A DNA stretch of 64,000 nucleotides, taken from NCBI GenBank assembly GCA_964400675.1, contig CAYNVO010000008.1, positions 51,119 to 115,118 of the forward strand. Direction: 5' to 3'. Of this stretch, positions 1 through 64,000 are shown piece by piece. Numbering within the stretch: position 1 is the first letter of the stretch; every line of letters starts with the position of its first letter. Both the position numbers and the translations under genes were made by a program. The notes beneath the pieces are model-generated. The model did no database searches and was not told the origin of the DNA. It saw only the letters and a program-made list of their open reading frames with translations. Origin of the DNA: an uncultured Dehalococcoidales bacterium. Its GTDB lineage: Bacteria; Chloroflexota; Dehalococcoidia; GIF9; UBA5629.

Positions 1-2
1 AT

Positions 3-1394
3 ATCTTCGAGAATGGGCATCAGCGGGTATTGGTTGAGAGAGTGAGGGAGATGGCCCAACGAATCACCCAGGAGGCGGGTGGAGATGCCTCCCGCTTAAG
101 ACTCGCTGAGACTCTTAAAGATATGGCTGATTCTTACCACCTTGCCCAGACACTTCCTGACGGCACTTTTATTCCCTGCTCTGCCTGGACCTGGGCTAGT
201 TACAGCTTTAATGGAGGCACGGGAGTACCCACTCCCCTTTCCCTGCATGTGGAGCGGGATTGGGTTTCACGAGAATTTCTCACCGAGTATTTCAAAGCAG
301 TGGGAGGCAATGAGGAAGCAATAGAGGAAAAGATTGTGGAGCTTATGGCGGAGGGCAGGGAATGGGAGGACCTGGCTAAGATTCTGCTTGGTGGAGTGGA
401 AGAAGCCGTTGAGATAGTGCCGGAACAGATTATCGCCCCGGAATACCCCCGAGCAGGAGCCTTAGTCCGTTTTGCCGGTAATCCTGTACTTGAGTCCATC
501 AAGGAGCACCCCTGGGAATCAAAATATGTATTGAATCCGGGTGCTATAAACCTGAGGAACAAGATTTATCTTATCTATCGGGCGTTTGGAGATGATGGTA
601 TCTCCCGTTTTGGGCTGGCGGCAAGCGACGACGGGTTTAAATTTACCGAAAGGCTGGACAAGCCGATATTTGAGCCAAAGGGCAAAAGCGAAGAGAAAGG
701 GTGTGAAGACCCCCGGTTGACCCTGATTGGCGACCGTATTTACATGGTTTATACTGCCTATGATGGCCTGGTGGCACAAATTGCCATGGCTTCTATCAGC
801 GTCAGTGATTTCTTGAATTATCGCTGGGGAGGCTGGCGAAGACACGGGCTGGTCTTCCCCGGGTTTACTGACAAAGACGGCACCCTATTTCCGGAATGTT
901 TTAACGAGAAATTTGCCATGCTTCACCGGGTGGACCCAAATATATGGATAACCTTTTCCCGCCATTTGCGCTGCCCCTGGCCCAGGGGAGAACACCAGAT
1001 ACTGACCGGGGCGCGTTCCGGAATGGCCTGGGACGGGGCAAAAATCGGCGGTGGTGCCCAGCCCATAAAGACTAAGTACGGTTGGTTGCTCCTCACCCAC
1101 GGTGTTGACCATGCTCATATCTACCGGCTGGGAGCCATGCTGGTTGATGTAGCCGACCCAACAATCCTGCTTTATCGCTCACCCAATCCCATACTCGAGC
1201 CTACGGAAGAGTTTGAAATAGGCGGAACGGACAAGCACTGGGTGCCCAACGTGGTTTTTACCTGTGGGGCAGTGCCGCGGGAAGATAATGAAGAGCTATT
1301 CTATTCAGGAAATGAACTACTGGTTTACTATGGTGCTGCCGATACCATGATTGGTGTCGCTACCGCTAGAATTTCCGACCTTATCCCCACTTAA
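3..1394 (+). CDS. Glycoside hydrolase family 130-like (5-bladed beta-propeller glycosidase/phosphorylase) with an extra N-terminal region; 5'-partial
   Basis: Motifs VLNPGA, LIYRA, GCEDPR, YTAY, DKDG, KIGGGAQP, WVPNVVFTCG, VYYGAAD typical of GH130. The frame is open back to the window start (IFENGHQRVLVERV). Confidence 0.8.
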   Translation: MFENGHQRVLVERVREMAQRITQEAGGDASRLRLAETLKDMADSYHLAQTLPDGTFIPCSAWTWASYSFNGGTGVPTPLSLHVERDWVSREFLTEYFKAVGGNEEAIEEKIVELMAEGREWEDLAKILLGGVEEAVEIVPEQIIAPEYPRAGALVRFAGNPVLESIKEHPWESKYVLNPGAINLRNKIYLIYRAFGDDGISRFGLAASDDGFKFTERLDKPIFEPKGKSEEKGCEDPRLTLIGDRIYMVYTAYDGLVAQIAMASISVSDFLNYRWGGWRRHGLVFPGFTDKDGTLFPECFNEKFAMLHRVDPNIWITFSRHLRCPWPRGEHQILTGARSGMAWDGAKIGGGAQPIKTKYGWLLLTHGVDHAHIYRLGAMLVDVADPTILLYRSPNPILEPTEEFEIGGTDKHWVPNVVFTCGAVPREDNEELFYSGNELLVYYGAADTMIGVATARISDLIPT

Positions 1395-1578
1395 GGCCAA
1401 TATTGCGGCAGTTGAACAAAAGTCAGAAATGTGTTCATGTTTCTGTAAGGTTAGCCCTAAAGATTTGAACGTGATATCCAGGGTAATATCATTACCAGCA
1501 ATTGAACGTGGATTAATGCAGGTTAGGGCGAATAATTGAGGAATTTGAAGCTAAAGTAAGGTAATGATATTACCTAAC

Positions 1579-1596
1579 TGGTGGGGCTTACTGGAC
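1579..1596 (-). mobile_element. Degenerate duplicate of the tRNA-Val 3' end (att-like site), distal boundary of a ~2.5 kb islet
   Basis: tggtggggcttactggac matches tggtgggcggtactggac (4076-4093) at 15/18 positions in the same orientation, with AT-rich genes between the two copies. Confidence 0.55.
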
Positions 1597-1828
1597 GGAA
1601 AGAAGAACTTTTGCCCTGGCTTTCCGCCTCATAATATAGCCCACTGTTTGCCAAAATTGTAGCAACAAAGGCTGTCAAGCGCAAGGCAGAAGAGCCCTAT
1701 TTTTAGCCTTAGATTGTGTCTTTCTGCCAGCAGCTTAGGCTTCCCCCTAACCAATACAGCTTATGTTATTTCATATGCCCATCTTTTAACTTCAGATGCC
1801 AACCTGCAGGCTAGGCTTTCGTGTGGCT

Positions 1829-2362
1829 CTATGGTTGAACCTGTGGGCGCTTCATATTTTTCTTAAACCAAATCCAAGAGACGAGAGCACCAACTCCGGC
1901 TGAAATAATGGGATTCACTATCTTTTCCCAAAGAGTACGTTGCACAAGCACGTCATATGCCATTATGAAAGCAAATGAAAGCGATAACAGTGTATACATT
2001 ACGATATATTTCCTTCGCCTACTTGACTGCCAAAAAACGTCAATCAACATCGTAAGTAGAAGAAATATCGTTGATGTCATGAATGAAGCGAAGGGTATTG
2101 TCGTAGATATAGCCCATTCCTTCTGAGTAGATGTCACTGATATAAATATGAGCCATATTATGATCGCGATACTGCTTGCAAATAGCATTATTCCTTTTCT
2201 TACTTTCGGGTTGGCTATGAAATTGACTGTTGTTTTGTGAAGTCTCTTTAGCAATTTCCAGACCAAGAAGAACATGATAGAGATTACCACTAAAGCCGAG
2301 GGGAGGTAAGCCAGAGTCATTGTGATATTCTTTATCACTTCTGTTATTTTCACTAAATCCAT
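1829..2362 (-). CDS. Hypothetical multi-pass membrane protein
   Basis: 177 aa ORF with about 5 long hydrophobic segments, AT-rich, RBS-like gaggc upstream; no family recognised. Confidence 0.65.
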   Translation of the reverse strand: MDLVKITEVIKNITMTLAYLPSALVVISIMFFLVWKLLKRLHKTTVNFIANPKVRKGIMLFASSIAIIIWLIFISVTSTQKEWAISTTIPFASFMTSTIFLLLTMLIDVFWQSSRRRKYIVMYTLLSLSFAFIMAYDVLVQRTLWEKIVNPIISAGVGALVSWIWFKKNMKRPQVQP

Positions 2363-2519
2363 ATTGCCTCATTATCTCATATACTCGAAAACATTACATG
2401 TTCTTTCATATCACTTAAATACTAGAGGGCCAGTTTGTTCAGATCATGTAAATAAACAGACCTATTTAACATAAACTGGACAAATGTGTACATGGAACCT
2501 AACCCGAAAAATCTTGGTT

Positions 2520-3395
2520 TTATAGATGAAGCAGATTTGCTAGGTTGATACGCTCTGGAATAATTACTACATGGGTTGTCTCTATATAGCTCTTGTCAAT
2601 ACAGCATTTCTTAAACTTTTTGCCACTTCCACAAGGACAAGGCTCATTCCTATCAACTGCAGGAATCTCATCATTGGGTTTCCTAATTTTCTTAAATTCT
2701 ACATGATTGAAATTTAATGGCTCCAGAACTTTATCTCTCATACCTTGAGCCAAATAAGCAACACCATTGAATTGCTCAGAAGTATCCGAAATTTGAACTG
2801 TGCATCTTTTGTCTGCTGGATTCAGAACAAAGGATACTTCTTCAAGTTGTTTAATTCGTTTTACGATACCATAAGCTTGGCGTCCCCTATAGAGTCCACC
2901 TGCAATGTGTTCGCATTCAAAACTATCAATTGACTTTCCGCATAGACTACATTCTGCTTCCTCTTTAACCATGCCGGTGCTCAAGAAAACCCGATACGGA
3001 TAAAGCTTCTCCAACTCGCCACATTGTCTTTCAATATGACTTAATATTGGGGGTCTTGGTTCATTTGTAAAACGGTAAATTGTGCGTAATCGGTCTTGAA
3101 CATCCTGTAAAGCTGACCAAGATTCAGAGAATTTGTTAGACACCAATAATTTCCAATATGACACGTAATCCTCGAAAAGGTTTACGAATTGTTTGAGTAT
3201 GAAACCATCATTGAATACGTCATCGGGGTCATTATCAGGGAATTCATCTATTTTCTTTGCTACTATTTCGGTTACAAGCTCTAATTCTTTGCTAGCTTCA
3301 TTCACATCAAGTTTCTGAATTAATTGTAGGGCATGTGATACCTTTACCCATACGGATTCAGCCACCACTCTACAGACATCTGTGCCAAACATCAC
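2520..3395 (-). CDS. SEC-C motif protein with a central Zn-finger/prohead-protease-like segment
   Basis: DRNEPCPCGSGKKFKKCC (SEC-C) at aa 248-265; LSTG...CSLCG...CEH..G.LYRG...LEEVSFVLNPAD at aa 138-195. Confidence 0.75.
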   Translation of the reverse strand: MMFGTDVCRVVAESVWVKVSHALQLIQKLDVNEASKELELVTEIVAKKIDEFPDNDPDDVFNDGFILKQFVNLFEDYVSYWKLLVSNKFSESWSALQDVQDRLRTIYRFTNEPRPPILSHIERQCGELEKLYPYRVFLSTGMVKEEAECSLCGKSIDSFECEHIAGGLYRGRQAYGIVKRIKQLEEVSFVLNPADKRCTVQISDTSEQFNGVAYLAQGMRDKVLEPLNFNHVEFKKIRKPNDEIPAVDRNEPCPCGSGKKFKKCCIDKSYIETTHVVIIPERINLANLLHL

Positions 3396-3398
3396 GAA

Positions 3399-3893
3399 TT
3401 AGCCTAAGAACGTGTTTATATTAAATTTCTTAGCAGCTTTTTCAAAACCTTCAACACTACCTTCATACGAGAATTTCTTTATGATTTCCTCAGCAGTCTC
3501 TCTATAATAAACTTGAACATGAATGTTTGCCTTATCATGTTTCAGCGCACCTTTGATACGATCGTAGATGTAGCTGGATACCAAACCAAGGAATACTTGC
3601 ACAGAAACATCACTAGCTAGAACAACTATAGGAATCCAGAAATCCTGCGAGTGCAAGCTTTTAATGCCTTCCGACTCTGCTACATCAATGGTAATATCTC
3701 CCTTGTTCTTTTTTAACCATTTTGCGAAATCATAAGTCTGAGGCATTAACACGTTATGTTGGGATTGTCTAGTAACATTCTCAGGCACACACAAGATGCC
3801 TTTAGTATTATTTTTCATGAGCGACGTTAATTCAGGATTATCATTTATTACTTCAATTCTGTATATATCATTGGGTTCAAGAACATTTTCCAT
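3399..3893 (-). CDS. Hypothetical protein with a central hydrophobic helix, apparently co-translated with the SEC-C gene
   Basis: 164 aa ORF, GGAG RBS upstream, stop lies 3 nt before the next start. Confidence 0.7.
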   Translation of the reverse strand: MENVLEPNDIYRIEVINDNPELTSLMKNNTKGILCVPENVTRQSQHNVLMPQTYDFAKWLKKNKGDITIDVAESEGIKSLHSQDFWIPIVVLASDVSVQVFLGLVSSYIYDRIKGALKHDKANIHVQVYYRETAEEIIKKFSYEGSVEGFEKAAKKFNINTFLG

Positions 3894-4075
3894 GGTCTCT
3901 CCACAACAAGCTTTTTATATATTATACTACTCACATAGTCATCTTTGGTATAGTAAAGGCCCGCCAAAAGTAGAACATACAAGGACTGTGTTAGTGCTGA
4001 GGGAGAGAGATTTAGAACATGGTCTGGTAAAGTTTGTACAAAAATTAGCTACGATTTGTAAACTTTTGCAAACAG

Positions 4076-4151
4076 TGGTGGGCGGTACTGGACTTGAACC
4101 GGTGACCTCTGCGATGTCAACGCAGCGCTCTAACCACTGAGCTAACCGCCC
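4076..4151 (-). tRNA. tRNA-Val (anticodon GAC), CCA encoded
   Basis: Reverse complement folds as a cloverleaf: GGGCGGT/ACCGCCC acceptor, GCTC/GAGC D-stem, CTGCG-TTGACAT-CGCAG anticodon arm, TTCAAGT T-loop, ACCA end. Confidence 0.97.
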
Positions 4152-4162
4152 ACTAATCTGGC

Positions 4163-4191
4163 ATTTTATCAATGCTTCTATATGCAGTCAA
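4163..4191 (-). promoter_or_regulatory. Sigma70-type promoter of tRNA-Val
   Basis: TTGACT-17 nt-TAAAAT on the minus strand, 11 nt upstream of the tRNA. Confidence 0.7.
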
Positions 4192-4286
4192 GCTCACCCA
4201 TCTTGAATAAAGCGCTGGTCTCATCTATACTTTCACAAAACAGAAGGATAATAATCTGAAAGTTTTTGCTACTGGAGGGAAATATA

Positions 4287-5624
4287 ATGGGTAAAAAGGA
4301 AGGCGATGCCAGGGAATACGTCCTTAAAAGGACAAGAGAGCAAAATATTAAGTTCATACGGCTATGGTTCACCGACATTTTAGGCTTTCTGAAAAGCTTT
4401 TCCATCACTGCCGAACAACTCGAGGAGGCACTAAAAGATGGCATGGGCTTCGATGGTTCCTCCATACAGGGCTTTGCCCGCATCGATGAAAGCGATATGA
4501 TTGCCCTACCTGACCCCAACACTTACCAATTGATACCCTGGGGACTCAAAGAGCAAGGTGTAGCTAGAATGTTCTGCGATATATGCTGGCCCGGCGGGCA
4601 ACCTTTTGAAGGCGACCCACGGTATATATTAAAGAAAAACCTGAAGCGTGCTGCTGACCTGGGCTATACCTTTTACGTTGGTCCAGAGTTGGAATATTTT
4701 TACTTCAAGAACTCCGAAAATACAGAATTTCTAGACCTGGGCGGCTACTTTGACCTGACACCACCGGAGGTCGCCACAGACATAAGAAGAGAAACAATTA
4801 TCTTCCTCGAAGAAATGGGCATCGAGGTCGAGTACAGCCACCACGAAGTCGCCCCCAGTCAGCATGAAATAGACCTCCGTTACACCGATGCTTTGACTAT
4901 GGCAGACAGTGTAATGACCTATCGCTTAGTGGTAAAGCAGGTAGCCCAACAACAAGGGGTTTATGCCACATTCATGCCCAAACCAGTACTCAATGTTAAC
5001 GGTAGCGGCATGCATGTTCACATGTCGCTGTTCAAAGGCAGCAGGAATGCCTTCTTCGATAAAGATGCCCTCTACAATCTGTCAGAAACAGGCAGAAGTT
5101 TCGCCGCTGGATTGCTTAAACACGCCCCCGAAATCACTTCAATCTGCAATCAGTGGATAAACTCCTACAAGCGCATCGTCCCCGGCTATGAAGCCCCCTG
5201 TTACATCACCTGGGCTAAAAGAAACAGGGCTGACTTAATCAGGATTCCTCAATATAAACCGGGAAAGGAAACTGCTACCAGGATAGAGTTCAGGTCACCA
5301 GACCCGGCATGCAATCCATATCTCGCCTTCAGTGCCATGCTGGCCGCAGGACTCGAAGGAATTGAAAAGGGATACAAATTGCCACCGCCTGTAGAGGAGA
5401 ACGTCTTTGAAATGAGCCCGGAAGAACGTGAAAAGAGGAAAATAAAAACATTGCCCGGCAGCTTATACGAAGCTATACAGCTCACCGAAAAGAGTCAGTT
5501 GGTCAGAGAAGCTCTGGGTGACCATGCCTTAGATAGCTTTATCCAGAATAAGAAGGTAGAGTGGGATAGATACCGGACATACGTGACTGATTACGAACTA
5601 AAGAACTATCTGCCAATCCTGTAG
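4287..5624 (+). CDS. glnA: Glutamine synthetase type I
   Basis: FDGSSIQGF, EYSHHEVAPSQHEI, FMPKP..NGSGMHVH, NSYKRIVPGYEAP, RIEFRSPDPACNPYL. ATG at 4287 follows GGAGG, so it is preferred over the ORF-track start. Confidence 0.96.
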   Translation: MGKKEGDAREYVLKRTREQNIKFIRLWFTDILGFLKSFSITAEQLEEALKDGMGFDGSSIQGFARIDESDMIALPDPNTYQLIPWGLKEQGVARMFCDICWPGGQPFEGDPRYILKKNLKRAADLGYTFYVGPELEYFYFKNSENTEFLDLGGYFDLTPPEVATDIRRETIIFLEEMGIEVEYSHHEVAPSQHEIDLRYTDALTMADSVMTYRLVVKQVAQQQGVYATFMPKPVLNVNGSGMHVHMSLFKGSRNAFFDKDALYNLSETGRSFAAGLLKHAPEITSICNQWINSYKRIVPGYEAPCYITWAKRNRADLIRIPQYKPGKETATRIEFRSPDPACNPYLAFSAMLAAGLEGIEKGYKLPPPVEENVFEMSPEEREKRKIKTLPGSLYEAIQLTEKSQLVREALGDHALDSFIQNKKVEWDRYRTYVTDYELKNYLPIL

Positions 5625-5740
5625 ATAACTTCAGGAGAAAATCAGGGCAACACAATAAACTTTACTTTGAGGCGCCTGTCGAAAACTTCACATGCTCTGG
5701 TAGCACAGTCCACACTGACAAGCCTGAATCAGAGAACTCC

Positions 5741-5965
5741 TTAACTCTTGCCGCTGGTCTTTATATTACTTGTCAGCATGATCTGAATAACACTATTGCA
5801 CTTGGGACAGGTAACCTCAATGGTGACAGGTTGCCTCATTACCCGCTCCACCAAAGCCGTAACCACGGAGTCCATGTTATCCAGCCGCTTGTCTAACATC
5901 TCCAGGCGTTTTTTTGTGTGCTCCAGATCCATAGTCGTGCTTCTCTTCTCAGCTTTTTCAGGCAT
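5741..5965 (-). CDS. Small hypothetical protein (coiled coil followed by CxxC)
   Basis: GGAGG upstream of ATG at 5965; heptad-like helix followed by TCPKC. Confidence 0.65.
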   Translation of the reverse strand: MPEKAEKRSTTMDLEHTKKRLEMLDKRLDNMDSVVTALVERVMRQPVTIEVTCPKCNSVIQIMLTSNIKTSGKS

Positions 5966-5980
5966 CCTATCCTCCACTAT

Positions 5981-6020
5981 AAAAATAAAAGAGGAGAGGC
6001 ATTTGGAAATCCCCCTCCTC
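5981..6020 (-). terminator. Intrinsic terminator after the 6050-6373 gene
   Basis: gaggag/ctcctc stem followed on the minus strand by TTTTATTTTT. Confidence 0.55.
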
Positions 6021-6049
6021 AGTATTAACCCGAATTACCGTCATGCCTT

Positions 6050-6373
6050 TCACAAACTCTTTTCAGCTACTCCCATAGCGGACAGATAATCTTTATCAGT
6101 TTTTATCAGGTTGTCCACCTTGCCACTAACCGTCCCCTCCAGATACTTCCGGAAAGCCTCACGAGCCCCCGGAGAATTCTGGAGTGCCTCCTTAGCTCGT
6201 TGCCACTCCTCAGTAGTCAATTCGCCTATCCTGTCTGGACTCAATGGGAATTCTTCCCCCATAACACGCTCTGCTTTATCAAGCACTCTGCTTGTAACTG
6301 CTCGCTTCAGTCGGTCAAAGGAGAGGAATTCTTCGTTTGCGTAAGGCCTGGGTAACCACGTCTCATCTTTCAT
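6050..6373 (-). CDS. Hypothetical protein (107 aa, helical)
   Basis: GGAGG RBS, host-like composition, protein-like charge distribution. Confidence 0.7.
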   Translation of the reverse strand: MKDETWLPRPYANEEFLSFDRLKRAVTSRVLDKAERVMGEEFPLSPDRIGELTTEEWQRAKEALQNSPGAREAFRKYLEGTVSGKVDNLIKTDKDYLSAMGVAEKSL

Positions 6374-6466
6374 ATCACAACCTCCACGTCATTATTATAA
6401 CCCATTTTCATCGCCTATAATATGCCCCGTCAACTGCCGTGTCAAGTCCCTGCAGTCCGCAAACCA

Positions 6467-7261
6467 CTACTTAATATCATAAACCATCTGGACGGTGACT
6501 GTAATCTCCATCTCGCCGGCGCTAATAGGAGTCGGTGCTGAAGCTGCACTCTCAGCCTTCAAAAAAAGGTCTCTAACCACTGTCTGCGGCACATACGGAG
6601 TGCTTTCAGAGATATACAGCAGCTTGCCCAGCTTAATATCAGCCGCCTGTGCCATCTGCTTAGCCTTATCTACAGCATCTCCCACTGCCTCAGTCCGTGC
6701 CTCTTTATAGTAAGGTGTCGGGTCATCAATAGTAAAACCTATGCTATCAATCCTGGTCAAGTTACCACCAGCTTGCGCCACCGCATCAATAACAGGTCCA
6801 GCCTTATCTATTTCTCTTATTTTGGCAACCACTATATTTGTCACCCTGTAGCCGGTAATCTCTTCCCTGTTTTCCTTCTCTATCCATCTGCGCACCGGAT
6901 ATATGCTAAAGCTCTGCGTCTGAATATCCTTTTCAGCCACACCGTTAGCCTTAAGTGCCTTCATGACTCCATTCATAGCCTCAACTGCATCCTCTTGCGC
7001 CTGCGCCACAGTCTTCGCCTCAGCTTCTATGCCCAGACTGAGCAAAACAACATCGGGGGTTACCGTTGCCTTGCCTTCACCAGTTACCCACAAGCCGACC
7101 TGCTGCTGGCTATAAAATATGCCACCCAGGTCCGGTGCTGCCACATAGGCGGAAATAGCCGGAGGCGATACTTGGGCACTTTCACCAACCACACAACCAC
7201 CAGCCCCAATCAAAATCACAGCCAAAATCACACTGGATAGAACTAACCAAAATTTCTTCAT
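6467..7261 (-). CDS. SIMPL/DUF541 domain protein with signal peptide
   Basis: VTGEGKATVTPD, IQTQSFSIYP, GYRVTNIV, AVQKAKQMA-like segment, PISAGEMEITVTVQMVY; N-terminal signal sequence. Confidence 0.9.
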   Translation of the reverse strand: MKKFWLVLSSVILAVILIGAGGCVVGESAQVSPPAISAYVAAPDLGGIFYSQQQVGLWVTGEGKATVTPDVVLLSLGIEAEAKTVAQAQEDAVEAMNGVMKALKANGVAEKDIQTQSFSIYPVRRWIEKENREEITGYRVTNIVVAKIREIDKAGPVIDAVAQAGGNLTRIDSIGFTIDDPTPYYKEARTEAVGDAVDKAKQMAQAADIKLGKLLYISESTPYVPQTVVRDLFLKAESAASAPTPISAGEMEITVTVQMVYDIK

Positions 7262-7455
7262 TTTAAGCCTCCTCGAATTTATTGCCTGGTTTTACTGACA
7301 TATTAAACTATCAACATCGCCTCTTTCATTATAATAGCATGCAGGTACTGATTGCCACCATATATAACGGTAAACCAGACCACCGAGTTTAGTTTAAAGA
7401 TGGCACAAAAAGCTGGCATGGATTATAATAACACAAGCTTAATTGTAACAAAACG

Positions 7456-8037
7456 ATGAGATTTTTCCGCGACTTCATCATACCTGTACTTTTCGGACTG
7501 GCTGTTTTCGCCCTTTTTCAAGTTACGGTTGGGAGCTTCAAAGTATACGGCTCGTCCATGTTGCCTACCATAGAAGAAGGCGATTATATAATGGTCAGCA
7601 AAGCTACTTATTTCTTTCATGAGCCACAACGCGGCGACATAATCGTGCTTCGTTCCCCACAAAACCCTGATTCAGACCTTATCAAGCGAATTATTGCCCT
7701 GCCCGGCGACACCATCGAAATTAAGGACGATACAGTATTTATAAACGATACCCCTTTAGTTGAACCTTACACTCTGGAGCCACCCCACTACTTTATGCTG
7801 CCCGAGGAAATTCCCACCGGTCACTATTTTGTTCTAGGTGACAATCGCAACAATAGCTCCGATTCACACAGGGGTTGGACGGTACCTCGAAAAAATATCG
7901 TCGGCAAGGCATGGATAACCTACTGGCCACCATATAGATGGGGGCCAATAGAACACTATAAGCCCAATATAGGCACGCGAACAGCCGAAGTCAGTGAACT
8001 CAGCCTGGCAATCAAAACACTATGTCCGATGAGATAA
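7456..8037 (+). CDS. lepB: Signal peptidase I
   Basis: GSSMLPT (catalytic Ser), LIKRIIALPGD (catalytic Lys), GDNRNNSSDSH. Confidence 0.95.
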   Translation: MRFFRDFIIPVLFGLAVFALFQVTVGSFKVYGSSMLPTIEEGDYIMVSKATYFFHEPQRGDIIVLRSPQNPDSDLIKRIIALPGDTIEIKDDTVFINDTPLVEPYTLEPPHYFMLPEEIPTGHYFVLGDNRNNSSDSHRGWTVPRKNIVGKAWITYWPPYRWGPIEHYKPNIGTRTAEVSELSLAIKTLCPMR

Positions 8038-8588
8038 TACAAATCTTCAAAGATGCCGGAGCCATACTGGAAGGGCATTTTCTGCTGACCTCAGGGTTAC
8101 ATTCACCTGTTTACTGGGAGAAGTTCCGCGTTCTACAACACCCCCACCACACCCAGAAGCTATGTCAGTTCATCGCCGAGCACTTCAAGAAAGGCAATGT
8201 CCAGGTGGTCGCCGGTCCGACCACGGGCGGCATTATCCTTGCCTTCGAAGTCGCCAGACAGATGGGCGTAAAGGGAATGTTCGCCGAGAAAGAAGGAGAG
8301 ACAAGAGTTTTTAGACGTGGTTTCACCATCCATCCCGGTGAACGCGTCCTGATTGTGGACGATATCCTGACTACCGGCAGCTCTATTATGGAAGTAATGG
8401 AGGCAGTCAAAAAACTAAAAGGTGCCATCGTTGGCATCGGCGTGCTGGTTGACCGTTCCGAGCAGAAGAAAGATTTCGGCGTGCCTCTTTTTAGCTGCCT
8501 GCGCTCTGCCACCGTGGTCTACTCCCCTGACAAATGCCCTCTCTGCGCCGCCGGCATACCTCTGGTCAGACCTGGCGGACAGACATAA
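8022..8588 (+). CDS. pyrE: Orotate phosphoribosyltransferase
   Basis: GHFLLTSGLHSPVY and the PRPP motif VLIVDDILTTGSS. Confidence 0.93.
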   Translation: MSDEIIQIFKDAGAILEGHFLLTSGLHSPVYWEKFRVLQHPHHTQKLCQFIAEHFKKGNVQVVAGPTTGGIILAFEVARQMGVKGMFAEKEGETRVFRRGFTIHPGERVLIVDDILTTGSSIMEVMEAVKKLKGAIVGIGVLVDRSEQKKDFGVPLFSCLRSATVVYSPDKCPLCAAGIPLVRPGGQT

Positions 8589-8605
8589 ACTCACATCTTT
8601 TTCCC

Positions 8606-8635
8606 TTGACACCTACAGACGAAAAAATTTACAAT
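8606..8635 (+). promoter_or_regulatory. Sigma70-type promoter of tRNA-Phe
   Basis: TTGACA-18 nt-TACAAT, 8 nt upstream of the tRNA. Confidence 0.65.
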
Positions 8636-8643
8636 GTCGCCGC

Positions 8644-8717
<74 letters not shown>

Positions 8718-8881
8718 TTTTACTACAAGCTACCAATCTGCCCGATACTTTAAGGAAAATCTGGTTAGCTGAACAAAGGTCGCCTTTCTTAAAAAGAGGC
8801 GATACGCAGACTGTCGCTAGTCCAGATCCCACCTCCATCTCCAAACTACCGGTCTGATAGCGCAATATGACCTTTTACTCA

Positions 8882-8910
8882 TTGACAAAACAGACGGAAT
8901 TCTCTATCAT
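8882..8910 (+). promoter_or_regulatory. Sigma70-type promoter of the pantothenate operon
   Basis: TTGACA-17 nt-TATCAT. Confidence 0.75.
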
Positions 8911-8937
8911 TACAATCGCCATTGACCATAAGGCAGT

Positions 8938-8996
8938 GAGCCTTTATTGAAAGTAAATAAAAAGGGACCGCTTGGATCAGCGATGACCGAGACGGG
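8938..8996 (+). ncRNA. pan RNA motif-like cis-regulatory leader (two hairpins with bulged adenosines)
   Basis: Hairpin 1 is cctttatt..aataaa(aa)gg. Hairpin 2 is ccg-cttgg(A)tca-GCGA-tga-ccgag(A)cgg. It lies between the promoter and a terminator upstream of the pan genes. Confidence 0.6.
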
Positions 8997-9017
8997 ATAT
9001 AGTGGCAATGCTAACTG

Positions 9018-9051
9018 AGCCTTCTCGGCAACGCTGAGAAGGCTTTTTTTT
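9018..9051 (+). terminator. Leader intrinsic terminator (attenuator) of the pan operon
   Basis: agccttctcggc-aac-gctgagaaggct stem followed by a T-run, immediately before the first start codon. Confidence 0.85.
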
Positions 9052-9052
9052 G

Positions 9053-10024
9053 ATGACGATGTACAACGCTATAACCGATGTTCCGGGAATAAAAGTGGGA
9101 CACTATACCGATAAGGATGCAGCTACCGGCTGCACCGTAATTCTGTGTGAGACCGGTGCTGTAGCCGGTGTTGATGTCAGGGGCTCGGCTCCAGGAACCA
9201 GAGAAACAGACCTGCTGCGACCTATGAATCTGGTGGAAAGAGTCCAAGCCGTTCTCCTGGGTGGCGGCAGCGCTTTCGGGCTTGACGCCGCCGGGGGAGT
9301 AATGCGATATCTCGAAGAACGAGGCCTGGGTCAAGAAACCATGGTTGCCAGGGTACCCATCGTTCCCGCAGCCGTTCTTTTCGACCTGGATACAGGCAGC
9401 TGCAAAATCAGGCCCGGCTCTGAGGAAGGCTACAAGGCTTGCCTGGCTGCCACCGACAAAGAGGTGGCTGAAGGCTGCGTTGGTGCCGGTACTGGCGCTA
9501 CGATAGGAAAATTTCTAGGCATAGAACGAGCCACCAAGAGCGGACTGGGCACAGCTAGCTGCAAGATAGGTGGCGATATCATCGTTGCTGCAATTGTCGC
9601 CGTAAATGCAGTCGGGGACGTGATTGACCCCAAAACGGGAAATATATTGGCTGGTCCTCGGAATGAAAAGAACAATGGTTTCCTTAGCACCATCGAACTG
9701 CTAACCAGGGGGAGTAATAGTGATGTGAAAAACCTGCTACCCACCAACACCACCCTGGGCGTGGTGACAACCAACGCTTGCCTGAACAAAGAGCAGGTAA
9801 ATAAACTGGCACAAATGGCACAGGACGGTTTGGCTAGAGCCATCAACCCAAGCCATACTATGTATGACGGCGATACTATATTTGCCTTATCTTTGGGTGA
9901 CAAGATAGGCGACCTCACTACACTGGGAACGGCAGCCGCCGAGATGGTAGCCGAAGCCATAGTCAGGGCAGTTAAACAGGCGGAAACGCTAGCCGGTATA
10001 CCGGCGATAAAGGACATAAGATGA
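9053..10024 (+). CDS. DmpA/P1-family (S58) Ntn-fold aminopeptidase
   Basis: NAITDVPGIKVGH, GCTV, DVRGSAPGTRE, GGSAFGL, GCVGAGTG, NTTLGVV, DGDTIF. Exact start uncertain (9053 or 9059). Confidence 0.88.
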   Translation: MTMYNAITDVPGIKVGHYTDKDAATGCTVILCETGAVAGVDVRGSAPGTRETDLLRPMNLVERVQAVLLGGGSAFGLDAAGGVMRYLEERGLGQETMVARVPIVPAAVLFDLDTGSCKIRPGSEEGYKACLAATDKEVAEGCVGAGTGATIGKFLGIERATKSGLGTASCKIGGDIIVAAIVAVNAVGDVIDPKTGNILAGPRNEKNNGFLSTIELLTRGSNSDVKNLLPTNTTLGVVTTNACLNKEQVNKLAQMAQDGLARAINPSHTMYDGDTIFALSLGDKIGDLTTLGTAAAEMVAEAIVRAVKQAETLAGIPAIKDIR

Positions 10025-10890
10025 AGGGAAAGGATACTCCGACTATAGGCTTTATAGGTGCCGGTACGACAGGTACGGCGCTGGCTGTAAGGCTGGCGCA
10101 GCAGAGATATCGGGTAATCGCTGTATCCAGCCGGAGCCTGACATCAGCAGAAAAGCTGGCTGCAAGGATAAACGGCTGCCAGGCTTACAAAACAGCTCAG
10201 GAGGTAGCCGATGTCGCTCAGCTTGTTTTCATTACCACGCCCGACGACGCCATTCCCAGGGTAGCTGCTGAGGTTCAGTGGCGTAACGGACAAAGCGTGG
10301 TCCACTGCAGTGGCGCCCATTCAATCGACATTCTGGAACCAGCAAAGCAGCCAGGAGCTAACACGGGCTGTTTTCATCCTTTGCAAACTTTCGCCAGCGT
10401 TGACCAGGCAATAGGCAATATACCCGGTTCCACCTTCGCTATTGAAGCCGAAGAACCGTTATCGTCCACACTCAAGGATATGGCTGCCGCTTTAGAGGGA
10501 GAATGGGTAATACTAAAAGCCGGCGATAAAGTGCTCTATCATGCCGCAGCCGTTTTCGCCTGCAACTACCTGGTGACACTGGTCAAGCTGGCCACGGACT
10601 TATGGCAGACCTTTGACGTACCACCGGCACAAGCAACCAGAGATCTAATGCCCCTGCTAAGAGGCACGCTTAGCAATATCGAAAACGTCGGTTTACCGAA
10701 CTGCCTGACCGGACCCATTGCCAGAGGCGACCTGGGCACCATAAGCAGACATCTGGAATCGCTGGGAAAACAGGCCCCTGCACTGCTTAAAATCTACAAG
10801 GAGCTGGGACAGCAGACAGTACCGATTGCACTGGCTAAAGGAAAAATAGATTCGCAAAGAGCAGAAGAGCTAAAAGCTCTAATGAGATAA
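10021..10890 (+). CDS. panG: Rossmann-like + DUF2520 oxidoreductase (PanG-type alternative ketopantoate reductase)
   Basis: [46 protein letters not shown]; located inside a pan operon that lacks panE. Confidence 0.75.
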
Positions 10891-10909
10891 ACAAAACGAG
10901 GAGACGAGA

Positions 10910-11302
10910 ATGAGAACAATGCTCAAAAGCAAAATACATCGGGCTCGGGTTACCCAATGCAACGTCGGCTACGAGGGCAGTATCACCATCGACAAGGATT
11001 TGATGGAGGCAGCCGACATGCTCACCTACGAAAAAGTTGATGTGTTGAACATCAACAACAGTGCCAGATTCCATACCTACGTGATTGAAGGGGAGAGAGG
11101 CTCGGGAGAAATCTGCCTTAACGGTGCTGCCGCCAGGCTCGTGGCTAAGGGTGATATTGTGATTATTCTGTCTTATCATGTAGTCAGTGAGAATGAAGTT
11201 GCCACAGCTACTCCGAGGCTGGTATATGTGAATTCAGAAAACCGAATCGTTGACATCAAAGGCGCAAGAGACTGGACAAAAGATTTGCTATCAACACTGT
11301 AA
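10910..11302 (+). CDS. panD: Aspartate 1-decarboxylase
   Basis: [11 protein letters not shown] autocleavage site (YEGSITID), TYVI, LNGAAAR. Confidence 0.96.
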
Positions 11303-11341
11303 AGAGATTGGCTATTTACATATGGTACGGAGGAGTGAGAA

Positions 11342-12175
11342 ATGCGAGTCAGCATTAACGAAATAAAGGAAATGAAATCGAAGAAAGAAAAGATAGTCAT
11401 GCTCACCGCCTATGACTATTCCACTGCCAAACTGGTAGATGAATCTGGCATACCATTGATTTTAGTTGGTGACAGCCTGGGTATGGTTATGCTGGGCTAC
11501 GAATCAACCATTCCGGTAACTATGGACGAGATGATACATCACACCAAAGCCGTGGTCAGGGGCACCAAGCAAGCCCTTGTAATAGGCGACATGCCATTTA
11601 TGACCTATCATACAAATACTGCCGATGCCCTGCGTAATGCAGCGCGGTTCATCCAGGAGGGAGGAGCGCAGGCGATTAAACTTGAAGGTGGCGTGACTGT
11701 AGCCGAGACGGTAAGACGGATTGTCGAATGCGGCATACCGGTTATGGGACACATCGGGCTAACCCCACAATCCGTACATCAACTGGGTGGCCACAGGGTG
11801 CAGGGTAAAACCCCTGAAGCCGCCGAGCGATTATTGCAGGACGCTCGAGCTCTAGAACAAGCTGGCGCCTTTGCTGTTGTACTCGAACTTGTGCCAGCAC
11901 CGCTATCCAAACTAATTACACAGAAGATAGGCATTCCCACCATCGGTATCGGAGCCGGTCCTGACTGCGATGGCCAGGTGCAGGTAATCAGTGACCTGCT
12001 GGGACTGTTTTCCGACTTTGTGCCAAAACATGCCAAGCAATTTGCCAAACTGGCAGGCGAAATAAAGATTGCCCTGGCTGATTATGTCAACGAAGTCAAA
12101 GCAGGTAAATTCCCTACCGCCGAACATAGCTCCAAAATCGATGAGAGCTTACTCGAAGAATTAGCCCGCGCCTGA
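11342..12175 (+). CDS. panB: 3-methyl-2-oxobutanoate hydroxymethyltransferase
   Basis: MLTAYD, LVGDSLGM, DMPF, KLEGG, HIGLTPQ, IGIGAG. Confidence 0.97.
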   Translation: MRVSINEIKEMKSKKEKIVMLTAYDYSTAKLVDESGIPLILVGDSLGMVMLGYESTIPVTMDEMIHHTKAVVRGTKQALVIGDMPFMTYHTNTADALRNAARFIQEGGAQAIKLEGGVTVAETVRRIVECGIPVMGHIGLTPQSVHQLGGHRVQGKTPEAAERLLQDARALEQAGAFAVVLELVPAPLSKLITQKIGIPTIGIGAGPDCDGQVQVISDLLGLFSDFVPKHAKQFAKLAGEIKIALADYVNEVKAGKFPTAEHSSKIDESLLEELARA

Positions 12176-12181
12176 ACAGCC

Positions 12182-13018
12182 ATGCGAATAGCCCGAACCA
12201 TCGCTGAAATGAAAGCCCTCAGGATGAAAAGCCTCGGCTCCGTAGGCTTCGTCCCCACCATGGGCTATCTTCACGATGGGCATTTGGCTTTGGTCAAGCA
12301 AGCCCGAGATGAGAACTCGGTAGTTGTAGCCAGCATCTTTGTCAATCCCACCCAGTTTGGTCCCACTGAAGACTTCAAAGCTTATCCCCGCGATACAGAG
12401 CGCGACTTGGCTATGCTGAGAAAAGAGAAGACAGACATTGTCTTCATGCCATCGGCTGATGACATGTACCCTGAAGGCTTCAATAGCTGGATAGAGGTAG
12501 AAAAAATTACCGACCGACTTGAAGGTAGCTGCCGTCCGGGGCATTTCAAGGGAGTGACCACTGTAGTTGCCAAGCTATTTAATATCGTCGAGCCCACTCG
12601 AGCTTATTTCGGCCAGAAAGATGCCCAGCAGGCATTGGTCATTAAGAAGATGGTAGCTGACCTCAATATGAATTTAGAAGTTATAGTTGCGCCTACCGTT
12701 CGGGAGGGCGACGGACTGGCTATGAGCAGCCGCAACGTTTATCTCAATCCTCAGGAACGCCAGGCAGCTACCGTCTTGTTTAAAGCTCTTACCTTAGCTC
12801 GAAACATGTATGAAAAAGGAGAGCTTAACGCTGAGACCATAAGTCAAAAGATGACCGCCCTCATAAACAAAGAGCCATTAGCCAAAATCGAGTACGTCAG
12901 CATTGCTGATGCCGAAACCCTGGAAGAACTAACTGAAATTGATAAACCAGCACTGTCCTCTCTGGCAGTTAGATTCGGCAAGACGAGGCTCATAGACAAT
13001 GAGCTAGTATCGGGCTGA
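12182..13018 (+). CDS. panC: Pantoate--beta-alanine ligase
   Basis: VPTMGYLHDGH, SIFVNPTQF, RPGHFKGV, FGQKDAQQ, GLAMSSRN, RLIDN. Confidence 0.97.
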   Translation: MRIARTIAEMKALRMKSLGSVGFVPTMGYLHDGHLALVKQARDENSVVVASIFVNPTQFGPTEDFKAYPRDTERDLAMLRKEKTDIVFMPSADDMYPEGFNSWIEVEKITDRLEGSCRPGHFKGVTTVVAKLFNIVEPTRAYFGQKDAQQALVIKKMVADLNMNLEVIVAPTVREGDGLAMSSRNVYLNPQERQAATVLFKALTLARNMYEKGELNAETISQKMTALINKEPLAKIEYVSIADAETLEELTEIDKPALSSLAVRFGKTRLIDNELVSG

Positions 13019-13054
13019 TGAGAAGTCGGAAGGCTTGAATAATCCCGGTCAAGT

Positions 13055-13831
13055 TTAACCCTTTATCTTTGGCAAGTCAGGGAACTTAACTCTAGCCCGT
13101 TCAAGTTCCGATATACAGCTAGCATGAGAGAAGGTAGTTACATTACGTTGCTCTTCCAGTCTACTCCATGTGACAACTCCAATAGCAGCACCAGTTCTAA
13201 TATTTATTAATGGTCCTCCAGAGTTGCCGGGGCCAACGTAATTATCAAATTCCAATGTGAGTGTGCCTCTATCAGGCCAAATAGAACTCAAATGAGCATA
13301 AGTTAGTCTCTCAACAAAACGTATATCTCGTCTTCCTTCTGTAAACCTTCCCTCATAACCTATGAATGGATAGCCAATTGTACAAACTTCGTCACCAACT
13401 CTCCTATCACAGCTGAGTGGAAGTGGAGTAGGCTGCTGAGTGAAAAGTGTTTCAGGTGTATTAACATCAAAAATGCAAATGTCCTGATCTTCGAGGCGCA
13501 TAAAATCAATGACACCCAGGTAAGGCATAAGGTCATCTTGAGATACTTCAAACGGACATTTCGTGAAGTCGGGTACTAAAACACACACTTCTGCGTTATC
13601 ACGTTGCAAGTCGGGGAATGCGTGGTTAGCAGTAACGAATCTTGTTCTATCGTAATCAATGGAAAGTAAGAATACTGTAGCACAAGGGAATATATTAATG
13701 TGGCGGCCTTCATGTCGTGCTTCCAACAACATGTTTCGGGGAATTGGTATTTGATTTATGTCGCCATGATATGCCCAACCGATAGGTATCACAGATTTAG
13801 CATAAGTATAGAAAACATCGCTTAAATTCAA
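13055..13831 (-). CDS. Stand-alone trypsin-like (S1) serine protease without signal peptide
   Basis: Catalytic triad motifs VTANH, DICIF, GNSGGP; AT-rich relative to its neighbours. Confidence 0.8.
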   Translation of the reverse strand: MNLSDVFYTYAKSVIPIGWAYHGDINQIPIPRNMLLEARHEGRHINIFPCATVFLLSIDYDRTRFVTANHAFPDLQRDNAEVCVLVPDFTKCPFEVSQDDLMPYLGVIDFMRLEDQDICIFDVNTPETLFTQQPTPLPLSCDRRVGDEVCTIGYPFIGYEGRFTEGRRDIRFVERLTYAHLSSIWPDRGTLTLEFDNYVGPGNSGGPLINIRTGAAIGVVTWSRLEEQRNVTTFSHASCISELERARVKFPDLPKIKG

Positions 13832-14322
13832 GTGCCACCAATCAGATTACGAGAACTTTACTATATGCACTATTGTAGGCACACGTTTGCTATCAACGTG
13901 ACTCATTATAGCACAACATTCTAGCGGCAATTTTGCACGTAGGACAATTCTCTAGGGCGCAGACAATCAGTCCAGACTCAAGTTGAACAAGAATTTTGCA
14001 GTCCCTCGTTCTTTAATCTAAATGGCAAATTAAACATAGAAGACTATTGCACTCCTAGCCCCTTGTCCTGCTAACCTATTTCACCAACCCATCTACCGGA
14101 CTAGCCACAACATGCCTTTTAAAAACATCGTCAAATCCCAAAGCCTGAGTATATATTCTGGTCATTTCCAAAGTAGTATGTCCCAGTAATCTCTTGCAAC
14201 ATTAAGCTATACCACCAACCCTTTTAACACTGAGGAGAACGGCCTATATGCCTACCTGGACAGGCAAACAGAATGGAAAAGACTGGGCTATATTGTATAC
14301 ACTTGAGGCTACTGGAATAAAA

Positions 14323-15534
14323 TCACTCGCGAACCAGAGCCAATAATCCAATCATCGCCAATAATGCCAGACCAGCTCCGAAATAGAAGGGCGCCGCCGG
14401 ACTGACTGACTGCCACAGCCAGCCAGCAATAATACTCGCCGGCAAAAGAGTAATGCCGACTACACCGTGAAAGAGACCGTAGGCTGTGCCACACCTGCCT
14501 TCAGGTACTAAATCAGCCACAAAAGCTCGAGCCACACCTTCAGCAAGTCCATAGTAGACTCCGTAGAGGGCAAAAAGCAGCCATATATGCCACGGGGCGG
14601 ATGCCACGGCAAAGCCAACATAAGTAACAGCATAAACTAACCACCCCAGAACTATGATTCGCCGCCTGCCCAGCTTATCTGACAATATCCCTGCAGGGGT
14701 TGAAACAGCCGCATAGACGACATTGAACAGGATGAGCATCAAGAGTATACAGAGTACGGAGTTGCCCAGGTTCTGCGCTCGCAGGATGAGGAAGGCATCG
14801 CTTGAATTACCCAGAGTGAACAGAAACATTATGCCCAGAAAAAGCTTGAAGCGATTGTCAAAGCCAGATTTCGTGTCCTGAGAGCTTTTTGGCAAACACT
14901 CAGATTGGCTCTGCGGACTTGAACCTTTCTTCGCTTCGCGGATAAAGAAAAACATAAACAGCGCCAGTACCGCCGGGATAATTCCAATCAACACCAGCCA
15001 CTGGTAGGTGTCTCGAATTAACTCCAGAGCACCCTTCTGGAGCAAAAAGACAACGGCAGCGGCAAGAACAAGCCCCAGGGCAGCGCCAGAGGTATCCATA
15101 GCCCGGTGGAATCCAAAGGCTTTGCCCCGCTGTTCAGCCGATACAGAATCGGCTACCAGTGCATCCCGTGGTGCCGTGCGTACGCCTTTGCCAAACCTAT
15201 CGGCGAATCTCACCCCAAGCACCAACCCCCAGGTTGTAGCTATATACATGAAAGGCTTGGCTAAGGTAGATAACCCATAGCCGATAAAAGCTAAATATTT
15301 ACGTTTGCCCAGTCTGTCGCTGAGCCAGCCGCTGAAAATCTTGAGCAAGGAGGCTGTGCTTTCAGCCACCCCCTCAATGAAACCGATGAGAACTGCAGCC
15401 GCTCCCAGGATATTAGCCAGAAAAAGCGGAAGAAGGGTAAAAATCATCTCACTGCTGACATCAGTGAGAAAACTCACCAACCCCAGGAAGAAAATATTGG
15501 GGTTAAGACCAAAGATGCGCTTTCGTTCCGCCAT
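14323..15534 (-). CDS. MFS transporter
   Basis: About 12 TM segments, GWLSDRLGKRK and GILSDKLGRRR MFS loop motifs, RFADRFGKG. Confidence 0.93.
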   Translation of the reverse strand: MAERKRIFGLNPNIFFLGLVSFLTDVSSEMIFTLLPLFLANILGAAAVLIGFIEGVAESTASLLKIFSGWLSDRLGKRKYLAFIGYGLSTLAKPFMYIATTWGLVLGVRFADRFGKGVRTAPRDALVADSVSAEQRGKAFGFHRAMDTSGAALGLVLAAAVVFLLQKGALELIRDTYQWLVLIGIIPAVLALFMFFFIREAKKGSSPQSQSECLPKSSQDTKSGFDNRFKLFLGIMFLFTLGNSSDAFLILRAQNLGNSVLCILLMLILFNVVYAAVSTPAGILSDKLGRRRIIVLGWLVYAVTYVGFAVASAPWHIWLLFALYGVYYGLAEGVARAFVADLVPEGRCGTAYGLFHGVVGITLLPASIIAGWLWQSVSPAAPFYFGAGLALLAMIGLLALVRE

Positions 15535-15628
15535 TTGCAGTCGCTTTCACACAGAACTATAGCTGCGTAGTATAGCACTTTTGCCAAATGCTCCGCCCAG
15601 GGTTGACCCTCACTCGGTGCAACCCACA

Positions 15629-15710
15629 AGATTGCCACACGGAGTTTATCCTGAGCTACATGAGATTCTTCGCTGCACTCAGAATGACAGGAGGGATTTT
15701 CAGCATGACC
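15629..15710. repeat. Composite palindromic (REP-like) repeat, copy A
   Basis: gagattcttcgctgcactcagaatgaca (15662-15689) closely matches 27901-27928; flanked by agattgccac and cctgagc fragments related to 34503-34812. Confidence 0.7.
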
Positions 15711-15780
15711 ACGGCGATTGACCACCGATACTTTTTTTGCTAAACTATCGTTTTGGTTATTCAAATCCGCGGAGAACCAC

Positions 15781-16230
15781 GTGCCTGATAAACTAGCTAA
15801 GATAATGGCTGAATATGAGGGAGAAAAGGGCGCATTAATTCCAATCCTACAGAAGATTCAGGAAAAACTCGGTTACCTCACCGAAGAGGCAATTTCAGAG
15901 ATAGCTAAATTCTCCCGAATGTCGGAAAGCGAAGTCTTCGGAGTTGCTTCTTTTTATGCCCAATTTTACTTCACTCGACGCGGTCAGCACTCCGTTAAGG
16001 TCTGCTTGGGCACCGCCTGTCATGTGCGTGGAGGCGAGAAAATTCTGGACGAAATTAAAAGAGAGTTGGGTGTCGAGTCTGGAGGCACTACAGGAGACTA
16101 CAAATTCAGCCTGGAGAGAGTAGCCTGTTTCGGTTCCTGCGCTCTAGCTCCTGTGCTGGTCATAGACAAAGATGTTTATGGACGGATGACAGTTGCTAAG
16201 TCAAAAGAGACTGTAAACAAATACCGATGA
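15781..16230 (+). CDS. NuoE/HydC-like [2Fe-2S] subunit (module 1)
   Basis: CLGTACHV...CFGSC; GTG start at 15781 after GGAG. Confidence 0.92.
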   Translation: MPDKLAKIMAEYEGEKGALIPILQKIQEKLGYLTEEAISEIAKFSRMSESEVFGVASFYAQFYFTRRGQHSVKVCLGTACHVRGGEKILDEIKRELGVESGGTTGDYKFSLERVACFGSCALAPVLVIDKDVYGRMTVAKSKETVNKYR

Positions 16231-16242
16231 AATCCTAGCGAC

Positions 16243-18153
16243 ATGACCTTCGAGAAAATTCAAAAAAGGGCTGCTTCTGAGTGGGCAGCGCTACAATCAA
16301 GCAACAAACCACGGCTCTTAGTGGGTGCCGGCACCTGTGGTAGTGCCGCCGGAGCTCTTGATGTTCTCAAGGCTATTAATGAGGAACTGGCACGACACAG
16401 TATCGAGGCCATTGTTATCCAGGTAGGCTGCATGGGGCTATGTTTTATTGAGCCTATGGTTGGCATAATAAAGCCAGGACGCCCGCAAATCATCTACGGC
16501 AATTTAACCCCTGAGACTGCTAATCAGATTGTCAATGACTATCTGGTTTCCGATAACCCCAGGGCTGACTTAGCTCTAGGATACGTTGGTGATGGCAAGG
16601 TTGACGGCATTCCCAATTTATATGAGATGCCCGTGCTCAAACCACAGGTACGCATAGTCTTGCGTAACTGCGGTTTCATTGACCCCGAAAACATAAATCA
16701 CTACATCGCAAACGGTGGCTACAGCGGGCTGGCCAAGGCATTAAAGATGTCCCCTGAAGAAATAATTGAGGAGATTAAGAAATCAGGCTTGCGCGGTAGA
16801 GGCGGCGCCGGTTTCTCAACAGGACAAAAATGGGATTTCTGCCGAAAAGCACCCGGGAATGAAAAATATATAATTTGCAATGCCGATGAAGGTGACCCCG
16901 GCGCCTTTATGAACCGCTCGTTATTAGAAGGCGACCCCCATTCAGTCCTTGAAGGAATGGTTATCGGGGCTTACACTATAGGGGCCAGCCATGGCTATAT
17001 TTACTGCCGTGCCGAATACCCGTTAGCTCTGGAAAGGCTACGGCTGGCTCTGCAGCAGATGGAAGAATACGGCTTTATCGGAGATAACATACTTGGCTCC
17101 GGCTTCGATCTCCACATAAAAATTAAAGAGGGCGCTGGGGCTTTTGTCTGCGGTGAAGAAACAGCTTTGATGGCCTCCATAGAAGGCAAGCGGGGAATGC
17201 CCCGGTCACGTCCCCCTTTTCCAGCGATATCAGGATTATGGGGAAAGCCGACAAATATCAATAATGTAGAAACATGGGTAGACGCGGCACGCATATTAGA
17301 GAAAGGCAGTGACTGGTATGCCCAGTATGGCTCGGAAAAAAGCAAAGGAACGAAGACCTTTGCACTTGTAGGCAAGGTAGAGCGCACCGGTCTTATCGAA
17401 GTACCCCTGGGCATTACCTTGCGCCAGATAATCTACGAGATTGGCGGCGGCATACTCAAAGACAAGGAATTTAAAGCCGTGCAGACCGGTGGCCCTTCAG
17501 GTGGTTGCCTGCCACCCTCAATGCTCGATTCACCTGTTGACTATGAATCACTTGCTGCTGCCGGCTCAATCATGGGCTCCGGCGGTATGATTGTCGCCGA
17601 CGAAAACACCTGTATGGTTGACCTGACAAAGTACTTTCTCGGTTTCACACAGGCTGAATCCTGCGGCAAATGTCCACCCTGCCGGGTTGGTACACGCCAG
17701 ATGCTGGGCATCCTGGACCGCATTACTCGAGGCGAAGGCAAACCCGAAGACATAGCGCAGCTTGAAAGAATAGCCAACACGGTGAAGCAAGGCTCACTCT
17801 GCGGCTTGGGACAAACCGCCCCCAACCCGGTACTGACCACTATCCGCTACTTCCGGGATGAATACGAGACACATATCAACGAAAAGCGCTGCCCTGCCCT
17901 GGTATGTAAGAATTTGATTTCGTTCTATATTTTGCCGGACAAATGCCAGGGCTGCGGTATCTGCCTCAGAGCCTGTCCTGTGGAGGCAATCATTGGCGAT
18001 AAAAGAATGATTCACATTATCGATCAGGATAAATGTATCAAATGCGGGACATGCACCGATGTCTGCCCACCACGCTTTGCCGCCATAACCAAGGTGTCGG
18101 GTGAGCAAATCGAGGTCCCAAAACAACCAGTCCCTATTGAAGCATCAGCTTAA
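16243..18153 (+). CDS. NuoF/HydB-like FMN/NADH subunit with N-terminal thioredoxin-like [2Fe-2S] domain and C-terminal 2x[4Fe-4S] (module 1)
   Basis: GLRGRGGAGF, NADEGDPGAFM, GAFVCGEETAL, GGPSGG, ESCGKCPPCRVG, two CxxCxxCxxxCP motifs. Confidence 0.95.
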   Translation: MTFEKIQKRAASEWAALQSSNKPRLLVGAGTCGSAAGALDVLKAINEELARHSIEAIVIQVGCMGLCFIEPMVGIIKPGRPQIIYGNLTPETANQIVNDYLVSDNPRADLALGYVGDGKVDGIPNLYEMPVLKPQVRIVLRNCGFIDPENINHYIANGGYSGLAKALKMSPEEIIEEIKKSGLRGRGGAGFSTGQKWDFCRKAPGNEKYIICNADEGDPGAFMNRSLLEGDPHSVLEGMVIGAYTIGASHGYIYCRAEYPLALERLRLALQQMEEYGFIGDNILGSGFDLHIKIKEGAGAFVCGEETALMASIEGKRGMPRSRPPFPAISGLWGKPTNINNVETWVDAARILEKGSDWYAQYGSEKSKGTKTFALVGKVERTGLIEVPLGITLRQIIYEIGGGILKDKEFKAVQTGGPSGGCLPPSMLDSPVDYESLAAAGSIMGSGGMIVADENTCMVDLTKYFLGFTQAESCGKCPPCRVGTRQMLGILDRITRGEGKPEDIAQLERIANTVKQGSLCGLGQTAPNPVLTTIRYFRDEYETHINEKRCPALVCKNLISFYILPDKCQGCGICLRACPVEAIIGDKRMIHIIDQDKCIKCGTCTDVCPPRFAAITKVSGEQIEVPKQPVPIEASA

Positions 18154-18164
18154 CAGGAGCTAAC

Positions 18165-20855
18165 ATGGTTATCAGCGAAGAAACCAGAATAATGAACCTG
18201 ACTATAGACGGGCAACAGGTCGAAGTAAAAGAAGGCACTACAGTACTTGAGGCGGCTCGACAAGCAGGCATCTATATTCCAACGTTGTGTTATCACCCCA
18301 GCCTGACTCCATACGGAGCCTGCCGACTGTGCATCGTGGAAATTGAAAAATTACGAGGCTTCCCCACTGCCTGTACTACACCGGTAACTGAAAGCATGGT
18401 GGTAAGAACCAATACCCCACAGATCCAGGAGCTGAGACGAAATATCTTTGAACTTATTCTGGCGGAACACTCCAGGCAATGCATCACCTGCCCCAAAAAT
18501 CTACGCTGCGAGATGCAAGAAGTTGCCTCCCGCATCGGGGTGGAGGAGATTACACTCCCCCCTATACACAAAGAACTACCGATTTACCAGGACAGTCCCT
18601 TTTTCGACCGCGATTACAACCTTTGTATACTCTGCGGCAGATGCGTTCGGGTATGCCAGGAGGTAAGAGGAGTTGGAGCAATTGCCTTTACCTATCGAGG
18701 CAGCCAGGCATTAGTCGGCACTGCTTTTGACAAGACTTTGGAAGAGTCAGGATGTCAATTCTGCGGGGCTTGTGTTGACATCTGCCCTACCGGCGCTCTA
18801 ATGGATCGCCACAGCAAGTGGTTGGGGGTACCTGAACGCTCGGTAATTACAACCTGCCCTTACTGTGGAGTTGGTTGCCAGCTAAGACTCGAGGTAATCA
18901 AGGGCAAAGTCGTCCGCACAGTACCTGTTCTGGAAAATTCAGTAAACCAGGGACAGGCCTGCGTCAAAGGCCGTTTTGGCATTGCTGAGTTTGTACATCA
19001 TCCTGAACGCCTGACCACACCTCTGATACGAAAGAGCGGTGAACTCGTCGAGGCAAGCTGGGACGAGGCACTAAACTTAATAGCTGGCAAGCTGGACAGA
19101 TACAAAGGAAACCAGTTCGCCTTCATCGCCTCAGCCAAGTGCACCAACGAAGAAAATTATCTGGCACAGAAGTTCACACGCGCTGTGATGCAGACCAATA
19201 ATATTGACCACTGCGCCCGTCTCTGACATTCCCCCACGGTGGCCGGTCTGGCCGCCAGTTTCGGCAGCGGTGCTATGACTAACTCTATCAACGAGATCAA
19301 AGACGCTGGCTGTATCCTGGTCATCGGCAGCAACACCAGCACAGGTCATCCGGTTATTGCCTTAGAGATAAAGAAGGCAGTGCGCAATGGTGGCAGGCTC
19401 ATAGTTGCCAATCCTCGAGAGATTGAGCTTTCCCGCTACGCTGATGTATGGCTTAGACACCTTCCGGGCAGCGACGTTGCCTTGCTCATGGGCATGATGA
19501 AGGTTATCGTGGACGAGGAACTGGCTGAGCTAAGCTTTATAAGCGAATGTTGCGACAATTTCGACGCCTTCAAGGAATCTTTGAAGAATTTTGACCTCGA
19601 CTTCGTAGAGAAGGTTACCGGTGTGCCCGGTAACACCATAATCGAGGCAGCTCGATTATATGCCACATGTAAACCTGCAACCATCCTCTATGCCATGGGC
19701 ATTACCCAGCACAGCCATGGCACAGATAACGTAATGGCTACCGCTAACTTGGCTATGCTCACCGGTAATGCAGGGATACCGTCAACCGGTGTAAATCCAC
19801 TGAGAGGGCAAAACAACGTCCAAGGTGCCTGCGATATGGGTGCCTTGCCCAACGTTTACACTGGATATCAAAGGGTTGACAATCCCGACCTTCAAAAGAA
19901 ATTTGAAATCGCCTGGAGAGGCGACCTGATTTCAGCTCCGGGATTAACCTTGACAGAGATGCTCGATGCCGCTTGCGATGGAAAAATTAAAGCAATGTAC
20001 ATAATGGGCGAAAATCCAATACTGAGCGATGCCGATGCCAACCACACCGAGAAGGCATTGAAAAATCTCGAGTTCCTTGTAGTCCAGGACTTCTTCCTTA
20101 CTGAGACTGCACAACTGGCTGATGTAGTTCTGCCGGCAGTGAGCTTTGCTGAAAGAGACGGCACATTTACCAACACAGAACGGCGAATACAGCGAGTAAG
20201 GAGGGCAATCGAACCTTTAGGCAACTCCAAGCCTGACTGGTGGATTATATGCCAGCTAGCCAGGAAAATGGGCGCACAGAGTTTCGATTTCGAGAACCCC
20301 TCTGACGTTATGGGTGAAATTGCCAGATTGACCCCCAGCTACGGAGGCGTCAACTACGAACGCCTAGAGGAATGCGGGCTGCAATGGCCATGTCCAACAA
20401 AAGACCATCCAGGGACACCTATATTGCATGTGGGCAGATTCGCCTGCGGGCTGGGAAAATTCACACCGCTGCAATATAAGCCACCTGCTGAACTGCCCGA
20501 CAAGGAATACCCGCTTATACTTACCACCGGGCGTAGCCTGTATCATTTTCATACCGGCACCATGACACGGAAGGTCAGCGGACTCAATGTTCTTGAACCG
20601 GAGGGGGTAGTAGAGATAAATCCGTCGAATGCTTCTTCCCTGAAAATCAAGGATGGTAATACAGTAAAGGTGATTTCACGCCGTGGTGAAGTAACAGCCA
20701 GGGCTAAAGTGACTGAAAAATCACCAAAAAACGTTGTTTTCATGACCTTCCATTTCGCCGAGAGCGCAGCTAATCTACTCACCAACCCAGCATTAGACCC
20801 GGTAGCCAAAATTCCAGAGTTTAAAGTTTGTGCCGTGCGAATTGAGAAGGTTTAG
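18165..20855 (+). CDS. fdhA: Selenocysteine-containing Mo/W-bisPGD formate dehydrogenase alpha subunit with NuoG/HydA-like N-terminal Fe-S domains (896 aa, Sec354)
   Basis: ORFs 18165-19226 and 19239-20855 are in the same frame and separated only by TGA in DHCARL-U-HSPTVAGL, the active-site motif of Sec-FDHs. A SECIS-like hairpin follows. Confidence 0.95.
19238..19256 (+). promoter_or_regulatory. Bacterial SECIS element
   Basis: ggtggcc-ggtct-ggccgcc stem-loop starting 11 nt after the UGA at 19224-19226; the apical CCGGUCUGG resembles E. coli fdhF CAGGUCUG. Confidence 0.85.
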
Positions 20856-20958
20856 TAATGCAGCCGGAATCATTAAAACCACAGACAGGTAATGAATTGC
20901 AAAACCGAAAAAATGCGGCTTGTATGCTAAAAAGTCCAAACATGGTAATGGGGGCTAC

Positions 20959-20987
20959 TTGACCATTAAGACATCTCATGCTAAACT
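20959..20987 (+). promoter_or_regulatory. Putative sigma70 promoter of module 2/nfnAB operon
   Basis: TTGACC-17 nt-TAAACT with TGn extension. Confidence 0.55.
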
Positions 20988-21134
20988 ACGTGATTTGTTA
21001 GTGGTATTTCTAAATAGCAAGTTATCTGATAGGAAGAACACGGCAAACCATCCTGTAATTGTACTGACTATGCCCTCTAACATGGGAGTTTAGCGTAGCT
21101 CTATACGCAATCGACCGAAAGGAAGTTAACAAAA

Positions 21135-21614
21135 CTGGCTAAGACAGCGAGAGCGTCGACAGACCTGATAGAGCAAATCCGCACAGTCCTTGCTCCGTTC
21201 CGAGGTCGACAGGGTGTTCTTATTCCAGCACTACAGGCTGTACAAGGCAAATTCGGCTTTTTGCCTGAAGATGCCATGGAAGAAATCGGGCAGGTAGCCG
21301 GTATGTCCTCAAACGCAGTCTACGGCGTAGCCAGCTTCTATTCTCAGTTCCGCTTCGTCAAGCCCGGAGAGCATATGATTAAGGTTTGCCTTGGAACTGC
21401 CTGCCACGTACGTGGTGCTATGGGCATAGTTGATGCATTAAAACGAGAGGCAGATATGGAGCCCGGAAAAACTACTTCTGACGGCAAGTTCACCATGGAA
21501 GAGGTCCGATGTTTTGGTGCCTGTGCTCTTGCCCCTGTTATGGTAGTCGACGATGAAGTTTTTGGCACTGTAACAGCAGCAAAAACCAGGGAAATACTGG
21601 ATAAATTCCAATAG
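21135..21614 (+). CDS. NuoE/HydC-like [2Fe-2S] subunit (module 2), probable CTG start
   Basis: CLGTACHV...CFGAC. Homology (GVLIPALQAVQGKFGFLP) continues upstream of the ORF-track TTG at 21261; the only start-like codon with an RBS (AAGGAAG) is CTG 21135. Confidence 0.85.
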   Translation: MAKTARASTDLIEQIRTVLAPFRGRQGVLIPALQAVQGKFGFLPEDAMEEIGQVAGMSSNAVYGVASFYSQFRFVKPGEHMIKVCLGTACHVRGAMGIVDALKREADMEPGKTTSDGKFTMEEVRCFGACALAPVMVVDDEVFGTVTAAKTREILDKFQ

Positions 21615-21634
21615 CTTGACCAAAAGGGACTCAC

Positions 21635-23542
21635 ATGGATTTCACTAAAATCGTCGATAAAGCAAATGCAGAATGGCAGGCTTTGTGGCATGGTGATAAG
21701 CCTCTAATACTGGTAGGATTGGCTACCTGCGGCATGGCGGCAGGAGCTAACGCAGTAATGAAAGCTATCGAGAATGAGCTAAGCCAGCGAAATATAGAAG
21801 CTACTATTATTCCCGTGGGCTGTATAGGGCTCTGTTACCTGGAACCTTTAGTCGACATTGTTAAACCAGGACACCCTCGAATTTGTTACACCCATGTCAC
21901 ACCCCAAAAAGTAGGGGAACTCATCGAAGATTATCTCGTCAATGATAACCCTCGCCCTGACATGGCACTTGGCACCATTGGCGATGGCACCATAGCAGAC
22001 ATACCAAAATTTTATGAGCTTCCTATGCTAAAGCCACAGGTCAGGATAGCGACCCGAAATTGTGGGAATATCAATCCTGAGAACATAATGCATTACATAG
22101 CTCAAGGAGGCTACAGCGGCCTGGATAAAGCGCTGAAAATGCAGCCTGAAGAAGTGACTAAAGAAGTCAGTGAATCTGGATTGCGTGGACGTGGCGGCGC
22201 TGGCTTCCCCACAGCTAGAAAATGGGAGGAGGCACGCAACAGCAAGGCTACACCCAAATTTGTGGTATGCAATGGCGATGAAGGAGACCCCGGTGCTTTT
22301 ATGGACCGGTCTGTCTTTGAAGGCGACCCTCACGCTGTACTTGAGGGTATGGCTATTGCCGGTTATGCTGTTGGTACGCCAAATGGCTACATGTATGTTC
22401 GCGCTGAATATCCTCTAGCGGTGAGTCGCCTCAATATCGCCATAAGCCAGGCAAAAAAGCTGGGTTTGCTTGGCGACAACATTCTGGGCAGCGAATTCAG
22501 CTTCAATATCGAAATAATGCAGGGCGCTGGCGCTTTTGTGTGCGGTGAAGGTAGCGCCTTGATGTACTCCATAGAAGGTAGACGTGGAATGCCCAGGGTA
22601 AGACCACCACGCTCAGTAGCATCAGGATTATGGGGCTTACCCACTTCTTTGAACAATGTGGAGACCTTTGCTAATGTGCCTTCTATAATTTCCCGCGGGG
22701 GAAAATGGTATGCCAGCTATGGCACAGAGACGAGCAAGGGGACAAAAACATTCGCCCTGACAGGCAAAATAGAACGACCGGGGCTGATTGAAGTACCCAT
22801 GGGAATAACGCTGCGTCAGATAATCTATGATATCGGCGGTGGCATCCCCGGCAACAAGCCTTTCAAAGCTGTACAGACAGGAGGACCTTCCGGAGGATGT
22901 TTGCCACAAAACCTTCTGGATACACCCGTAGACTTCGAGACACTTGCCAAGGCTGGCTCTATTATGGGCTCCGGTGGCATGGTGGTGGTAGACGAAGATA
23001 CCTGCATGGTAGATGTCGCTCGATATTTTATCGCCTTCTGCCGCGATGAGTCCTGCGGCAAATGTATACCCTGCCGGGAAGGACTGCCCCTCATGAGCGA
23101 TATCCTCGAGAGGATAACGGAAGGCAACGGAAATGCTGAAGACATAGAACGGTTGATTGATCTGGGCGAGACGATTAAGAATGGCGCCCTGTGCGGCCTG
23201 GGAACATCATCTCCCAACCCGGTCCTAACCAGCATCCGTTATTTCCGGGACGAATGGGAAGCTCATGTTATCGAGAAAAAGTGCCCGGCGCTGGTGTGCA
23301 AAGCTCTCATAAACTTTTATATATTGCCTGATAAATGCTCCGGTTGCGGAATATGCCTCCGGGCGTGCCCTGTGGAGGCAATCAGCGGCGGCAAGAGAAT
23401 GGTTCACGTCATCGACCAGGAAAAATGTATCAAATGCGGGACTTGCCTGGAGAAATGTCCCGAGCGCTTCAGCGCCATAATCAAGACGACAGGAGAGCAA
23501 ATCGCCGTGCCTAAAGAGCCGGTACCGATAACTACCGCTTAA
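21635..23542 (+). CDS. NuoF/HydB-like FMN/NADH subunit (module 2)
   Basis: Paralog of 16243-18153: GLRGRGGAGF, GDEGDPGAFMDR, GAFVCGEG, GGPSGG, C-terminal 2x[4Fe-4S]. Confidence 0.95.
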   Translation: MDFTKIVDKANAEWQALWHGDKPLILVGLATCGMAAGANAVMKAIENELSQRNIEATIIPVGCIGLCYLEPLVDIVKPGHPRICYTHVTPQKVGELIEDYLVNDNPRPDMALGTIGDGTIADIPKFYELPMLKPQVRIATRNCGNINPENIMHYIAQGGYSGLDKALKMQPEEVTKEVSESGLRGRGGAGFPTARKWEEARNSKATPKFVVCNGDEGDPGAFMDRSVFEGDPHAVLEGMAIAGYAVGTPNGYMYVRAEYPLAVSRLNIAISQAKKLGLLGDNILGSEFSFNIEIMQGAGAFVCGEGSALMYSIEGRRGMPRVRPPRSVASGLWGLPTSLNNVETFANVPSIISRGGKWYASYGTETSKGTKTFALTGKIERPGLIEVPMGITLRQIIYDIGGGIPGNKPFKAVQTGGPSGGCLPQNLLDTPVDFETLAKAGSIMGSGGMVVVDEDTCMVDVARYFIAFCRDESCGKCIPCREGLPLMSDILERITEGNGNAEDIERLIDLGETIKNGALCGLGTSSPNPVLTSIRYFRDEWEAHVIEKKCPALVCKALINFYILPDKCSGCGICLRACPVEAISGGKRMVHVIDQEKCIKCGTCLEKCPERFSAIIKTTGEQIAVPKEPVPITTA

Positions 23543-23557
23543 AAAGAGCGAAAAAAT

Positions 23558-25327
23558 ATGGATGCTATCACTTTAACCATAGATGGGATCGAGGTCAGTA
23601 CCACCAGGGGCAAGAGAATCCTGGAGGCAGCACTGGATGCTGGTATTTACATACCTAATTTGTGCGCCATTCGGGATATCAAGCTGCCCTTCGGCGCCTG
23701 CCGTCTGTGCCAAGTACAAATAGAAGGCAGACGAGGCACTATCACCGCCTGCAGTGAACCTGCAGCCGATGGTATGGTCATTCATAGTAACACGCCTGAA
23801 GTAAACAGTCTGCGCCGGAAAATTCTGGAAATAATGCTGGCCAGGCATCCACATGACTGCCTCACCTGTTGGCGAAGGGAACGCTGCCAGCCATTCGACA
23901 TATGCTTGCGCAATGTGGCGGTAACCGAGCGTTGCGTTACCTGCCCTAAAAATGGACGTTGCGAGCTGCAGCAAGCAGTAGATTTCATCGGCCTTGATGG
24001 AATGCCCTTCCCCTACACCAGTAAAGGACTGCCTGTTGAAAAAGAAAACCCATTCATTGTCCGCAACAACAACCTGTGTATTCTCTGCGGTCGCTGCGTC
24101 AGGGTCGACCAGGAGATACTGGGCTTCGAAGCTATCGCCTTCAACCTGCGCGGGGCTCAGACCTATATCGGCGGCGCATTCGGTAAACCTCTTATCGAAT
24201 CAGGATGCACCTTCTGTGGCTCATGCGTGGAAGTCTGCCCCACAGGAGCGCTGATGGACAGAGAAAACGAGTGGAGCCACTGGCTTGACCGTGAAGCCGC
24301 TTCCATTCGCTGCAAATATACCTGCCCCGCAATGGTAGACGTGCCACGCTTCATACGCTTCATCCGAGAAGGAAAATATGACGAAGCCGTAGCCGTTATC
24401 CGTGAAAAAGTTCCTTTTGCGTCTATCTGCAGCCTTATTTGCGAGCACCCCTGCGAAAGCGCCTGCCGCCGCGGCAATCTCGACCAGCCCGTTGCCATAA
24501 GAGCCTTGGAGCGCTTCGCTGTCGAACGCTCCAACAAGGCTGAACCTGTGAAAGGCTCAAAAGCTGCAGCATCAGGCAAAAAATTAGCCATCGTCGGCTC
24601 AGGCCTCACAGGGCTTACCGCAGCTTATTACCTGGCCAAAAATTGTGGCCACGCTGTGACCGTGTTCGAGAGTTCAGGTCAGCCTGGCGGCATGATGCGA
24701 ACAGTTATACCTGAATACATCTTGCCTCACCGCATTCTGGACGCCGAAATAGAATCCCTGACCAAATTAGGGATTAAAATAAAACCTAACTCCAGGATAG
24801 AATCGGTGGATACTTTACTCAAAGAAGGCTACGACGCCGTGCTTCTGGCTATAGGATACACGGCAGAAATGCCCGAACAGCTTGGCGTTAAGATCAACGA
24901 GGAAAATACCATTCAGATTAACGCTAAAAGCCTTATGACCAACAAAAAGGGCGTCTTTGCCGGCGGCGATGCCGTGGATAAAAAACGTTCCTTCATTGAA
25001 GCTGTGGCTGCTGGCAGAAAAGCAGCCAGCTCCATTGACCGATACCTGGGCGGGAGCGGCGATATCAGCGAAGCCCTGGCACCTGTCATAGAGGGCGTAC
25101 CCAGGGTAGGCAGAATCGAGAATTTCGCCCAGAGACAGCGGCAGGAGATGCCTGTAACAAAACCAGCCAAACAGATTGGCAACTTCACTCAAGTTGAGCT
25201 TGGTTTCAACGATGAGCTGGGAAATGAAGAGGCAAAGAGATGCATGGGCTGCGACTTGAGGTTTGCCGTAGCCCGCATTGTAGCCGCCACAACAGGCAAA
25301 GTCTCCAGAACGCCTGTGCGGACCTAG
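23558..25327 (+). CDS. NuoG/HydA-like Fe-S N-terminus fused to a GltD-like FAD domain that lacks the NADP-binding domain
   Basis: [2Fe-2S] and H/C3 clusters, 2x[4Fe-4S], then CKYTCP..ICSLICEHPCESAC, IVGSGLTG, GVFAGGD, EAKRCMGCD; no second GGGNxAxD Rossmann motif. Confidence 0.85.
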   Translation: MDAITLTIDGIEVSTTRGKRILEAALDAGIYIPNLCAIRDIKLPFGACRLCQVQIEGRRGTITACSEPAADGMVIHSNTPEVNSLRRKILEIMLARHPHDCLTCWRRERCQPFDICLRNVAVTERCVTCPKNGRCELQQAVDFIGLDGMPFPYTSKGLPVEKENPFIVRNNNLCILCGRCVRVDQEILGFEAIAFNLRGAQTYIGGAFGKPLIESGCTFCGSCVEVCPTGALMDRENEWSHWLDREAASIRCKYTCPAMVDVPRFIRFIREGKYDEAVAVIREKVPFASICSLICEHPCESACRRGNLDQPVAIRALERFAVERSNKAEPVKGSKAAASGKKLAIVGSGLTGLTAAYYLAKNCGHAVTVFESSGQPGGMMRTVIPEYILPHRILDAEIESLTKLGIKIKPNSRIESVDTLLKEGYDAVLLAIGYTAEMPEQLGVKINEENTIQINAKSLMTNKKGVFAGGDAVDKKRSFIEAVAAGRKAASSIDRYLGGSGDISEALAPVIEGVPRVGRIENFAQRQRQEMPVTKPAKQIGNFTQVELGFNDELGNEEAKRCMGCDLRFAVARIVAATTGKVSRTPVRT

Positions 25328-25351
25328 ATAACAGACAAATCAGCATAACTC

Positions 25352-26203
25352 TTGGAACAGGTCATGTACAAGATTGTGGCCAAAGAGAAGCTCTGCCCTG
25401 TAGTTGACCTCATAATAATTGAGGCACCGGAAGTCGCCAAAAAGGCTAAAGCAGGTCAGTTTGTAGTTGTCCGCGTCGATGAAGTCGGCGAACGCATACC
25501 TCTTACATTAGCTGATTGGAACGCCAGGGAAGGCACTGTCACCCTCGTAGCCATGCAGGTAGGAACCACCACCTACAAGCTAGCCGCACTTAACACCGGC
25601 GACCACGTATTGGACTTGATTGGCCCTCTGGGATTACCTTCGGAAATAGAGAATTTCGGCACCGTGGTTTGCGTCGGCGGCGGCGTTGGCGTAGCCCCGA
25701 TATATCCAGTAGCCAGAGCGCTGAAGCAAGCCGGAAATAAGGTCATCACCATAATGGGTGCCCGGAGCAAAGACCTACTCTTCTGGGAAGACCACCTGAA
25801 AAGCGTCAGCGATGAATTGATAGTTACCACCGATGATGGCTCATACGCCCGTAAGGGGGTAGTAACAGAGCCATTGAAAGAAACACTCGAGAAAAACAGG
25901 CAAATCGGCCGCGTCATTGCCATCGGACCGGCTATAATGATGAAATTCTGCTCCTCGACCACAAAGCCTTTTGGAGTTCATACCATCGTCAGCCTGAATT
26001 CCATCATGGTAGATGGCACCGGCATGTGCGGCTGCTGCCGCGTTTCAGTAGGCGACAAAACCAGGTTCGTCTGCGTTGACGGCCCGGAATTCGATGGGCA
26101 CCAGGTCGATTGGGACCTTGTGTTCAACAGACAGCGCATTTATTGCGATGAAGAAAAACAATCGCTGGAACGGTGGAAAGCTCATAAGTGTCAGCATTCT
26201 TAG
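25352..26203 (+). CDS. nfnA: NfnA/SudB-like FAD/NAD-binding [2Fe-2S] subunit
   Basis: AGQFVVVR, ERIPLT, GPLG, GGGVGVAP, MVDGTGMCGCCRV, CVDGPEFD. Confidence 0.9.
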   Translation: MEQVMYKIVAKEKLCPVVDLIIIEAPEVAKKAKAGQFVVVRVDEVGERIPLTLADWNAREGTVTLVAMQVGTTTYKLAALNTGDHVLDLIGPLGLPSEIENFGTVVCVGGGVGVAPIYPVARALKQAGNKVITIMGARSKDLLFWEDHLKSVSDELIVTTDDGSYARKGVVTEPLKETLEKNRQIGRVIAIGPAIMMKFCSSTTKPFGVHTIVSLNSIMVDGTGMCGCCRVSVGDKTRFVCVDGPEFDGHQVDWDLVFNRQRIYCDEEKQSLERWKAHKCQHS

Positions 26204-26218
26204 AATCTGAGAGTAACG

Positions 26219-27640
26219 GTGGAAGAAAAAGCCAAGCCAAAGCTCGATTTAAATAGATTGGATATGCCCCGCCAGACTCCGAAGGCCAGGGCGAAAAACT
26301 TCAATGAGGTAGCCCTGGGCTATACTCGCGATATGGCACTTCAGGAAGCTAACCGCTGCATTCAGTGTCCCAAACGTCCCTGCGTAGCCGGCTGCCCGGT
26401 GAATGTCGACATCCCTGAATTCATAAAGGCATTGCGAGACAAAGATATGCCTGAAGCAGTGCGTATACTCAAAGGCAAAAACGCTTTGCCAGGCATATGC
26501 GGACGGGTCTGCCCGCAGGAAACACAGTGCGAGGAGGTATGCACACTATCCAAGAAAAGTGCGCCAATTGCAATCGGCAGACTGGAAAGATATGTGGCTG
26601 ACTGGGAACGGGAACATAGCACAGAGCTGCCTCCATCTCCCAATCAACAACCACCTACAGGCAAGAAAGTGGCAGTAATCGGCTCAGGCCCTGCAGGATT
26701 GACCTGCGCCGCTGACCTGGCTAAATTCGGACATAAAGTGACTATATTCGAGGCACTGCATACCGCCGGCGGAGTACTGATGTACGGCATACCTGAGTTC
26801 AGGATGCCTAAAGCCATTGTCCAGGGTGAGGTGGATTATGTCAGGTCATTGGGGGTAGAAATCAGGCTTGACTCGGTGATGGGCAAACTGGCTACTGTGG
26901 ATGAGCTGCTGGAGGGCAAATACGATGCCGTATTCCTGGGCACCGGTGCCGGGTTACCTATGTTCATGAACATACCCGGTGAGAACCTGAACGGTGTTTA
27001 TTCAGCCAACGAGTTCCTTACCCGGGTGAACCTGATGAAAGCTTACCTCTTCCCCGAGTACGATACCCCGATAAAGGTCGGGAAAAAGGTAGCCGTCATC
27101 GGAGGGGGCAATGTGGCTATGGACGCAGCCCGCTGCGCTCTAAGACTTGGCGCTGATGAAGTTTATATCATATACAGACGCTCTCGAGTTGAAATGCCGG
27201 CTCGACATGAGGAAGTGGAAAATGCCGAAGAAGAGGGAATTATCTTTAAGCTGCTTACCAATCCTAAACGCTTTATAGGCAACGACCAGGGCTGGATAAC
27301 CGCCGTCGAATGCTATGAAATGGAACTGGGCGAGCCGGACGCCAGCGGCAGACGCCGCCCCATAATCAAGGAGAGCAGCGAGTTCACCATCGACGTCGAT
27401 GTCGCCATCGTGGCACTGGGAACTACTCCCAACCCACTGATTTCATCAACCACAAAAGGGCTGGAAACGAAGCAAAACGGCACTGTGATAGCCGATGAAG
27501 AAAGCGGCAAGACGGTAAAGGACAAAGTCTGGGCGGGTGGTGATATAGTCACCGGCGCCGCCACCGTCATCAGCGCTATGGGCGCCGGCAAGCGCGCCGC
27601 CGCCTCAATAGATACCTATTTAAAAAGCACCAAACCATAA
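26219..27640 (+). CDS. nfnB: NfnB/SudA-like (GltD-like) FAD/NADP Fe-S subunit
   Basis: RCIQCPKRPCVAGCP, CGRVCPQETQCE, IGSGPAG, GGGNVAMD, YRRS, AGGDIVTGAATV; directly follows nfnA. Confidence 0.9.
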   Translation: MEEKAKPKLDLNRLDMPRQTPKARAKNFNEVALGYTRDMALQEANRCIQCPKRPCVAGCPVNVDIPEFIKALRDKDMPEAVRILKGKNALPGICGRVCPQETQCEEVCTLSKKSAPIAIGRLERYVADWEREHSTELPPSPNQQPPTGKKVAVIGSGPAGLTCAADLAKFGHKVTIFEALHTAGGVLMYGIPEFRMPKAIVQGEVDYVRSLGVEIRLDSVMGKLATVDELLEGKYDAVFLGTGAGLPMFMNIPGENLNGVYSANEFLTRVNLMKAYLFPEYDTPIKVGKKVAVIGGGNVAMDAARCALRLGADEVYIIYRRSRVEMPARHEEVENAEEEGIIFKLLTNPKRFIGNDQGWITAVECYEMELGEPDASGRRRPIIKESSEFTIDVDVAIVALGTTPNPLISSTTKGLETKQNGTVIADEESGKTVKDKVWAGGDIVTGAATVISAMGAGKRAAASIDTYLKSTKP

Positions 27641-27835
27641 ACACCCAATTCCAAATATTTCGGTTTGGAATTTGTCTAGGTTTTTCCCTGCGAAGATTTA
27701 GCCGTTGACCGTGCCCCTTTAGGATCGCTAGGGCAAGACCAAAGCCTCGCCGCTACATGTTACACACCCACAACGGGTGCTCCATCACAATTAGCCCTAC
27801 CACAGAAGGGCGACGTGACAACCTCACATTTTCTT

Positions 27836-27950
27836 TGTCATCCTGAAGGAGCAGAGCAACTGAAGGATCTTACCCAAACTGAATTCCATGACCGCCCTAT
27901 GAGATTCTTCGCTTCGCTCAGAATGACAAAGGCGAAGGACTCGCAACGAC
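27836..27950. repeat. Composite palindromic (REP-like) repeat, copy B
   Basis: tgtcatcctgaagg...gaaggatct and gagattcttcgcttcgctcagaatgaca are inverted halves; tail gaaggactcgcaa is identical to 34795-34807. Confidence 0.75.
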
Positions 27951-27956
27951 AGATTT

Positions 27957-30900
27957 CTAGGATTTCGAATTTTGGATTTTGGATTTGGCGGTGCCTTTCC
28001 GTCGAGACCTGGTCAACAGGCGATTTATCTCAGCACCCAATTTCTTAACATCAAACGGCTTGGTAATACATGGGACTCCTGTCCTGGCAAGAATGGCTTC
28101 GGTATCCACCCCCATCACGTCACCTGTTATGAACACCACCCGTTTCGCCATGGATGGCTCTATCTCCTTAATACGCTCATACAACTCGCTGCCGCTAATT
28201 TCGGGCAATTTCATGTCCAGCAGTATAAGGTTATAATTATTGCTCTTAATCCGTTTCAAGGTGTCCTTGCCACTGTCCGTGGTCTCCACCTCATGCCCCA
28301 CCTCAGTAAGAACCTGGCTTAACAACTGCCTCACCACCGGCTCATCATCCACCACCAGTATTTTGCCTTTAGCTGTTTTCTCCGCTTTGCGCGCCGGCTT
28401 AGCCTGTCTGGGACGTTTCTCTTCAGTGACTACGGGCAACTCCACGATAAAAGTAGCCCCCTTGCCCATCTGGCTTTCAGCCCATATCCTGCCACCATGC
28501 TCGTTTACTATCCCATGGCAGATGCTCAAACCAAGCCCGGTCCCCTCACCCACCCCCTTGGTAGTAAAGAAGGGGTCGAATATCCTCTCCAGGTTTTCCT
28601 CAGCTATGCCCGGGCCATCGTCTTTAAAAGATACCCGGATGGTATTATCAATGCGCTCTGTCTTAATTATGAGTTTTCCTTTCCTATGTGCTGACCTCAT
28701 CTCCATCTCGGCGTTTATAATCAAATTAAGGAACACCTGCTGAAGCTGACCGGCATCGGCGACAGTCACAGGTATGTCAGGAGCCAGCCTGGCCGTGACC
28801 TTTATATTGCCGGTCTCCAGCTCATAAGCACGCAGACGTAAGACAATCTCGATAATCTGGTTAACATCCACAACCGTACGCTCCGGCCTAGTCTGGCGGG
28901 CAAAAGTGAGCAGCCCTCTTACGACATCAGCCACCCGTTTGCCTCCCTCATAGATAATCTTCAAATCATTCTTTATATGTTCGGGCACATCCTCATACAT
29001 CAACAACTCGGCATAACCGATAACACCGGTAAGGGGGTTATTTATCTCATGGGCGATGCCGGCAGCTAATTCGCCTACGGAAGCCAGACGGCTGGCAAGC
29101 TGTGCCTTTTGCTCCATCCCCCTCCTCTCTTCTTCAGCCTTCTTCCGTTCGGCGATATCCCGCATAACGCCCAGGATACCGATGGGCCGACCATCCGGCT
29201 CACGTATAAAGCTCATCTTCAGTTCAGCCCATAAGAGGGAACCATCACGGCGAATAAATTTTATTTCCAATGTCCTCGACCTGCCCGGGTCCGGTGGCGC
29301 AACATTTGCCCGAGCCATTTCCTCAGCAAAAACATCCAGGGCTAGTTTCTGCGAAGATGGCGTAAGCAGTTGCTCAAATGACATGGACATAATCTCTTCA
29401 GCGGTGCGGTCTACGAGATATTTAGCAGACGGGCTTATATAGGTAAACCGCAAGTTCATATCAGTGGAGAAGATAACGTCTCTTACGTTCTCAGCCAGCA
29501 GTCGATATCGCGCCTCGCTCGCCCGCAGCGACTCCTCAGCTCGCTTGCGCTCTGTGATATCCCGAACGAATACAAACAATCGTTCGCCATCAACTTGCAA
29601 ATAGTTGACACTAATCTCAACGTCAACTATTTCGCCATCCTTGCGGCGATGGCAGCTCTCAAAACGGTCGGAGCCAGTCTCCCTTATCTTCTGGATGCGT
29701 TTGGCTGTTTCCTCTGGTTTCTCTATTGCTTCGATATCTGTGATTACCATATTCAGAAGCTCATCGTGGCTGTAGCCTATCAAACTGCAGTAGGCCTCGT
29801 TCACATCTAAAAAGCGCCCCTGCATATCCGTCTGCCAAAAACCATCTACTGTGGTACGGATGATAGCCCGGTACTCCTGTTCCCTGGCTTTTCGCTCGGT
29901 GATGTCACGGATAAATACAAACTCACGCCCATCATCAGTTGGCAGATAGTTAATACTGACCTCAACGTCAATAATGCTGCCATCTTTGCGCCGGTGACGT
30001 GTTTCAAAGCGGTTCTGGCGTATTTCTTTGATTTCTCGGAAGCGTTCCGTTATCTCCTCCGGCGTCATCATGGCTTCGATGTCCACAATTGACATATTTA
30101 GAAGTTCGTCACGGCTATACCCTATTAAATTGCAGTAGGAGTCGTTTACATCTAATAAGTGCTCCTGCATATCTGCCACCATGTAACCATCTATAGCGGT
30201 GCGGATAATAGTCTGGTACTTCTCCTCAGCCTGCTTGCTCTCGGTGATATCCCGATATACTACCTGGAATCTTTGCTCACCATCCCACAACACCTCTCCA
30301 CGTGACACAGCCAGATTTCGAACCTGACCGCCCTGGCGCACAATGCTGACCTCATAATTGGGTGAGACAAACTCTCCCCGTTTTCTCTTCTCTACTCGTT
30401 CCCTGTGCTCAGCGTAGCTCTCGGGCGTATAAAGTTGCTTTCTAGACACAGCTTCCAGAGCCTTGAGGCTTCCGTAGCCGCATATACTCAGTAAAGCCCG
30501 GTTGACGTAAAGCGTCTTTCCATCCTCGCTGGCAATTCGTATTCCCAGAGGCGAGTTTTCTATTGAGTCACGGAAGTTCTGCTCCGAGAGGCGAAGGGAT
30601 TCTTCAGCTTCCTTACGATCGGTTATGTCACGAACCACGGCTTGAATTGCCGGCTTGCCCTGGTAAACTAAAGGGGCTGCCCTTGCCTCAACATCAATCA
30701 CCGTGCCATCAAGCCTCAGAAACTTTTCTTCCACAGCGAGGGCTATGGTTCCTGTTTCCATCGACTTTTTCATTCTCTGGGCGACAATTTCACGATAGTC
30801 CGGGTGGATGAAGTCCATTACAGGTTTTCCTATGACCTGGTCAGGACTCGAGGCACCATACAACTTCAGTCCGGCACTATTTACGAAGACATGCCTGCCT

Positions 30901-32534
30901 TCAACAGCTACAAAAATGGCTTCAGGAGATAGCTCCACCAGAGAGCGGTACCGATCCTCGCTCTCTCTCAGGACTTCCTCCGCCCGCTTGCGCTCGGTGA
31001 CATCACTGAGTATCGTCTGGATGAACTCTTTATCCCCAATATTGGTTAGTCTGGAAGTCATAACAGCATCGTAAGTAGTGCCATCTTTGCGCCTGAATCG
31101 CATCGGGTAGTCGACAACACTACCATGTCGCCTGATTTCCTGCAGTAATACCTCTCTGTCCGCCTTATCAACGTATGTATCAGCCAGATTAATCCTGCTG
31201 AACTCCTCAGACGAGTAGCCAGTAATGTTTTCCATAGCCTTATTCATGGTTATCACCTTACCATCTATCGAGGAAAAACCGATTCCAAACGGCGCGTTAT
31301 CGAATAGATGGCGGTACCACTGCTCGCTCTCTTCCAGCGCCTGCTCAAGCTTTCTGCGCTCGGTGATGTCCTTAACATAAACACAAAGGCCATCACGCGT
31401 GGGGTAAGCGCTGATGTCAAAAACATAGTCTCTGCCACCGATATAATACTCGTTGACGAAATGCTGCGGCTCCTTCGTCGCCAGCACACTTCGGTACACG
31501 CTTTCGGCTCTTATCGTGGCTTCGTCATCCGAGAAAATATCGGGCATGTGCTTCCCCAGCGCCTCTTCAGCCGGGATTCCGGTGAGTTCTTCACTAGCCC
31601 TGTTCCAATACGTGTACCGCAGCTTGTTGTCCATGGCAAAGAAGACGTCCGTGATGCTTTCGGCAAGTTCCCTGTATCTCGACTCACTTTGTTTTAGGGT
31701 CTCCTCCATCTCCCTCCACTGGGTGACATCATTCACCATATACAGAAGAGCAGGTTTACCTTCCCAGGTGAACGCAGAGTCGGAGAATTCCACCCACCTG
31801 ACATTTCCATTTTTGCCTAGAATCCTGAGAGGTTTCCCATGGTTAGACCAGTCGCCTTTCAACCGCATAGAATAGTTCTCCACCGCTATCTGACGGTCAT
31901 CTGGATGTACAAACTCCAGGAATGGCTTGGAGGTCAGCTCTTCTTGAGAATAACCGGTAATCTCCACAGCCTTGGGGTTGCTGTACTTGGACACGTTATC
32001 CTGAATCACCACAATGATTTCATTGGCATTTTCCACCAGCTCCCGATATCTAACTTCCGAGGCTTGTAGTGCCTCCTCTACCCGCTTGCGCTCGGTGATG
32101 TCCGTATCAAAGACAAGAGCGGCAGGTCTCTCTTCCCAGTTAACTAAGGCAACAGTCCTCTCCAACCACTTGATATTACCCGCTTTGTCAATGATTCTGA
32201 AGGCATAAGCCTGGGGAAGGCTTTCACCCTTTAATCTTCGGGCATGGTAGTCAATCACCATAGCTCGATCATCAGGATAGATAATATCCGCAGGCGATAT
32301 AGAGTTCAGTTCTTCAATCGTGTAGCCTGTGAGTTCCGTGAGCTTGGGGTTAGCAAACTTGATTTTGCCGTCATGGGCCACAGCGATTATCTCAGCCGCA
32401 TTTTCCAGCAGCAGGCGATACCTATCTTCAGCCTTCTTGCTCTCCGCTGCTGAGGCTTCCAGTTCGGCAATCTTCTGGCGCAATTTCTCCAGTTCAGTGA
32501 TGAGCTGCCCGGTGTCCCTATCCGCGTCTTTCAT
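27957..32534 (-). CDS. Soluble hybrid sensor histidine kinase: 9 PAS/PAC domains, HisKA, HATPase, receiver
   Basis: Nine repeats ending in (R)DIT(E)RK-like motifs; AHEINNPL (H-box), QVFLNLIINA, DDGPGI, FFTTK, GTGLGL; receiver VVDDE..LLDMKLP..KPF. Confidence 0.95.
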   Translation of the reverse strand: MKDADRDTGQLITELEKLRQKIAELEASAAESKKAEDRYRLLLENAAEIIAVAHDGKIKFANPKLTELTGYTIEELNSISPADIIYPDDRAMVIDYHARRLKGESLPQAYAFRIIDKAGNIKWLERTVALVNWEERPAALVFDTDITERKRVEEALQASEVRYRELVENANEIIVVIQDNVSKYSNPKAVEITGYSQEELTSKPFLEFVHPDDRQIAVENYSMRLKGDWSNHGKPLRILGKNGNVRWVEFSDSAFTWEGKPALLYMVNDVTQWREMEETLKQSESRYRELAESITDVFFAMDNKLRYTYWNRASEELTGIPAEEALGKHMPDIFSDDEATIRAESVYRSVLATKEPQHFVNEYYIGGRDYVFDISAYPTRDGLCVYVKDITERRKLEQALEESEQWYRHLFDNAPFGIGFSSIDGKVITMNKAMENITGYSSEEFSRINLADTYVDKADREVLLQEIRRHGSVVDYPMRFRRKDGTTYDAVMTSRLTNIGDKEFIQTILSDVTERKRAEEVLRESEDRYRSLVELSPEAIFVAVEGRHVFVNSAGLKLYGASSPDQVIGKPVMDFIHPDYREIVAQRMKKSMETGTIALAVEEKFLRLDGTVIDVEARAAPLVYQGKPAIQAVVRDITDRKEAEESLRLSEQNFRDSIENSPLGIRIASEDGKTLYVNRALLSICGYGSLKALEAVSRKQLYTPESYAEHRERVEKRKRGEFVSPNYEVSIVRQGGQVRNLAVSRGEVLWDGEQRFQVVYRDITESKQAEEKYQTIIRTAIDGYMVADMQEHLLDVNDSYCNLIGYSRDELLNMSIVDIEAMMTPEEITERFREIKEIRQNRFETRHRRKDGSIIDVEVSINYLPTDDGREFVFIRDITERKAREQEYRAIIRTTVDGFWQTDMQGRFLDVNEAYCSLIGYSHDELLNMVITDIEAIEKPEETAKRIQKIRETGSDRFESCHRRKDGEIVDVEISVNYLQVDGERLFVFVRDITERKRAEESLRASEARYRLLAENVRDVIFSTDMNLRFTYISPSAKYLVDRTAEEIMSMSFEQLLTPSSQKLALDVFAEEMARANVAPPDPGRSRTLEIKFIRRDGSLLWAELKMSFIREPDGRPIGILGVMRDIAERKKAEEERRGMEQKAQLASRLASVGELAAGIAHEINNPLTGVIGYAELLMYEDVPEHIKNDLKIIYEGGKRVADVVRGLLTFARQTRPERTVVDVNQIIEIVLRLRAYELETGNIKVTARLAPDIPVTVADAGQLQQVFLNLIINAEMEMRSAHRKGKLIIKTERIDNTIRVSFKDDGPGIAEENLERIFDPFFTTKGVGEGTGLGLSICHGIVNEHGGRIWAESQMGKGATFIVELPVVTEEKRPRQAKPARKAEKTAKGKILVVDDEPVVRQLLSQVLTEVGHEVETTDSGKDTLKRIKSNNYNLILLDMKLPEISGSELYERIKEIEPSMAKRVVFITGDVMGVDTEAILARTGVPCITKPFDVKKLGAEINRLLTRSRRKGTAKSKIQNSKS

Positions 32535-32655
32535 CTCCCACCTCCTTTGAATGGACTGGCTCTACGTGGGGTTACAAAAGGAAACCATTTTGCCTGCCCC
32601 CTTTCTACTATCTTCCGCTGAATATGTCAAGTCAATGAGTCCACTCATGCAAAAC

Positions 32656-32683
32656 TTGACAAGTCTGAAAAAGGTGGTAAAAT
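32656..32683 (+). promoter_or_regulatory. Sigma70 promoter of the T-box/trpB2 transcript
   Basis: TTGACA-16 nt-TAAAAT with TGn extended -10. Confidence 0.75.
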
Positions 32684-32704
32684 GAATGTCTAATTGAATA
32701 CGGC

Positions 32705-32988
32705 AAAGGCTGTGAACAGGACTAGTAAGCCTTTAGGCGAAGCTACAGAGAGTCAGGAGAGGTGAAAGCTGACGCTGGCGCAGAGGCTGAATGGACTTGG
32801 GAGCCGCAAACCGAAAGTTTAGTGTAACTAATACAAGTAGGCTTTGACGCAAAGGGAAGCGTTATCACAACCCGGGGTATCGCTCTAACTGATAGGGCTA
32901 TACCTGAAGGAGATGGTCGAAAGACCAAAAAGGGTGGCACCGCGAAAGTTAAGCCTCTCGCCCCTTAGGCGAGAGGCATTTTGTTTTT
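32705..32988 (+). ncRNA. T-box riboswitch, Trp specifier
   Basis: AGUA and AGAGAG elements, GGTGAAAGCTGA loop, specifier GAA-TGG-A (UGG at 32792-32794), T-box AAGGGTGGCACCGCG (32930-32944), terminator gcctctcgcc/ggcgagaggc followed by T-rich tail. Confidence 0.93.
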
Positions 32989-33016
32989 ATAAAGAGCTTT
33001 CGAAGGAGGTAAAGGC

Positions 33017-33046
33017 ATGACAACAATATTTTGGATGTGGCCCTAG
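33017..33046 (+). CDS. Putative Trp-sensing leader peptide MTTIFWMWP
   Basis: AAGGAGGT Shine-Dalgarno 6 nt upstream; 2 of 9 codons are TGG; lies between the T-box terminator and trpB2. Confidence 0.65.
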   Translation: MTTIFWMWP

Positions 33047-33112
33047 TGGCCAAGAACAAGCTTAATAAGCCTAAACGCATTTTTCAGTTCAAAAACTAAA
33101 AAGGAGGGGAAA

Positions 33113-34480
33113 ATGAAACAAACCAAATTCATCTTAACCGAAAAGGAGATGCCTACGTCATGGTACAACATCCTGGCCGACCTGCCCAAGCCATTGCCGC
33201 CGTTACTGCATCCGGGCACTAAGGAGCCTACCATCCTGCCTCCGCCGTTGTTTGCTTCGGCCTTAAGAGACCAGGAATTCAGCCAGGAGCGCTACATCGA
33301 GATTCCTGAAGAAGTGCAAGATATTTACCGCACGTGGAGACCGACCGCATTACATCGGGCGTATCGGCTTGAGAAAGCTCTGGACACCCCGGCAAAGATT
33401 TTCTACAAGTATGAGGGAACAAGCCAAGCTGGCAGCCACAAGCCTAACACCGCCGTGGCTCAAGCTTACTATGCCAAACAAGATGGGATCAAGCGAATCG
33501 CTACCGAGACCGGCGCCGGCCAGTGGGGCAGCGCCCTGTCAATGGGCTGCATGTTCTTCGGCATCGAGTTAAAGGTGTACATGGTCAAGGTGAGCTACAA
33601 TCAGAAGCCGTACCGCCGCATGCTGATGGAAACCTGGGGAGCCAAGTGTGTGCCCAGCCCCAGCCAGGATACCGAAATAGGGCGCAAGATTTTAGCCGAA
33701 GACCCCGATTCACCCGGCAGCCTGGGCATCGCCATCAGCGAGGCGATAGAGGATGCTTTTGGCCGCGATGACACCTACTACTCCATAGGTAGTGTCATCA
33801 ACTGCGTCTTGCTTCATCAAACCATAAACGGCCTGGAAGCCAAGAAGGCGATGGAGAAGGCTGACGCCTACCCTGATATCATCGTCGGCTGTATCGGCGG
33901 CGGCAGCAATTTCGCCGGGCTGTATTTACCCTTCGTCAAGGATAAAATCGAGGGCAAAAAGCCGAATCTGCGCATTATCAATGTCGAGCCGACAGCCTGC
34001 CCCAGCATGACTAAGGGGCCCTACACCTGGGACTACGGAGACATCGCGGGGATGGCACCGATAGTAAAAATGAATACTCTTGGGCATACCTTCGTCCCAC
34101 CAAAGATCCATGCCGGCGGGCTCCGTTACCATGGCATGGCACCGATAATCTGCCACCTTCATCAACTCGGCTTTGTCGAAGCCAAAGCAGTGCCCCAGGT
34201 GGCAGCTTTCCAGGCTGGCGTGCAGTTTGCGCGAACCGAGGGCATCGTCTCAGCTCCAGAGCCAAACCATGCCATTAAGGTGGTCATAGATGAGGCTTTA
34301 GCGTGTAAAGAATCGGGTGAAAGTAAGACCATCCTGTTAGCTCATAGCGGACATGGACACTTTGACCTGGCAGCTTATGACGAATACCTATCAGGAAAAC
34401 TCCAGGACTACGACTATCCAGAAGAAAAAGTTAAGGAAGCCCTGACGCACCTGCCCAAGGTAGATTACGTAGAGGCATAA
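33113..34480 (+). CDS. trpB2: Tryptophan synthase beta chain type 2 (TrpB2)
   Basis: GSHKPNTA (PLP lysine), [26 protein letters not shown]; long N-terminus typical of TrpB2; under a Trp T-box. Confidence 0.93.
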
Positions 34481-34502
34481 TCCACATATATAGAGTGTTT
34501 GT

Positions 34503-34850
34503 TTTTCATCCTCACCCAAACCCTCTTCCTTGCCTGTCCTGAGCGTAGTCGAAGGGATAGGAGAGGGTTTGGGGTGAGGGTGAAAACTGAAATCCCAAAC
34601 AAATCTAAATATCTAAACTCGAAATTTAGATTCGAGATTGTCATGCTTCGCTCACTGGCAATCCTCCCTGTCATCGCGAGGAGCGATAGCGACGTGGCGA
34701 TCTCACTCTACGTCCTGTCATTCTGACCCTGAACGAAGTGAAGGGGAAGAATCTCATGTCTTACCTGCCACCGAGATTGCTATGCCCTTCAACGGAAGGA
34801 CTCGCAATGATAGAACTTGGAGGATTTGAATTTTGATATTGTTTAGGACT
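34503..34850. repeat. Nested cluster of several palindromic repeat families, copy C
   Basis: ttttcatcctcacccaaaccctcttcc/ggagagggtttggggtgagggtgaaaa palindrome; tgtcatcgcgaggagcg..gcgatctc paired with gagattgc..ctcgcaatga around tgtcattctg..gaagaatctc. Confidence 0.8.
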
Positions 34851-34902
34851 GGGTAAATTGGGATTTGTAGTTTTTTGGCGGGAATCTGATAATGGTGGCA
34901 GA

Positions 34903-35676
34903 CTAGAGATTAACCTTCATACCCTCGTAGCCAATATCTATGCGGACCCCCAATCCCCGAGCTACCTCTTTAACCTCCTGCTCGACTTCTCTCTGCAAAT
35001 GTGGTGGAATATGAATAACGATAACACGTGGCAAATATCCCTTCATTTGCTTGAACTGAATAAGTTCCTCCCTGAGAAGCCCGGCTGACAGATGACCCAC
35101 ACTTTTAAGAAATTCCTCAGACTTGTTGATGCCGGATACTTCAATTATAAGCAACTGTGGCGATATCTTTTGCCAGCATTCTGCCAATCCCGGACCAGTG
35201 TCACCTGTGTAAAACAAACTCTTGCCATCCCCAGATGTTACTTGAAATCCGAGGCAAGGCACTGAATGTTGTACCGTTACAGGCAACACATCATATCCCT
35301 GAATATTCTGCCTCTGAAATGGCTCAATAACATTTAGACACAGAAAAGGCTTCTCTTTAGATGGCCATTTGGAGAAATCGACATACATCTTACCATCAAG
35401 CAGACATGAGTTAACAATATCAAGAGTTTGGCTCAAGGCATAGACATCTACGGGATTCGGAAACGCAGCACCGTTAGCTCCTAGGGTGACCAAATCCCGA
35501 GTATGGTCAAAGTGATGATGAGTCAGCAAAATCGCTCTCAACTTCTGCTGCTCCGACAGCGAGAGGCTAGAGGTAAGACCACCAGCATCCAAAGCCAGAG
35601 TGTCATCAATTAGAAGGGAAACCATCCGCTGCCCTTTAGCCTCAATACTGTGAGCGCCCAGAATGCGGATTTTCAT
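34903..35676 (-). CDS. Metallo-beta-lactamase-fold hydrolase (class II cyclic-nucleotide phosphodiesterase-like)
   Basis: LDAGG, THHHFDH (HxHxDH), VQHSVP, YTGDTG, GHL. Confidence 0.8.
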   Translation of the reverse strand: MKIRILGAHSIEAKGQRMVSLLIDDTLALDAGGLTSSLSLSEQQKLRAILLTHHHFDHTRDLVTLGANGAAFPNPVDVYALSQTLDIVNSCLLDGKMYVDFSKWPSKEKPFLCLNVIEPFQRQNIQGYDVLPVTVQHSVPCLGFQVTSGDGKSLFYTGDTGPGLAECWQKISPQLLIIEVSGINKSEEFLKSVGHLSAGLLREELIQFKQMKGYLPRVIVIHIPPHLQREVEQEVKEVARGLGVRIDIGYEGMKVNL

Positions 35677-35852
35677 TCCTGTGCCTCCGATTTACATATT
35701 TGCCCTGAGCCCGAACAAATGCTGTAACGGTCTAGTACCTTGCCAGCTAATCACGCATTATGAACCAGTTAGTCATAATAATCAAGCATACTTTTGCCAC
35801 AAAAAAAGCTCTGTGCTAAAATTCATGCACTTTCAATCGCAGGAAGGCTTTA

Positions 35853-36980
35853 ATGAAAAAAGTATTGATTGTTCTTTTACTGTTGAGTTTAATAGCAGGC
35901 ATGACCAGTTGTCTGTTACCCCTGCCCACCACACCAACACCATCATCACCAAAAACTGAAGCGCCAACCGCTCAAGCACCCGGTCCGCCAATAGACACGA
36001 GCTGGTCACCACCGCAACCAAAGGCTGAGGCCCCAACACTACCCAGCATCGCCGATGTAGTAGAACAGGTTTACCCATCGGTGGTAGCCATAAGCACTGA
36101 AGTCATGACCTTGGATATCTTTCGCACACCAAGAACACAAAAAGGCTCCGCCTCAGGCTGGATTATAGACAAAGACGGCATCATCGTGACCAATAATCAT
36201 GTGGTCGAGGGAGCCGAGAAGGTAACAGTAGAACTGAGTGACGGCAGAATCTTCGAGGCAGACCCAAACAACATACATACGGACCCGTTAACAGACCTGG
36301 CAGTCATCAAAATTAACGCCACCGACTTGCCGGCTGCCAGTGTGGGCGACTCAACACAGCTCAGAGTTGGGGATTGGGTAGTAGCCATCGGCAATCCCCT
36401 AGGCCAGGGCATAAGAGCTAAAGAAGGCACTGTCAGCGGCTTGAAAGTATCTTTAGATGTAGACCAGGGGCAGACTTTAGGTGACCTTATCGAGACATCG
36501 GCAGCTATTAACCCGGGTAACAGCGGCGGACCTTTGGTTAGTATGAATGGAGAAGTCATCGGCATCACCAGCGCCAAGATTGCTGCAGTCGGAGTTGAAG
36601 GCCTGGGCTATGCCATAAGCACCAAGACAGCCCTACCAATCATCGAGCAGCTAATCAGACAAGGTTTCGTGACCCGTCCCTGGCTTGGTGTCACCCTGTA
36701 TACCGTTGACCAATACGTTGCCACGGTGAACCGTTTACCTGTTAACAAAGGCGTGGTTATTGTCTATGTAATACCGGGCAGCCCGGCAGCACAGGTAGGA
36801 TTGCAGAAGCTTGATGTAATCACCCTCTTCAAAGGCAAAGAGGTAACTACAGCCGACGAATTAATAAACTCTATACACGAATCTCAGATTGGAGAGGAAG
36901 TTACCATAACATTCGCCCGGGGCAACGAGACAAAGACAATCTCCACCCGCCTGATACAAAGCCCACCCCCGATCAATTAA
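35853..36980 (+). CDS. htrA: HtrA/DegP serine protease with PDZ domain, probable lipoprotein
   Basis: Lipobox-like MTSC, Pro-rich linker, TNNHVV, DLAVIKI, INPGNSGGPL, C-terminal PDZ. Confidence 0.93.
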   Translation: MKKVLIVLLLLSLIAGMTSCLLPLPTTPTPSSPKTEAPTAQAPGPPIDTSWSPPQPKAEAPTLPSIADVVEQVYPSVVAISTEVMTLDIFRTPRTQKGSASGWIIDKDGIIVTNNHVVEGAEKVTVELSDGRIFEADPNNIHTDPLTDLAVIKINATDLPAASVGDSTQLRVGDWVVAIGNPLGQGIRAKEGTVSGLKVSLDVDQGQTLGDLIETSAAINPGNSGGPLVSMNGEVIGITSAKIAAVGVEGLGYAISTKTALPIIEQLIRQGFVTRPWLGVTLYTVDQYVATVNRLPVNKGVVIVYVIPGSPAAQVGLQKLDVITLFKGKEVTTADELINSIHESQIGEEVTITFARGNETKTISTRLIQSPPPIN

Positions 36981-37009
36981 GTAAGATAGTCAATTCAAGA
37001 AATTGCCTC

Positions 37010-40000
37010 TCAAGCTGCCTTTTCAATGCCGAGTGAGATTTCGTAATTCGAAATACGAAACTTCTCAGTATGGCTTCCAGCAGGAGGTACTGCTGAAATC
37101 AACTCCCGGGACAACGTTTCCTGCTTAATGTAGTCGGCAAACTTGGTCATAACCAGATGGACTGAATCCCCACCCTCATAATAGGTGAAGATATGGTCAG
37201 CGATATCTAACCCGGATGAGCGGCGCATGGTCTGCAAACGCCGTACAACTTCACGAGCGATTCCTTCAGCCTCCAACTCTGGCGATAGTTCAGTAGATAC
37301 CGCTACCCAGTGGTCACCTTCAACAGCAGAAACATAGCCAGGTCTATCGCTAACCTTTTCACCTGTATGAAATTCCACTTCCTTTACATTGAGTTCTTCT
37401 AATATCTGATAAGTTAGCTTCTGCAAGGCCTCTTTTTCGCCGGCTGACCCTACCTTGACCAACACCCTGGACAATGGTTGGCGCACTTTAATGCCAGACT
37501 TGGCTCTGGCAGCACGTCCGAGACTGCACACCGTCATAGCCAGGCGCGTAGCTTCAATAAGCTTCTCATCTACCTGTGACAGGTCGGCAACAGGAAAGTC
37601 AGCCATGTGTACGCTTTCCACAGCGTCAGGCTCAACTGAGCAAACCAGATTTCTGTAAATCTCCTCAGCGACAAACGGTGTAAAAGGAGCTAGAAGCTTG
37701 GACAGAGTTACTAAGCAATAATATAGTGTCGAATAAGCAGCCAGCTTATCTGCATCGCTCTGGCTTTTCCAGAAACGACGACGACTTCGCCTGACATACC
37801 AGTTGGAAAGCTCGTCAACAAATAACCCGAGCTTCCGTCCGGCTGAAGTAGGGTCATAATTATCTAAAGCTACATCCACATCAGCCACAAGCTGATTGAG
37901 CCTGGAAAGAATCCATCTATCCAGGTCGGAAAGCGCTGTTACAGATGCCGATTTGGGGTCGAAGCGGTCAATATTGGCATAGATGACAAAAAAGGAATAG
38001 ACATTCCACAACGTGAGCAAGAAATTGCGCAAAACTTCAGAGACCGCATCACTGGAAAAGCGGCGGACATTGCCAGCCGGCGCAGTCGTAAATAGATACC
38101 AGCGTAAAGCATCAGCACCATAGTTATCAAGCACCGACCACGGATCAACAACGTTTCCTTTGGCTTTGCTCATCTTGTCGCCTTCGGCATCAAGAATATG
38201 ACCCAGGCAAATAACGTTCTTGAAGCAGGGACTATCAAAAAGTAATGTCGATATGGCATGTAAGCTGTAAAACCAGCCGCGCGTCTGGTCAACAGCTTCT
38301 GAGATATAGTCGGCAGGAAAACTACGCTTAAAAGTATCCTGATTTTCGAAAGGATAGTGCCACTGAGCAAAGGGCATAGCCCCTGAGTCAAACCAGCAAT
38401 CTATAACCTCCGTTTGCCGTTTCATCCTATCGCCACACTTCGAGCAAGGAAAAGTAATGTCATCCACAAAAGGACGGTGCAAGTCCAGCGGTTCAATCAG
38501 ACCTTCGAGATCTGACTTCGATTTCAGTTCATCAAGGCTGCCGATGCATTCATAGCTGCCACAGCTAGAACAACTCCAGATGTTCAACGGTGTCCCCCAG
38601 TAACGTTCCCGGGAAAAAGCCCAGTCTACATTATTCTCCAACCAGTTACCGAAACGACCATACTTTATGTGCTCAGGATACCAGTTTATCTTGTCATTGC
38701 CAGAAATAAGTGCCTCTTTCTTGAGCGATGTCCTGATGTACCATGTTTTTTTGGCATAGTATAGGAGCGGTGCTTCACAACGCCAGCAAAACGGGTAAGT
38801 ATGAACTATCTGCTCGCTGCGGTAGAGCAATTCCCTTGATTTTAGGTCTTCAAGAACAAGAGAGTCAGCGTCCTTGACAAACTTGCCGGCAAAAGGATAA
38901 GTGCCGGTCATTTTCCCATCCAAATCTACAGGCTGAACGAAATCCAGGCCTTCCTTCTTCCCAGCCTCGAAGTCAACTTCACCGAAGGCCGGGGCAATAT
39001 GGACTATACCAGTTCCGTCTTCCATAGAAACAAAATCGCCGGAAATCACATGGTACGTCAAATTTGCATCCGCCGCTTGCAGGGTCAACATTTCATAGGA
39101 AAGATTCTCTTCAGAGGCACGGGCACCGAAACACGCCCTATCAACATCAAAATCGTGGGGGTTAAATAACGGCTGGTATTCAAGCCCGACTAGGTCTTTA
39201 CCAGGAACAGTAGCTATCGATTTATAACTGTCAAGACCGATTCTTTCCGCCAGCGCCGTAGCCAAAATAAGATAATCCTCAGAGCCCTCCATAATACTAT
39301 ACTGCGCTTCTGAAGCTACGGCCAGAGCGGTATTACCGGGTAGCGTCCACGGAGTCGTCGTCCAGGCTAATAAAAATACAGGTTTATCTGATGGATGCAA
39401 AGCAACAGGAAGCTTAAGATTGTCCATAGAACTACGAGCAAGCTTAAACTTTATGTAAACTGATGGGTCCTCAGCATCATCCCTGTAACCCAGAGCCACC
39501 TCATGGGAACTGAGAGAGGTGCCGCACCGCGGGCAATGGGGAGTAACCCTATAGCCCTGGTAAATCAGGCCCTTGTCCCACAGTTGCTTTAACGCCCACC
39601 AGCAAGACTCTATATAGCTGTTTTCCAGCGTGCGATAAGCGTGTTCTAAATCAAGCCAGAAGCCGATGCGCTCGGTCATGGCATCCCATTCCTTAAGATA
39701 TCTGAATACGCTCTCCCGACAAAGCGCATTGAATTTAGCCACGCCATATTCTTCTATCTGAGCCTTGCCGGTAAAACCCAGCGTCTTCTCAACTTCCAGC
39801 TCTACCGGAAGCCCATGGGTGTCCCAACCAGCCTTACGCGGGACATAGTATCCTTTCATAGTCCTGTGTCGTGGGATGACATCCTTAAACACTCGCGACA
39901 GCACATGATGAATCCCCGGACTACCATTGGCTGTAGGCGGCCCCTCGTATATGGTGAATTGTCGTGCTCCATGCCTGAGTTCGAGACTTTTTTTGAAGAT

Positions 40001-40078
40001 CTGGCGCTCTTGCCAGAAACTGAGGATGGTTCTTTCCAATTGGGGGAAATTAACTTTGCTGTTTACCGGTCGGAACAT
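37010..40078 (-). CDS. ileS: Isoleucine--tRNA ligase (type 2-like)
   Basis: EGPPTANG..GIHH, GWDTHGLPVE, WTTTPWTLP, SRERYWGTP, KMSKA. Confidence 0.97.
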   Translation of the reverse strand: MFRPVNSKVNFPQLERTILSFWQERQIFKKSLELRHGARQFTIYEGPPTANGSPGIHHVLSRVFKDVIPRHRTMKGYYVPRKAGWDTHGLPVELEVEKTLGFTGKAQIEEYGVAKFNALCRESVFRYLKEWDAMTERIGFWLDLEHAYRTLENSYIESCWWALKQLWDKGLIYQGYRVTPHCPRCGTSLSSHEVALGYRDDAEDPSVYIKFKLARSSMDNLKLPVALHPSDKPVFLLAWTTTPWTLPGNTALAVASEAQYSIMEGSEDYLILATALAERIGLDSYKSIATVPGKDLVGLEYQPLFNPHDFDVDRACFGARASEENLSYEMLTLQAADANLTYHVISGDFVSMEDGTGIVHIAPAFGEVDFEAGKKEGLDFVQPVDLDGKMTGTYPFAGKFVKDADSLVLEDLKSRELLYRSEQIVHTYPFCWRCEAPLLYYAKKTWYIRTSLKKEALISGNDKINWYPEHIKYGRFGNWLENNVDWAFSRERYWGTPLNIWSCSSCGSYECIGSLDELKSKSDLEGLIEPLDLHRPFVDDITFPCSKCGDRMKRQTEVIDCWFDSGAMPFAQWHYPFENQDTFKRSFPADYISEAVDQTRGWFYSLHAISTLLFDSPCFKNVICLGHILDAEGDKMSKAKGNVVDPWSVLDNYGADALRWYLFTTAPAGNVRRFSSDAVSEVLRNFLLTLWNVYSFFVIYANIDRFDPKSASVTALSDLDRWILSRLNQLVADVDVALDNYDPTSAGRKLGLFVDELSNWYVRRSRRRFWKSQSDADKLAAYSTLYYCLVTLSKLLAPFTPFVAEEIYRNLVCSVEPDAVESVHMADFPVADLSQVDEKLIEATRLAMTVCSLGRAARAKSGIKVRQPLSRVLVKVGSAGEKEALQKLTYQILEELNVKEVEFHTGEKVSDRPGYVSAVEGDHWVAVSTELSPELEAEGIAREVVRRLQTMRRSSGLDIADHIFTYYEGGDSVHLVMTKFADYIKQETLSRELISAVPPAGSHTEKFRISNYEISLGIEKAA

Positions 40079-40080
40079 GC

Positions 40081-40728
40081 CTAATGCTTCTTCAATAGAA
40101 TAGCTACTTTTCGCATTTCGCCTTCACCCATGCTCTGGGTGGTAACATCCGGATTATCAGTCAAAGCTAAATGAATAATCCTGCGCTCATCTGCAGGCAT
40201 AGGCTCGAGTGTTATCAAGCGTCGGCTTCTTTTCACCTGCTCTGCCAAGCGCAAAGCCAGGTTTTGCAAGGACTCGTAACGTCTCTTCTTATAGCCAGCG
40301 ATATCAACATTTACCGGCACCCACGCCTTCAACTTTTCAGCGACTATCAGCCTGATGATATACTGCAGAGAAGCCAAAGTCTGACCACGACGACCGATCA
40401 AGACCCCAAGGTCATCGCCCTCTATATTCAGAGTCACCGGCAACTCGCCGTTGGTTTCTTGAGTAACAGAAACATCGGCGGTTATTTTCATCAACTTAAT
40501 CAACGTCTCCGTTACATCCTTGGCCACCTCAGCTACATCCAATTTTTCGCCGGATACAGGTAAAAGCGTTACCTTTATCTTGGCCTCCTCAGCGCCCATT
40601 CCCAAAACACCAGACTTACCTTTCTTCAATACCGCCACTTTCACCTCGTCTTCACTGACCCCCAATTGCTCCAGTGCTAACTGCAAAGCCTCGCTAACCG
40701 TTTTCCCGCTTACTTCTAGCTCTTTCAT
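40081..40728 (-). CDS. jag: Jag/KhpB RNA-binding protein (KH + R3H)
   Basis: Jag N-domain, IGRRGQTL (KH), ERRIIH (R3H). Confidence 0.93.
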   Translation of the reverse strand: MKELEVSGKTVSEALQLALEQLGVSEDEVKVAVLKKGKSGVLGMGAEEAKIKVTLLPVSGEKLDVAEVAKDVTETLIKLMKITADVSVTQETNGELPVTLNIEGDDLGVLIGRRGQTLASLQYIIRLIVAEKLKAWVPVNVDIAGYKKRRYESLQNLALRLAEQVKRSRRLITLEPMPADERRIIHLALTDNPDVTTQSMGEGEMRKVAILLKKH

Positions 40729-41618
40729 CTTCCAAAAAACCCTCGCTTCTTCTCATCAGATCCCTTCTTCAATGTCTTAGACTCCTCGGTCGCTTTCTGC
40801 GCCGTCTTGGATGGCTTTTCAGTTGACGATATTCTTTGGACCGGCACAGGTTTTTGAGCCGGAGCTTGAGATAGCGCCGGAGCTGCCCTTGGAGCCGAAG
40901 GAGCCCTCAAATATCCCCAGCCGCCACTGACGAAATACTGAATTATAATGCCAATCACATTTGAAACCACCCAGTACAGAGCCAGGCCACTGGGGAAAGA
41001 CAAGGTAAAGAATCCAAACATCAATGGCATCATCATTGTAGTCATGCTTGTCATAGACTGCTGTTTTGGGTCAGTAGGCGGTGGTGTCACCATCTTCTGC
41101 TGCACCCACATAGTGCCACCCACCAATATGGCCAGTATAAGATTAGGGTCTGGTCGTGACAAATGGAGCCAGAGAAACTGGTCATTCAAAGGTACCGCCT
41201 GACCGACTGTTGCCCAGGAGTAAAGATGTTGCGATAAGCTCAATAAGTTCTCCGGTGTAGCTGCCAGGGCTTGCATGATAGACTGGTACAGAGCTATCCA
41301 TATAGGTAACTGGATAAGCATAGGCCAGAGACAGCCCAGAGGATTAATGCCGGCTTCCTTATACAGCTTCATCATCTCCTGCTGTAATTTCTGCTGGTTT
41401 TTGGCATATTTCTTCTGAAGTTCCTGAATCTTTGGTTGCAGTGTTTGCATTGCCTTGGTAGACTGGGTTTGTCGTACAGTAAGCGGAAACAAAGCCAGGC
41501 GGACAGCAACCGTAAGCACAATGATCGCTAGCCCAAAGCTACCACCTAACATAGTACACAAGGCAATCAAGCTGTTGAGCACGGGCTCAAGGATAATACT
41601 ATTCCACAATTCAGCCAT
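40725..41618 (-). CDS. yidC: Membrane protein insertase YidC
   Basis: VRLALFPL, LQPKIQELQKKY, GCLWPMLIQLP, FPSGLALYW. Confidence 0.95.
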   Translation of the reverse strand: MAELWNSIILEPVLNSLIALCTMLGGSFGLAIIVLTVAVRLALFPLTVRQTQSTKAMQTLQPKIQELQKKYAKNQQKLQQEMMKLYKEAGINPLGCLWPMLIQLPIWIALYQSIMQALAATPENLLSLSQHLYSWATVGQAVPLNDQFLWLHLSRPDPNLILAILVGGTMWVQQKMVTPPPTDPKQQSMTSMTTMMMPLMFGFFTLSFPSGLALYWVVSNVIGIIIQYFVSGGWGYLRAPSAPRAAPALSQAPAQKPVPVQRISSTEKPSKTAQKATEESKTLKKGSDEKKRGFFGR

Positions 41619-41626
41619 AACTAACT

Positions 41627-42802
41627 CTACTCAATGTCAGAATAAGGAAATTCCCAGACCTTATCTCCACTCTGCACATCTACAGCATAAACACAGCGAT
41701 TTTTAGCATGCACATAAACCATGTTCTCCTCAACATGAAGTGGAGCCATAACTGAGGAACCAATGGAAACAGTCCTCAGCAAATCTCCACTATCAGACTC
41801 GAGGACATATATCACGCCTGATTCCGAGGCTACGACTAGAAGATTATCTGATAGTACCGGCGCAGAAGCAATAGGGGCATCAGTGGCAAATTGCCACAGC
41901 TTATCACCCGTGCTAACATCAAGAGCATAAATTTGCTGGTCGAGGCAACCAGCATACACCACACCATCTTTAACCACCGGGGTTGACCAGAACCAGTTAC
42001 TGCCCTCAAAAGTCCACTTCTCGCTGCCGTTTGAGCTGTCGATAGCATAAAAATGATTGTCAAAAGTGCCGAAAAAGATGGCATCTTCAGAAACTAATGG
42101 CGAGGAGGCTATAGATGCTGGCAATTCAATTTCCCAAAGCAGGCTGCCGCCCATGCTTGATACAGCAAAAAGCTTCCGCTCGTAATTACTAACATAAATA
42201 ACACCATCTTCAACCGCTGGAGACGTCCATACCTTGCCGCCAGTGTCAAATTCCCATTTCTTTTCCCCATAAGCCGCATCCATGGCGTAGAGCTTGCCAT
42301 CAGAACTGCCCACATAGAGAGTGTCTTCAACCAATACCGGGGTGCCAACAATAGCACCTATGGATTTCACACCAGTAGGATAAATCCACTCACCTTTTGA
42401 CCGTAGTGGGACACCTTCCGTATAGCCGGGAGCCAGCCTATCCATGGCCACCAGTTTCCCATTCTCACCAGCATAGATACAAACACAAACCAGATCTCCA
42501 ACCACTACTGGCGTGGCGTATATGCTTGCTCTCGTTGATGCTGGAACACAAGCGGGGCCACATATTGCACCCTGAGCACCCATTGTGGGAACTGTAAAAG
42601 CCCATTCATTTTCGCTGGGAAAAGGCAGTTCCTGACTACGAGCCTCGGCATTTATCGCCAACACTCTGCCATCAATTGTCCCAAAATAAAGAATACCATC
42701 ACGACCTGCAAATCCAGACCATCCTTGATATCCTGGCCCAGTGCAGCCAGAAACAAGCAGAATTAGGACAACAAGACAGAATAATAGACTTAACTTCTTC
42801 AT
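41627..42802 (-). CDS. PQQ-like/BamB-type beta-propeller repeat lipoprotein
   Basis: Signal peptide ending LVSGC from ATG 42802; repeated 'SP.V..G..Y.G..DG..YA.D...G...W' units. Confidence 0.88.
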   Translation of the reverse strand: MKKLSLLFCLVVLILLVSGCTGPGYQGWSGFAGRDGILYFGTIDGRVLAINAEARSQELPFPSENEWAFTVPTMGAQGAICGPACVPASTRASIYATPVVVGDLVCVCIYAGENGKLVAMDRLAPGYTEGVPLRSKGEWIYPTGVKSIGAIVGTPVLVEDTLYVGSSDGKLYAMDAAYGEKKWEFDTGGKVWTSPAVEDGVIYVSNYERKLFAVSSMGGSLLWEIELPASIASSPLVSEDAIFFGTFDNHFYAIDSSNGSEKWTFEGSNWFWSTPVVKDGVVYAGCLDQQIYALDVSTGDKLWQFATDAPIASAPVLSDNLLVVASESGVIYVLESDSGDLLRTVSIGSSVMAPLHVEENMVYVHAKNRCVYAVDVQSGDKVWEFPYSDIE

Positions 42803-42860
42803 TCTGATCCTAAATAAACCGGTCACCTTATTCATCATTAGCAGCAAAAAATTTAAAATT

Positions 42861-43076
42861 TTATGGCACTGGGTCATAACCACCCGCAGACCAGGGATGG
42901 CAACGTCCTATACGCTTTGCTGCCAGCCAAGTCCCTTTAACAATACCATATTTTTGTATCGACTCATAAGCATAATGAGAGCATGTAGGTTCAAATCGAC
43001 AAGCAGACGGGGTAACTTGCGAAACCGTAGACTGATACAGCTTAATTAACTCCAGCGCGAACCATTTCATTTTCAT
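42861..43076 (-). CDS. yidD: Membrane protein insertion efficiency factor
   Basis: CRFEPTCSHY, RIGRCHPW, GGYDPVP. Confidence 0.95.
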   Translation of the reverse strand: MKMKWFALELIKLYQSTVSQVTPSACRFEPTCSHYAYESIQKYGIVKGTWLAAKRIGRCHPWSAGGYDPVP

Positions 43077-43401
43077 TTATTAAACGAGCTCGTAACAGCA
43101 GCTTTCCTATTGACCTCTTGAGATCATCATAGTCAGCATTCGCCACATCTGGCCGAGCAATAAAAACTATGTCCCACCCAGGTTTTATCGATGTTATACG
43201 TACAACTTCCCTGAGCAAGCGCCGCACCCGATTGCGCACCACAGCCTTACCGACATCCTTAGCTACTGAAAACCCACACCGGCTAAACTCTAAATCATTA
43301 GGTAATGCTTTCATGACAATAAGATTATCTACCCAAGCTTTACCCGATTTATAAACAGTCAGATACTGGGCTCTTTTTGTTAAAGCCCGTCTCTTTGTCA
43401 T
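43042..43401 (-). CDS. rnpA: Ribonuclease P protein component
   Basis: GFSVAKDVGKAVVRNRVRRLLRE (RNR motif). Confidence 0.95.
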   Translation of the reverse strand: MTKRRALTKRAQYLTVYKSGKAWVDNLIVMKALPNDLEFSRCGFSVAKDVGKAVVRNRVRRLLREVVRITSIKPGWDIVFIARPDVANADYDDLKRSIGKLLLRARLINENEMVRAGVN

Positions 43402-43405
43402 GCTT

Positions 43406-43546
43406 CTAAACCGGCGTCAACTGCCACCGCCCCTTGAGCCGCCTTGATTTTAATACCTTCCGTCCTCCTCGGGTCGCCATCCTGGCTCGGAAGCCATTTT
43501 TACGCTTTCTCGATATTTTCTTAGGCTGATACGTTCTCTTAGGCAT
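43406..43546 (-). CDS. rpmH: 50S ribosomal protein L34 (below ORF-track cutoff)
   Basis: Manual translation [46 protein letters not shown]; upstream of rnpA. Confidence 0.96.
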
Positions 43547-43564
43547 TATAATATCCTTCAGAAG

Positions 43565-43858
43565 CTACGCTCTGGTTTCAGATGTTCTTCCAGGGCTGAC
43601 ATGCTCCGGAGTATAAGGCAATAAAGCCAGGTAGCGAGCTCTCTTTATTGCTAATGCCAGGCGTCGCTGATGCTTGGCACAAATACCTGTCCTACGGCGT
43701 GGCTGAATTCTAGCCCGGTCAGAAATATAGCGCCGCAACTTGGAGGCATCTTTATAATCTATTTCAGCCTTGTCAACACAAAAGGGGCAAACTTTGGGCC
43801 TGAAAACAAAACGACGTCCCCTCTCCCTTGTATCTTTATTCCCCTCACCTTCCTGCAT
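43565..43858 (-). CDS. rpsR: 30S ribosomal protein S18 (Zn-binding C+ type)
   Basis: [31 protein letters not shown]. Confidence 0.95.
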
Positions 43859-43897
43859 GCTCTAATCTATGCCTCCTTCTAATTAAAAGATAAGTTA

Positions 43898-44320
43898 CTA
43901 AAAAGGTAGATCTTCAGGTTCTACCTCTTCCTCACCAGCTTCCACAGGGCCTTCCACAGAGATTTCTTCACCTGGGAGCGGAGCCAGAGCCTGCTTATCA
44001 AGGAATAGTACCCTGTCGGCATTTACCTCAAGTGTAACACGCTTCTGACCTTCTCGGTCTTCCCAAGTACGAGTGCGTAGGCTCCCCTCAACATAAACAC
44101 GCTGGCCCTTGGTTAAAAACTGATTGCAGCTCTCAGCCTGCTTTCTCCAAGCAGACACTCTAAACCATTCGGTTTCCTGCTTGCGTTCCCCATCCGATGC
44201 AGTATAAACCCGATTGGTAGCGAGACTAAATGAAGCCACCGGCGTACCGCTGGGCGTGAAACGCATCTCGGGATCTGTACCAAGATTTCCAATGAGCATA
44301 ATTTTGGTCAAACTTACCAT
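43898..44320 (-). CDS. ssb: Single-stranded DNA-binding protein
   Basis: LIGNLGTDPE, TEWFRV, VYVEGSL, acidic C-terminus DLPF. Confidence 0.97.
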   Translation of the reverse strand: MVSLTKIMLIGNLGTDPEMRFTPSGTPVASFSLATNRVYTASDGERKQETEWFRVSAWRKQAESCNQFLTKGQRVYVEGSLRTRTWEDREGQKRVTLEVNADRVLFLDKQALAPLPGEEISVEGPVEAGEEEVEPEDLPF

Positions 44321-44337
44321 TACAGCCCTCCTTACAC

Positions 44338-44625
44338 TTAACCCTTTGACCTTACCAATAGATGGCGTAGAATCTTCCCAGAAAGCCGAAGGTTAGCTTC
44401 AAGCTCTTTAGTCGAAGTTGGCTTCAATGTGAGTTTAGTCAATACGTAATTACCCTCTGTCGACCGTTTTATAGGATAAGCAAGCTGTTTCCTTCCCCAC
44501 TGATTCACTTCATCTACGCTCCCGCCGTTTTTACTGATTAACTCGCTCAATTTGGCGATAAAGTCAGGCATTTCCTCATCAGTCACTTCAGGACTGACTA
44601 TAAGCACCAATTCATAACTAGGCAT
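44338..44625 (-). CDS. rpsF: 30S ribosomal protein S6
   Basis: YELVLI, WGRKQLAYPI, ILRHLLV. Confidence 0.95.
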   Translation of the reverse strand: MPSYELVLIVSPEVTDEEMPDFIAKLSELISKNGGSVDEVNQWGRKQLAYPIKRSTEGNYVLTKLTLKPTSTKELEANLRLSGKILRHLLVRSKG

Positions 44626-44761
44626 TCATATTACCCTCAAAACTCAAAGTCTGAACATTATAGCATATCGAAGAAAATAGCAACAAGCTCACGAACGAAC
44701 GTGGGCATTTCTTGCAATTTAACCTCATCTGGCTTATATTTCTTTTTGCCAGGGGGATATT

Positions 44762-45862
44762 TTGGAAGTCTGCGTCATCGGGCTGCCCAAAAGCGGCAAG
44801 ACAACTCTTTTCAACGCCTTGACAGGATGTAAGGCTGACACTACGCCTTATGCCAAAGCTGCCATGACTCCAAATTTTGGAGTGTCTAAGGTACCAGACT
44901 CCAGGTTTCAAGTTCTGGATAGAATATTCAGCCCAAAGAAGATTACGCCAGCTGAAGTAAAATATGTTGATATCGCTGGTATAGCCAGAGATTTCAGCAA
45001 GGGAGAGGGGGTAAGCGGCCAGTTTCTAAACTATCTGAGCAACGCCGACGCGCTGCTCCATGTAGTCCGGGCATTTGAAGACGAAAACGTGCCCCACATA
45101 GAAAGCAGCATCAACCCAGAAAGCGATATAGCCACCATGAACCTGGAGCTTGTGTTCTCCGATTTAACCATAATTGAAAGAAGGCTGAAAAAACTTGAAG
45201 ATTCCTTAAAAGGCGCTAAGCCAGCGGAACGTGACTTTTTCCTGAAAGAACAAGTCTTGATTCAAAAAATTAAGACAGGACTAGAAAAAGATATGCCAAT
45301 CTGGCGACAAAGTCTAACCGGCGAGGAAATTAAAAGTCTGGCTAATTATCAGTTTCTTACTGCTAAACCTATGCTGATAATAATCAACGTCGGAGAGAAC
45401 CAGTTGACTCAGGCATCGGCTCTCGAAGCTGAGATACGCTCGGCCTACCCACACTCCCAATTTGAAGTAGTCGCCCTGTGTGGCAAGCTAGAAATGGAAC
45501 TGGCACAGTTAAACGACGCTGAAGCAGCAGAATTTCGCAATGCTCTGGGACTAACCGAGCCTGCAATTGACCGTATCATACAACTTTCATACAAACTTCT
45601 AGGCTTAATCTCTTTCTTCACCACTGTCTCCGAGGAACTAAAAGCCTGGACAATTCCCAGAGAAACAGTTGCTCTAAAAGCCGCCGGGAAAATCCACTCT
45701 GACATAGAAAAGGGATTTATTCGAGCTGAAGTTGTGAGCTTTCATGATTTAGCTAGATGCGGCAGTCTGGCTGAAGCAAGGAAACACGGACTGCTCAGAC
45801 TCGAAGGCAAAAATTACGCTGTACAGGACGGGGATATAATAACCTTCCTGTTTAATGTTTAG
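44762..45862 (+). CDS. ychF: Redox-regulated ATPase YchF
   Basis: GLPKSGKTT, DIAG, HVVRAF, KAWT, AAGKIHSDIEKGFIRAE, YAVQDGD. Confidence 0.93.
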   Translation: MEVCVIGLPKSGKTTLFNALTGCKADTTPYAKAAMTPNFGVSKVPDSRFQVLDRIFSPKKITPAEVKYVDIAGIARDFSKGEGVSGQFLNYLSNADALLHVVRAFEDENVPHIESSINPESDIATMNLELVFSDLTIIERRLKKLEDSLKGAKPAERDFFLKEQVLIQKIKTGLEKDMPIWRQSLTGEEIKSLANYQFLTAKPMLIIINVGENQLTQASALEAEIRSAYPHSQFEVVALCGKLEMELAQLNDAEAAEFRNALGLTEPAIDRIIQLSYKLLGLISFFTTVSEELKAWTIPRETVALKAAGKIHSDIEKGFIRAEVVSFHDLARCGSLAEARKHGLLRLEGKNYAVQDGDIITFLFNV

Positions 45863-45987
45863 GCAATGTTACCTTCATGCAAAATCTTGCCAGCCTAAGA
45901 AATCCATGATTTATGACGCCACCTTCACCATCCTTACTCCAGATGGTATAATACTCCCACGGGAACAACCCACAAACGAGGAGGAAT

Positions 45988-48252
45988 ATGAAACAAGGAA
46001 CAAAGGCTATCCTTTGGTTTAATGAAGTAACTAAAGGTGACATTGCAATAGTAGGTGGCAAAGGAGCCAACTTGGGTGAGATGGTCCATGCTGGAATCCT
46101 CGTGCCACCAGGTTTCATTGTAACAGCAGATGCTTACTTTAAATTCCTGAAGGCCAGCAATCTCACAGACGAAATCCGCCGACATCTTAAGGATTTGGAT
46201 GTTAACGATAGCAAAAAACTCCAAGAGGTTGCCGGCCTGATTAAGGATAAAATTTCCAGCGCACCCATGTTGCCTGACATTGTTCAGGAGATTAAAGACG
46301 CTTATCGAAAACTAGGTGGCGGACTCGTAGCAGTCCGCTCTTCAGCTACAGCCGAGGACTTGCCAGAGGCTTCCTTTGCCGGACAACAAAGTACCTTTCT
46401 CAACATTCAGGGGGAAAATGAGGTAGTAACGGCCATACAGGGTTGCTGGAGTTCCTTGTTTGAACCCAGAGCTATATTCTACAGACAGCAACAAGGTTTT
46501 GACCATTTCAGGGTAGGCATCGCTGTGCCCGTGCAGAAGATGATACAATCAGAGTCTTCCGGAGTTATGTTCACTGTGGAACCTCTGACCAGTGACTCAA
46601 CCAAAATCATTATTGAAGCAATTTTCGGACTTGGTGAATCTATCGTTTCTGGTGATGTCACTCCTGACCAATATCTTCTGGATAAAAATGGAACCAGAAT
46701 TATAGACAAGGAAATCCATAAGCAAGAATGGCAACTGGTAAAGGATACAAAAGCATCGGTGGGCAAGCTTGAACCTAACATCAAGACTTCCGTTCCACCA
46801 TCAAAGCAAGCCAGGCAAAAGCTATCCGATAAAGATATTGTTGCCCTGGCTAAAGTGGGCAAAATGATTGAGGATCACTATCAGTTCCCACAAGACATCG
46901 AATGGGCAAAAGAGGGAAAAGAGCTCTTCATTCTTCAAACACGGCCCGTGACCACCATGAAACCAAAAGGGGAGACGAAGATACTTCCCAAAATAGGAGC
47001 TAAATCAATTTTAACTGGTGTCGCAGCCAGTCCGGGGATAGCTGTTGGTCCAGTCAAAATCGTGGAGGCATCACAGATAGACAAAGTGAAGAATGGTGAC
47101 GTTCTGGTAGCCGAAATGACAACCCCGGATTTCGTGCCAGCAATGAAACGGGCAGCAGCCATAGTCACCGACCGTGGTGGCAGAACTGCTCACGCAGCCA
47201 TTGTCAGCCGCGAATTAGGCATCCCCTGTGTAGTAGGCACAGGGGTGGCAACCAAAACTCTGAGCGATGGGCAGGAAATAACTGTAGATGGCTCCGGCGG
47301 AGAAGTCTATGCCGGCAAAGTAGCCGAGCCAACAACAGCCGCCCCAGCAGTTATCAGTCAGGAACGAATTAAAACAAAAACCAGAGTCTATGTGAATCTG
47401 GCTGAACCTGAACTGGCTGACACTATAGCTGCAAGACATGTGGATGGCGTTGGCCTGCTTAGATCTGAATTTATAATAGCCCAAATCGGTGGACATCCTC
47501 GATATATGCTACACGAGGGGAAGGGCGAGCAATTTATGGAAATGCTAGCCAGAAGTATTACCACTTTTGCCAAGGCTTTTTACCCCAGGCCAGTAGTCTA
47601 TCGGACTACCGATTTCAAAACCAATGAGTACAGAAACCTGCGTGGTGGGGAAAAATACGAGGAATTCGAGGAGAATCCTATGCTCGGGTACCGGGGCTGT
47701 TCAAGATATACGAGGGAAACAGAAGTCTTTAGACTCGAAGTAGATGCTATCAAAAAAGTATGCCAGCACTACGATAATCTATATGTCATGATTCCATTCG
47801 TCCGTTTCGTAGATGAATTGGCCGTTATAAAAAGATTCTTCGTTGCTGAGGGGTTGTACCAGTTCCCTAATTTCAAATTGTGGATGATGGCTGAAGTACC
47901 ATCCAATGTCTTTCTTATAGATAAATTCTTAGATGTTGGCATCGATGGTATCTCTATCGGCTCTAATGACCTGACGCAACTTATTTTAGGGATAGACCGA
48001 GACAATCCCAAACTGGCACCGCAATTCGATGAGAGAAATGAAGCGGTGCTCATAGCTTTAGAAAGACTCATTAGAGTGTCGGTCAGCAAAGGTGTAACCT
48101 CCTCGATTTGCGGACAAGCCCCCTCAGTCTATCCAGAACTTACTGAGAAGCTGGTAAAATGGGGCATCACCTCGGTTTCGGTAAGCCCTGACATGATTGA
48201 TGAGACAAGGCATATAATCGCTGCTATTGAAGCAAAGCTTGGCCGGCCATAG
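45988..48252 (+). CDS. ppsA: Phosphoenolpyruvate synthase (pyruvate, water dikinase)
   Basis: GGKGANLGE, AVRSSATAED, DIEWA, QTRPVT, GGRTAHAAI (phospho-His), EENPMLGYRG, SIGSNDLTQ. Confidence 0.95.
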   Translation: MKQGTKAILWFNEVTKGDIAIVGGKGANLGEMVHAGILVPPGFIVTADAYFKFLKASNLTDEIRRHLKDLDVNDSKKLQEVAGLIKDKISSAPMLPDIVQEIKDAYRKLGGGLVAVRSSATAEDLPEASFAGQQSTFLNIQGENEVVTAIQGCWSSLFEPRAIFYRQQQGFDHFRVGIAVPVQKMIQSESSGVMFTVEPLTSDSTKIIIEAIFGLGESIVSGDVTPDQYLLDKNGTRIIDKEIHKQEWQLVKDTKASVGKLEPNIKTSVPPSKQARQKLSDKDIVALAKVGKMIEDHYQFPQDIEWAKEGKELFILQTRPVTTMKPKGETKILPKIGAKSILTGVAASPGIAVGPVKIVEASQIDKVKNGDVLVAEMTTPDFVPAMKRAAAIVTDRGGRTAHAAIVSRELGIPCVVGTGVATKTLSDGQEITVDGSGGEVYAGKVAEPTTAAPAVISQERIKTKTRVYVNLAEPELADTIAARHVDGVGLLRSEFIIAQIGGHPRYMLHEGKGEQFMEMLARSITTFAKAFYPRPVVYRTTDFKTNEYRNLRGGEKYEEFEENPMLGYRGCSRYTRETEVFRLEVDAIKKVCQHYDNLYVMIPFVRFVDELAVIKRFFVAEGLYQFPNFKLWMMAEVPSNVFLIDKFLDVGIDGISIGSNDLTQLILGIDRDNPKLAPQFDERNEAVLIALERLIRVSVSKGVTSSICGQAPSVYPELTEKLVKWGITSVSVSPDMIDETRHIIAAIEAKLGRP

Positions 48253-48291
48253 CGCTATATTAAGAACAGAAAAGCAAAAATTTAAGTTCTG

Positions 48292-49326
48292 ATGGTCAAT
48301 CTGAACGTTAGGCAGCGGATAGAAGAATCTGAAAACAGCCTTTCCCCTCATGCTTCGAAAAGCAGGCTCAGCCGAGGCAGACTCAAATGGGAGGAACCTT
48401 GCCCGATACGTACAGATTTTCAGCGGGACCGAGACCGTATAATATACTCAAACGCCTTTCGCCGTCTCAAACACAAAACACAGGTCTTTATCACCCCGCT
48501 GGGTGACCATTTCGTAACACGGCTGACACATACCTTAGAAGTCTCTCAAATTGCCCGGACTATATCCAGAGCCCTAAACCTTAATGAGGACTTAACCGAG
48601 GCTATCGCTTTGGGGCATGATTTGGGTCACACTCCATTCGGCCATGTAGGTGAGCAAGTTCTAAACGAGTTATCCCCAAGCGGATTCAAACATAACGAGC
48701 AGAGTCTAAGAGTAGTAGACCTTCTGGAAAAAGACGGACAAGGATTAAACCTGACCTGGGAAGTTAGGGATGGCATCTTGAATCATTCCAAGAGCGGAAT
48801 AGAGATACTTGGAGAGGGATGGACTGAAGTCAGCACCATCGAAGGACAGGTAGTCAAGATGGCTGACACTGTTGCTTATGTCAACCACGATATCGCCGAT
48901 GCCATAAGAGCTGGTGTTATAGACGAGAACGATTTACCTGCTTCTGCAGTAAAGCTACTCGGCAACACCTCCCGCCAGCGAATTAACACACTCGTCTACG
49001 ATATAGTCAGTTATTCCTTGACATCAATAGCAAATCCAAATTTAAAAAATCCAACTGTTGGAATGAATTCTGAAACCCTAGAAGTCACCAATAATTTGCG
49101 TGAATTTCTGTTTGACAAGGTGTATAATCCCAGGCTAGTCAGCAAAGACACATCAAAAGCGAGGAGGGTAATACACCTCCTATATTCGTATTTCCTTAAA
49201 CACGAGGTAAAATTACCTGAAGAATATGCATTGCGCGATGACACTGTAGAACGAAAGGTTGCCGATTATATCGCCGGCATGACAGACCAGTATGCATTAC
49301 GGATGGCTAGAGAAATCGCACGCTAA
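48292..49326 (+). CDS. dgt: Deoxyguanosinetriphosphate triphosphohydrolase-like HD protein
   Basis: FQRDRDRI, HKTQVF, TRLTHTLEV, GHDLGHTPFGH, DYIAGMTD. Confidence 0.93.
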   Translation: MVNLNVRQRIEESENSLSPHASKSRLSRGRLKWEEPCPIRTDFQRDRDRIIYSNAFRRLKHKTQVFITPLGDHFVTRLTHTLEVSQIARTISRALNLNEDLTEAIALGHDLGHTPFGHVGEQVLNELSPSGFKHNEQSLRVVDLLEKDGQGLNLTWEVRDGILNHSKSGIEILGEGWTEVSTIEGQVVKMADTVAYVNHDIADAIRAGVIDENDLPASAVKLLGNTSRQRINTLVYDIVSYSLTSIANPNLKNPTVGMNSETLEVTNNLREFLFDKVYNPRLVSKDTSKARRVIHLLYSYFLKHEVKLPEEYALRDDTVERKVADYIAGMTDQYALRMAREIAR

Positions 49327-49380
49327 AATGAAATTTCCATCTGCAAGCAGAAGTTTGAAACAATCGATTGGGTTTCTGAA

Positions 49381-51246
49381 ATGAGCGTAATTGATGATGT
49401 AAAACAGAGACTGGACATTGTGCAAATTGTCTCTGAATATACTAAGTTACAAAAATCGGGGCGAAATTATAAGGCCTCATGTCCGTTTCATTCTGAAAAA
49501 ACCCCATCATTTTTCGTATTCCCCGAGCGGCAGAGCTGGCATTGTTTCGGCGCCTGCGGTACCAGTGGCGATATTTTTTCCTTCGTTATGAAGAAAGAGG
49601 GTATTGACTTCGGGCAGGCCCTACAGCTCTTAGCTAATAAGGCAGGGGTTCCCTTGGTTGCACTGACAACCCCAGAGAGACAGACTCAAGATAAAGAGAG
49701 GGAAAGGTTATTCGAAATCAACGAAGCCGCTGCTGAATATTATCATCATCTGCTGTTGAATACCCCGAATGGCGAGATAGCAAGAGATTATGCAGCTAAA
49801 CGGGGACTATCAACTGAGACAATAAATAACTTCCAGCTAGGTTTCGCTCCAGAAGGATGGGACACCCTAAAGCAGTACTTGAAAGGCAAGAGATATGGAG
49901 AAGCAGAACTACTAGCTTCTGGTTTGTTAGTAGAGAGAGAGGATAGAAAAAACTACGACCGATTTCGCAATCGCTTAATATTCCCTATCAGAAACATCCA
50001 GGGCAGGCTTATAGGCTTTGGTGGTAGAGCATTAGATAATTCCCTGCCTAAATACCTAAACTCTCCTCAAACGCCAGTTTTCGATAAGAGCAGCAGCCTT
50101 TATGGTATTGACCATGCCAAGACAGCTATCCGTCAGAAGGACCAGGCGGTAATTGTCGAAGGCTATATGGATGCCATCGCGGCTCATCAACATGGGTATT
50201 GTAATGTAGTTGCCTCAATGGGAACAGCTATGACTGACAAGCAGCTAACTATTCTTAAAAACTCGACCAGGAATTTAATACTGGCTCTTGATGCGGATAC
50301 TGCGGGAGAAGAAGCCATATCACGAAGCGGTGAACTGCTTGATAAAATGTTGCCAGTGCCACCATCCTTCTATGGGTGGGTAAGATATGAAGACGCTCAC
50401 AATGCTGAGGTAAAGATTCTTATCTTACCTCAAGGCAAAGATCCGGATGAGTTAATAAGAGAGGATGCTTCACAGTGGGAAAAGCTGATAATGGATGCCA
50501 AGCCGATGGTTGACTTCATTTTTGAAAGTGCAATTGCTAAAGTTAACCTAACAAGCGCCAGAGATAAATCTTTGACTGTAGAAAAGCTCCTGCCGCTACT
50601 TTTCGAGATGAAGGACCCGTTGCGGCAAGCTCACTATCTAGAAAGGCTTGCCCGGTTATTGAAAATTGATGCACACGTCCTGGGTGACGCATTGAAAAAG
50701 TTCCGAGCCACCGAACGAAGGCGAAAAGCAACCAGAAACATGAACGCTTTCACACCTGTAGTACCTACCATAACTTCATCCAATCCCCTGGAGCAATATT
50801 GCCTAGCTCTATTGCTTAAGTATCCAGAGCTTAAGACAGAAAGCTCGGGGCTGTCACCCGACCATTTCGAAAATACCGAAAACCGAGAGCTGTTTATAAA
50901 ATGGCAACAATGCATTGACCCTGCCTCTCTCAAGAGCAGCCTCGACAGCACTCTTCAAGAATATTTGGAAAGCCTTCTGGTTAAGGACTTGCCCCCAATC
51001 CTCAAAGAAAGTGAAACGGCACGTTGTGAAGATCTGAACCAATGCATAATTCGCTTACAAGAGAGAAGACTGAGAAACCTCGAGATTAAGAAGCAAGAGC
51101 TTTTGTCTATTGAAGCTGATATTGGCGGAACTGCGGCACAATTGGCTAAACTGAAAGAGCAGGGCTTGGAAGACGATAAGCAACTTCGAGATGTCTTAAT
51201 AAAGCAAAACCATCGCCGAAAACTAGCAAGGAGTGATGGTCAATGA
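49381..51246 (+). CDS. dnaG: DNA primase
   Basis: CPFH..CFGAC zinc finger, [26 protein letters not shown]. Confidence 0.97.
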
Positions 51247-52811
51247 CTTCAAATAGAGATGATGAGCTCCTGTCCTACTTCCCAAAGAAAAGCAAAAGGA
51301 GGTTTGATTCTGAGTATATTCTTCACATGGGCGACGAACCATTTACGCCCCAGGACAATACTTGGGATACTTTCGGCAAACACGAGTCCGAAGAAGACAG
51401 TGGCAAAATCACCTTTCCATGGGAAAGCGAGGGGGCTACTGAACTTGAATATGAATTAGCAGGCAAAGAACAAAAAGAAAATAAGTCACAAGTTGGCCTT
51501 GAGATAGAGCATATTGAGCACGAAGCGATTGATGACCCAGTTCGTATGTATCTCCACGAGATTGGCAAAGTCTCACTGCTCACTGCGGACGATGAGAAGG
51601 CATTGGCCAGCAAAATAGAAGAGGCCAAATATCTGGAAAATATTGAGGAGCTTTATTTTCAGCGCCACGGCGAATATCCGTCAACAGTGGATACAGTAAT
51701 ATATTTGCTCCGCCATTTGCTTGCCTCAAAACCTTTGATCGATATTCTTGCCAGACGGCTTAAGTTCACCTCTACAGAAAGTTTCACCAAGAGCATCCGC
51801 GACCCGAAGCTAAGAACAGCTATTGACAGCATGATCAACCAGGAACTGGTGGAAACCATAGCCAAAGAAAGCGATAAAAGCATCCCGGAAGTTGAACAGG
51901 GACTGGTAGACATATCCACAGTCAGTCGACTTCTGCCCCCAGAATTACGTAAGATTATAGGAGAAAAAACTACCTGGAAGCAGCTAGAATCTCTGATTGC
52001 CGAGCCTGCCAATTCCGAATTCATCCCTCAGCTTCACGAACATGCTCAACAATTTAGGGCACATTTCAACAAGGTAAAAAAAACAGCCAGGAAATCAGAA
52101 AGACACCTGACTGAAGCAAATCTACGCCTGGTGGTTAGCGTTGCCAAGAAATATGTAGGTCACGGAATGCCACTCCTTGACCTTATCCAGGAAGGAAACA
52201 TTGGTCTGGTTCGCGCGGTTGAGAAATTTGAATATCGAAAAGGTTATAAATTCAGCACCTATGCTACATGGTGGATTAGGCAGGCTATAACACGAGCTAT
52301 AGCCGACCAGGCACGTACCATCCGCATCCCGGTGCATATGGTAGAAACTATCAACAGATTATTGAAGGTCAATCGCCGTCTGGCTCAAGAATACGGGCGT
52401 GAACCGAGCTATGAGGAAATCGGTAAAGGTATGGAAATATCTTCAGACCGTGTAAGAGAAATACTTAAGCTGTCTCAAATGCCCATATCCTTGGAGATGC
52501 CCATTGGCGAAGAAGAAGATAGTCACCTCGGCGACTTCATTGAGGACCGAGCTACACCACCTCCCGCCGATGCAGCCTCCCAGGAATTGCTTAAGGCACA
52601 GTTGAACAAAATACTCTCTGAGCTAACAGACAGGGAGCGAAGAGTCATATTGCTCAGGTTCGGATTGGAAGACGGTCGGGCTCGCACTTTAGAAGAAGTG
52701 GGGAAGGAATTTAATGTAACTCGAGAACGAATCCGCCAGATTGAGGCTAAAGCACTACGTAAGCTGCGCCATCCCAGCCGAAGCCGAAAACTTAAAGACT
52801 ATCTGGAATAA
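51243..52811 (+). CDS. rpoD: RNA polymerase primary sigma factor
   Basis: [49 protein letters not shown]. Confidence 0.96.
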
Positions 52812-52846
52812 GCCAACAAAATATCCTGACTTCTAGGAGGAATTAG

Positions 52847-53449
52847 ATGAGAGTAATTAAAGGGTTAATAATGGTCATCGGGGTAATCGGAATTCTGGTC
52901 GCTGCTACCCTGCTCATAGGCTATTATCTTTACTCACTTTCTCCCCCAATCCAGGCAAAAATGGTGCAGATATTGCCAAGTCCAGAGGCTGCGCAAAGTT
53001 TCGACCAAAAGATAAGTTCTACGAAAGCTGAAATTGAAGCAGCAGCCGACGCCGTGCAAGCAAAACAGGTAACACTGACAATCACTGATAGAGAAATAAA
53101 CTCCAAGATGATTGAACTCAGGGCTAAAGGGGAGCTGCCCGTAAGGGAGGCACTGATCAACTTCGGCGATGGCAACTTCCTCGCCTACGCTGTGGTTGAC
53201 ACGCCCGGAATCAATGCCAAAACGGCTATGATAGGACAGGTAGAAATCATGAATGGCTCCCCGAAAATAGTACTGGGAGATTTCAATCTTGGCAAACTAC
53301 CATTGCCTGAATCTGCAAAACAAAGAGTCGAGCAGCTGCTAAACATTATGGTGAACTTGCAACTGAGTGATGTGCCTCTGGAGATAACTAATGTCCAATT
53401 CAGTAACCATGAGCTCACAGTTACAGGAACAACCAAAACGGGTAAATGA
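52847..53449 (+). CDS. Hypothetical membrane-anchored protein
   Basis: N-terminal TM helix followed by a beta-rich soluble region; GGAGG RBS. Confidence 0.7.
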   Translation: MRVIKGLIMVIGVIGILVAATLLIGYYLYSLSPPIQAKMVQILPSPEAAQSFDQKISSTKAEIEAAADAVQAKQVTLTITDREINSKMIELRAKGELPVREALINFGDGNFLAYAVVDTPGINAKTAMIGQVEIMNGSPKIVLGDFNLGKLPLPESAKQRVEQLLNIMVNLQLSDVPLEITNVQFSNHELTVTGTTKTGK

Positions 53450-53457
53450 AAACTTTA

Positions 53458-54789
53458 TTACCGCCCCAGCATGCCCGTCAAGTTCTTGGGTAATCTTCCC
53501 TGTGCTGCCATCTTGGCCAGCTTTTGCATCTGGTAAAATTGATTGAGCAGTTGATTAACATCCGCGGGAGTAGTTCCGCTGCCTTTTGCAATACGCCGCC
53601 GCCGACTACCGCCGATAATAGCTGGAGTGTGTCGCTCTTCCAGGGTCATCGACAAAATGATAGCCTCAATTTTCCGCATCCGGCTTTCCTCATCACCTTG
53701 AGGAATGCTAGAAGCGAACTTCGAGAAACCGGGTAGCAATTCAACCAGCTGAGTTAATGACCCCATTTTTTTAATCTGACGCAACTGCCCCAAAAAGTCC
53801 TCGAGATTGAACTCCGCGCTGCGCATCTTTTTCTCTAGCTGTTTGGCTTGCTGCTCATCAAAAGTCTTCTCTGCCTTCTCGATTAAAGTAAGTACATCTC
53901 CCATACCCAAAATGCGAGATGCCAGGCGGTCTGGATAAAAAGGTTCAAGCGCATTTGCTTTTTCACCAGTGCCGATGAACTTTACCGGCACGCCAGTGAC
54001 AAACTTAATAGAAAGAGCAGCACCACCCCGGGCATCCCCATCCATCTTAGTCAAAATAAGACCGGTCAAGCCAATGTCCTTATTAAACGCTTCAGCCGTG
54101 TTCACCGCATCCTGACCGGTCATAGCATCAACCACCAATAGCACCTCTGAAGGACGAATTTCATCTTTCAGTTGGACCAGCTCTTTCATCATTGCTTCAT
54201 CAATATGAAGACGCCCCTGAGTATCAATAATTACCCAGGTAGCCGCCATCTCTTGGGCATCCTTTAGAGCATGGCGGCAAATGGCAAGCGGTGCCGCCTT
54301 GGCATCCTCACTTGAGACCGGTATATCCATCTGCTTGCCCAGCATCACCAACTGTTCAACGGCAGCCGGTCGGCGAGTATCAGCAGCCACCATTAAAGGA
54401 CGTTGCCCACTGCTTTTAAGATACAGAGCCAGCTTGGCTGCCGTGGTAGTCTTACCCGAGCCCTGCAAACCGACAAGCATAATAATTGAAGGTGGACGAC
54501 CAGATGTTATAAGCTCATTCCGCTCTTTGCCTAAGATATTTACGAGTTCTTCATTGACAATTTTTATGATTTGCTGAGCCGGAGTCAGACTTTCCAACAC
54601 CTGGGCAGTCAAAGCTCGCTCTCTTACAACAGCAAGAAAATCCTTCACGACCCTGAAATTAACATCAGCTTCTAGAAGAGCCAGGCGTATTTGCCGCAAA
54701 GCTTCATCAATATCCTTTTCACTGAGCCTTCCTTTATTGCCCAGGCCACTGAATATCTTGCTTAATTTCTGCGTCAGAACTTCAAACAT
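53458..54789 (-). CDS. ffh: Signal recognition particle protein
   Basis: GLQGSGKTTT, DTQGR, TKMDGDARGG, RILGMGD, Met-rich M domain. Confidence 0.97.
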   Translation of the reverse strand: MFEVLTQKLSKIFSGLGNKGRLSEKDIDEALRQIRLALLEADVNFRVVKDFLAVVRERALTAQVLESLTPAQQIIKIVNEELVNILGKERNELITSGRPPSIIMLVGLQGSGKTTTAAKLALYLKSSGQRPLMVAADTRRPAAVEQLVMLGKQMDIPVSSEDAKAAPLAICRHALKDAQEMAATWVIIDTQGRLHIDEAMMKELVQLKDEIRPSEVLLVVDAMTGQDAVNTAEAFNKDIGLTGLILTKMDGDARGGAALSIKFVTGVPVKFIGTGEKANALEPFYPDRLASRILGMGDVLTLIEKAEKTFDEQQAKQLEKKMRSAEFNLEDFLGQLRQIKKMGSLTQLVELLPGFSKFASSIPQGDEESRMRKIEAIILSMTLEERHTPAIIGGSRRRRIAKGSGTTPADVNQLLNQFYQMQKLAKMAAQGRLPKNLTGMLGR

Positions 54790-54889
54790 AAGCCACCTGT
54801 AGAATTCTACCTATGCCTGTTGCCACAGTCAATTGTGATAAAATAAAAACAGCGCATGGAATTACAAAACTGCCCGGAATAATTTAAGA

Positions 54890-55660
54890 ATGTTTGAAGC
54901 TTCACCATTCAGCCTGAACATGTTTCAGCAGTGCCCGAGACAGTATAAGTTTCAGTATATAGACCACCTTGGGGGTATTTACAGAAAATCACGACCATAT
55001 TTCACCATGGGCGACCATGTGCATGCTGCCCTCAGAGATTTTCTCACCGTAGTCCCGGTCATTGAGCGTAACCCAACAAGGCTTGAGGATTTGCTGCGGG
55101 AAAAATGGCGACGAAACCGCAAGGGATTCAATAACAGGGAAGATGAGAAAAGATGGGGTGAAAAGGCTCTCAAACAATTACGCCGATTTGCTCAGAATCA
55201 TGATATTTCTGTTACACCATACATGGTGGAAGATTATCATAGTGCTGAACTAACCAGTTCCATAATCTTAAAAGGCAAAATAGACCGGGTTGACAAAGAA
55301 GCCGATGACAGTCTGCACATCATCGATTATAAGACCGGCAAGATGCCGTCTGAAATAAACCAGGTGCAACTCCATATTTATGCCCTCATCCTCTCTAAAA
55401 AGCAGGACCTGCCGCTCAAAAAAGCCTCCTATCTTTACCTGGAGGCCGGCGAATTCAGGACTATTGAGCTGACCGCTGCAGATTTAGCACATGCCACTTC
55501 CTATGTAATCGAACTGGTGGATAAGATATGCAGAGAAGAGGAATACGCTGCTACCCCAAACATTTATTGCTGGAACTGTGATTTCCTTGAGATATGTCCC
55601 AGTCAAGAAGAGGCTGCCAAATTCACCGCCAGAGAAGAAGAGTTAGATTTTAATGATTAA
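54890..55660 (+). CDS. PD-(D/E)XK (RecB/AddB/Cas4-like) nuclease with four-Cys Fe-S staple
   Basis: CPRQY near the N-terminus, GKIDRVD..IIDYKTG, QLHIYA, C-terminal CWNCDFLEIC. Confidence 0.88.
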   Translation: MFEASPFSLNMFQQCPRQYKFQYIDHLGGIYRKSRPYFTMGDHVHAALRDFLTVVPVIERNPTRLEDLLREKWRRNRKGFNNREDEKRWGEKALKQLRRFAQNHDISVTPYMVEDYHSAELTSSIILKGKIDRVDKEADDSLHIIDYKTGKMPSEINQVQLHIYALILSKKQDLPLKKASYLYLEAGEFRTIELTAADLAHATSYVIELVDKICREEEYAATPNIYCWNCDFLEICPSQEEAAKFTAREEELDFND

Positions 55661-55669
55661 TGCAGAAAC

Positions 55670-58243
55670 ATGATCCCTGTCAGACTTGCACTCAAAAACT
55701 TCATGTGCTACCGGGACAATGTGCCACCTTTGTCTTTCGATAGCATACACGTGGCTTGCCTTTGTGGTGATAATGGCAATGGTAAATCAGCGCTTTTTGA
55801 TGCCCTAACCTGGGCACTATGGGGCAAATCCCGAGCTAAGGACAACAGCGACGATGACCTGGTGCACCTGGGACAATCCGAGATGGAGGTAGAGCTGGAG
55901 TTCGTCTCCGGTGAGCAAAGATATCGAGTCCTCCGTAAACACGCCAAGAAACCCAGCAAGGCACGTGCCGGACAAACCATCCTAGAGCTTCAGATAGCCA
56001 CCAATGAAGCTTTCAGGTCTATCTCAGGTAATTCGAAATCGGAAACACAGCAGAAGATAATCGAGCTCTTGAAACTGGATTATGAGACATTCAAGAATAG
56101 CGCTTTCCTTCGCCAGGGACATTCTGACGAGTTCAGCATTAAGCGCCCCGGAGAGCGCAAGGAGATACTGGCCAACATTCTTGGCTTATCCCATTACGAT
56201 GAACTCGAGAGAAGAGCCAAAGACTTAGCCAAAGATAGACGAAACAAAGCAGATACGATGGAGAATGATATTAATCAAATCGAACTCCAGCTCGCAGCCA
56301 GGCCTGAATATGAAGACGGGATTACAAAGATACAAGACGAAATCAGACAAATTGAAGAAAAAAGAAAAACTGAAGATGCGATTATCTCCAGCCTGCGTAG
56401 CCAGAAAGAGTCATTAGAAATTAAAAGAGAACAGCTATCCAATACCGAAAATCACCTCAGCGAAGCAAATAGGGAACTGGAACGCTGGCAGTCAAAAATG
56501 AGAAAGCTCCAAGCCAAAATAGCCGCATATGAAAGAGTTCTGTCAGAAAGAGTCACCATAGAAAAAGGGCACTCTGACCTCACAGAAGCCAAAGGTCTCA
56601 ACGACGATTTTAACCAGAAGTTAAGCCAGTTACTTGCCCTGAGAGAACGCATAAGCGATCTGGACAAAATTGTCAGACAAGCCGCTGAAACATTCAACGT
56701 AGACCATAAGGTAATTCAGTCCAGACTAGCCGGTAATGAATCTAAGTCTGCCAAAATACCCCAGCTCGAAGAAGCACTCGTACAGGCACGCAAAGATTTG
56801 ACTGAATTGGCAAAATCAGAAGAAATGATAACCACAAAAAGAAAACAAACACAGCAAATTATGTCTCGAATCAGCCATTTGGAGTCAGTTAGCACCCGAC
56901 TGGATACAGACATAGATGACCTGAATGAGAAATGCAAACTACTAGCTCAAGGTGATGCTCGCTGTCCCTTATGCCAGACCGAGCTCGGAGTAGACGGACG
57001 GCAGCAACTGGGAACGAAGCTAAATTCTGAAGTCCAGCAGAAAATCAAAGCTCGCCAGAACAACAACGAGGAACTCAAACGAAACAAGGCAGAGCTTCAG
57101 GCTCTTGAAAGCGAATTAGCCAAACGAGAAACAGTCCTGAACAAAGAACGCTCCGTCCGACAACACCAGCTAAGCATCGCCGAAAAAGAGCTTGCTGAAG
57201 CCAGACAAGCCAGCAATGAGCTGCCTCAAGAAAAAGCTAAGCTAGAGGAACTTGAGCAACGCCTCGCAAAAAAAGACTACGCTGTTCAGGAACAAAAGAT
57301 GCTTTTAGAATTGGAAAGCGAGGAGAAAAAGCTCGGATACAGCAAGGAAAGGCACCAGCAGGTACAGCAGCAACTGGCAGGACTTCAGAAATATGAGATT
57401 CTAAAGAGAGACTTCGATGAAGCCATGAAATCCATTGACAAAGAGAAGGTCGCCCTGACCGAGGCTGAGACAGCCGTTTCTAATCTAAGTACGGTAGCAA
57501 AAGCAGACTCAAAAAAGATGGACGCACTGAGAGCCGAGCTGGTTGCTTTGCCCGAACTGGCCGATAAGATAGCCAAAGCCAATGAGGCTCATCGGGTTTT
57601 GCTCCAGAGCGAGCGACAGGTACGCGACAGATTAGCTGCATTACAGGAGAGGCTGCGCCACCTGGCTGACTTAGAAACAAAGAAAGAGGAAAAAACAAAG
57701 CTCTTACACCAGATATTAAACGAGGAGAGTATCTACAAGGAATTAGCCGAGGCTTTCAGCAAAAAAGGTATTCAGGCATTGCTTATCGAGCAAGCGATCC
57801 CCGAGATCGAAATAGAAGCCAACCGTCTGCTGGCTAAAATGACCGATAACCGAATGTCCCTCAGGCTCGAGACCCAGCGGGAAACCAAGAAAGGCGATAC
57901 CATTGAGACTCTGGATATCAAAATAGCCGATGAACTGGGCACCCGCAACTACGAGATGTATAGCGGTGGAGAAGCATTCCGCATAGACCTTGCCCTGCGT
58001 ATAGCTCTTTCCATGTTACTGGTCAGGCGGGCTGGGGCATCCCTGCCTGTATTAATCATTGATGAGGGCTTCGGCACCCAGGACAGCTCAGCGAGGGAAA
58101 AACTAGTTGAGGCTATAAGCTCGATTCAGGACGACTTTGAAAAGCTATTTGTCATCACCCACCTCGAGGAAATGAAGGACAGATTTCCAGTGCTCATAAA
58201 CGTAACCAAGACAGCCGACGGCTCGATGATATCGATAATCTGA
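55670..58243 (+). CDS. sbcC: SbcC/Rad50-like SMC ATPase
   Basis: Walker A GDNGNGKS, Q-loop, long coiled coils with CPLC zinc hook, signature YSGGE, Walker B IIDEGFG, VITH. Confidence 0.9.
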   Translation: MIPVRLALKNFMCYRDNVPPLSFDSIHVACLCGDNGNGKSALFDALTWALWGKSRAKDNSDDDLVHLGQSEMEVELEFVSGEQRYRVLRKHAKKPSKARAGQTILELQIATNEAFRSISGNSKSETQQKIIELLKLDYETFKNSAFLRQGHSDEFSIKRPGERKEILANILGLSHYDELERRAKDLAKDRRNKADTMENDINQIELQLAARPEYEDGITKIQDEIRQIEEKRKTEDAIISSLRSQKESLEIKREQLSNTENHLSEANRELERWQSKMRKLQAKIAAYERVLSERVTIEKGHSDLTEAKGLNDDFNQKLSQLLALRERISDLDKIVRQAAETFNVDHKVIQSRLAGNESKSAKIPQLEEALVQARKDLTELAKSEEMITTKRKQTQQIMSRISHLESVSTRLDTDIDDLNEKCKLLAQGDARCPLCQTELGVDGRQQLGTKLNSEVQQKIKARQNNNEELKRNKAELQALESELAKRETVLNKERSVRQHQLSIAEKELAEARQASNELPQEKAKLEELEQRLAKKDYAVQEQKMLLELESEEKKLGYSKERHQQVQQQLAGLQKYEILKRDFDEAMKSIDKEKVALTEAETAVSNLSTVAKADSKKMDALRAELVALPELADKIAKANEAHRVLLQSERQVRDRLAALQERLRHLADLETKKEEKTKLLHQILNEESIYKELAEAFSKKGIQALLIEQAIPEIEIEANRLLAKMTDNRMSLRLETQRETKKGDTIETLDIKIADELGTRNYEMYSGGEAFRIDLALRIALSMLLVRRAGASLPVLIIDEGFGTQDSSAREKLVEAISSIQDDFEKLFVITHLEEMKDRFPVLINVTKTADGSMISII

Positions 58244-58287
58244 CACAAAACGTTGGCTCTAACTCTGGTAGAAGGAGGCAGATAAAG

Positions 58288-59304
58288 ATGGAAATACTGA
58301 AGGAAGGTAAAGGGGAGCTTCTGGGCTGGCATGACCCTGACGAGGCCAGGGATTGGGTGCTTAACAACAAGTCTCGCGAGCTGAAGGACAAAACAATGTC
58401 AGTTGAGGAGGCAGTATCAAGATTCATTAATAACGGAGATTTTATCGCCAGCGGCGGTTTCGGGCACATAAGGGTATCTATGGCTATTGTCTACGAAATT
58501 ATCCGACAGAAAAAACGAAACCTAGCCATGGCTGGCAAAACAGCTGTTCACGACCTTGACATTCTGGTAGGTGCTGGCTGCGTAGACAGGGTAGAGGTGG
58601 CTTATTCATTTGGGCACGAGCTCAGAGGCCTGTCTCCAGCCTCCAGGAGAATGGTAGAGAGCGGGCGATGTAAAGTAGTTGCCGAAACCAGCAACGCCGG
58701 ATATCAATGGCGATTCCTGGCTGCTATGATGGGCATACCATTCATACCAAGTCGCAATTTACTGGGCACAGACACCGGCAGTTACAGTTCTTGTAAAGTG
58801 GTTAAAGACCCATTCAGCGGCAAACCAATCAATCTGATTCCCGCGGCCTATCCTGATGTTGCCTTTATTCATGTCCACCGCTGCGACATCTACGGTAACG
58901 CCCAGATAGATGCTATCCTTGTAGAAGACTTCGAGCTTTCCAGATGCGCCAGAAGATTAATAATAACCACCGAAGAAATCATCGACAATGAAATCATTAG
59001 AAGCGAACCGTGGAGAACAGCCATACCCTTTCTTGTGGTAGACGCCGTGGTCGAAGTTCCCTACGGCTCACATCCCTGTGAAATGCCGGGCATATACTAC
59101 TATGATGAGGAGCATATAGCTGAGTGGCTGAGCCTATCCAAAACTCAGGAGGGTGTGGATGAATATTTGAACAAATACGTGTTCGGCATCGATAATTTCC
59201 ACGACTATCTGAAGCTCTGTGGCGGCACAAAAAAGTTTAACTACCTGAAAAACAGGGAGTTCCTCAAAGAGCCGATGGTCGCCCCGTGGCGGAAACAGAA
59301 CTAA
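58288..59304 (+). CDS. Family I CoA-transferase subunit A (glutaconate CoA-transferase-like)
   Basis: GDFIASGGF, DILVGAGCV, AAMMGIPFIP, DVAFIHV..D..GNA, GSHP. Confidence 0.88.
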   Translation: MEILKEGKGELLGWHDPDEARDWVLNNKSRELKDKTMSVEEAVSRFINNGDFIASGGFGHIRVSMAIVYEIIRQKKRNLAMAGKTAVHDLDILVGAGCVDRVEVAYSFGHELRGLSPASRRMVESGRCKVVAETSNAGYQWRFLAAMMGIPFIPSRNLLGTDTGSYSSCKVVKDPFSGKPINLIPAAYPDVAFIHVHRCDIYGNAQIDAILVEDFELSRCARRLIITTEEIIDNEIIRSEPWRTAIPFLVVDAVVEVPYGSHPCEMPGIYYYDEEHIAEWLSLSKTQEGVDEYLNKYVFGIDNFHDYLKLCGGTKKFNYLKNREFLKEPMVAPWRKQN

Positions 59305-59334
59305 GGATTCCTGATAAAGGAGGAACTTAAGAAT

Positions 59335-60114
59335 ATGCTCAAAGAAGACAGATATAACACAAGAGAGTTCTTAGCCTTTACTGGCGCAAGTTTATTGGAA
59401 GATAAAAAAACCGTCTTCGTGGGCACAGGATTCCCCATAATAGCTTCCATGTTAGCTCAAAAAACGCACGCCCCCAAACTGGTCATAGTTTTTGAAGCCG
59501 GTGGTTTAGGCCCACTGCTGCCTGAACTGCCTGTTTCGGTAGGTGAATCCAGGACCTTTTACAAGGCGTCAGCTGCCTCCAGTATGCACGATACTATGTC
59601 ACTTTCACAAGCAGGATATATTGATTTTGGTTTTCTGGGTGCGGCTCAGATGGATATGTTTGGGAACATCAACACCACAGTTATAGGTGACCATGACCTG
59701 CCCAAAAGCCGCTTGCCCGGCAGCGGTGGTGCTAACGACGTAGCATCGTTCGCACAAAGGCTCATTATCATCATTGCCAGACAATCAAAGAGGACATTCG
59801 TGGAAAAGCTCGATTTTCTGACCACCCCTGGATTTCTTGATGGACCAGATGCCAGAGAGAAAGCCGGACTACCCAGAGGCACAGGACCATACAGGGTCAT
59901 CACGCAGCTAGGTATTTACGACTTCGACGAGAAAACGAAGCGGCTCAAGTTAATCTCATTACACCCCGGAGTCAGCGTTGATGAGGTGATGGAAAATAGT
60001 CAGTTCGAAATTATGTTACCAGCCAAGATTGAAACCAGCCCTGAACCTTCTGATGAAGACTTGCGAATATTGCGCCAGGAGATAGACCCTGCGGGCATAG
60101 TACTGGGTAAGTAA
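59335..60114 (+). CDS. Family I CoA-transferase subunit B
   Basis: VFVGTG, FEAGG (catalytic Glu position), GAAQMDMFGNIN, LPGSGGANDVAS, VITQLG. Confidence 0.9.
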   Translation: MLKEDRYNTREFLAFTGASLLEDKKTVFVGTGFPIIASMLAQKTHAPKLVIVFEAGGLGPLLPELPVSVGESRTFYKASAASSMHDTMSLSQAGYIDFGFLGAAQMDMFGNINTTVIGDHDLPKSRLPGSGGANDVASFAQRLIIIIARQSKRTFVEKLDFLTTPGFLDGPDAREKAGLPRGTGPYRVITQLGIYDFDEKTKRLKLISLHPGVSVDEVMENSQFEIMLPAKIETSPEPSDEDLRILRQEIDPAGIVLGK

Positions 60115-60235
60115 CCTACGCATAACTAAAACCGCAAGCGCACGTTTGACACATATTAGTGTTCAGAGTTACCATATTATGTCCGTTCACTCTGAAATAC
60201 CGGGCATCACCTGAGAAAGGATACCGAAATCCTTC

Positions 60236-60814
60236 GTGACCACAAAGCTATATGAGATTAGATGGCATGGGCGAGGTGGACAGGGAGCGGTAACAGCCGC
60301 CAAGATAGTAGCCCAGGCAGCCCACTTTAAAGGCTATCAAGGCATAGCTGCAGCACCATCTTTCGGCGCTGAAAGAAGAGGCGTCCCAGTGAGCGCATTG
60401 ACCAGAGTCTCCACAGAAAAAATAGCGGTTGTATCACAAGTAGAAAAACCTGACGCTGTTGTGGTGCTGGACCAGTCCCTGCTCAAATACCAGGAGGTAA
60501 TCAGTGGCTTAGTCAGCGGGGGATGGCTTGTGGTTAACTCATGGCTGCACCCTAAAGAGCTAAACATTAAAGGCGATTTTAACGTCGCCACTGCCGATGC
60601 CACTAGAGTCTGCCGTGAGCTGGGGCTGATGGTCGGCGGACTCCCAATGGTTAATACTGCTATGCTGGGCGCGCTTGCCTGTGCTACCCAAATAGTGGAC
60701 CTGACAAATATCAAAAAGGTAATCAGGGAAAGATTCTCCAATAGCACCGTTGACATTAATCTCACCGCTATTGAGAAGACCTACGAGATAACCAAACTGG
60801 AGAAAATAAGCTAA
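60236..60814 (+). CDS. porC: 2-oxoacid:ferredoxin oxidoreductase gamma subunit
   Basis: EIRWHGRGGQGAVT, FGAERRG, NTAMLGA. Confidence 0.9.
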   Translation: MTTKLYEIRWHGRGGQGAVTAAKIVAQAAHFKGYQGIAAAPSFGAERRGVPVSALTRVSTEKIAVVSQVEKPDAVVVLDQSLLKYQEVISGLVSGGWLVVNSWLHPKELNIKGDFNVATADATRVCRELGLMVGGLPMVNTAMLGALACATQIVDLTNIKKVIRERFSNSTVDINLTAIEKTYEITKLEKIS

Positions 60815-60822
60815 GTAAAATC

Positions 60823-61098
60823 ATGGGAACCAGGGATTGCAATCATATCTGCGATGAGTCATCACCAGCCATCGGTGAAGCCGGCAAGACAGGTGAATGG
60901 CGCAGCCTTATGCCGGTTATACATAATAACAAGTGCATCCCGGCTAAGCAAAATAAGCCATCATGCTTTATCTGCTGGCTTTATTGTCCCGATGCCGTCA
61001 TCAAGAAAACCATACCCGTCCAGATAAACCTGGACTACTGCAAAGGGTGCGGAATATGCATGCAGGTCTGCCCGGCAAAAGCCATAACCATGGTGTAA
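60823..61098 (+). CDS. porD: 2-oxoacid:ferredoxin oxidoreductase delta subunit (2x[4Fe-4S])
   Basis: KTGEWRS, CFICWLYCPD, CKGCGICMQVCP. Confidence 0.9.
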   Translation: MGTRDCNHICDESSPAIGEAGKTGEWRSLMPVIHNNKCIPAKQNKPSCFICWLYCPDAVIKKTIPVQINLDYCKGCGICMQVCPAKAITMV

Positions 61099-61116
61099 CG
61101 GAAAAAGAGGCTGCAT

Positions 61117-62340
61117 TTGGCAAAGAAAAGTAGCAAAGTCAACATTCGATTACTGGACGGCAATCAGGCTGCCGCCGAGGGAGCCAAACTCAGCCGTGTC
61201 CAGGTCATTGCTGCCTATCCGATTACGCCACAAACACCGCTTACCGAAGAGCTTTCTGAATTCGTGGAGAAAGGTGAACTCAAGGCTGAATATATCGCCG
61301 TCGAGAGTGAACATAGTGCCATGACCGTATGCACTTCAGCCTCCATGGTAGGAGCCAGGACATTCACCGCCACAAGCGCCCATGGCTTAGCCTACATGCA
61401 CGAGATGTTGCATTGGGCTGCTGGAGCACGCCTGCCGGTGGTGCTCGCCTGCGTTAACCGCGCCCTCGGAGCACCCTGGAATATACTCAACGACCAGCAG
61501 GACTCCATATCACAGCGTGATACCGGCTGGATACAGATGTATGCCAGAAACAACCAGGAAATTCTGGATTCTATCATCCAGGCTTATAAGATTGCGGAAA
61601 CAGTGTATGTGCCCGTTATGGTCTGCTTCGACGGCTACGTCCTGTCTCATACTGAAATGCCGGTGGACATACCGTCACAAGAGGAGGTGGATAAATTCCT
61701 ACCCCCGTATAAACCACACACCACACTTGACCCGGCAAATCCCAAAAACTATAACCTGGTAACACTTGCCGACCCCAGAGCTAATAATGAGGGCGTTTTG
61801 TGCCACGGATATATGGAGCTGAGATATCTGCTGCAAGAAGCTTTGCAAGATTCCGCAGAAACAATAATCAAAGCGGGACAGGAATTCGGCGGGCTATTCG
61901 GTAGGAACTACGCCAACCTGTTCTGGGAAGATGGCATGGCCGATGCCGATATAGTCATCGTTGCCATGGGCAGCCTGGCAATGGAAGCAAAGGTGGCTGC
62001 GGATATACTTCGAGACGAAGGCCATGAGGTCGGTGTACTGAGCTTGAGAGTATTCAGGCCATTCCCTAAAGCCGCCCTGGTGAAGGCGCTGGAGAAAGCT
62101 CGCCTGATTGTGGTCTTCGACAAGAATATCAGCTACGGCTCCGAGGGAGCTACCTGCTCGGAAATCAAGTCAGCCCTCTACGGTAGTAAGACGAAAGCAG
62201 CCATACGAAACTTCATCGTCGGGCTGGGTGGACGAGACGTTAAAGCCAGAGAAATGGCAGACGCAGTAAGAGAAGCACTAACCTCTTTAAAAACAGGCGT
62301 TCTTAACACCGAATATCCCGAATGGATATGTTACATTTGA
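61117..62340 (+). CDS. porA: 2-oxoacid:ferredoxin oxidoreductase alpha subunit
   Basis: AYPITPQT, VESEHSA, TATSAHGL, RPFP. Confidence 0.92.
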   Translation: MAKKSSKVNIRLLDGNQAAAEGAKLSRVQVIAAYPITPQTPLTEELSEFVEKGELKAEYIAVESEHSAMTVCTSASMVGARTFTATSAHGLAYMHEMLHWAAGARLPVVLACVNRALGAPWNILNDQQDSISQRDTGWIQMYARNNQEILDSIIQAYKIAETVYVPVMVCFDGYVLSHTEMPVDIPSQEEVDKFLPPYKPHTTLDPANPKNYNLVTLADPRANNEGVLCHGYMELRYLLQEALQDSAETIIKAGQEFGGLFGRNYANLFWEDGMADADIVIVAMGSLAMEAKVAADILRDEGHEVGVLSLRVFRPFPKAALVKALEKARLIVVFDKNISYGSEGATCSEIKSALYGSKTKAAIRNFIVGLGGRDVKAREMADAVREALTSLKTGVLNTEYPEWICYI

Positions 62341-62353
62341 GAGGTGTCTAATT

Positions 62354-63274
62354 TTGAAAGCTAATGCGGTCAACCTGACTGAAACAGAATATGCGCTGCC
62401 CGGCAACAGGGCATGCCCCGGCTGTGCCATGGCTCTTGCCTACCGCCACATACTAAAGGCATTGGATGGACAGGTCATTGTCACCGTGCCCGCCAGCTGT
62501 CTCACCGTATTGCACGGCATGTATCCCATAACATCGGTTACTGTACCCTGCGTGAATACTCCGTTCGCCTCCACCGGTGCCTCGGCGACAGGCCTGGTTG
62601 CCGGACTCAAGGCTACAGGCAGAAAAGGGTTGACCGTATTGGCGATCGCCGGTGATGGCGGCACACACGATATAGGAATACAGTCGCTGAGCGGAGCTGC
62701 GGAGAGGCAGGAGGATTTTATCTACATCTGCTATGACAACGAAGGCTATATGAACACCGGCAATCAGCGCTCAGGCTCCACGCCACTGGGAGCTATTACG
62801 GGTACCACGCCCGTCCTGGGCAAGCAGCAGAACCCCAAGGACATAGCCGCCATAATGGAGGCCCATTGCCTGCCGTATATCGCCACTGCCAATGCCTCCT
62901 ACCCTCTGGACATTTACGAAAAGGTCAGGAAAGCCAGGGGGATAAAGGGCACCCGGTTCATTCATGTGTTTGCACCCTGCGCTCCCGGCTGGCAGTTCCC
63001 TTACAGCGATACCATCAAAATCGGCCAGCTGGCGGTAGAGACCGGACTGGTTGTGCTCTACGAGGTTGAAAACGGCATCTTCCGCCTTACCTCAGCCAGC
63101 GAGTCCCTCGCCCGAAAAAGTAACCTGAAGCCGGTAAAGGAATACCTGGCTGGCCAGGGCAGGTTCAAAGACATTACCGAAGACCAGATTGCCCAATTGC
63201 AGGACTGGGTAAACACCCGCTGGCAATGCTACCTCGACCGGGCAGCCAATCTACACCCCACCAAACCTTCCTAA
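62354..63274 (+). CDS. porB: 2-oxoacid:ferredoxin oxidoreductase beta subunit (TPP-binding)
   Basis: ACPGC, ASC, GDGGTHDIG, YDNEGYMNTG, FAPC. Confidence 0.92.
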   Translation: MKANAVNLTETEYALPGNRACPGCAMALAYRHILKALDGQVIVTVPASCLTVLHGMYPITSVTVPCVNTPFASTGASATGLVAGLKATGRKGLTVLAIAGDGGTHDIGIQSLSGAAERQEDFIYICYDNEGYMNTGNQRSGSTPLGAITGTTPVLGKQQNPKDIAAIMEAHCLPYIATANASYPLDIYEKVRKARGIKGTRFIHVFAPCAPGWQFPYSDTIKIGQLAVETGLVVLYEVENGIFRLTSASESLARKSNLKPVKEYLAGQGRFKDITEDQIAQLQDWVNTRWQCYLDRAANLHPTKPS

Positions 63275-63299
63275 CCCAAAGGGACCAGTCTCAGGGATT

Positions 63300-63401
63300 C
63301 ACCAACCTTACAGATCTCTGGACGATTTAAGCCCTGTGGAATACGTTAATAAAACCGAGAAAACTCTAACTCACAGTGGCCTATAAGAAGGGGTAGAGTC
63401 A
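63300..63401 (+). mobile_element. Remnant 3' end of an IS3-family element
   Basis: Manual translation HQPYRSLDDLSPVEYV...* resembles the IS3 transposase C-terminus (RPHSSLG.LTP.EY); followed by an IR-like end aagaaggggtagagtca. Confidence 0.55.
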
Positions 63402-63417
63402 CTGGCAGTGACTCAGT

Positions 63418-63999
63418 TTACGTTTTGTTGTTTATAGATTTAATGTATTCTTTCAATTTTAAATAGTAGCCAGGTTCGATATCACGCATAAATGCAACTG
63501 TGCCCGAAACTTCATTCATCTTCACAGTTGTATCTTTCCTAACAATAAGGTTGTATAAAGCAGCACGTATTTTTCTTTTTCGATCTCGCCCTGTAGTCAT
63601 CCTCCCTGAATTCAATGTTATGCCGGTAACGACCATTTTCCCTTTGCCAGAAAGATATCTTGTTTTCTCATTATTTAATACATATCCATCGGACTCAATT
63701 ATAGGGACGAGTTTATTGTGAAGCTGTCTTAGTGACATCAAATCGTTTGATGAAAATGTCATATCATCAGCGTATCTGGAATAAGCGATATTCATGCGTC
63801 CACATATATTGACTATCTTTTCATCAACTGAACGGAAAATGATATTGGACAAGGCCGGAGAGGTTGCTCCACCTTGCGGAAGTCTACCCTTATAGGTACA
63901 GAACTTAGTGTATATCGCAGACATTTGTGGGTCGTGTACAATTTCAGTAAATGCTCTACTGACCATGCCTTCTGTTATGGAAGGAAAGAAATCCTTTAA
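63418..63999 (-). CDS. Retron-type reverse transcriptase, 5'-partial (continues beyond the window)
   Basis: LKDFFPSI (frame open to the window edge), LPQGGATSPALSN, YSRYADDMTFS, and VTG in the thumb region; AT-rich. Confidence 0.88.
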   Translation of the reverse strand, partial: LKDFFPSITEGMVSRAFTEIVHDPQMSAIYTKFCTYKGRLPQGGATSPALSNIIFRSVDEKIVNICGRMNIAYSRYADDMTFSSNDLMSLRQLHNKLVPIIESDGYVLNNEKTRYLSGKGKMVVTGITLNSGRMTTGRDRKRKIRAALYNLIVRKDTTVKMNEVSGTVAFMRDIEPGYYLKLKEYIKSINNKT

Positions 64000-64000
64000 A

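Follow-up and report, generated by a model that had tools for sequence, protein, structure and literature searches.

Several defence systems are known to sense phage head proteins. CapRel(SJ46) and Lit detect the major capsid protein, Avs detects the portal and terminase, and the activation of type I CBASS is reportedly linked to the prohead protease. The gene pair described here resembles these systems in its proposed logic, in which a sensor of conserved head-assembly proteins is encoded in a defence island and works with a small effector. None of the four is known to have a fragment of a phage protease as its sensor, and none is related in sequence to the pair.

A second point of comparison is the SEC-C motif. 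In SecA, YecA and YchJ, this motif binds metal together with SecB or ribosomes. The SecA C-terminal, YecA and YchJ domains have about 20 residues in common with the large protein of the pair, the rest of which is unrelated to them. A SEC-C motif is also present in Rugutis, an anti-phage protein from a lactococcal plasmid with an otherwise novel fold (PMC11381338). Rugutis and the pair are set apart by their architecture, the former being a single gene of 359 aa with an N-terminal SEC-C motif (PMC11381338), whereas the latter has two genes and an optional SEC-C motif at the C-terminus of the large protein. Literature on SEC-C, prohead proteases and XkdF in defence yielded only Rugutis, and we found no paper describing the pair.

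The third comparison is with the XkdF-like (PF14550) prohead proteases of PHROG 16951, such as gp123 of Bacillus phage 0305phi8-36 and CDS0006 of Moorella phage MTATph1. Over approximately 65-75 residues these proteases and the large protein share an LSxG strand that carries a serine, a CSxCG...CxH knuckle, a G..Y.G motif and an EVSFV..PA(D) strand, with the invariant columns common to both. The proteases carry an N-terminal half with a KPVLxxH motif, whereas the large protein has a five-helix domain in that position. Unlike them, the large protein has no scaffold fusion, its gene lies outside the portal-capsid interval and is coupled to that of a small hydrophobic partner, and it bears a family-specific DKRC motif and SEC-C as additions.

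A mobile gene pair in an AT-rich tRNA islet

The window analysed here is a 64,000-nucleotide stretch of a contig from an uncultured Dehalococcoidales bacterium. Its relevant features are collected in Table 1. The preliminary description placed two genes 3 nt apart on the same strand, in AT-rich DNA of a tRNA islet with no phage genes nearby, and each of these points is borne out. The ORF list contains both genes on the minus strand with the 3-nt spacing, the first (164 aa) opening with ATG and the second (291 aa) with GTG. Since homologues of the large protein open with MFxT, an ATG at 3392 is the likelier start of the large gene, and with it the intergenic gap would be 6 nt. GC content is 0.36-0.39 across positions 1750-4000, compared with approximately 0.50 in the flanks, and the AT-rich segment adjoins a tRNA-Val gene. 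The islet is flanked by housekeeping genes for GH130, glutamine synthetase, SIMPL, signal peptidase and phosphoribosyltransferase; no phage genes were found near the pair, using the ORF list and a check of flanking-gene families.

Table 1. Coordinates of the gene pair, its protein domains and the surrounding islet within the window
Feature	Position	Strand	Description
Small partner gene, 164 aa	3399-3893	minus	ORF list
Large gene, 291 aa (290 aa from ATG 3392)	2520-3395	minus	helices, a beta domain derived from a prohead protease, and SEC-C
N-terminal five-helix domain, residues 1-130	3006-3395	minus	helices predicted at 6-27, 31-50, 58-85, 89-109 and 116-129
Prohead-protease-derived segment, residues ~131-201	2793-3005	minus	LSTG strand with S139, Zn knuckle, EEVSFVLNPAD strand
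Zinc knuckle CxxC...CxH (C149, C152, C161, H163)	2907-2951	minus	invariant in 39 members and three phage proteases
SEC-C metal-binding motif, residues 249-265	2601-2651	minus	PF02810, 40.5 bits against a cut-off of 20.4
Cassette upstream non-coding region	3894-4075	minus	GGAGAG ribosome-binding site, sigma-70-like hexamers; conserved in the relative's cassette
tRNA-Val(GAC)	4076-4151	minus	ARAGORN; Rfam tRNA, 66.5 bits; 3' end is one islet boundary
Multi-pass membrane ORF, 177 aa	1829-2362	minus	ORF list; hydropathy; inside islet
Multi-copy ~180-nt element	1579-1754	minus	ends in tRNA-3'-end-like GTCCAGTAAGCCCCACCA

The block between positions 2477 and 4093, which includes the non-coding region upstream of the pair, is 94.6% identical to a cassette found in L004-L006. 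A relative with 92% identity carries the cassette between different flanks, and repeats bound the cassette. In the window, an 18-nt imperfect direct repeat (15/18 positions matching) ties positions 1579-1596 to the 3' end of tRNA-Val. These positions belong to the multi-copy element, copies of which lie on both sides of the cassette in L004. The element has a DNA contig depth of 197-337 compared with 46, and loose ends at 1579-1581 and 1625-1629; an Rfam search of this repeat gave no match to an RNA gene. We regard this element as the islet's likely att-type boundary on the distal side. A consensus scan of the upstream region for the putative promoter gave no more sites than shuffled sequence. 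The membrane ORF within the islet was rejected as a third component, as the similarity to the relative ends at position 2477 and the other loci contain no equivalent. Other carriers of the cassette include plasmids, among them a Rhizobium plasmid with an intact copy (L101), and the haloarchaeal pleolipovirus Humcor2. Further copies sit at the end of a P2-like prophage and, next to serine recombinases, at the ends of prophages or ICEs, with these roles read from ORF translations. The cassette is a horizontally mobile two-gene operon.

The small gene is always inherited together with the large one, in keeping with the two-gene module of the preliminary description. Each of the 13 intact, uncut copies that were read has a partner homologue immediately upstream of its large gene, at gaps of -65 to +8 nt, and these copies span bacteria, plasmids, prophages and the haloarchaeal virus. 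Pairwise identities among the large proteins correlate with those among the small proteins (r = 0.95). Lake metatranscriptome contigs, in which DNA carry-over is possible, span both genes and the junction between them. Measured against the 92%-identical relative, the large gene has a dN/dS of 0.37 and the partner one of 0.12, and both genes are under purifying selection.

The partner combines an N-terminal alpha/beta region with a central pair of hydrophobic helices (W-x-P...LVSSYIY, approximately residues 85-110) and carries a Y-x-G motif in its C-terminal part. It has no match in Pfam, PADLOC, NCBIfam, PHROGs or the PDB. The maximum Kyte-Doolittle score over 19 residues is 2.08, and the hydrophobic segment is weak in the homologues at L101, L099, L102 and L012, with scores of 0.8-1.4. 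Because Asp, Ser and Gln occur within it, the segment could be a helix of the buried core instead of one in the membrane, and membrane insertion, as predicted from hydropathy, does not hold for some members.

Architecture of the large protein and its relation to prohead proteases

The AlphaFold2 model of the large protein has a pLDDT of 92.3 and contains the helical N-terminus anticipated from the sequence, in the form of five predicted helices. Foldseek searches with the helical domain returned only TPR, 14-3-3 and ferritin-like matches, all of them non-significant. The helical domain is followed by the protease-derived segment, in which residues 138-195 read LSTG-x7-CSLCG-x7-CEH-x2-G-x-LYRG-x12-LEEVSFVLNPAD, exactly as first reported. 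All 39 homologues compared, with identities as low as 26%, keep S139, C149, C152, C161, H163, Y169, G171 and P193, and the motif is therefore not a chance resemblance. The four knuckle residues C149, C152, C161 and H163 are predicted from their pattern to bind a metal. Just past the EVSxV strand come D195, K196 and R197, each conserved to 90% or more.

The SEC-C motif named in the preliminary description is confirmed by a PF02810 match well clear of the cut-off (Table 1). It has the form CxCxSGx8CC, and its PDB matches are to YchJ (E 5e-7) and to SecA C-terminal peptides. The motif is missing from the homologues at L012, L098, L099 and L101. SEC-C is an optional part of the family, and the PF02810 match names a motif and not a function. 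The family is large, with at least 352 clusters of the large protein at 50% identity (E<=1e-30).

The relation to phage proteases is evident from profile comparisons. The phrog_16951 profile matches the large protein with an E-value of 4.4e-6, and here, as with the phage proteases, the match is confined to the C-terminal 55-75 residues of the protease domain. Alignment with hhalign gives 96.3% (E 1.8e-9) against gp123 of phage 0305phi8-36, annotated as 'protease/scaffold', and 96.8% (E 2.3e-10) against L014:4599-5513. The latter ORF has a portal gene on one side and a major head gene on the other, and its score on PF14550 (Peptidase_S78_2) is 23.9 bits, compared with a cut-off of 24. Likewise, CDS0006 of Moorella phage MTATph1 directly follows the portal gene and lies two genes ahead of the gene for the major head protein. 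S139 is invariant in 39/39 members and aligns with the serine of the three phage proteases. Structural searches of BFVD with Foldseek place prohead proteases among the top seven matches (four, including ranks 1, 3 and 7), with probabilities up to 1.0 and E-values of 0.02 or more. Against the PDB, Foldseek returned no prohead protease and nothing significant, whether the query was the full model or a model of the C-domain (pLDDT 75), and a Pfam search of the large protein gave no match to PF04586 or PF14550 at E<=1.

By these alignments, residues ~131-201 are shown to be homologous to the C-terminal part of Zn-knuckle prohead proteases of the XkdF/S78_2 type, whose genes lie between those for the portal and the major capsid protein in three phages, and the derivation of this region from the C-terminal half of a capsid protease is upheld by both phrog_16951 and the hhalign scores of 96-97%. 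Two details of that reading require revision. The knuckle had been taken for an insert, but it is common to XkdF/S78_2-like proteases and, on the same comparisons, is inherited from that protease subgroup. The protein had also been compared with HK97 gp4 (Peptidase_S78, PF04586). The gp4 segment ...ALREISVCTFPAN... does align on LEEVSFVLNPAD in the register proposed, with a non-significant hhalign score of 3.4%, but gp4 is without a zinc knuckle.

What the large protein lacks is the other half of the protease. Nothing in the large protein aligns with the KPVLxxH region of the phage proteases, and a canonical protease is unlikely because the five-helix domain replaces this His-bearing N-terminal half. 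The large protein could still be an active but atypical serine protease, with S139 as nucleophile and a base other than histidine (K196 or a residue of the helical domain), that cleaves the partner or a phage protein and so triggers a response. The invariance of S139, its alignment with the phage protease serine and the conservation of D195, K196 and R197 are consistent with such an enzyme. Against it stand the missing half of the fold and the family alignments of the two proteins, in which the sole invariant histidine is the Zn ligand H163, located in the CxH knuckle that true proteases share. A Ser-Lys dyad with K196 is further weakened because the most distant member, P0044/L009, reads DPFDMY at this point and has lost the lysine. 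Nor does the partner supply what is missing. We considered a split protease with the partner as the His-bearing half and rejected it, since hhalign of the partner against gp123 gives 0.1% and the partner has no conserved histidine. An active protease is therefore unlikely, and the earlier suggestion of a protease that acts on the partner is unsupported.

Defence neighbourhood and possible roles of the pair

We surveyed approximately 18 independent contexts of the pair. Known defence systems adjoin it, within a few genes, in 8 of these contexts, and any enrichment that this suggests is qualitative. These systems are Type II restriction-modification (L001; together with AbiV in L098), Type I restriction-modification with Schlafen/AlbA (L008), Wadjet (L007), Type I-C CRISPR-Cas (L103), a Gabija-like OLD-TOPRIM with UvrD (L104), PDC-M57 (L095), and a cluster of HicAB, an AAA_15/21-HNH pair, AbiH and SocA (L009). 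A further seven contexts are prophages, plasmids or viruses. No known defence gene was found near the pair at the window locus, L004, L101, L102 or L106. No head genes (portal or major capsid) were found beside family members across the ~18 contexts. Searches against PADLOC-DB v2.0 matched the large protein only through its SEC-C residues 227-269 (PDC-S12 and CBASS E2 models) and gave no match for the partner.

Because copies of the cassette adjoin established anti-phage systems in a wide range of microbes, an undescribed defence module is probable, and on balance we favour a role for the pair in conflict with, or defence against, phages or other mobile elements. A mechanism can be proposed in which the large protein is a pseudo-protease that would retain the substrate- or partner-binding surface of the capsid protease and perform no cleavage. 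It would recognise a phage head-assembly protein, either the cleavage region of the capsid or scaffold protein or the phage's own protease. Recognition would then release or activate the small partner, whose hydrophobic helix pair may damage the membrane and so abort infection. Such an arrangement, in which a pseudo-protease would be the sensor and a small hydrophobic protein the effector, is our best reading of the module but a speculative one, and we hold it with considerable doubt. The same doubt applies to its most specific form, a widespread immune module of bacteria, archaea and their plasmids and viruses in which a half protease captured by the host serves as a catalytically dead 'substrate trap' for head-assembly proteins and frees a small membrane-active killer. 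The two claims taken together, a candidate anti-phage module including the sensor-effector mechanism, are tentative and fall a little short of an even chance.

The large protein might instead act as a decoy or poison subunit, pairing with the prohead protease of an incoming phage or replacing it in procapsids, and so blocking head maturation while leaving the cell alive; in that case the partner would serve as a chaperone or co-factor and not as a toxin. What the large protein retains is the stretch common to real head proteases, and the carriers of the module include prophages and a virus, among which superinfection exclusion is common. This proposal leaves unexplained why a small hydrophobic protein invariably accompanies the large one, however, and the homology covers only ~70 residues. 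Moreover, one of the carriers, Humcor2, is an archaeal pleolipovirus without an HK97-type head. We judge such a role to be as unlikely as that of an active protease.

The tight pairing of a small and a large gene on plasmids, at prophage ends and in tRNA islets would also suit an addiction module of the toxin-antitoxin kind that keeps islands, plasmids and prophages stable and is not specifically tied to phage infection, and toxin-antitoxin genes do occur near the L007 and L009 copies. Yet neither protein matches a known toxin or antitoxin family in Pfam, NCBIfam, PADLOC or PHROGs, and in degraded copies on IncHI2 plasmids both genes are broken, with no antitoxin retained alone. The protease-derived domain also suggests a phage-related origin. 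We therefore consider an addiction module quite improbable. Less probable still is a cellular role outside conflict, for example as a SEC-C adaptor that binds zinc or iron, works at the ribosome or the Sec translocon and lies in variable regions by chance: the PDB matches to SecA and YchJ peptides would fit, but several members have no SEC-C motif, the family is mobile, patchily distributed and found near defence genes, and the AT-rich composition is foreign to the flanks. Finally, although one part of the protein stems from a phage head protease, the idea that a prophage head module decayed and left the pair as a non-functional remnant is refuted by the conservation data, as head genes are absent from every context examined, both genes are under purifying selection, the full-length architecture is conserved over 352 clusters, and conservation extends to the partner and the N-terminal domain, neither of which occurs in the phage proteases.

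If the pair is indeed a defence module, it would constitute a new family of at least 352 clusters distributed across bacteria, conjugative plasmids, prophages and a haloarchaeal virus, and would provide a role for a recurrent pair of genes that has gone unannotated as 'SecC motif-containing / CxxC motif / hypothetical protein'. Should the proposed sensor also hold, it would be the first viral morphogenetic protease domesticated as an innate immune sensor, with head-assembly proteins as the hypothesised target. Part of the virus's own capsid protease would then have been recycled, which would represent a new route to a sensor. Even without a role in defence, the family is a conserved half-protease that has kept the nucleophile serine and the zinc knuckle and has lost the catalytic histidine, and as such would be an unusual pseudo-enzyme.

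The gene pair and the large-protein family

Both minus-strand ORFs of the pair were recovered at the proposed 3-nt spacing, and residues 138-195 of the large protein carry the motif exactly as first read. The preliminary description had also placed a SEC-C motif in the large protein and an AT-rich, phage-free setting beside a tRNA. All of this holds: PF02810 matches residues 249-265 (40.5 bits, cut-off 20.4), GC content is 36-39% at the pair and about 50% in the flanks, and the flanks are housekeeping genes (GH130, glutamine synthetase, SIMPL, signal peptidase, phosphoribosyltransferase). Since homologues start with MFxT, the large gene more probably begins at the ATG at 3392, which widens the gap to 6 nt. 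The AT-rich islet also contains an ORF for a 177-aa product with four or five hydrophobic stretches; this ORF has no family match and is not conserved alongside the module at other loci, and its metatranscriptome contig depth is 9-15, compared with 2-7 for the module. Within tRNA-Val, some metagenome and metatranscriptome contigs have one A more after position 4135; their probable source is a strain variant or a related tRNA gene.

Features of the window and settings of homologous pairs (L numbers denote other loci with homologues)
Context	Feature or neighbours of the pair	Coordinates	Strand	Remark
Window	Partner ORF	3399-3893	minus	164 aa
Window	Large-protein ORF	2520-3395	minus	291 aa
Window	177-aa ORF	1829-2362	minus	
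Window	tRNA-Val	4076-4151	minus	boundary of AT-rich stretch
Window	Multi-copy element, ~180 nt	1579-1754 (core 1581-1625)		one copy in window
L004	Bracketing elements	5139-5386, 7249-7493		92%-identical relative
L001	Eco57I-type methylase, BsuBI/PstI endonuclease			
L008	Type I restriction-modification, Schlafen/AlbA			
L009	HicAB, AAA_15/21-HNH pair, AbiH, SocA/Panacea			
L007	Wadjet JetABCD, Schlafen/AlbA, RelB	5816-6732 (large gene)		module truncated
L103	Type I-C CRISPR-Cas			
L104	OLD-TOPRIM ATPase and UvrD helicase (Gabija-like); SMC/helicase set			
L098	AbiV, type II endonuclease and methylase			
L095	PADLOC candidate PDC-M57			
L099	P2-like prophage; apparent gpD and lysis genes			roles from ORF translations, not family scan
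L096, L097	Viral contig ends; apparent large serine recombinases	L097 1-939 (large gene)		roles from ORF translations, not family scan
L101	Rhizobium conjugative plasmid			
L012	Halorubrum virus Humcor2, HrrHm2_025 and HrrHm2_020	3180-4588		between Rep and structural genes
L100	Enterobacter hormaechei plasmid pEho7-1, IncHI2A	8425-9687		sole PLSDB copy examined; looks decayed

A word-indexed search returned 44 full-length relatives of the large protein, with identities down to 26-30%, and an exhaustive profile search with a threshold of E<=1e-30 returned 352 representative clusters (50% identity), rising to 965 when the threshold is E<=1e-10. Of the best 150 clusters listed, most measure about 250-310 aa; some are shorter fragments, and a single protein reaches 497 aa. 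The family profile matches two cluster representatives, P0278 (497 aa) and P0291 (258 aa), in two separate stretches each, a pattern that, with one of them roughly double the normal size, suggests duplication or fusion of the large protein. Invariant positions are W93, L131, P133, F137, S139, C149, C152, C161, H163, L168, Y169, G171, P193 and the SEC-C cysteines, and D195, K196, R197 and C198 are conserved at 90% or more. The AlphaFold2 model, built with the family alignment as input, is confident (pLDDT 92.3, pTM 0.85). It agrees with the helical N-terminus originally suggested, placing a five-helix domain at residues 6-129, followed by a beta domain with long strands at 137-149, 176-190, 229-240 and 270-280. 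The CCCH knuckle sits between strands 1 and 2, and SEC-C between the last two.

Prohead-protease ancestry of the beta segment

The large protein matches no Pfam protease family, and PHROG 16951 matches its residues 147-201 (E 4.4e-6). Searching phage genomes by tblastn gave three informative proteins, all in phrog_16951 and all weakly matching the 'head maturation protease' phrog_18299. They are gp123 of Bacillus phage 0305phi8-36, annotated 'protease/scaffold' and encoded directly 3' of the portal gene and two genes ahead of the major head protein gene; CDS0006 of Moorella phage MTATph1, encoded immediately downstream of the portal gene; and the gut phage contig ORF L014:4599-5513, which has the portal gene on one side and the major head gene on the other. 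The last scores 23.9 bits on PF14550 (Peptidase_S78_2, XkdF), for which the cut-off is 24. In profile-sequence comparisons the family profile matches gp123 at 96.3% (E 1.8e-9, 74 columns) and L014:4599-5513 at 96.8% (E 2.3e-10, 64 columns). When the cellular family is aligned jointly with the phage proteases, the Ser, CSxCG, CxH, two Gly, a Val and a Pro are invariant. Foldseek with the large-protein models found no significant match in the PDB; in BFVD prohead proteases took ranks 1, 3 and 7, and rank 5 went to a protein of Bacillus phage G, all at E of 0.02 or more.

These comparisons trace a segment of about 70 residues to the prohead-protease branch that carries a zinc knuckle (XkdF-like). 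The proposed capsid-protease C-terminal part therefore stands as homology to this branch, but not to HK97 gp4, for which similarity was insignificant (3.4% only) although the register is the one first proposed. Nor is the zinc knuckle an insert, as had been supposed: it is common to phage proteases of the XkdF-like branch and so was inherited. The protease N-terminal half with its conserved KPVLxxH has no counterpart in the large protein in the joint alignment; the beta segment thus keeps the serine and zinc site of its ancestor and has lost the His-bearing half. The serine is strictly retained in the family despite this loss, and the large protein could on that account be an atypical active protease. 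The family alignment holds no conserved His other than the zinc ligand H163, however, and with the His-bearing half absent a canonical Ser-His protease is not expected. Lacking a His half, a full-length match and a head-module context, the large protein falls outside S78/S78_2, though it clearly descends from those families.

PHROG 16951 is currently labelled 'unknown function'. Its members L014 4599-5513, L011 5566-6261 and L013 4701-6044 are encoded next to portal and major head genes or in the interval separating them. Given these positions and one member within 0.1 bit of the PF14550 threshold, the family could receive the label of a prohead protease with a zinc knuckle, scaffold-fused in some phages.

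The partner, mobility and genomic neighbours

The 164-aa partner had no matches in Pfam, NCBIfam, PADLOC, PHROGs or PDB. In L001, L008, L009, L095 and L098 the ORF immediately 5' of the large gene matches a profile made from the partner's close relatives; the L001 (Candidatus Brocadia) partner shares 37% identity by BLASTP (E 5e-46). A 20-sequence alignment extends to L101, L102, L104, L106, the Humcor2 virus and the P2-like prophage, with P37, K58, S82, P88, Y108, G115 and a C-terminal Y-x-G motif in common. The expected co-occurrence is borne out: the two genes are adjacent in 13 loci, at intergenic distances of -65 to +8 nt, and their pairwise identities covary (r = 0.95, 78 pairs). The large protein is obligately coupled with its small partner, and the pair is under purifying selection, with a dN/dS of 0.37 (large gene) and 0.12 (partner) against the 92%-identical relative. 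The partner's central segment (W-x-P...LVSSYIY) reaches a 19-residue Kyte-Doolittle maximum of 1.5-2.6 in most members and only 0.8-1.4 in four, and in some a polar insertion divides it into two short helices. On these figures the partner may insert in membranes. The partner was also considered as the missing half of the protease and shows no resemblance to it (0.1%).

Window positions 2477-4093 are 94.6% identical to the cassette in the relative's contig, and the flanks are wholly different. In the relative, a copy of a 180-250-nt element stands on either side of the cassette. In minus-strand orientation, the window's copy of this element ends in ...GTCCAGTAAGCCCCACCA, resembling a tRNA 3' end, and this end forms a 15/18 direct repeat with the tRNA-Val 3' end (4076-4093) on the opposite side of the cassette. 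In a lake metagenome, DNA depth over the core of the element is 4-7x that of adjacent sequence, and several alternative flanks and junctions occur. Rfam has no match to the element, which may serve as an att-type site or represent a small mobile repeat. Low-depth contigs in three lake metatranscriptome assemblies cover both genes, and two (3229-3418, 3260-3462) span the gene junction, which fits a single transcript; DNA carry-over is an alternative source.

The module is mobile and frequently has defence neighbours. By raw count, eight contexts have a recognised defence gene no more than a few genes away from the pair. The proposed defence-island setting finds support there, but not in the window, L004, L101, L102 or L106, where no known defence gene is near. 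Seven further contexts are mobile elements (L099, L096, L097, L101, L100, L012 and the window's own tRNA islet). Humcor2 is a temperate pleolipovirus (PMC7911831); its pair, annotated 'hypothetical protein' and 'CxxC motif protein', aligns at 98.9% by hhalign, and an acidic tail replaces SEC-C. By tblastn, other phage and virus records gave no equivalent match over the full length, so the pair in Humcor2 looks like accessory cargo. PLSDB has a homologue annotated 'SecC motif-containing protein' in 210 records; most are large conjugative plasmids from Enterobacteriaceae (Enterobacter, Citrobacter, Klebsiella, E. coli, Salmonella). In the L100 plasmid copy the partner is frameshifted, its Y-x-G motif continuing in a different frame, stops interrupt the N-terminal part of the large gene, and SEC-C is degenerate (CPCGDSLKKYADCC); an FRG-domain gene and IS elements adjoin it. 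The large genes of L007 and L097 are N-terminally truncated with in-frame stops, and an intact upstream partner is absent; the former abuts JetD of the Wadjet system and the latter lies at a contig end beside an apparent serine recombinase.

A candidate phage sensor and its alternatives

We infer that the large protein would act as a pseudo-protease, binding one of the phage's head-assembly proteins. Once bound, it would release the small partner, whose hydrophobic helices could act on the membrane and bring about abortive infection. Of the earlier interpretation, homology, architecture and defence context hold, protease activity and membrane action are conjectural, and zinc-knuckle insertion and HK97 gp4 similarity give way. 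The same ancestry could serve a decoy that directly poisons phage head maturation, and the coupling of the two genes could reflect an addiction module. A cellular role could be based on SEC-C; this motif is missing from the large proteins of Humcor2, L098, L099 and L101 and is therefore an accessory feature of the family. A decayed prophage remnant is ruled out by the conservation data.

Matches in PADLOC-DB v2.0 are confined to the SEC-C residues of the large protein. Rugutis is a SEC-C protein with demonstrated anti-phage activity (PMC11381338), and we found no other in the literature. It is described as one gene of 359 aa whose motif lies at the N-terminus, which sets the pair apart. Text searches of the openly accessible literature found no description of this pair. 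We rate the pair as a defence-island two-gene module with an unprecedented origin for its putative sensor.

Follow-up and report, generated by a model that had tools for sequence, protein, structure and literature searches.

Enzymes of the Bfu/HydABC type form a large, recently recognised electron-bifurcating class, and there is continuing debate over the communication between their third site and the bifurcating FMN. The stretch analysed here, 64,000 nucleotides from an uncultured Dehalococcoidales bacterium (the window), encodes a module of this kind whose A subunit appears to lack the NADP(H)-binding domain. The locus raises the question of whether this loss is genuine, and of what the remaining flavin end of the subunit may do.

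In the closest characterised relative, StnABC, electrons that enter at the NADPH-FAD site of StnC cross the two GltD clusters and then those of the NuoG part before they reach the StnB FMN (PMC10482914). An arginine near the flavin (StnC R239, NfnB R201) is required for activity, which is nearly abolished in the R239A mutant of StnC, and Stn has no NfnA homologue (PMC10482914). Bfu-type enzymes are three-site enzymes that use many different third substrates (PMC9304861).

P0001 and its neighbouring genes

All genes and features located here are on the plus strand. The ORF listing gave one open frame at 23558-25327 with a 589-aa product (P0001), and the coordinates and reading frame in an earlier note on this DNA were right. 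The NuoG-like part (23564-24253; Pfam Fer2_4, NADH-G_4Fe-4S_3 and Fer4_Nqo3) has a [2Fe-2S] site at residues 3-79, a His-ligated [4Fe-4S] site from residue 86 and two [4Fe-4S] sites at residues 165-232, which is the NuoG/HydA-like N-terminus of Bfu/HydABC enzymes. It is followed by a GltD/DPD-type Fe-S domain (residues 251-327, 24308-24538; Pfam Fer4_20, profile positions 31-110). The Cys and His ligands of the former and the Cys of the latter were invariant in 89 sequences. Eight Cys of two [4Fe-4S] sites are kept in the GltD-like module (C252, C256, C291, C295, C299, C303, C562 and C565). The last two belong to a C-terminal RCMGC (25238-25252), which pairs with RCIQC at residues 46-50 of NfnB and is the source of the first two Cys for the permuted GltD Fe-S domain. 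RCxxC was present in 111 of 111 family members. The FAD-binding Rossmann half has an N-terminal part (residues 340-433, 24575-24856; AF2 pLDDT 83-96) with GSGLTG at residues 347-352, VTVFES and QPGGMM, and a C-terminal part (residues 434-500, 24857-25057) with GVFAGGD and the SFIEAVAAGRKAA helix. The FAD motifs and Fe-S cysteines that the earlier note had described as kept, RCMGC included, were all found. With two [4Fe-4S] sites and the motifs GxGxxG, FE, GG and GGD, from which FAD binding is predicted, the module corresponds to that of Nfn-Bfu/Stn enzymes. Judged by these domains, P0001 is a BfuA/StnC-like subunit in which a NuoG-like Fe-S N-terminus is joined to a GltD/NfnB-like module.

The AF2 model of P0001 (pLDDT 84, pTM 0.85) had 9bov_A, 8oh5_C and 9n5u_A as its top three Foldseek matches, as in phmmer (7e-89, 2e-82 and 1e-68, respectively). 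Global Foldseek TM scores were low (0.45) because the domain order of P0001 differs from that of StnC.

The cassette of module 2 begins with NuoE2 (21135-21614; Pfam 2Fe-2S_thioredx). Its earliest ATG, GTG or TTG is at 21261, from which only profile positions 29-144 of 2Fe-2S_thioredx are covered. The conserved N-terminal helices are encoded 5' of 21261, the frame is open from 21099 and gives …LIPALQAVQ…, and AAGGAAG lies 9 nt before a CTG at 21135. This CTG is probably the start of NuoE2, which would have no canonical start codon. NuoF2 (21635-23542) is of the HydB/StnB type by Pfam, with FMN and NADH loops, an N-terminal thioredoxin-like domain, two C-terminal [4Fe-4S] sites and the motifs GRGGAGFPT, CNGDEGDPGAF and GAGAFVCGEGSAL. 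As in Bfu/HydABC enzymes, a NuoE-like gene (21261-21614 from the first canonical start) and a HydB-type NuoF-like gene (15 nt before P0001) are thus encoded with the A subunit.

The two genes 3' of P0001 are a canonical NfnA (NfnS; 25352-26203; Pfam DHODB_Fe-S_bind and NAD_binding_1) and NfnB (NfnL; 26219-27640). They pass the curated cut-offs for the NfnA/PyrK type (NF004862, 426 bits, cut-off 220) and the NfnB/GltA type (TIGR01316, 605 bits, cut-off 472), and the GGGNVAMD/YRRS NADPH site of NfnB is intact. Intergenic gaps from NuoF2 through NfnB are 15-24 nt, and no terminator-like site was seen on the plus strand inside this operon. Counts in a promoter and terminator scan of 20700-28100 were close to those of shuffled sequence (7 and 8, with 7.4 and 7.8 after shuffling).

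The FDH module (module 1) lies 5' of the cassette. It consists of a NuoE-like subunit (15718-16230; Pfam 2Fe-2S_thioredx, E 8.7e-49), a NuoF/HydB-type subunit (16243-18153; Complex1_51K, NADH_4Fe-4S, a weak N-terminal 2Fe-2S_thioredx and two C-terminal Fer4) and FdhA (18165-20855), in which Pfam matched both the NuoG-like N-terminus and the molybdopterin formate dehydrogenase half. An in-frame TGA (Sec354) at 19224-19226 of FdhA gives …HCARLUHSPT… on read-through.

Loss of the NADP(H) domain

BLASTP paired residues 252-433 of P0001 with 55-243 of NfnB, and 426-497 with 394-468. NfnB residues ~244-393, which include VIGGGNVAMD and IIYRRSRVEMPA, have no counterpart in P0001, since the aligned blocks skip that stretch. 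In a MAFFT alignment of 111 family members, P0001 had one internal gap, after residue 434 (between …YDAVLLAIGY and TAEMPEQ…), which is filled by 115-148 residues in full-length relatives and by 158 in NfnB. The in-frame absence of about 140-150 residues takes in the entire NADP(H) Rossmann domain, and the signature of Nfn-Bfu/Stn transhydrogenases (GGGNVAxD … YRR[TS]R.EMPA) is missing from P0001. The earlier note had put the loss at 155-160 aa, which holds against NfnB but not against the closest full-length relatives, where it is 138 aa. Its placing of the junction near 24856 was borne out. The insertion point of the Rossmann domain in all canonical relatives falls between G433 and Y434 (24856 and 24857), in the stretch …LLAIGYTAEMPEQ…, with a pLDDT of ~71 at residues 431-440. 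A tblastn search for a separate NADPH domain in the window recovered NfnB alone, which rules out that the domain was split off elsewhere in the window.

Two further positions near the flavin have changed. I388 of P0001 occupies the position of StnC R239, and the arginine of Nfn-Bfu/Stn enzymes is absent. E318 is at the cluster-ligand position, where StnC has Lys (K170) and NfnB, like P0001, has Glu.

Conservation and selection in the family

The survey of 111 family members comprised 57 short, 32 degenerate-long and 22 canonical forms. The domain loss is common to 57 homologue clusters from many assemblies, every named one from Chloroflexi/Dehalococcoidia. Down to 56% identity the frame of these clusters stays open over 550-600 aa and shows the gap seen in P0001, and the short form occurs in complete frames in 4 of 401 sampled species, in two families. 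At two MAG loci (L011 and L078) the gene is in pieces. A deletion unique to this assembly, which the earlier note had named as fatal to its proposal, does not fit with 57 clusters, at least two origins (see below) and purifying selection.

Arg was found at the StnC R239 position in 22 of 22 canonical and 16 of 32 degenerate-long forms, and in none of the 57 short forms, which have I, V, D or E. At the cluster-ligand position, all 22 canonical forms have K and all 57 short forms have E. Many short forms have a degenerate GGD motif and ~8 of 57 a degenerate GxGxxG; FAD may not persist across the whole short clade. In the degenerate-long forms, the nearest full-length relatives, the NADPH motifs have already decayed, including the NADPH-phosphate motif. 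Their NADPH domain is the least conserved region (0.42 vs 0.59 overall); in canonical forms it is among the best conserved (0.71 vs 0.68 overall).

The dN/dS check that the earlier note had proposed showed purifying selection on the short forms, with whole-gene values of 0.06-0.13. In these forms, dN/dS was 0.02-0.05 for the NuoG part and 0.11-0.28 for the FAD halves. The values in canonical forms were 0.11-0.16 for the NuoG part, 0.03-0.05 for FAD_N and 0.04-0.065 for the NADPH domain. The C-terminal FAD part, which adjoins the junction, was the least conserved region of the short forms (mean identity 0.57, dN/dS 0.20-0.28). These rates indicate that constraint in the short forms has shifted away from the flavin half and now lies on the Fe-S half. 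Across 89 sequences, G377, G378, E371 and the flavin-capping helix (I480, A484, G486, R487, A489, A490 and D494) showed little or no variation.

From these alignments and rates, we are highly confident that the NADPH site of P0001 is truly lost and that the loss is under selection. By the same comparison, the GltD-like end is now two [4Fe-4S] clusters with an FAD-binding half. The earlier note had inferred a new subtype with electrons handed on from an exposed FAD. The subtype itself, NuoE/NuoF plus NuoG-GltD without the NADP(H) domain, is genuine and conserved, but the hand-over from FAD has less in its favour: the flavin half is the least constrained, GGD is often degenerate and the arginine is gone in 57 of 57. 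For these reasons, flavin chemistry seems downgraded and not obviously repurposed.

Family members carry the JGI name "formate dehydrogenase (NADP+) beta subunit". This label and "NADPH-dependent glutamate synthase-like" are wrong for the short clade, which should consequently not be entered as an NADPH port in metabolic models of uncultured Dehalococcoidia.

Origin of the short forms

The short forms split into three clades in the tree. The AU test rejected a single clade for all of them (p = 2e-46), which rules out one origin for all, and also rejected clades 1 and 2 as one (p = 9e-5), while clades 1 and 3 as one origin were retained (p = 0.10). Deletion breakpoints differ from clade to clade. 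The tree and the breakpoints indicate that the NADPH domain was deleted at least two times independently within one Dehalococcoidia subfamily, and the degenerate-long forms that its decay came before its deletion. Stepwise intermediates thus survive in related genomes, from canonical through decayed to deleted, with the last step taken at least twice. Acquisition of the short module by recombination with a gene of the NF045663 type was rejected, as the short forms nest inside the long family over their whole length.

A genome of the same genus (G316) is syntenic with the window, with flanking genes of 84-92% amino acid identity. Its gene order is NuoE-NuoF-FdhA, a 729-aa canonical form 47% identical to P0001, NfnA and NfnB, and no NuoE2/NuoF2 was found at this syntenic locus. 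The canonical 729-aa gene comes directly after fdhA in G316 and G253, where the two genes either overlap by 4 nt or lie 4 nt apart. The cassette sits at the same position between fdhA and nfnA in the window and at six other loci (L001, L009, L010, L012, L013 and L017). Synteny indicates that in this genus the short gene arrived within a three-gene cassette, NuoE2-NuoF2-short, which replaced the canonical paralogue between fdhA and nfnA.

Relation to nfnAB and proposed role

We found nfnAB adjacent in 8 of 9 cases among the short loci, and equally in 8 of 9 among the degenerate-long loci of Dehalococcoidia (exception L018). The linkage occurs in two gene orders, including a divergent orientation, and at L002, L007, L014 and L015 it is present with no FDH within 9-10 kb. 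L003, a clade 3 locus with a short form, carries the three genes, and nfnAB was absent within 9 kb of them. Among canonical NuoE-NuoF-BfuA·GltD loci outside Chloroflexota, adjacency was 0 of 36, and in canonical NADPH-binding forms of the window's own family the long-NfnA-NfnB trio is universal. This distribution indicates that the nfnAB linkage is older than the deletion. In Dehalococcoidia, nfnAB also adjoins FDH/Bfu loci without a GltD fusion (L029, L031, L072 and L082), which counts against the relay proposed below. The finding as a whole suggests a possible physical or functional tie between NfnAB and the Bfu modules of this class.

The association of nfnAB with short forms is statistically weak because it represents effectively one or a few evolutionary events. 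Identity to the NfnA and NfnB of the sister species, which bears the canonical gene, is 84% and 87%, respectively. As these values fall within the range of other shared genes (84-92%), there is no sign of NfnAB co-adaptation. The suggestion in the earlier note that NfnAB may be the partner is plausible, in that nfnAB is a near-constant neighbour even without FDH and in two gene orders. Against it, the linkage predates the deletion and is equal with canonical forms, and NfnAB is no more diverged than its flanks.

We propose that P0001, the A subunit of a HydABC/Bfu-type module with NuoE2 and NuoF2 as partners, would still assemble with them. It would no longer accept hydride from NADPH, and its Fe-S chain would be intact and end in a flavin that is probably still bound. 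The GltD end may then serve as an electron relay or docking site, with a protein in place of a nicotinamide as its exchange partner, and NADP(H) coupling at the locus would be left to the co-operonic canonical NfnAB. The segment beside the junction, the newly exposed face, is poorly conserved and therefore not as a specific docking surface predicts. Taken whole, the statement that the NADPH site is lost and that P0001 relays electrons with NfnAB seems to us evenly balanced; the relay mechanism as such is tentative and falls somewhat short of that. If the flavin end does have a new partner, this would be a new reaction type for the family.

A stronger version, in which NuoE2/NuoF2/P0001 and NfnAB form one five-subunit assembly or the Bfu enzyme has a wholly new third substrate, is unlikely. 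In the five-subunit case, NfnAB would provide the docking site for the truncated GltD end of P0001, which might pair with its homologue NfnB in a pseudo-dimer. The FMN site of the Bfu type would then be wired in series to the FAD site of the Nfn type, with one NADPH site shared between them, a hybrid of two known, unrelated transhydrogenase designs.

Comparison with known systems

The closest systems compared were StnABC of Sporomusa ovata (PDB 8OH5/8OH9) and Nfn-Bfu/NfnABC of Caldicellulosiruptor saccharolyticus (9BOV) and Thermococcus sibiricus (9N5U), which are the best sequence and fold matches to P0001. They share its three-gene set (NuoE-like, HydB-type NuoF-like, and a NuoG-like Fe-S subunit with a GltD/NfnB-like module) and its Fe-S ligands, and NuoE2/NuoF2 correspond to StnA/StnB or BfuC/BfuB. 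StnC and C. saccharolyticus NfnA also have a circularly permuted GltD module with a C..CP start and an RCxxC end. Unlike these systems, P0001 has neither the NADP(H) Rossmann domain nor an FdhF-like C-terminal domain, and its gene is co-operonic with a complete nfnAB. The GltD module is C-terminal in P0001, whereas in StnC it follows the [2Fe-2S] domain and precedes the remaining part. In the part of the literature that our search covered, we found no description of an NADPH-less Stn/Nfn-Bfu subunit. The short form is a natural, selected Stn/Nfn-Bfu design with the third site removed and the electron wire kept, and offers a defined construct for asking what the wire and flavin do without NADPH.

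Canonical NuoG-Nterm·GltD fusions (690-760 aa) belong to the same family and tree as P0001, with the same domain order and 45-70% identity outside the gap. Unlike the short forms, they keep VIGGGNVAID…YRRTRAEMPA and the arginine, and their flavin and NADPH halves are the most constrained. They occur as NuoE-NuoF-fusion trios in Elusimicrobia, Planctomycetia, Thermoplasmatales, Desulfobacterales and some Dehalococcoidia, and as fusion-NfnA-NfnB trios in the window's own family. We take this architecture to be that of Moorella thermoacetica FdhB.

With NfnAB/NfnSL of Thermotoga maritima (4YLF) and Pyrococcus furiosus (5JCA) as references, the GltD-like module of P0001 is homologous to NfnB (38% identity over 190 residues). 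NfnB differs in having the NADPH domain and an arginine that contacts N5 of the bifurcating flavin, and it pairs with NfnA, whereas P0001 is joined to a NuoG-like wire and has a true NfnAB directly 3'.

The curated, uncharacterised family NF045663 ("diclust_near_Sec", pyridine nucleotide-disulfide oxidoreductase/dicluster-binding protein) resembles P0001 in its first 310 positions, a GltD-like Fe-S and FAD module that is naturally without an NADPH domain. P0001 residues 251-566 matched profile positions 19-310 in one stretch, and the alignment to a true member ran without a break through the junction (32% identity, E = 3e-40). This member resembles the short forms in having neither the arginine nor the Asp of GGD. 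P0001 scored 201 bits against a cut-off of 530 and is outside the family, which, unlike P0001, continues into Fer4_17 dicluster and CCG (HdrD-like) domains and has no NuoG-like N-terminus. By this analogy, a GltD module without an NADPH domain can persist as a functional unit, with NF045663 as a precedent.

Alternative explanations

The flavin end may instead be vestigial. The GltD remnant would owe its retention solely to the stabilising effect of its fold and two [4Fe-4S] clusters on the subunit, the third branch would be closed and nfnAB merely co-regulated. NuoE2/NuoF2/P0001 would then be a plain, non-bifurcating NADH:ferredoxin oxidoreductase or a redundant paralogue. This is what one would expect from a flavin half whose dN/dS is 4-6x that of the NuoG part, the opposite of canonical forms, from the degenerate GGD and universally lost R239, and from an NADPH domain that decayed before its deletion. 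The three genes at L003 and an NfnAB unchanged relative to the sister species point the same way. However, dN/dS of the FAD half is far below neutral, and G377, G378, E371 and the capping helix have been held. A vestige should also have been lost completely somewhere among 57 clusters, as the NADPH domain was, and a two-site version of a three-site enzyme (PMC9304861) would waste the Fd/NADH potential difference. We consider a vestigial end unlikely, though it carries real weight.

Compared with the proposed relay, a new third substrate is improbable. Here, the flavin or the proximal cluster would be open to a non-nicotinamide acceptor or donor; quinones, disulfides or polysulfides, O2/H2O2 and small redox proteins are candidates. 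In favour of this, the variant has arisen repeatedly, is conserved and is under selection, and the ligand next to the flavin has changed from Lys to Glu without exception, a directed change, and therefore the cluster potential should be retuned. NF045663 joins the same NADPH-less module to an HdrD-like dicluster/CCG domain, which is disulfide-type chemistry, and the variety of third substrates in Bfu enzymes (PMC9304861) would accommodate another. However, no acceptor gene is specifically linked to the short forms, whose contexts are otherwise unrelated. The surroundings of the junction are poorly conserved, and no new conserved residue has taken the place of the catalytic arginine.

FDH as the partner is less probable still. 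The cassette would have displaced an FdhB-like subunit that binds NADPH and whose translation is coupled to that of fdhA in the sister species, and the short subunit would dock on FdhA, as the canonical paralogue presumably does, tying FDH to a second NuoEF pair. The 4-nt spacing of the canonical gene from fdhA in G316 and G253, the cassette in exactly that position here and at the six other loci, and the JGI name agree with this. Against it, the four nfnAB-linked degenerate or short forms have no FDH nearby, and FdhA already comes with a NuoG-like N-terminus and a NuoE1/NuoF1 pair of its own. In the window, fdhA and NuoE2 are also separated by ~280-400 nt with one promoter-like site (20959-20987), from a scan whose counts were at shuffle level.

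Misassembly or a recent deletion on the way to a pseudogene, which the fragmented genes at L011 and L078 and the rare NADPH-less singletons of another GltD family (P0231 and P0275) might suggest, is refuted for practical purposes by the 57 clusters with open frames, the complete frames in 4 of 401 species, the whole-gene dN/dS and the invariant Fe-S ligands.

With the stand-alone NADPH-less P0231 as query, P0231 and P0275 alone were short among ~120 relatives of ~545 aa; this variant tells little because it is sporadic. A representative search at 50% identity, which hides the whole short clade under the long P0015 and is not usable for short-form counts, returned other deletion variants (P0136, P0243 and P0272).

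Domain structure of P0001

The gene under study (23558-25327, plus strand) encodes the 589-aa protein P0001. Its N-terminus is NuoG-like according to Pfam (Fer2_4, His-ligated 4Fe-4S, Fer4_Nqo3), and it is followed by a DPD/GltD Fe-S domain and then only one Rossmann domain. The earlier note had claimed that the NADP-binding domain is absent in frame, with the Fe-S cysteines and FAD-binding motifs retained, and the alignments and motif checks bore this out. Residues 252-433 of P0001 aligned with 55-243 of the neighbouring NfnB and residues 426-497 with NfnB 394-468; about 150 NfnB residues containing GGGNVAMD and YRRS had no counterpart. In a 111-sequence family alignment, the sole internal gap of P0001 followed residue 434, a position that full-length relatives fill with 115-148 residues. 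All eight cysteines of both GltD-type clusters are kept. Two of them, C562 and C565, belong to the RCMGC at the C-terminus, which the alignment pairs with the N-terminal RCIQC in NfnB; the same permutation (RCxxC ending the GltD module) occurs in StnC and C. saccharolyticus NfnA. The FAD motifs GSGLTG, VTVFES, QPGGMM and GVFAGGD are present. The AF2 model of P0001 was confident (pLDDT 84, pTM 0.85); local pLDDT was 83-96 across the FAD half but dropped to about 71 where the junction lies. No separate NADPH domain was encoded elsewhere in the 64-kb window.

Spread and origin of the short form

A homologue search of a 5.8-billion-protein collection found the same gap in 57 clusters of 550-600 aa (56-87% identity), beside 54 full-length relatives. 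Named sources of the 57 clusters were Chloroflexi/Dehalococcoidia MAGs throughout. Among 401 sampled species of the class Dehalococcoidia, complete short frames occurred in four: the window's genome, one congener and two from another family. The deletion is therefore not confined to one assembly, which the earlier note had named as the outcome that would undo its claim. The dN/dS check that it proposed gave 0.06-0.13 among short genes (Nei-Gojobori), with dS partly saturated and at 0.5-0.9 in the best pairs. These results show that loss of the NADP(H) site in this Stn/Nfn-Bfu-type subunit is real, conserved, recurrent and under selection. Two MAGs have the orthologue broken into two or three ORFs (L011:2030-3802 and L078:6672-8867); these are either assembly frameshift errors or true pseudogenes.

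Twenty-two full-length relatives were canonical (VIGGGNVAID … YRRTRAEMPA). The other 32 were degenerate: they retain the Rossmann domain but no longer have EMPA or the 2'-phosphate motif (VIGSGYAAAQ … IICDKKELAI is one example). The NADPH domain was the least conserved part of degenerate forms (mean identity 0.42 vs 0.59 overall); in canonical forms it stood at 0.71 vs 0.68 overall. Every short form was nested within the degenerate clade (99% SH-aLRT), in three groups that each adjoined their own long relatives. AU tests rejected placing every short form in a single clade (p = 2e-46) and joining clades 1 and 2 (p = 9e-5), but not joining clades 1 and 3 (p = 0.10). The breakpoints differ: clade 1 passes from …LAIG straight to YTAEMP, and in clade 2 seven residues of the lost domain remain and the next strand is also removed. 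Decay of the NADPH site therefore came first, followed by at least two separate excisions of the now useless domain.

Further deletion variants were sporadic (P0231/P0275, P0272, P0243, P0136). P0272 (659 aa) joins the C-terminal part of a NuoF directly to an NADPH-less GltD module, and P0243 (1133 aa) contains a short, degenerate GltD module followed by a complete one. P0158 (579 aa) has a NuoG N-terminus and GltD Fe-S domain, and its first Rossmann motif is of the NADPH type (GGGNVAFD). It seems to be a complementary deletion, missing the N-terminal FAD βαβ unit and not the NADPH domain.

Changes accompanying the loss

StnC R239 (NfnB R201) lies next to the flavin, and R239A nearly abolishes NADPH-dependent activity (PMC10482914). 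Arg occupies this position in 22/22 canonical, 16/32 degenerate and 0/57 short forms; P0001 has Ile388. The flavin-proximal cluster ligand is Lys in 22/22 canonical forms (cf. StnC K170) and Glu in 57/57 short forms (cf. NfnB). We infer that P0001 no longer reacts with NADPH. Our leading, still tentative, proposal is that P0001 would act as an Fe-S/flavin relay to a protein partner, with NfnAB as the best candidate.

The GltD/flavin end could instead be vestigial, a somewhat unlikely reading on which the variation among short forms bears. Their GGD motif is variable (Asp becomes Asn or Glu; GG becomes, among others, VS or CG), and a glycine of GxGxxG is lost in about 8 of 57. Their dN/dS was 0.02-0.05 in the NuoG part, 0.11-0.26 in the N-terminal FAD half and 0.20-0.28 in the C-terminal FAD half. 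For canonical genes of the same family, the values were 0.11-0.16, 0.03-0.05 and 0.11-0.25, with 0.04-0.065 in the NADPH domain. Constraint has swapped sides between short and canonical genes, and the flavin half of short forms is therefore relaxed yet still selected. G377, G378, E371 and helix I480-D494 were invariant or nearly so across 89 sequences.

The top sequence and fold matches of P0001 were C. saccharolyticus NfnABC (9BOV), S. ovata StnC (8OH5) and T. sibiricus NfnA (9N5U). P0001 differs from them in placing its GltD module at the C-terminus and in having no NADPH domain, no FdhF-like domain and no arginine at the R239 position. A literature search, incomplete in coverage, found no paper on an NADPH-less Stn/Nfn-Bfu subunit. 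However, the curated, uncharacterised NCBIfam family NF045663 has the same NADPH-less module. P0001 251-566 matched profile positions 19-310 unbroken, and all other GltD modules of the window's genome broke at about position 201. A true member (L120, 1031 bits), which differs in running on into dicluster and CCG domains, aligned with P0001 unbroken across the junction (E = 3e-40). Therefore, the architecture is not unprecedented, and an NADPH-less GltD module can function as a stable component.

Gene neighbourhood and candidate partners

Three gene units lie on the plus strand at 15.7-27.6 kb of the window. Unit 1 comprises NuoE1 (15718-16230), NuoF1 (16243-18153) and FdhA (18165-20855), and about 280-400 nt separate it from unit 2, with NuoE2 (ending at 21614), NuoF2 (21635-23542) and the P0001 gene. 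Unit 3 holds NfnA (25352-26203) and NfnB (26219-27640). Spacers from NuoF2 through NfnB are 15-24 nt, and a scan found no plus-strand terminator-like site within this stretch. The FdhA ORFs 18165-19226 and 19239-20855 are joined via an in-frame TGA (19224-19226; Sec354, …HCARLUHSPT…) into one 896-aa selenoprotein. NuoE2 likely has a non-canonical start, because an open frame further upstream (21099-21263) encodes its conserved N-terminal helices (…LIPALQAVQ…), no ATG, GTG or TTG precedes 21261, and AAGGAAG lies 9 nt ahead of a candidate CTG at 21135.

Outside Chloroflexota, 36 canonical NuoE-NuoF-fusion loci were compared, and none had nfnAB within 10 kb. The nfnAB pair directly adjoined 8/9 Dehalococcoidia degenerate-long loci (L004/5/81, L006, L007/8, L015, L043; exception L018) and 8/9 short loci, with none at L003 (clade 3). 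Thus, the subfamily of degenerate and short forms is the one where a NuoEF pair of its own, the GltD fusion and nfnAB come together. This five-gene unit had two NADPH sites, one of which then decayed. The pattern is consistent with NADP(H) coupling left to NfnAB, a reading limited in that the linkage predates loss of the site and reflects few independent events. Comparison with the syntenic congener G316 gave no sign of NfnAB co-adaptation. FDH is an improbable partner of P0001. The nfnAB linkage holds also at loci without FDH and at loci with divergent nfnBA (L002, L014). A new non-nicotinamide acceptor is equally improbable.

Other GltD modules occur at FDH loci. Formate dehydrogenases at L004:9830-13933, L081:9744-13847 and L018/L095 (801 aa) carry at the N-terminus a complete GltD module whose NADPH site is canonical; an N-terminal part of about 800-817 aa is followed by an in-frame stop, presumably Sec, and then about 545 aa. 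NuoF-like proteins with a length of about 1010-1032 aa and an additional match to the GltD module (G000:C5:60304-61740, C5:90188-91651, L012:1743-4832, L075, L082, L083, L098) appear to be NuoF::GltD fusions, common at Dehalococcoidia FDH loci.

History of the locus

G316 (locus L089) is syntenic with the window from the pantothenate operon to trpB2, with proteins 84-92% identical. Between fdhA and nfnA it has one 729-aa canonical NADPH-type gene, 47% identical to P0001 and overlapping fdhA by 4 nt; L089 has no second NuoEF pair. The NuoE2-NuoF2-short cassette occupies this place in the window's genome and in the congener G078. These results show that loss of the NADP(H) site reached this locus through cassette replacement, after earlier decay. 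The window's NuoF2 shares 78% identity with the NuoF from a degenerate-long cassette of G394 (L094), which belongs to another family, and only 63% with NuoF2 of G078 (L091); the short proteins of the window and G078 are 77% identical. Apparently, the cassette recombines or is passed between Dehalococcoidia.

Besides P0001, its sole NuoG-GltD fusion, the window's genome has at least five GltD fusions that retain an intact insert the size of the NADPH domain. Two 723-aa GltD-fusion ORFs with identical scores on two contigs (G000:C3:65778-67238 and G000:C11:36812-38272) represent either a recent duplication event or duplication in the assembly. Across the window's family, a canonical fusion-NfnA-NfnB trio is universal, often without nearby NuoEF or FDH. 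At L090, L106, L108, L109, L110 and L112, which have neither nearby, the canonical NuoG-Nterm·GltD fusion is 727-736 aa and spacers are about 10-15 nt. This trio may be an extended three-subunit Nfn.

Follow-up and report, generated by a model that had tools for sequence, protein, structure and literature searches.

Why should a gene that already stands under a tryptophan-specific T-box riboswitch carry, between the terminator of that riboswitch and its own ribosome-binding site, a further short reading frame with tryptophan codons? The question is raised by a trpB2 locus in the DNA analysed here, a stretch of 64,000 nucleotides from an uncultured Dehalococcoidales bacterium that we call the window. 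A first-pass annotation had proposed that tryptophan is sensed twice at this locus, with uncharged tRNA-Trp acting on transcription and a stalled ribosome acting on translation, after the model of the Bacillus subtilis at operon. As described below, the tandem sensing is supported by a Trp T-box together with a conserved Trp-codon ORF, but the mechanism borrowed from the at operon is not. The features on which the argument rests are collected in Table 1.

Table 1. Features of the trpB2 leader and gene, numbered from the first nucleotide of the window.
Feature	Position	Strand	Evidence
Promoter-like site TTGACA, 16 nt spacer, TG-extended TAAAAT	32656-32683	+	11/12 matches
tRNA-Trp-specific T-box leader RNA	32703-32968	+	Rfam RF00230, 104.8 bits
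Specifier codon UGG (Trp) in GAA-UGG-A specifier loop	32792-32794	+	Rfam alignment and sequence
T-box core AGGGUGGCACCGCG	32931-32944	+	Sequence and Rfam alignment
T-box terminator hairpin, 10 pairs (8 G-C), with U-run	32953-32987	+	Terminator scan
Mini-ORF Shine-Dalgarno (SD) AAGGAGGT, 7 nt before AUG	33003-33010	+	Sequence; same spacing in the GGAGG-type SDs of relatives
Leader mini-ORF MTTIFWMWP-stop, 9 codons	33017-33046	+	Sequence, conservation, shuffles
Hairpin UGGCC-CUAGU-GGCCA, 5' arm from first base of Trp codon 8	33038-33052	+	-7.5 kcal/mol
Spacer, A-rich, unstructured, from hairpin to trpB2 RBS	33053-33102	+	Composition; no significant fold
trpB2 Shine-Dalgarno GGAGGGG	33103-33109	+	Sequence
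trpB2, TrpB-like PLP enzyme, 455 aa, regulated gene	33113-34480	+	NF009057, 699 bits; TIGR01415, 622 bits

The complete Trp T-box and its terminator, as called in the first-pass annotation, were confirmed. The match to RF00230 covers the full model (1-219) and exceeds the gathering score of 93, and the specifier UGG agrees with the TrpB-like gene downstream and has a purine on the 3' side of the codon, as is expected of a T-box. The UGGC of the core AGGGUGGCACCGCG would pair with the GCCA end of tRNA-Trp, and the terminator stem (32953-32977) is followed by ATTTTGTTTTT; a UGGN-type core and an intrinsic terminator are thus both present in the window. Earlier work had already placed a T-box on a “trpB-like” gene in Dehalococcoides (PMC2494555). 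The window's own ileS, which was checked for an isoleucine analogue, has no T-box in front of it.

Behind the terminator, the Shine-Dalgarno sequence and the nine-codon ORF with two UGG codons are present just as first described. The ATG is at 33017, the UGG codons 6 and 8 occupy 33032-33034 and 33038-33040, and the frame ends with a Pro codon, CCC (33041-33043), and TAG (33044-33046). Such an ORF seldom arises by chance: when 32986-33112 was dinucleotide-shuffled 20,000 times, 0.04% of the shuffles contained an SD-led ORF of at most 30 codons with at least two UGG codons, and 0.7% contained one with at least one UGG codon. The hairpin that had been noticed over the second Trp codon and the stop was also recovered. 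Its 5-bp stem belongs to the weakest class of the family described below, the stop of the mini-ORF lies inside its loop, and the window copy is an atypical, weakened family member. The “further weak hairpins” that had been placed before the trpB2 RBS could not be upheld, as the fold of 32985-33125 has a z of 0.40 against shuffles and the hairpins are not conserved. The T-box, the mini-ORF, and trpB2 form one transcript: assembled contigs from a lake-water metatranscriptome are identical to the window and extend without a break from about 32719, across the T-box and the mini-ORF, into trpB2, with a gap across the promoter region, where 32583-32718 is uncovered.

The mini-ORF and its hairpin recur among relatives as a module, consisting of a GGAGG, an AUG, six codons, a UGG as codon 8, usually a CCC, and a GC hairpin that starts from the U of the UGG. 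Counting distinct leaders, 80 from MAGs of Chloroflexota and from metagenomes have the module. Among 80 TrpB2 loci that were gathered as an unbiased set, about 28 carry it intact and four carry it in decayed form, and a pattern scan of metagenomes returned 75 matches, 59 with TrpB2 no more than 1.7 kb downstream and 11 that are chance occurrences within long ORFs. The AUG lies exactly 21 nt (seven codons) upstream of UGG8 in 74 of the 80 leaders. The 18 nt between the AUG and the UGG were left unconstrained by the search pattern, and an in-frame stop occurs there in one of 45 sequences, against a mean of 14.5 and a minimum of 6 in shuffles. The first-pass annotation had named conservation of the mini-ORF and its Trp codons as a check on its proposal; the ORF is conserved and codon 8 is invariant, but only some half of the leaders have the second UGG, at codon 6 (28 of the 59 distinct ORFs, against roughly 1 in 61 expected under equal codon use).

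The hairpin was found in every one of the 80 leaders, with a median of -13.6 kcal/mol, and in 72 of them it starts at the U of UGG8, with the codon as bases 1-3 of the 5' arm. Covariation in the stem was assessed from hairpin calls made per sequence and from our own pair counts; MAFFT with RNAalifold over the whole leader predicted no consensus pairs, because the variable loops misalign. Compensatory changes (C-G, G-C, U-A, A-U) occur at stem positions 4-7, whereas the U, G, and G on the 5' side of positions 1-3 never vary. Because the UGG is invariant while the pairs next to it covary, it is the codon itself that is selected, and not pairing alone.

The peptide also shows preferences around the Trp codon. 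Of the 59 distinct ORFs, 57 have Pro directly after Trp8, as do 26 of 32 in the unbiased set, and the exceptions have Pro one to three codons further on (W-R-P, W-L-P, W-G-P-P, W-R-R-P, W-R-S-P). Residues 6 and 7 are limited to W/R/Q and R/Q/M/K, respectively, codons 2-7 are weakly constrained (pN/pS 0.65), and most members read W-P-R or W-P-L. Further downstream the position of the stop is free: among relatives, it falls 2-31 codons after UGG8, and the frame in which the 3' arm is read also differs. Across the family, the distance from the mini-ORF stop to the next start is mostly 30-50 nt (range -29 to 135), and the hairpin ends 43-67 nt before the next start in 75 of the 80 leaders, with spacers of about 30-45 nt composed of 46% A, 24% U, 15% C, and 15% G. 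In three leaders the TGA of the mini-ORF overlaps the next ATG, and in three others the mini-ORF reads through the next SD. Loose GA(G/U) triplets, examined as a check for TRAP-like GAG/UAG repeats, number at most three to four per spacer, and in some subfamilies only. Altered or reduced forms were seen as well. One leader keeps the hairpin without the Trp codon, another has a stop at codon 7, and in nine the ORF has shrunk to AUG-stop or two to three codons or has lost its AUG, with the SD after the terminator still in place. The SD-AUG-stop remnants in some lineages suggest that ribosome loading alone is of some value.

The module lies 3' of a T-box in 67 of 79 leaders. Eight leaders carry it with no T-box recognized by Rfam; in two of these it follows a classical WW/WWW leader-peptide attenuator with a terminator, and elsewhere it stands alone or between trpA and trpB2. 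Since it persists without a T-box, the module is an autonomous unit. The genes downstream of it are trpB2 or, in other leaders, a gene for a PF04392 (TrpX-like) binding protein and then trpB2, and a T-box of the same lineage that precedes ileS runs directly into ileS with no uORF. The module is Trp-specific and portable. The closest relatives are Chloroflexota/Dehalococcoidia MAGs, which bears out the earlier placement of the host outside the Firmicutes, and the best 120 TrpB2 homologues are all metagenomic or MAG proteins.

What might such a module do? The answer that we tentatively prefer, and that we consider plausible while stopping short of calling it probable, is that this conserved and presumably translated module is a second, ribosome-based Trp checkpoint, at which pausing at UGG8 opens the hairpin and alters the fate of the mRNA. 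A transcript would come to this checkpoint after having passed a first tier, usually the T-box. If charged tRNA-Trp were scarce, the ribosome would wait at one of the two codons, UGG6 or UGG8, its mRNA channel enclosing the 5' arm, so that the hairpin would stay open and the ribosome would be parked on the leader; if Trp-tRNA were plentiful, the ribosome would run through and depart, and the hairpin would re-form. The output is more likely to lie in the fate of the downstream mRNA than in masking of the trpB2 RBS. For example, the closed hairpin might guide endonuclease cleavage in the purine/A-rich spacer, against which the parked ribosome would protect. This output is a guess, because no terminator follows the hairpin and the spacer, with equal C and G, is not C-rich.

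Several more familiar outputs were considered and set aside. Partition-function folds of 24 leaders were computed with the stretch under a stalled ribosome forced open and without that constraint; the SD was equally accessible in both (0.64 vs 0.67), which does not agree with an SD-masking switch, and no alternative pairing between the hairpin and the trpB2 SD was predicted. A second intrinsic terminator was sought after the hairpin, and no terminator-like site was found between 33053 and 33112. A Rho site is not supported in a spacer that is short, A-rich, and as rich in G as in C, and no matching landing codon precedes trpB2 for a bypassing of the ~50-nt gap like that of T4 gene 60. As neither SD masking, nor an intrinsic terminator, nor a Rho site fits, the paused ribosome may control the downstream gene in a new way. 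It counts against the codon-sensing checkpoint that one Trp codon is invariant, where classical leaders usually have regulatory codons in tandem. In addition, the Pro after Trp and the fixed seven-codon distance from the AUG are superfluous for codon sensing and hint at an effect of the nascent peptide, and a second Trp-codon sensor behind a WW/WWW attenuator looks redundant. The weak hairpin of the window and the lineages reduced to SD-AUG-stop also speak against it.

These features bring in the possibility that an M-x6-W-P peptide stalls its own ribosome at Trp-Pro, so that no hungry codon would be sensed: the P site would be occupied by peptidyl-tRNA-Trp, and the A site by Pro-tRNA, which is a poor acceptor. 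The stall would be constitutive or would respond to a small molecule (free tryptophan or indole, for example), and the system would resemble ErmCL, TnaC, or PepNL. A “free Trp” input would then stand beside the tRNA-charging input of the T-box. We think this somewhat unlikely. It would explain why the length of the peptide up to the Pro is fixed, why a Pro that does not directly follow Trp8 is found shortly after it, and why residues 6 and 7 are restricted; the irrelevance of the sequence past W-P is what would be expected if ribosomes rarely went further, and a module behind a Trp-codon attenuator makes more sense if it senses another signal. W-P-P-type and R-x-P-P sequences are known to arrest ribosomes in E. 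coli (PMC11669330), and a 14-residue arrest peptide with Trp as an arrest inhibitor exists in PepNL (PMC11890864). However, the weak constraint on codons 2-7 is not what an arrest peptide would lead one to expect, the CCC may have been kept for the GC stem alone (Pro9 is lost with a change in the stem in 6 of 32), and the W-P-R and W-P-L of most members are not the W-P-P of known motifs. Moreover, no output such as unmasking of an SD is predicted, and the logic of Trp-induced arrest is not obvious for a biosynthetic gene. It is unlikely, in our estimation, that the module is a portable nine-residue arrest sensor for a signal other than tRNA-Trp charging, whose ribosome would toggle the hairpin and thereby the action of an RNase or another factor on the downstream message. 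If true, this sensor, perhaps of free tryptophan or indole, would found a class of its own among leader-peptide switches and would supply a “free Trp” input to a phylum in which we know of no TrpR or TRAP.

The remaining explanations give the Trp codon a smaller part or the ribosome a different one. The strong SD and the tiny ORF might load ribosomes independently of Trp and so protect or prime the message, with the Trp codon being a part of the stem only; the SDs retained after the terminator where the ORF has shrunk or the AUG is lost can be read in this way, as can the trpB2 RBS, which is predicted to be constitutively open. We regard this as quite improbable, because the UGG is invariant although the rest of the stem covaries, because UGG is strongly over-represented at codon 6, and because the module occurs with Trp genes only, the ileS T-box of its own lineage being without it. 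Nor do we find it easy to see an element of RNA alone, in which the hairpin would bind a protein or mark a processing site and the ORF would be untranslated or a product of chance. No other structure of the segment is as stable or as well conserved as the hairpin, and the leaders that lack the Trp codon or stop at codon 7 agree with such a role, but the optimal SD, the AUG in register in nearly all leaders, the open frame, the scarcity of comparable ORFs among the shuffles, and the invariant UGG make it very improbable. Least credible of all is control as in the at operon (rtpLP), in which a ribosome that completes the mini-ORF would block trpB2 initiation, sterically or through weak hairpins, and a stall at the Trp codons would relieve the block. 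The order of T-box, terminator, Trp-codon leader ORF, and regulated gene is shared, and in the few relatives mentioned above the mini-ORF reaches or overlaps the next start. In the window, however, the stop lies 56 nt before the trpB2 SD; the widely varying gap from stop to start leaves no constant steric relation, the SD and the start are predicted to be equally unpaired with or without a stalled ribosome, and the weak hairpins are neither significant nor conserved. The B. subtilis mechanism invoked in the first-pass annotation is, on these grounds, not supported.

The mini-ORF and hairpin appear to form a second tryptophan checkpoint of a kind not described before. The searchable literature yielded no mention of a leader ORF behind Chloroflexota Trp T-boxes, and the segment after the terminator gave noise matches only against Rfam at E values up to 10, in agreement with the initial impression that the system had not been described. 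To our knowledge, sensing of one amino acid in tandem at two levels with a T-box is established only in the B. subtilis at operon. A ribosome-read Trp codon would here have been recruited behind Trp T-boxes in a different phylum and in a different, more modular architecture. The module appears to be a portable unit, which is also used after a classical attenuator, after a bare promoter, or within an operon. It adds to the known range of regulatory uORFs in bacteria and flags unannotated small ORFs in Dehalococcoidia, a group that abounds in sediments, groundwater, and the anoxic water of lakes; it is also a compact candidate for a Trp-responsive part in synthetic biology.

Among the known systems, the classical ribosome-mediated trp attenuators are those of the E. 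coli trpL type and those of Actinobacteria (PMC1262725). The module is like the trpL type in that Trp codons lie in or beside the 5' arm of the first hairpin (“1:2”), which a ribosome stalled there would keep from forming. It differs in having neither a 2:3 antiterminator nor a 3:4 intrinsic terminator ahead of the structural gene (33053-33112 in the window), in having a purine/A-rich stretch behind the hairpin instead of a U-run, and in its place behind another, complete attenuator, be it a T-box or, in two leaders, a WW(W) leader. TnaC is 24 residues long and carries W12, D16, and a P24 directly before the stop; it blocks a Rho site and induces a catabolic operon. Its short leader peptide has a functionally essential Trp and Pro, and its ribosome stalls at the Pro according to tryptophan status, which is where a likeness to the module would lie. 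In the module, by contrast, W8 and P9 are adjacent, the W-x3-D-x7-P pattern with a terminal Pro is absent, no Asp is conserved, the stop is free, the spacer is short, with no C-rich, G-poor Rho region after the leader ORF, and the gene is biosynthetic.

ErmCL stalls its ribosome at codon 9. The synthetic FXXYXIWPPP and RXPP are proven stalling motifs (PMC11669330), and the arrest of PepNL is modulated by Trp-tRNA (PMC11890864). The module resembles all of these in its very short nascent chain, and W-P(-P) and R-x-P-P are proven stalling contexts. In the known natural arrest systems, however, the stalled ribosome melts a hairpin that hides an SD, whereas the hairpin of the module does not involve the SD; most members also differ from the W-P-P motifs after the Pro, and arrest by the module is a candidate mechanism.

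The at (rtpA-ycbK) operon of B. subtilis, like the window, has a Trp T-box, a terminator, and a short ORF with Trp codons between that terminator and the regulated gene; one amino acid is sensed there in tandem, as is proposed for the window, by transcription and by the translating ribosome. Chen and Yanofsky are said to have described, in 2003 and 2004, an rtpLP with three consecutive Trp codons and a stop a few nucleotides from the rtpA SD, and a ribosome at that stop reportedly blocks the adjacent SD. In the module, the stop is free in position and mostly lies outside the ribosome footprint of the next SD, which is some 35-55 nt off and is predicted to be open. With no sequence similarity to the at operon, the module relies on one invariant Trp codon at the foot of a conserved hairpin, and it precedes, in another phylum, other regulated genes, namely trpB2 and the trpX-like genes.

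The trpB2 gene of the window is preceded by a promoter-like site, a full-length T-box leader with a tryptophan specifier, and a mini-ORF whose last UGG codon forms the start of a small hairpin. Every testable criterion places the T-box among the ordinary members of the Rfam family RF00230. All the elements listed in the first-pass annotation were found in place by reading positions 32400-33500 and by scans, apart from the "further weak hairpins" before the trpB2 ribosome-binding site: shuffled sequence folds just as well as 32985-33125 (z = 0.40). When 32986-33112 was shuffled with dinucleotides preserved, an ORF of at most 30 codons, led by a Shine-Dalgarno sequence (SD) and holding at least two UGG codons, arose in 0.04% of cases. 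Metatranscriptome contigs from lake water, with sequence identical to that of the window, extend unbroken from about 32719 through the T-box and the mini-ORF into trpB2, without coverage of the promoter region; therefore, read-through transcripts bearing the mini-ORF exist in nature. A gene for a sensor histidine kinase (1525 aa, about nine PAS domains) diverges from this leader, with about 120 nt between the start of the gene and the trpB2 promoter.

Features of the trpB2 locus in the window and of the related loci (L numbers) compared with it
Feature	Locus	Position	Strand	Support or detail
Promoter-like site	window	32656-32683	+	sequence scan
Full-length T-box leader	window	32703-32968	+	RF00230, 104.8 bits (gathering score 93)
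UGG of T-box specifier GAA-UGG-A	window	32792-32794	+	
T-box core AGGGUGGCACCGCG	window	32931-32944	+	
T-box terminator, then U-run	window	32953-32977	+	
SD of mini-ORF AAGGAGGT	window	33003-33010	+	
Mini-ORF MTTIFWMWP-stop	window	AUG 33017, end 33046	+	
Hairpin UGGCC-CUAGU-GGCCA	window	33038-33052	+	-7.5 kcal/mol
A-rich stretch between hairpin and trpB2 SD	window		+	50 nt
trpB2 SD GGAGGGG	window	33103-33109	+	
trpB2	window	33113-34480	+	NF009057, 699 bits
Sensor histidine kinase	window	27957-32534	-	
ileS	window	37010-40078	-	
pan RNA motif, just 3' of a tRNA gene	window	8917-8999	+	RF01749, 44.1 bits
tRNA gene	window	8644-8716	+	
Second tRNA gene	window	4079-4151	-	
Classical Trp attenuator in place of T-box	L132 (equivalent region in L155)	~2311-2614	+	
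Second T-box, directly upstream of ileS	L087	5101-5366	+	
PF04392 lipoprotein, 335 aa	L082, L087, L099, L104, L113, L115, L122, L123, L139, L153			253 bits

Dehalococcoidia or Chloroflexota metagenome-assembled genomes (MAGs) supply nearly all of the closest relatives of this TrpB2 (70-92% identity), and identity reaches 96% in the best metagenomic relatives. Because a T-box upstream of a Dehalococcoides "trpB-like" gene was already reported in 2008 (PMC2494555), the T-box itself is not new. We found no mention in the literature of a leader ORF behind it, and an Rfam search of 32960-33130 returned no family.

Conservation was examined in two sets of loci. The first, the unbiased set, comprises 80 loci picked by TrpB2 similarity alone; the arrangement is intact in about 28 of these and decayed in four (L023, L030, L042, and L046). 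The second came from a metagenome scan with the pattern GGAGG, 5-9 nt, ATG, 18 nt, TGGCCCC, 3-6 nt, GGGGCC, which gave 75 matches: 59 have TrpB2 within 1.7 kb downstream, five are on contigs too short to judge the downstream gene, and 11 fall by chance inside long ORFs. Of these chance matches, four (L100, L114, L119, and L137) belong to one repeated ORF family (MLxTLVSWPRRGRNCTGSRTEPKPQL...), possibly a mobile-element gene, that has no relation to the leader module. Pooled, the two sets yield 80 distinct leaders with a common plan, in which the mini-ORF and its Trp codon are conserved. Ahead of the AUG is an SD of the GGAGG type, the distance from AUG to UGG is exactly 21 nt in 74 leaders (that is, Trp is codon 8), and codon 9 is usually CCC. 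The 5' arm of a GC hairpin (median -13.6 kcal/mol, loops of 3-6 nt) begins at the U of this UGG in 72/80, its 3' arm is followed by a purine-rich start (A-G-A), and in 75/80 the hairpin is separated from the next start codon by 43-67 nt. The window copy, with W-P-stop in the loop and a 5-bp stem, is of a minority type (3/80). Its nearest relatives, L103 and L135 (TrpB2 96% identical), read MVIMSQMWPLGGQ-stop and have a 7-bp stem; they carry CCCC after UGG, whereas the window has CCC, and this one-base-shorter run brings TAG into frame.

The module is also portable. In 67 of 79 leaders, it has a T-box core no more than 170 nt upstream, and an Rfam T-box was confirmed in all 11 of these leaders that were submitted (10 genome loci and L082). 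The Rfam search found no T-box in eight module-bearing loci; among these, the module sits between trpA and trpB2 (L088 and L151), after a promoter or non-coding DNA (L006 and L021), or behind a classical attenuator (L132 and L155). In the last case, a promoter is followed by a leader ORF of 18-19 codons in which Trp codons stand in tandem, WW or WWW (MKKIRVNKNWWHYYLHAG; MRKIRTNNNWWWGYFFHAG). A hairpin with a T-run after it has these UGG codons in its 5' arm; next come a second GC hairpin, again with a T-run, the W-P mini-ORF module, and trpB2. In about ten metagenomic loci, the first gene after the module encodes a PF04392 (ABC_sub_bind) lipoprotein, starting about 88-93 nt downstream of the mini-ORF ATG, with trpB2 next. 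TrpX, the predicted Trp transporter subunit/binding protein, belongs to PF04392, and the arrangement suggests that trpX and trpB2 form a salvage operon behind this one leader. The second T-box of L087 leads into the ileS SD with no mini-ORF between them. Upstream of ileS in the window (39900-40800) there is no T-box, and 2 nt separate the start of this gene from the stop codon of its upstream neighbor.

Among lineages in which trpB2 follows trpA, several keep just SD-AUG-stop at the module's place: a strong SD with ATG-TAG/ATG-TAA or near-variants, about 60-70 nt upstream of trpB2 in L015, L033, L038, L044, L058, and L065, and also present in L051, L016, and L018. This site looks like a shrunken mini-ORF remnant that still loads ribosomes. 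Other leaders differ altogether. In L036, a MAG labelled Aminicenantes, a leader ending ...W-H-L-S-W-W-F-R-stop lies about 120-60 nt before trpB2; the hairpin GGTTCCG/CGGAACC begins within its last UGG, and the stop is in the hairpin loop. As in the module, a Trp codon stands at the hairpin foot, here in an unrelated sequence; for this ORF we could identify neither a clear SD nor a clear start. L031 and L055 have ORFs of 22-37 codons between T-box and trpB2 that share ...SRATRPW near the end, another, distinct family of Trp-containing leader ORFs.

Is the frame read, or is the RNA only folded? The 18 nt between ATG and TGG were left unconstrained by the search pattern, and an in-frame stop occurs there in just one of 45 distinct sequences; shuffled stretches gave a mean of 14.5 with a stop and a minimum of 6 in 2000 trials. 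In the unbiased set, stem positions 4-7 covary among C-G, G-C, U-A, and A-U (for example UGGCGCC/GGCGCCG, UGGCUCCC/GGGAGCCG, and GGUCCC/GGGACC), and bases 1-3 are always U, G, and G; therefore, the Trp codon is constrained beyond pairing. Codon 6 is a second UGG in 28/59 distinct ORFs, and the synonymous codons in use are all four for Thr3 and three to four for Ser at codons 2 and 5. That the element acts as RNA only, or arose by chance, is very unlikely in our judgement. Codons 2-7 are weakly constrained overall (pN/pS 0.65), the residues after Pro are not conserved across the family, the frame in which the 3' arm would be read shifts with loop length, and the stop falls 2-31 codons after W8. 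A ribosome-loading element independent of Trp is, we think, distinctly unlikely.

Our leading reading, held tentatively and at somewhat under an even chance, is that the module senses scarcity of charged tRNA-Trp through a ribosome at UGG. The ribosome footprint extends about 12-15 nt 3' of the A-site codon. With UGG8 (or UGG6 where present) in the A site, the whole 5' arm would thus lie inside the ribosome and the hairpin would be blocked: when charged tRNA-Trp is scarce, the ribosome would park and leave the hairpin open, and when it is abundant, the ribosome would finish and the hairpin would close. This part of the model draws on the conserved anatomy. The main competitor, which we consider rather unlikely, is an arrest peptide, with the ribosome stalling on its own W-P nascent chain. 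The length of nine residues up to Pro is fixed, Pro is near-constant after Trp, and everything past W-P is irrelevant, all beyond the needs of a hungry-codon sensor; fixed length, a conserved end, and irrelevant downstream sequence are typical of short arrest peptides. A module behind a classical Trp-codon attenuator would also be less redundant if it read another signal, such as free tryptophan. E. coli ribosomes stall at W-P-P and R-x-P-P contexts (PMC11669330), and PepNL provides a precedent for Trp-modulated arrest with a 14-residue peptide (PMC11890864). Against an arrest peptide, residues 2-7 are only weakly constrained, most members read W-P-R or W-P-L rather than W-P-P, and CCC is explicable by the need for a GC stem, Pro9 being lost when the stem sequence changes. 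The at-operon mechanism proposed at first, in which a ribosome at the leader-peptide stop blocks the adjoining SD, requires that stop to abut the next SD; the window stop is 56 nt from the trpB2 SD, and family members place the stop at no fixed position, which makes this reading highly improbable.

The output step is the weak point of the codon-sensing model. Masking of the next SD and start is not indicated (predicted unpaired probability 0.64 in the free leader, against 0.67 when the stretch under the ribosome is forced open), no intrinsic terminator was found after the hairpin, and the short, A-rich spacer, in which C and G are equally frequent, is unlike a Rho-loading site. Since none of these routes, nor the at-operon one, is supported, an effect on mRNA fate is favored by elimination: the closed hairpin might guide endonuclease cleavage in the purine/A-rich stretch, or the parked ribosome might protect the message.

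The breadth of its conservation, its portability, and its lack of a textbook output make the module worth experimental follow-up. Apparently undescribed, it is a variant form of control by leader peptide that is widespread among Dehalococcoidia-like bacteria. It does not carry the TnaC signature. The rtpLP arrangement follows the same logic of tandem sensing, but its defining stop next to the SD is missing from the module. The trpL attenuator has a terminator and the module does not, although the module resembles segment 1:2 of the trpL type, and the proposed burying of its 5' arm in the ribosome has the geometry of segment 1.
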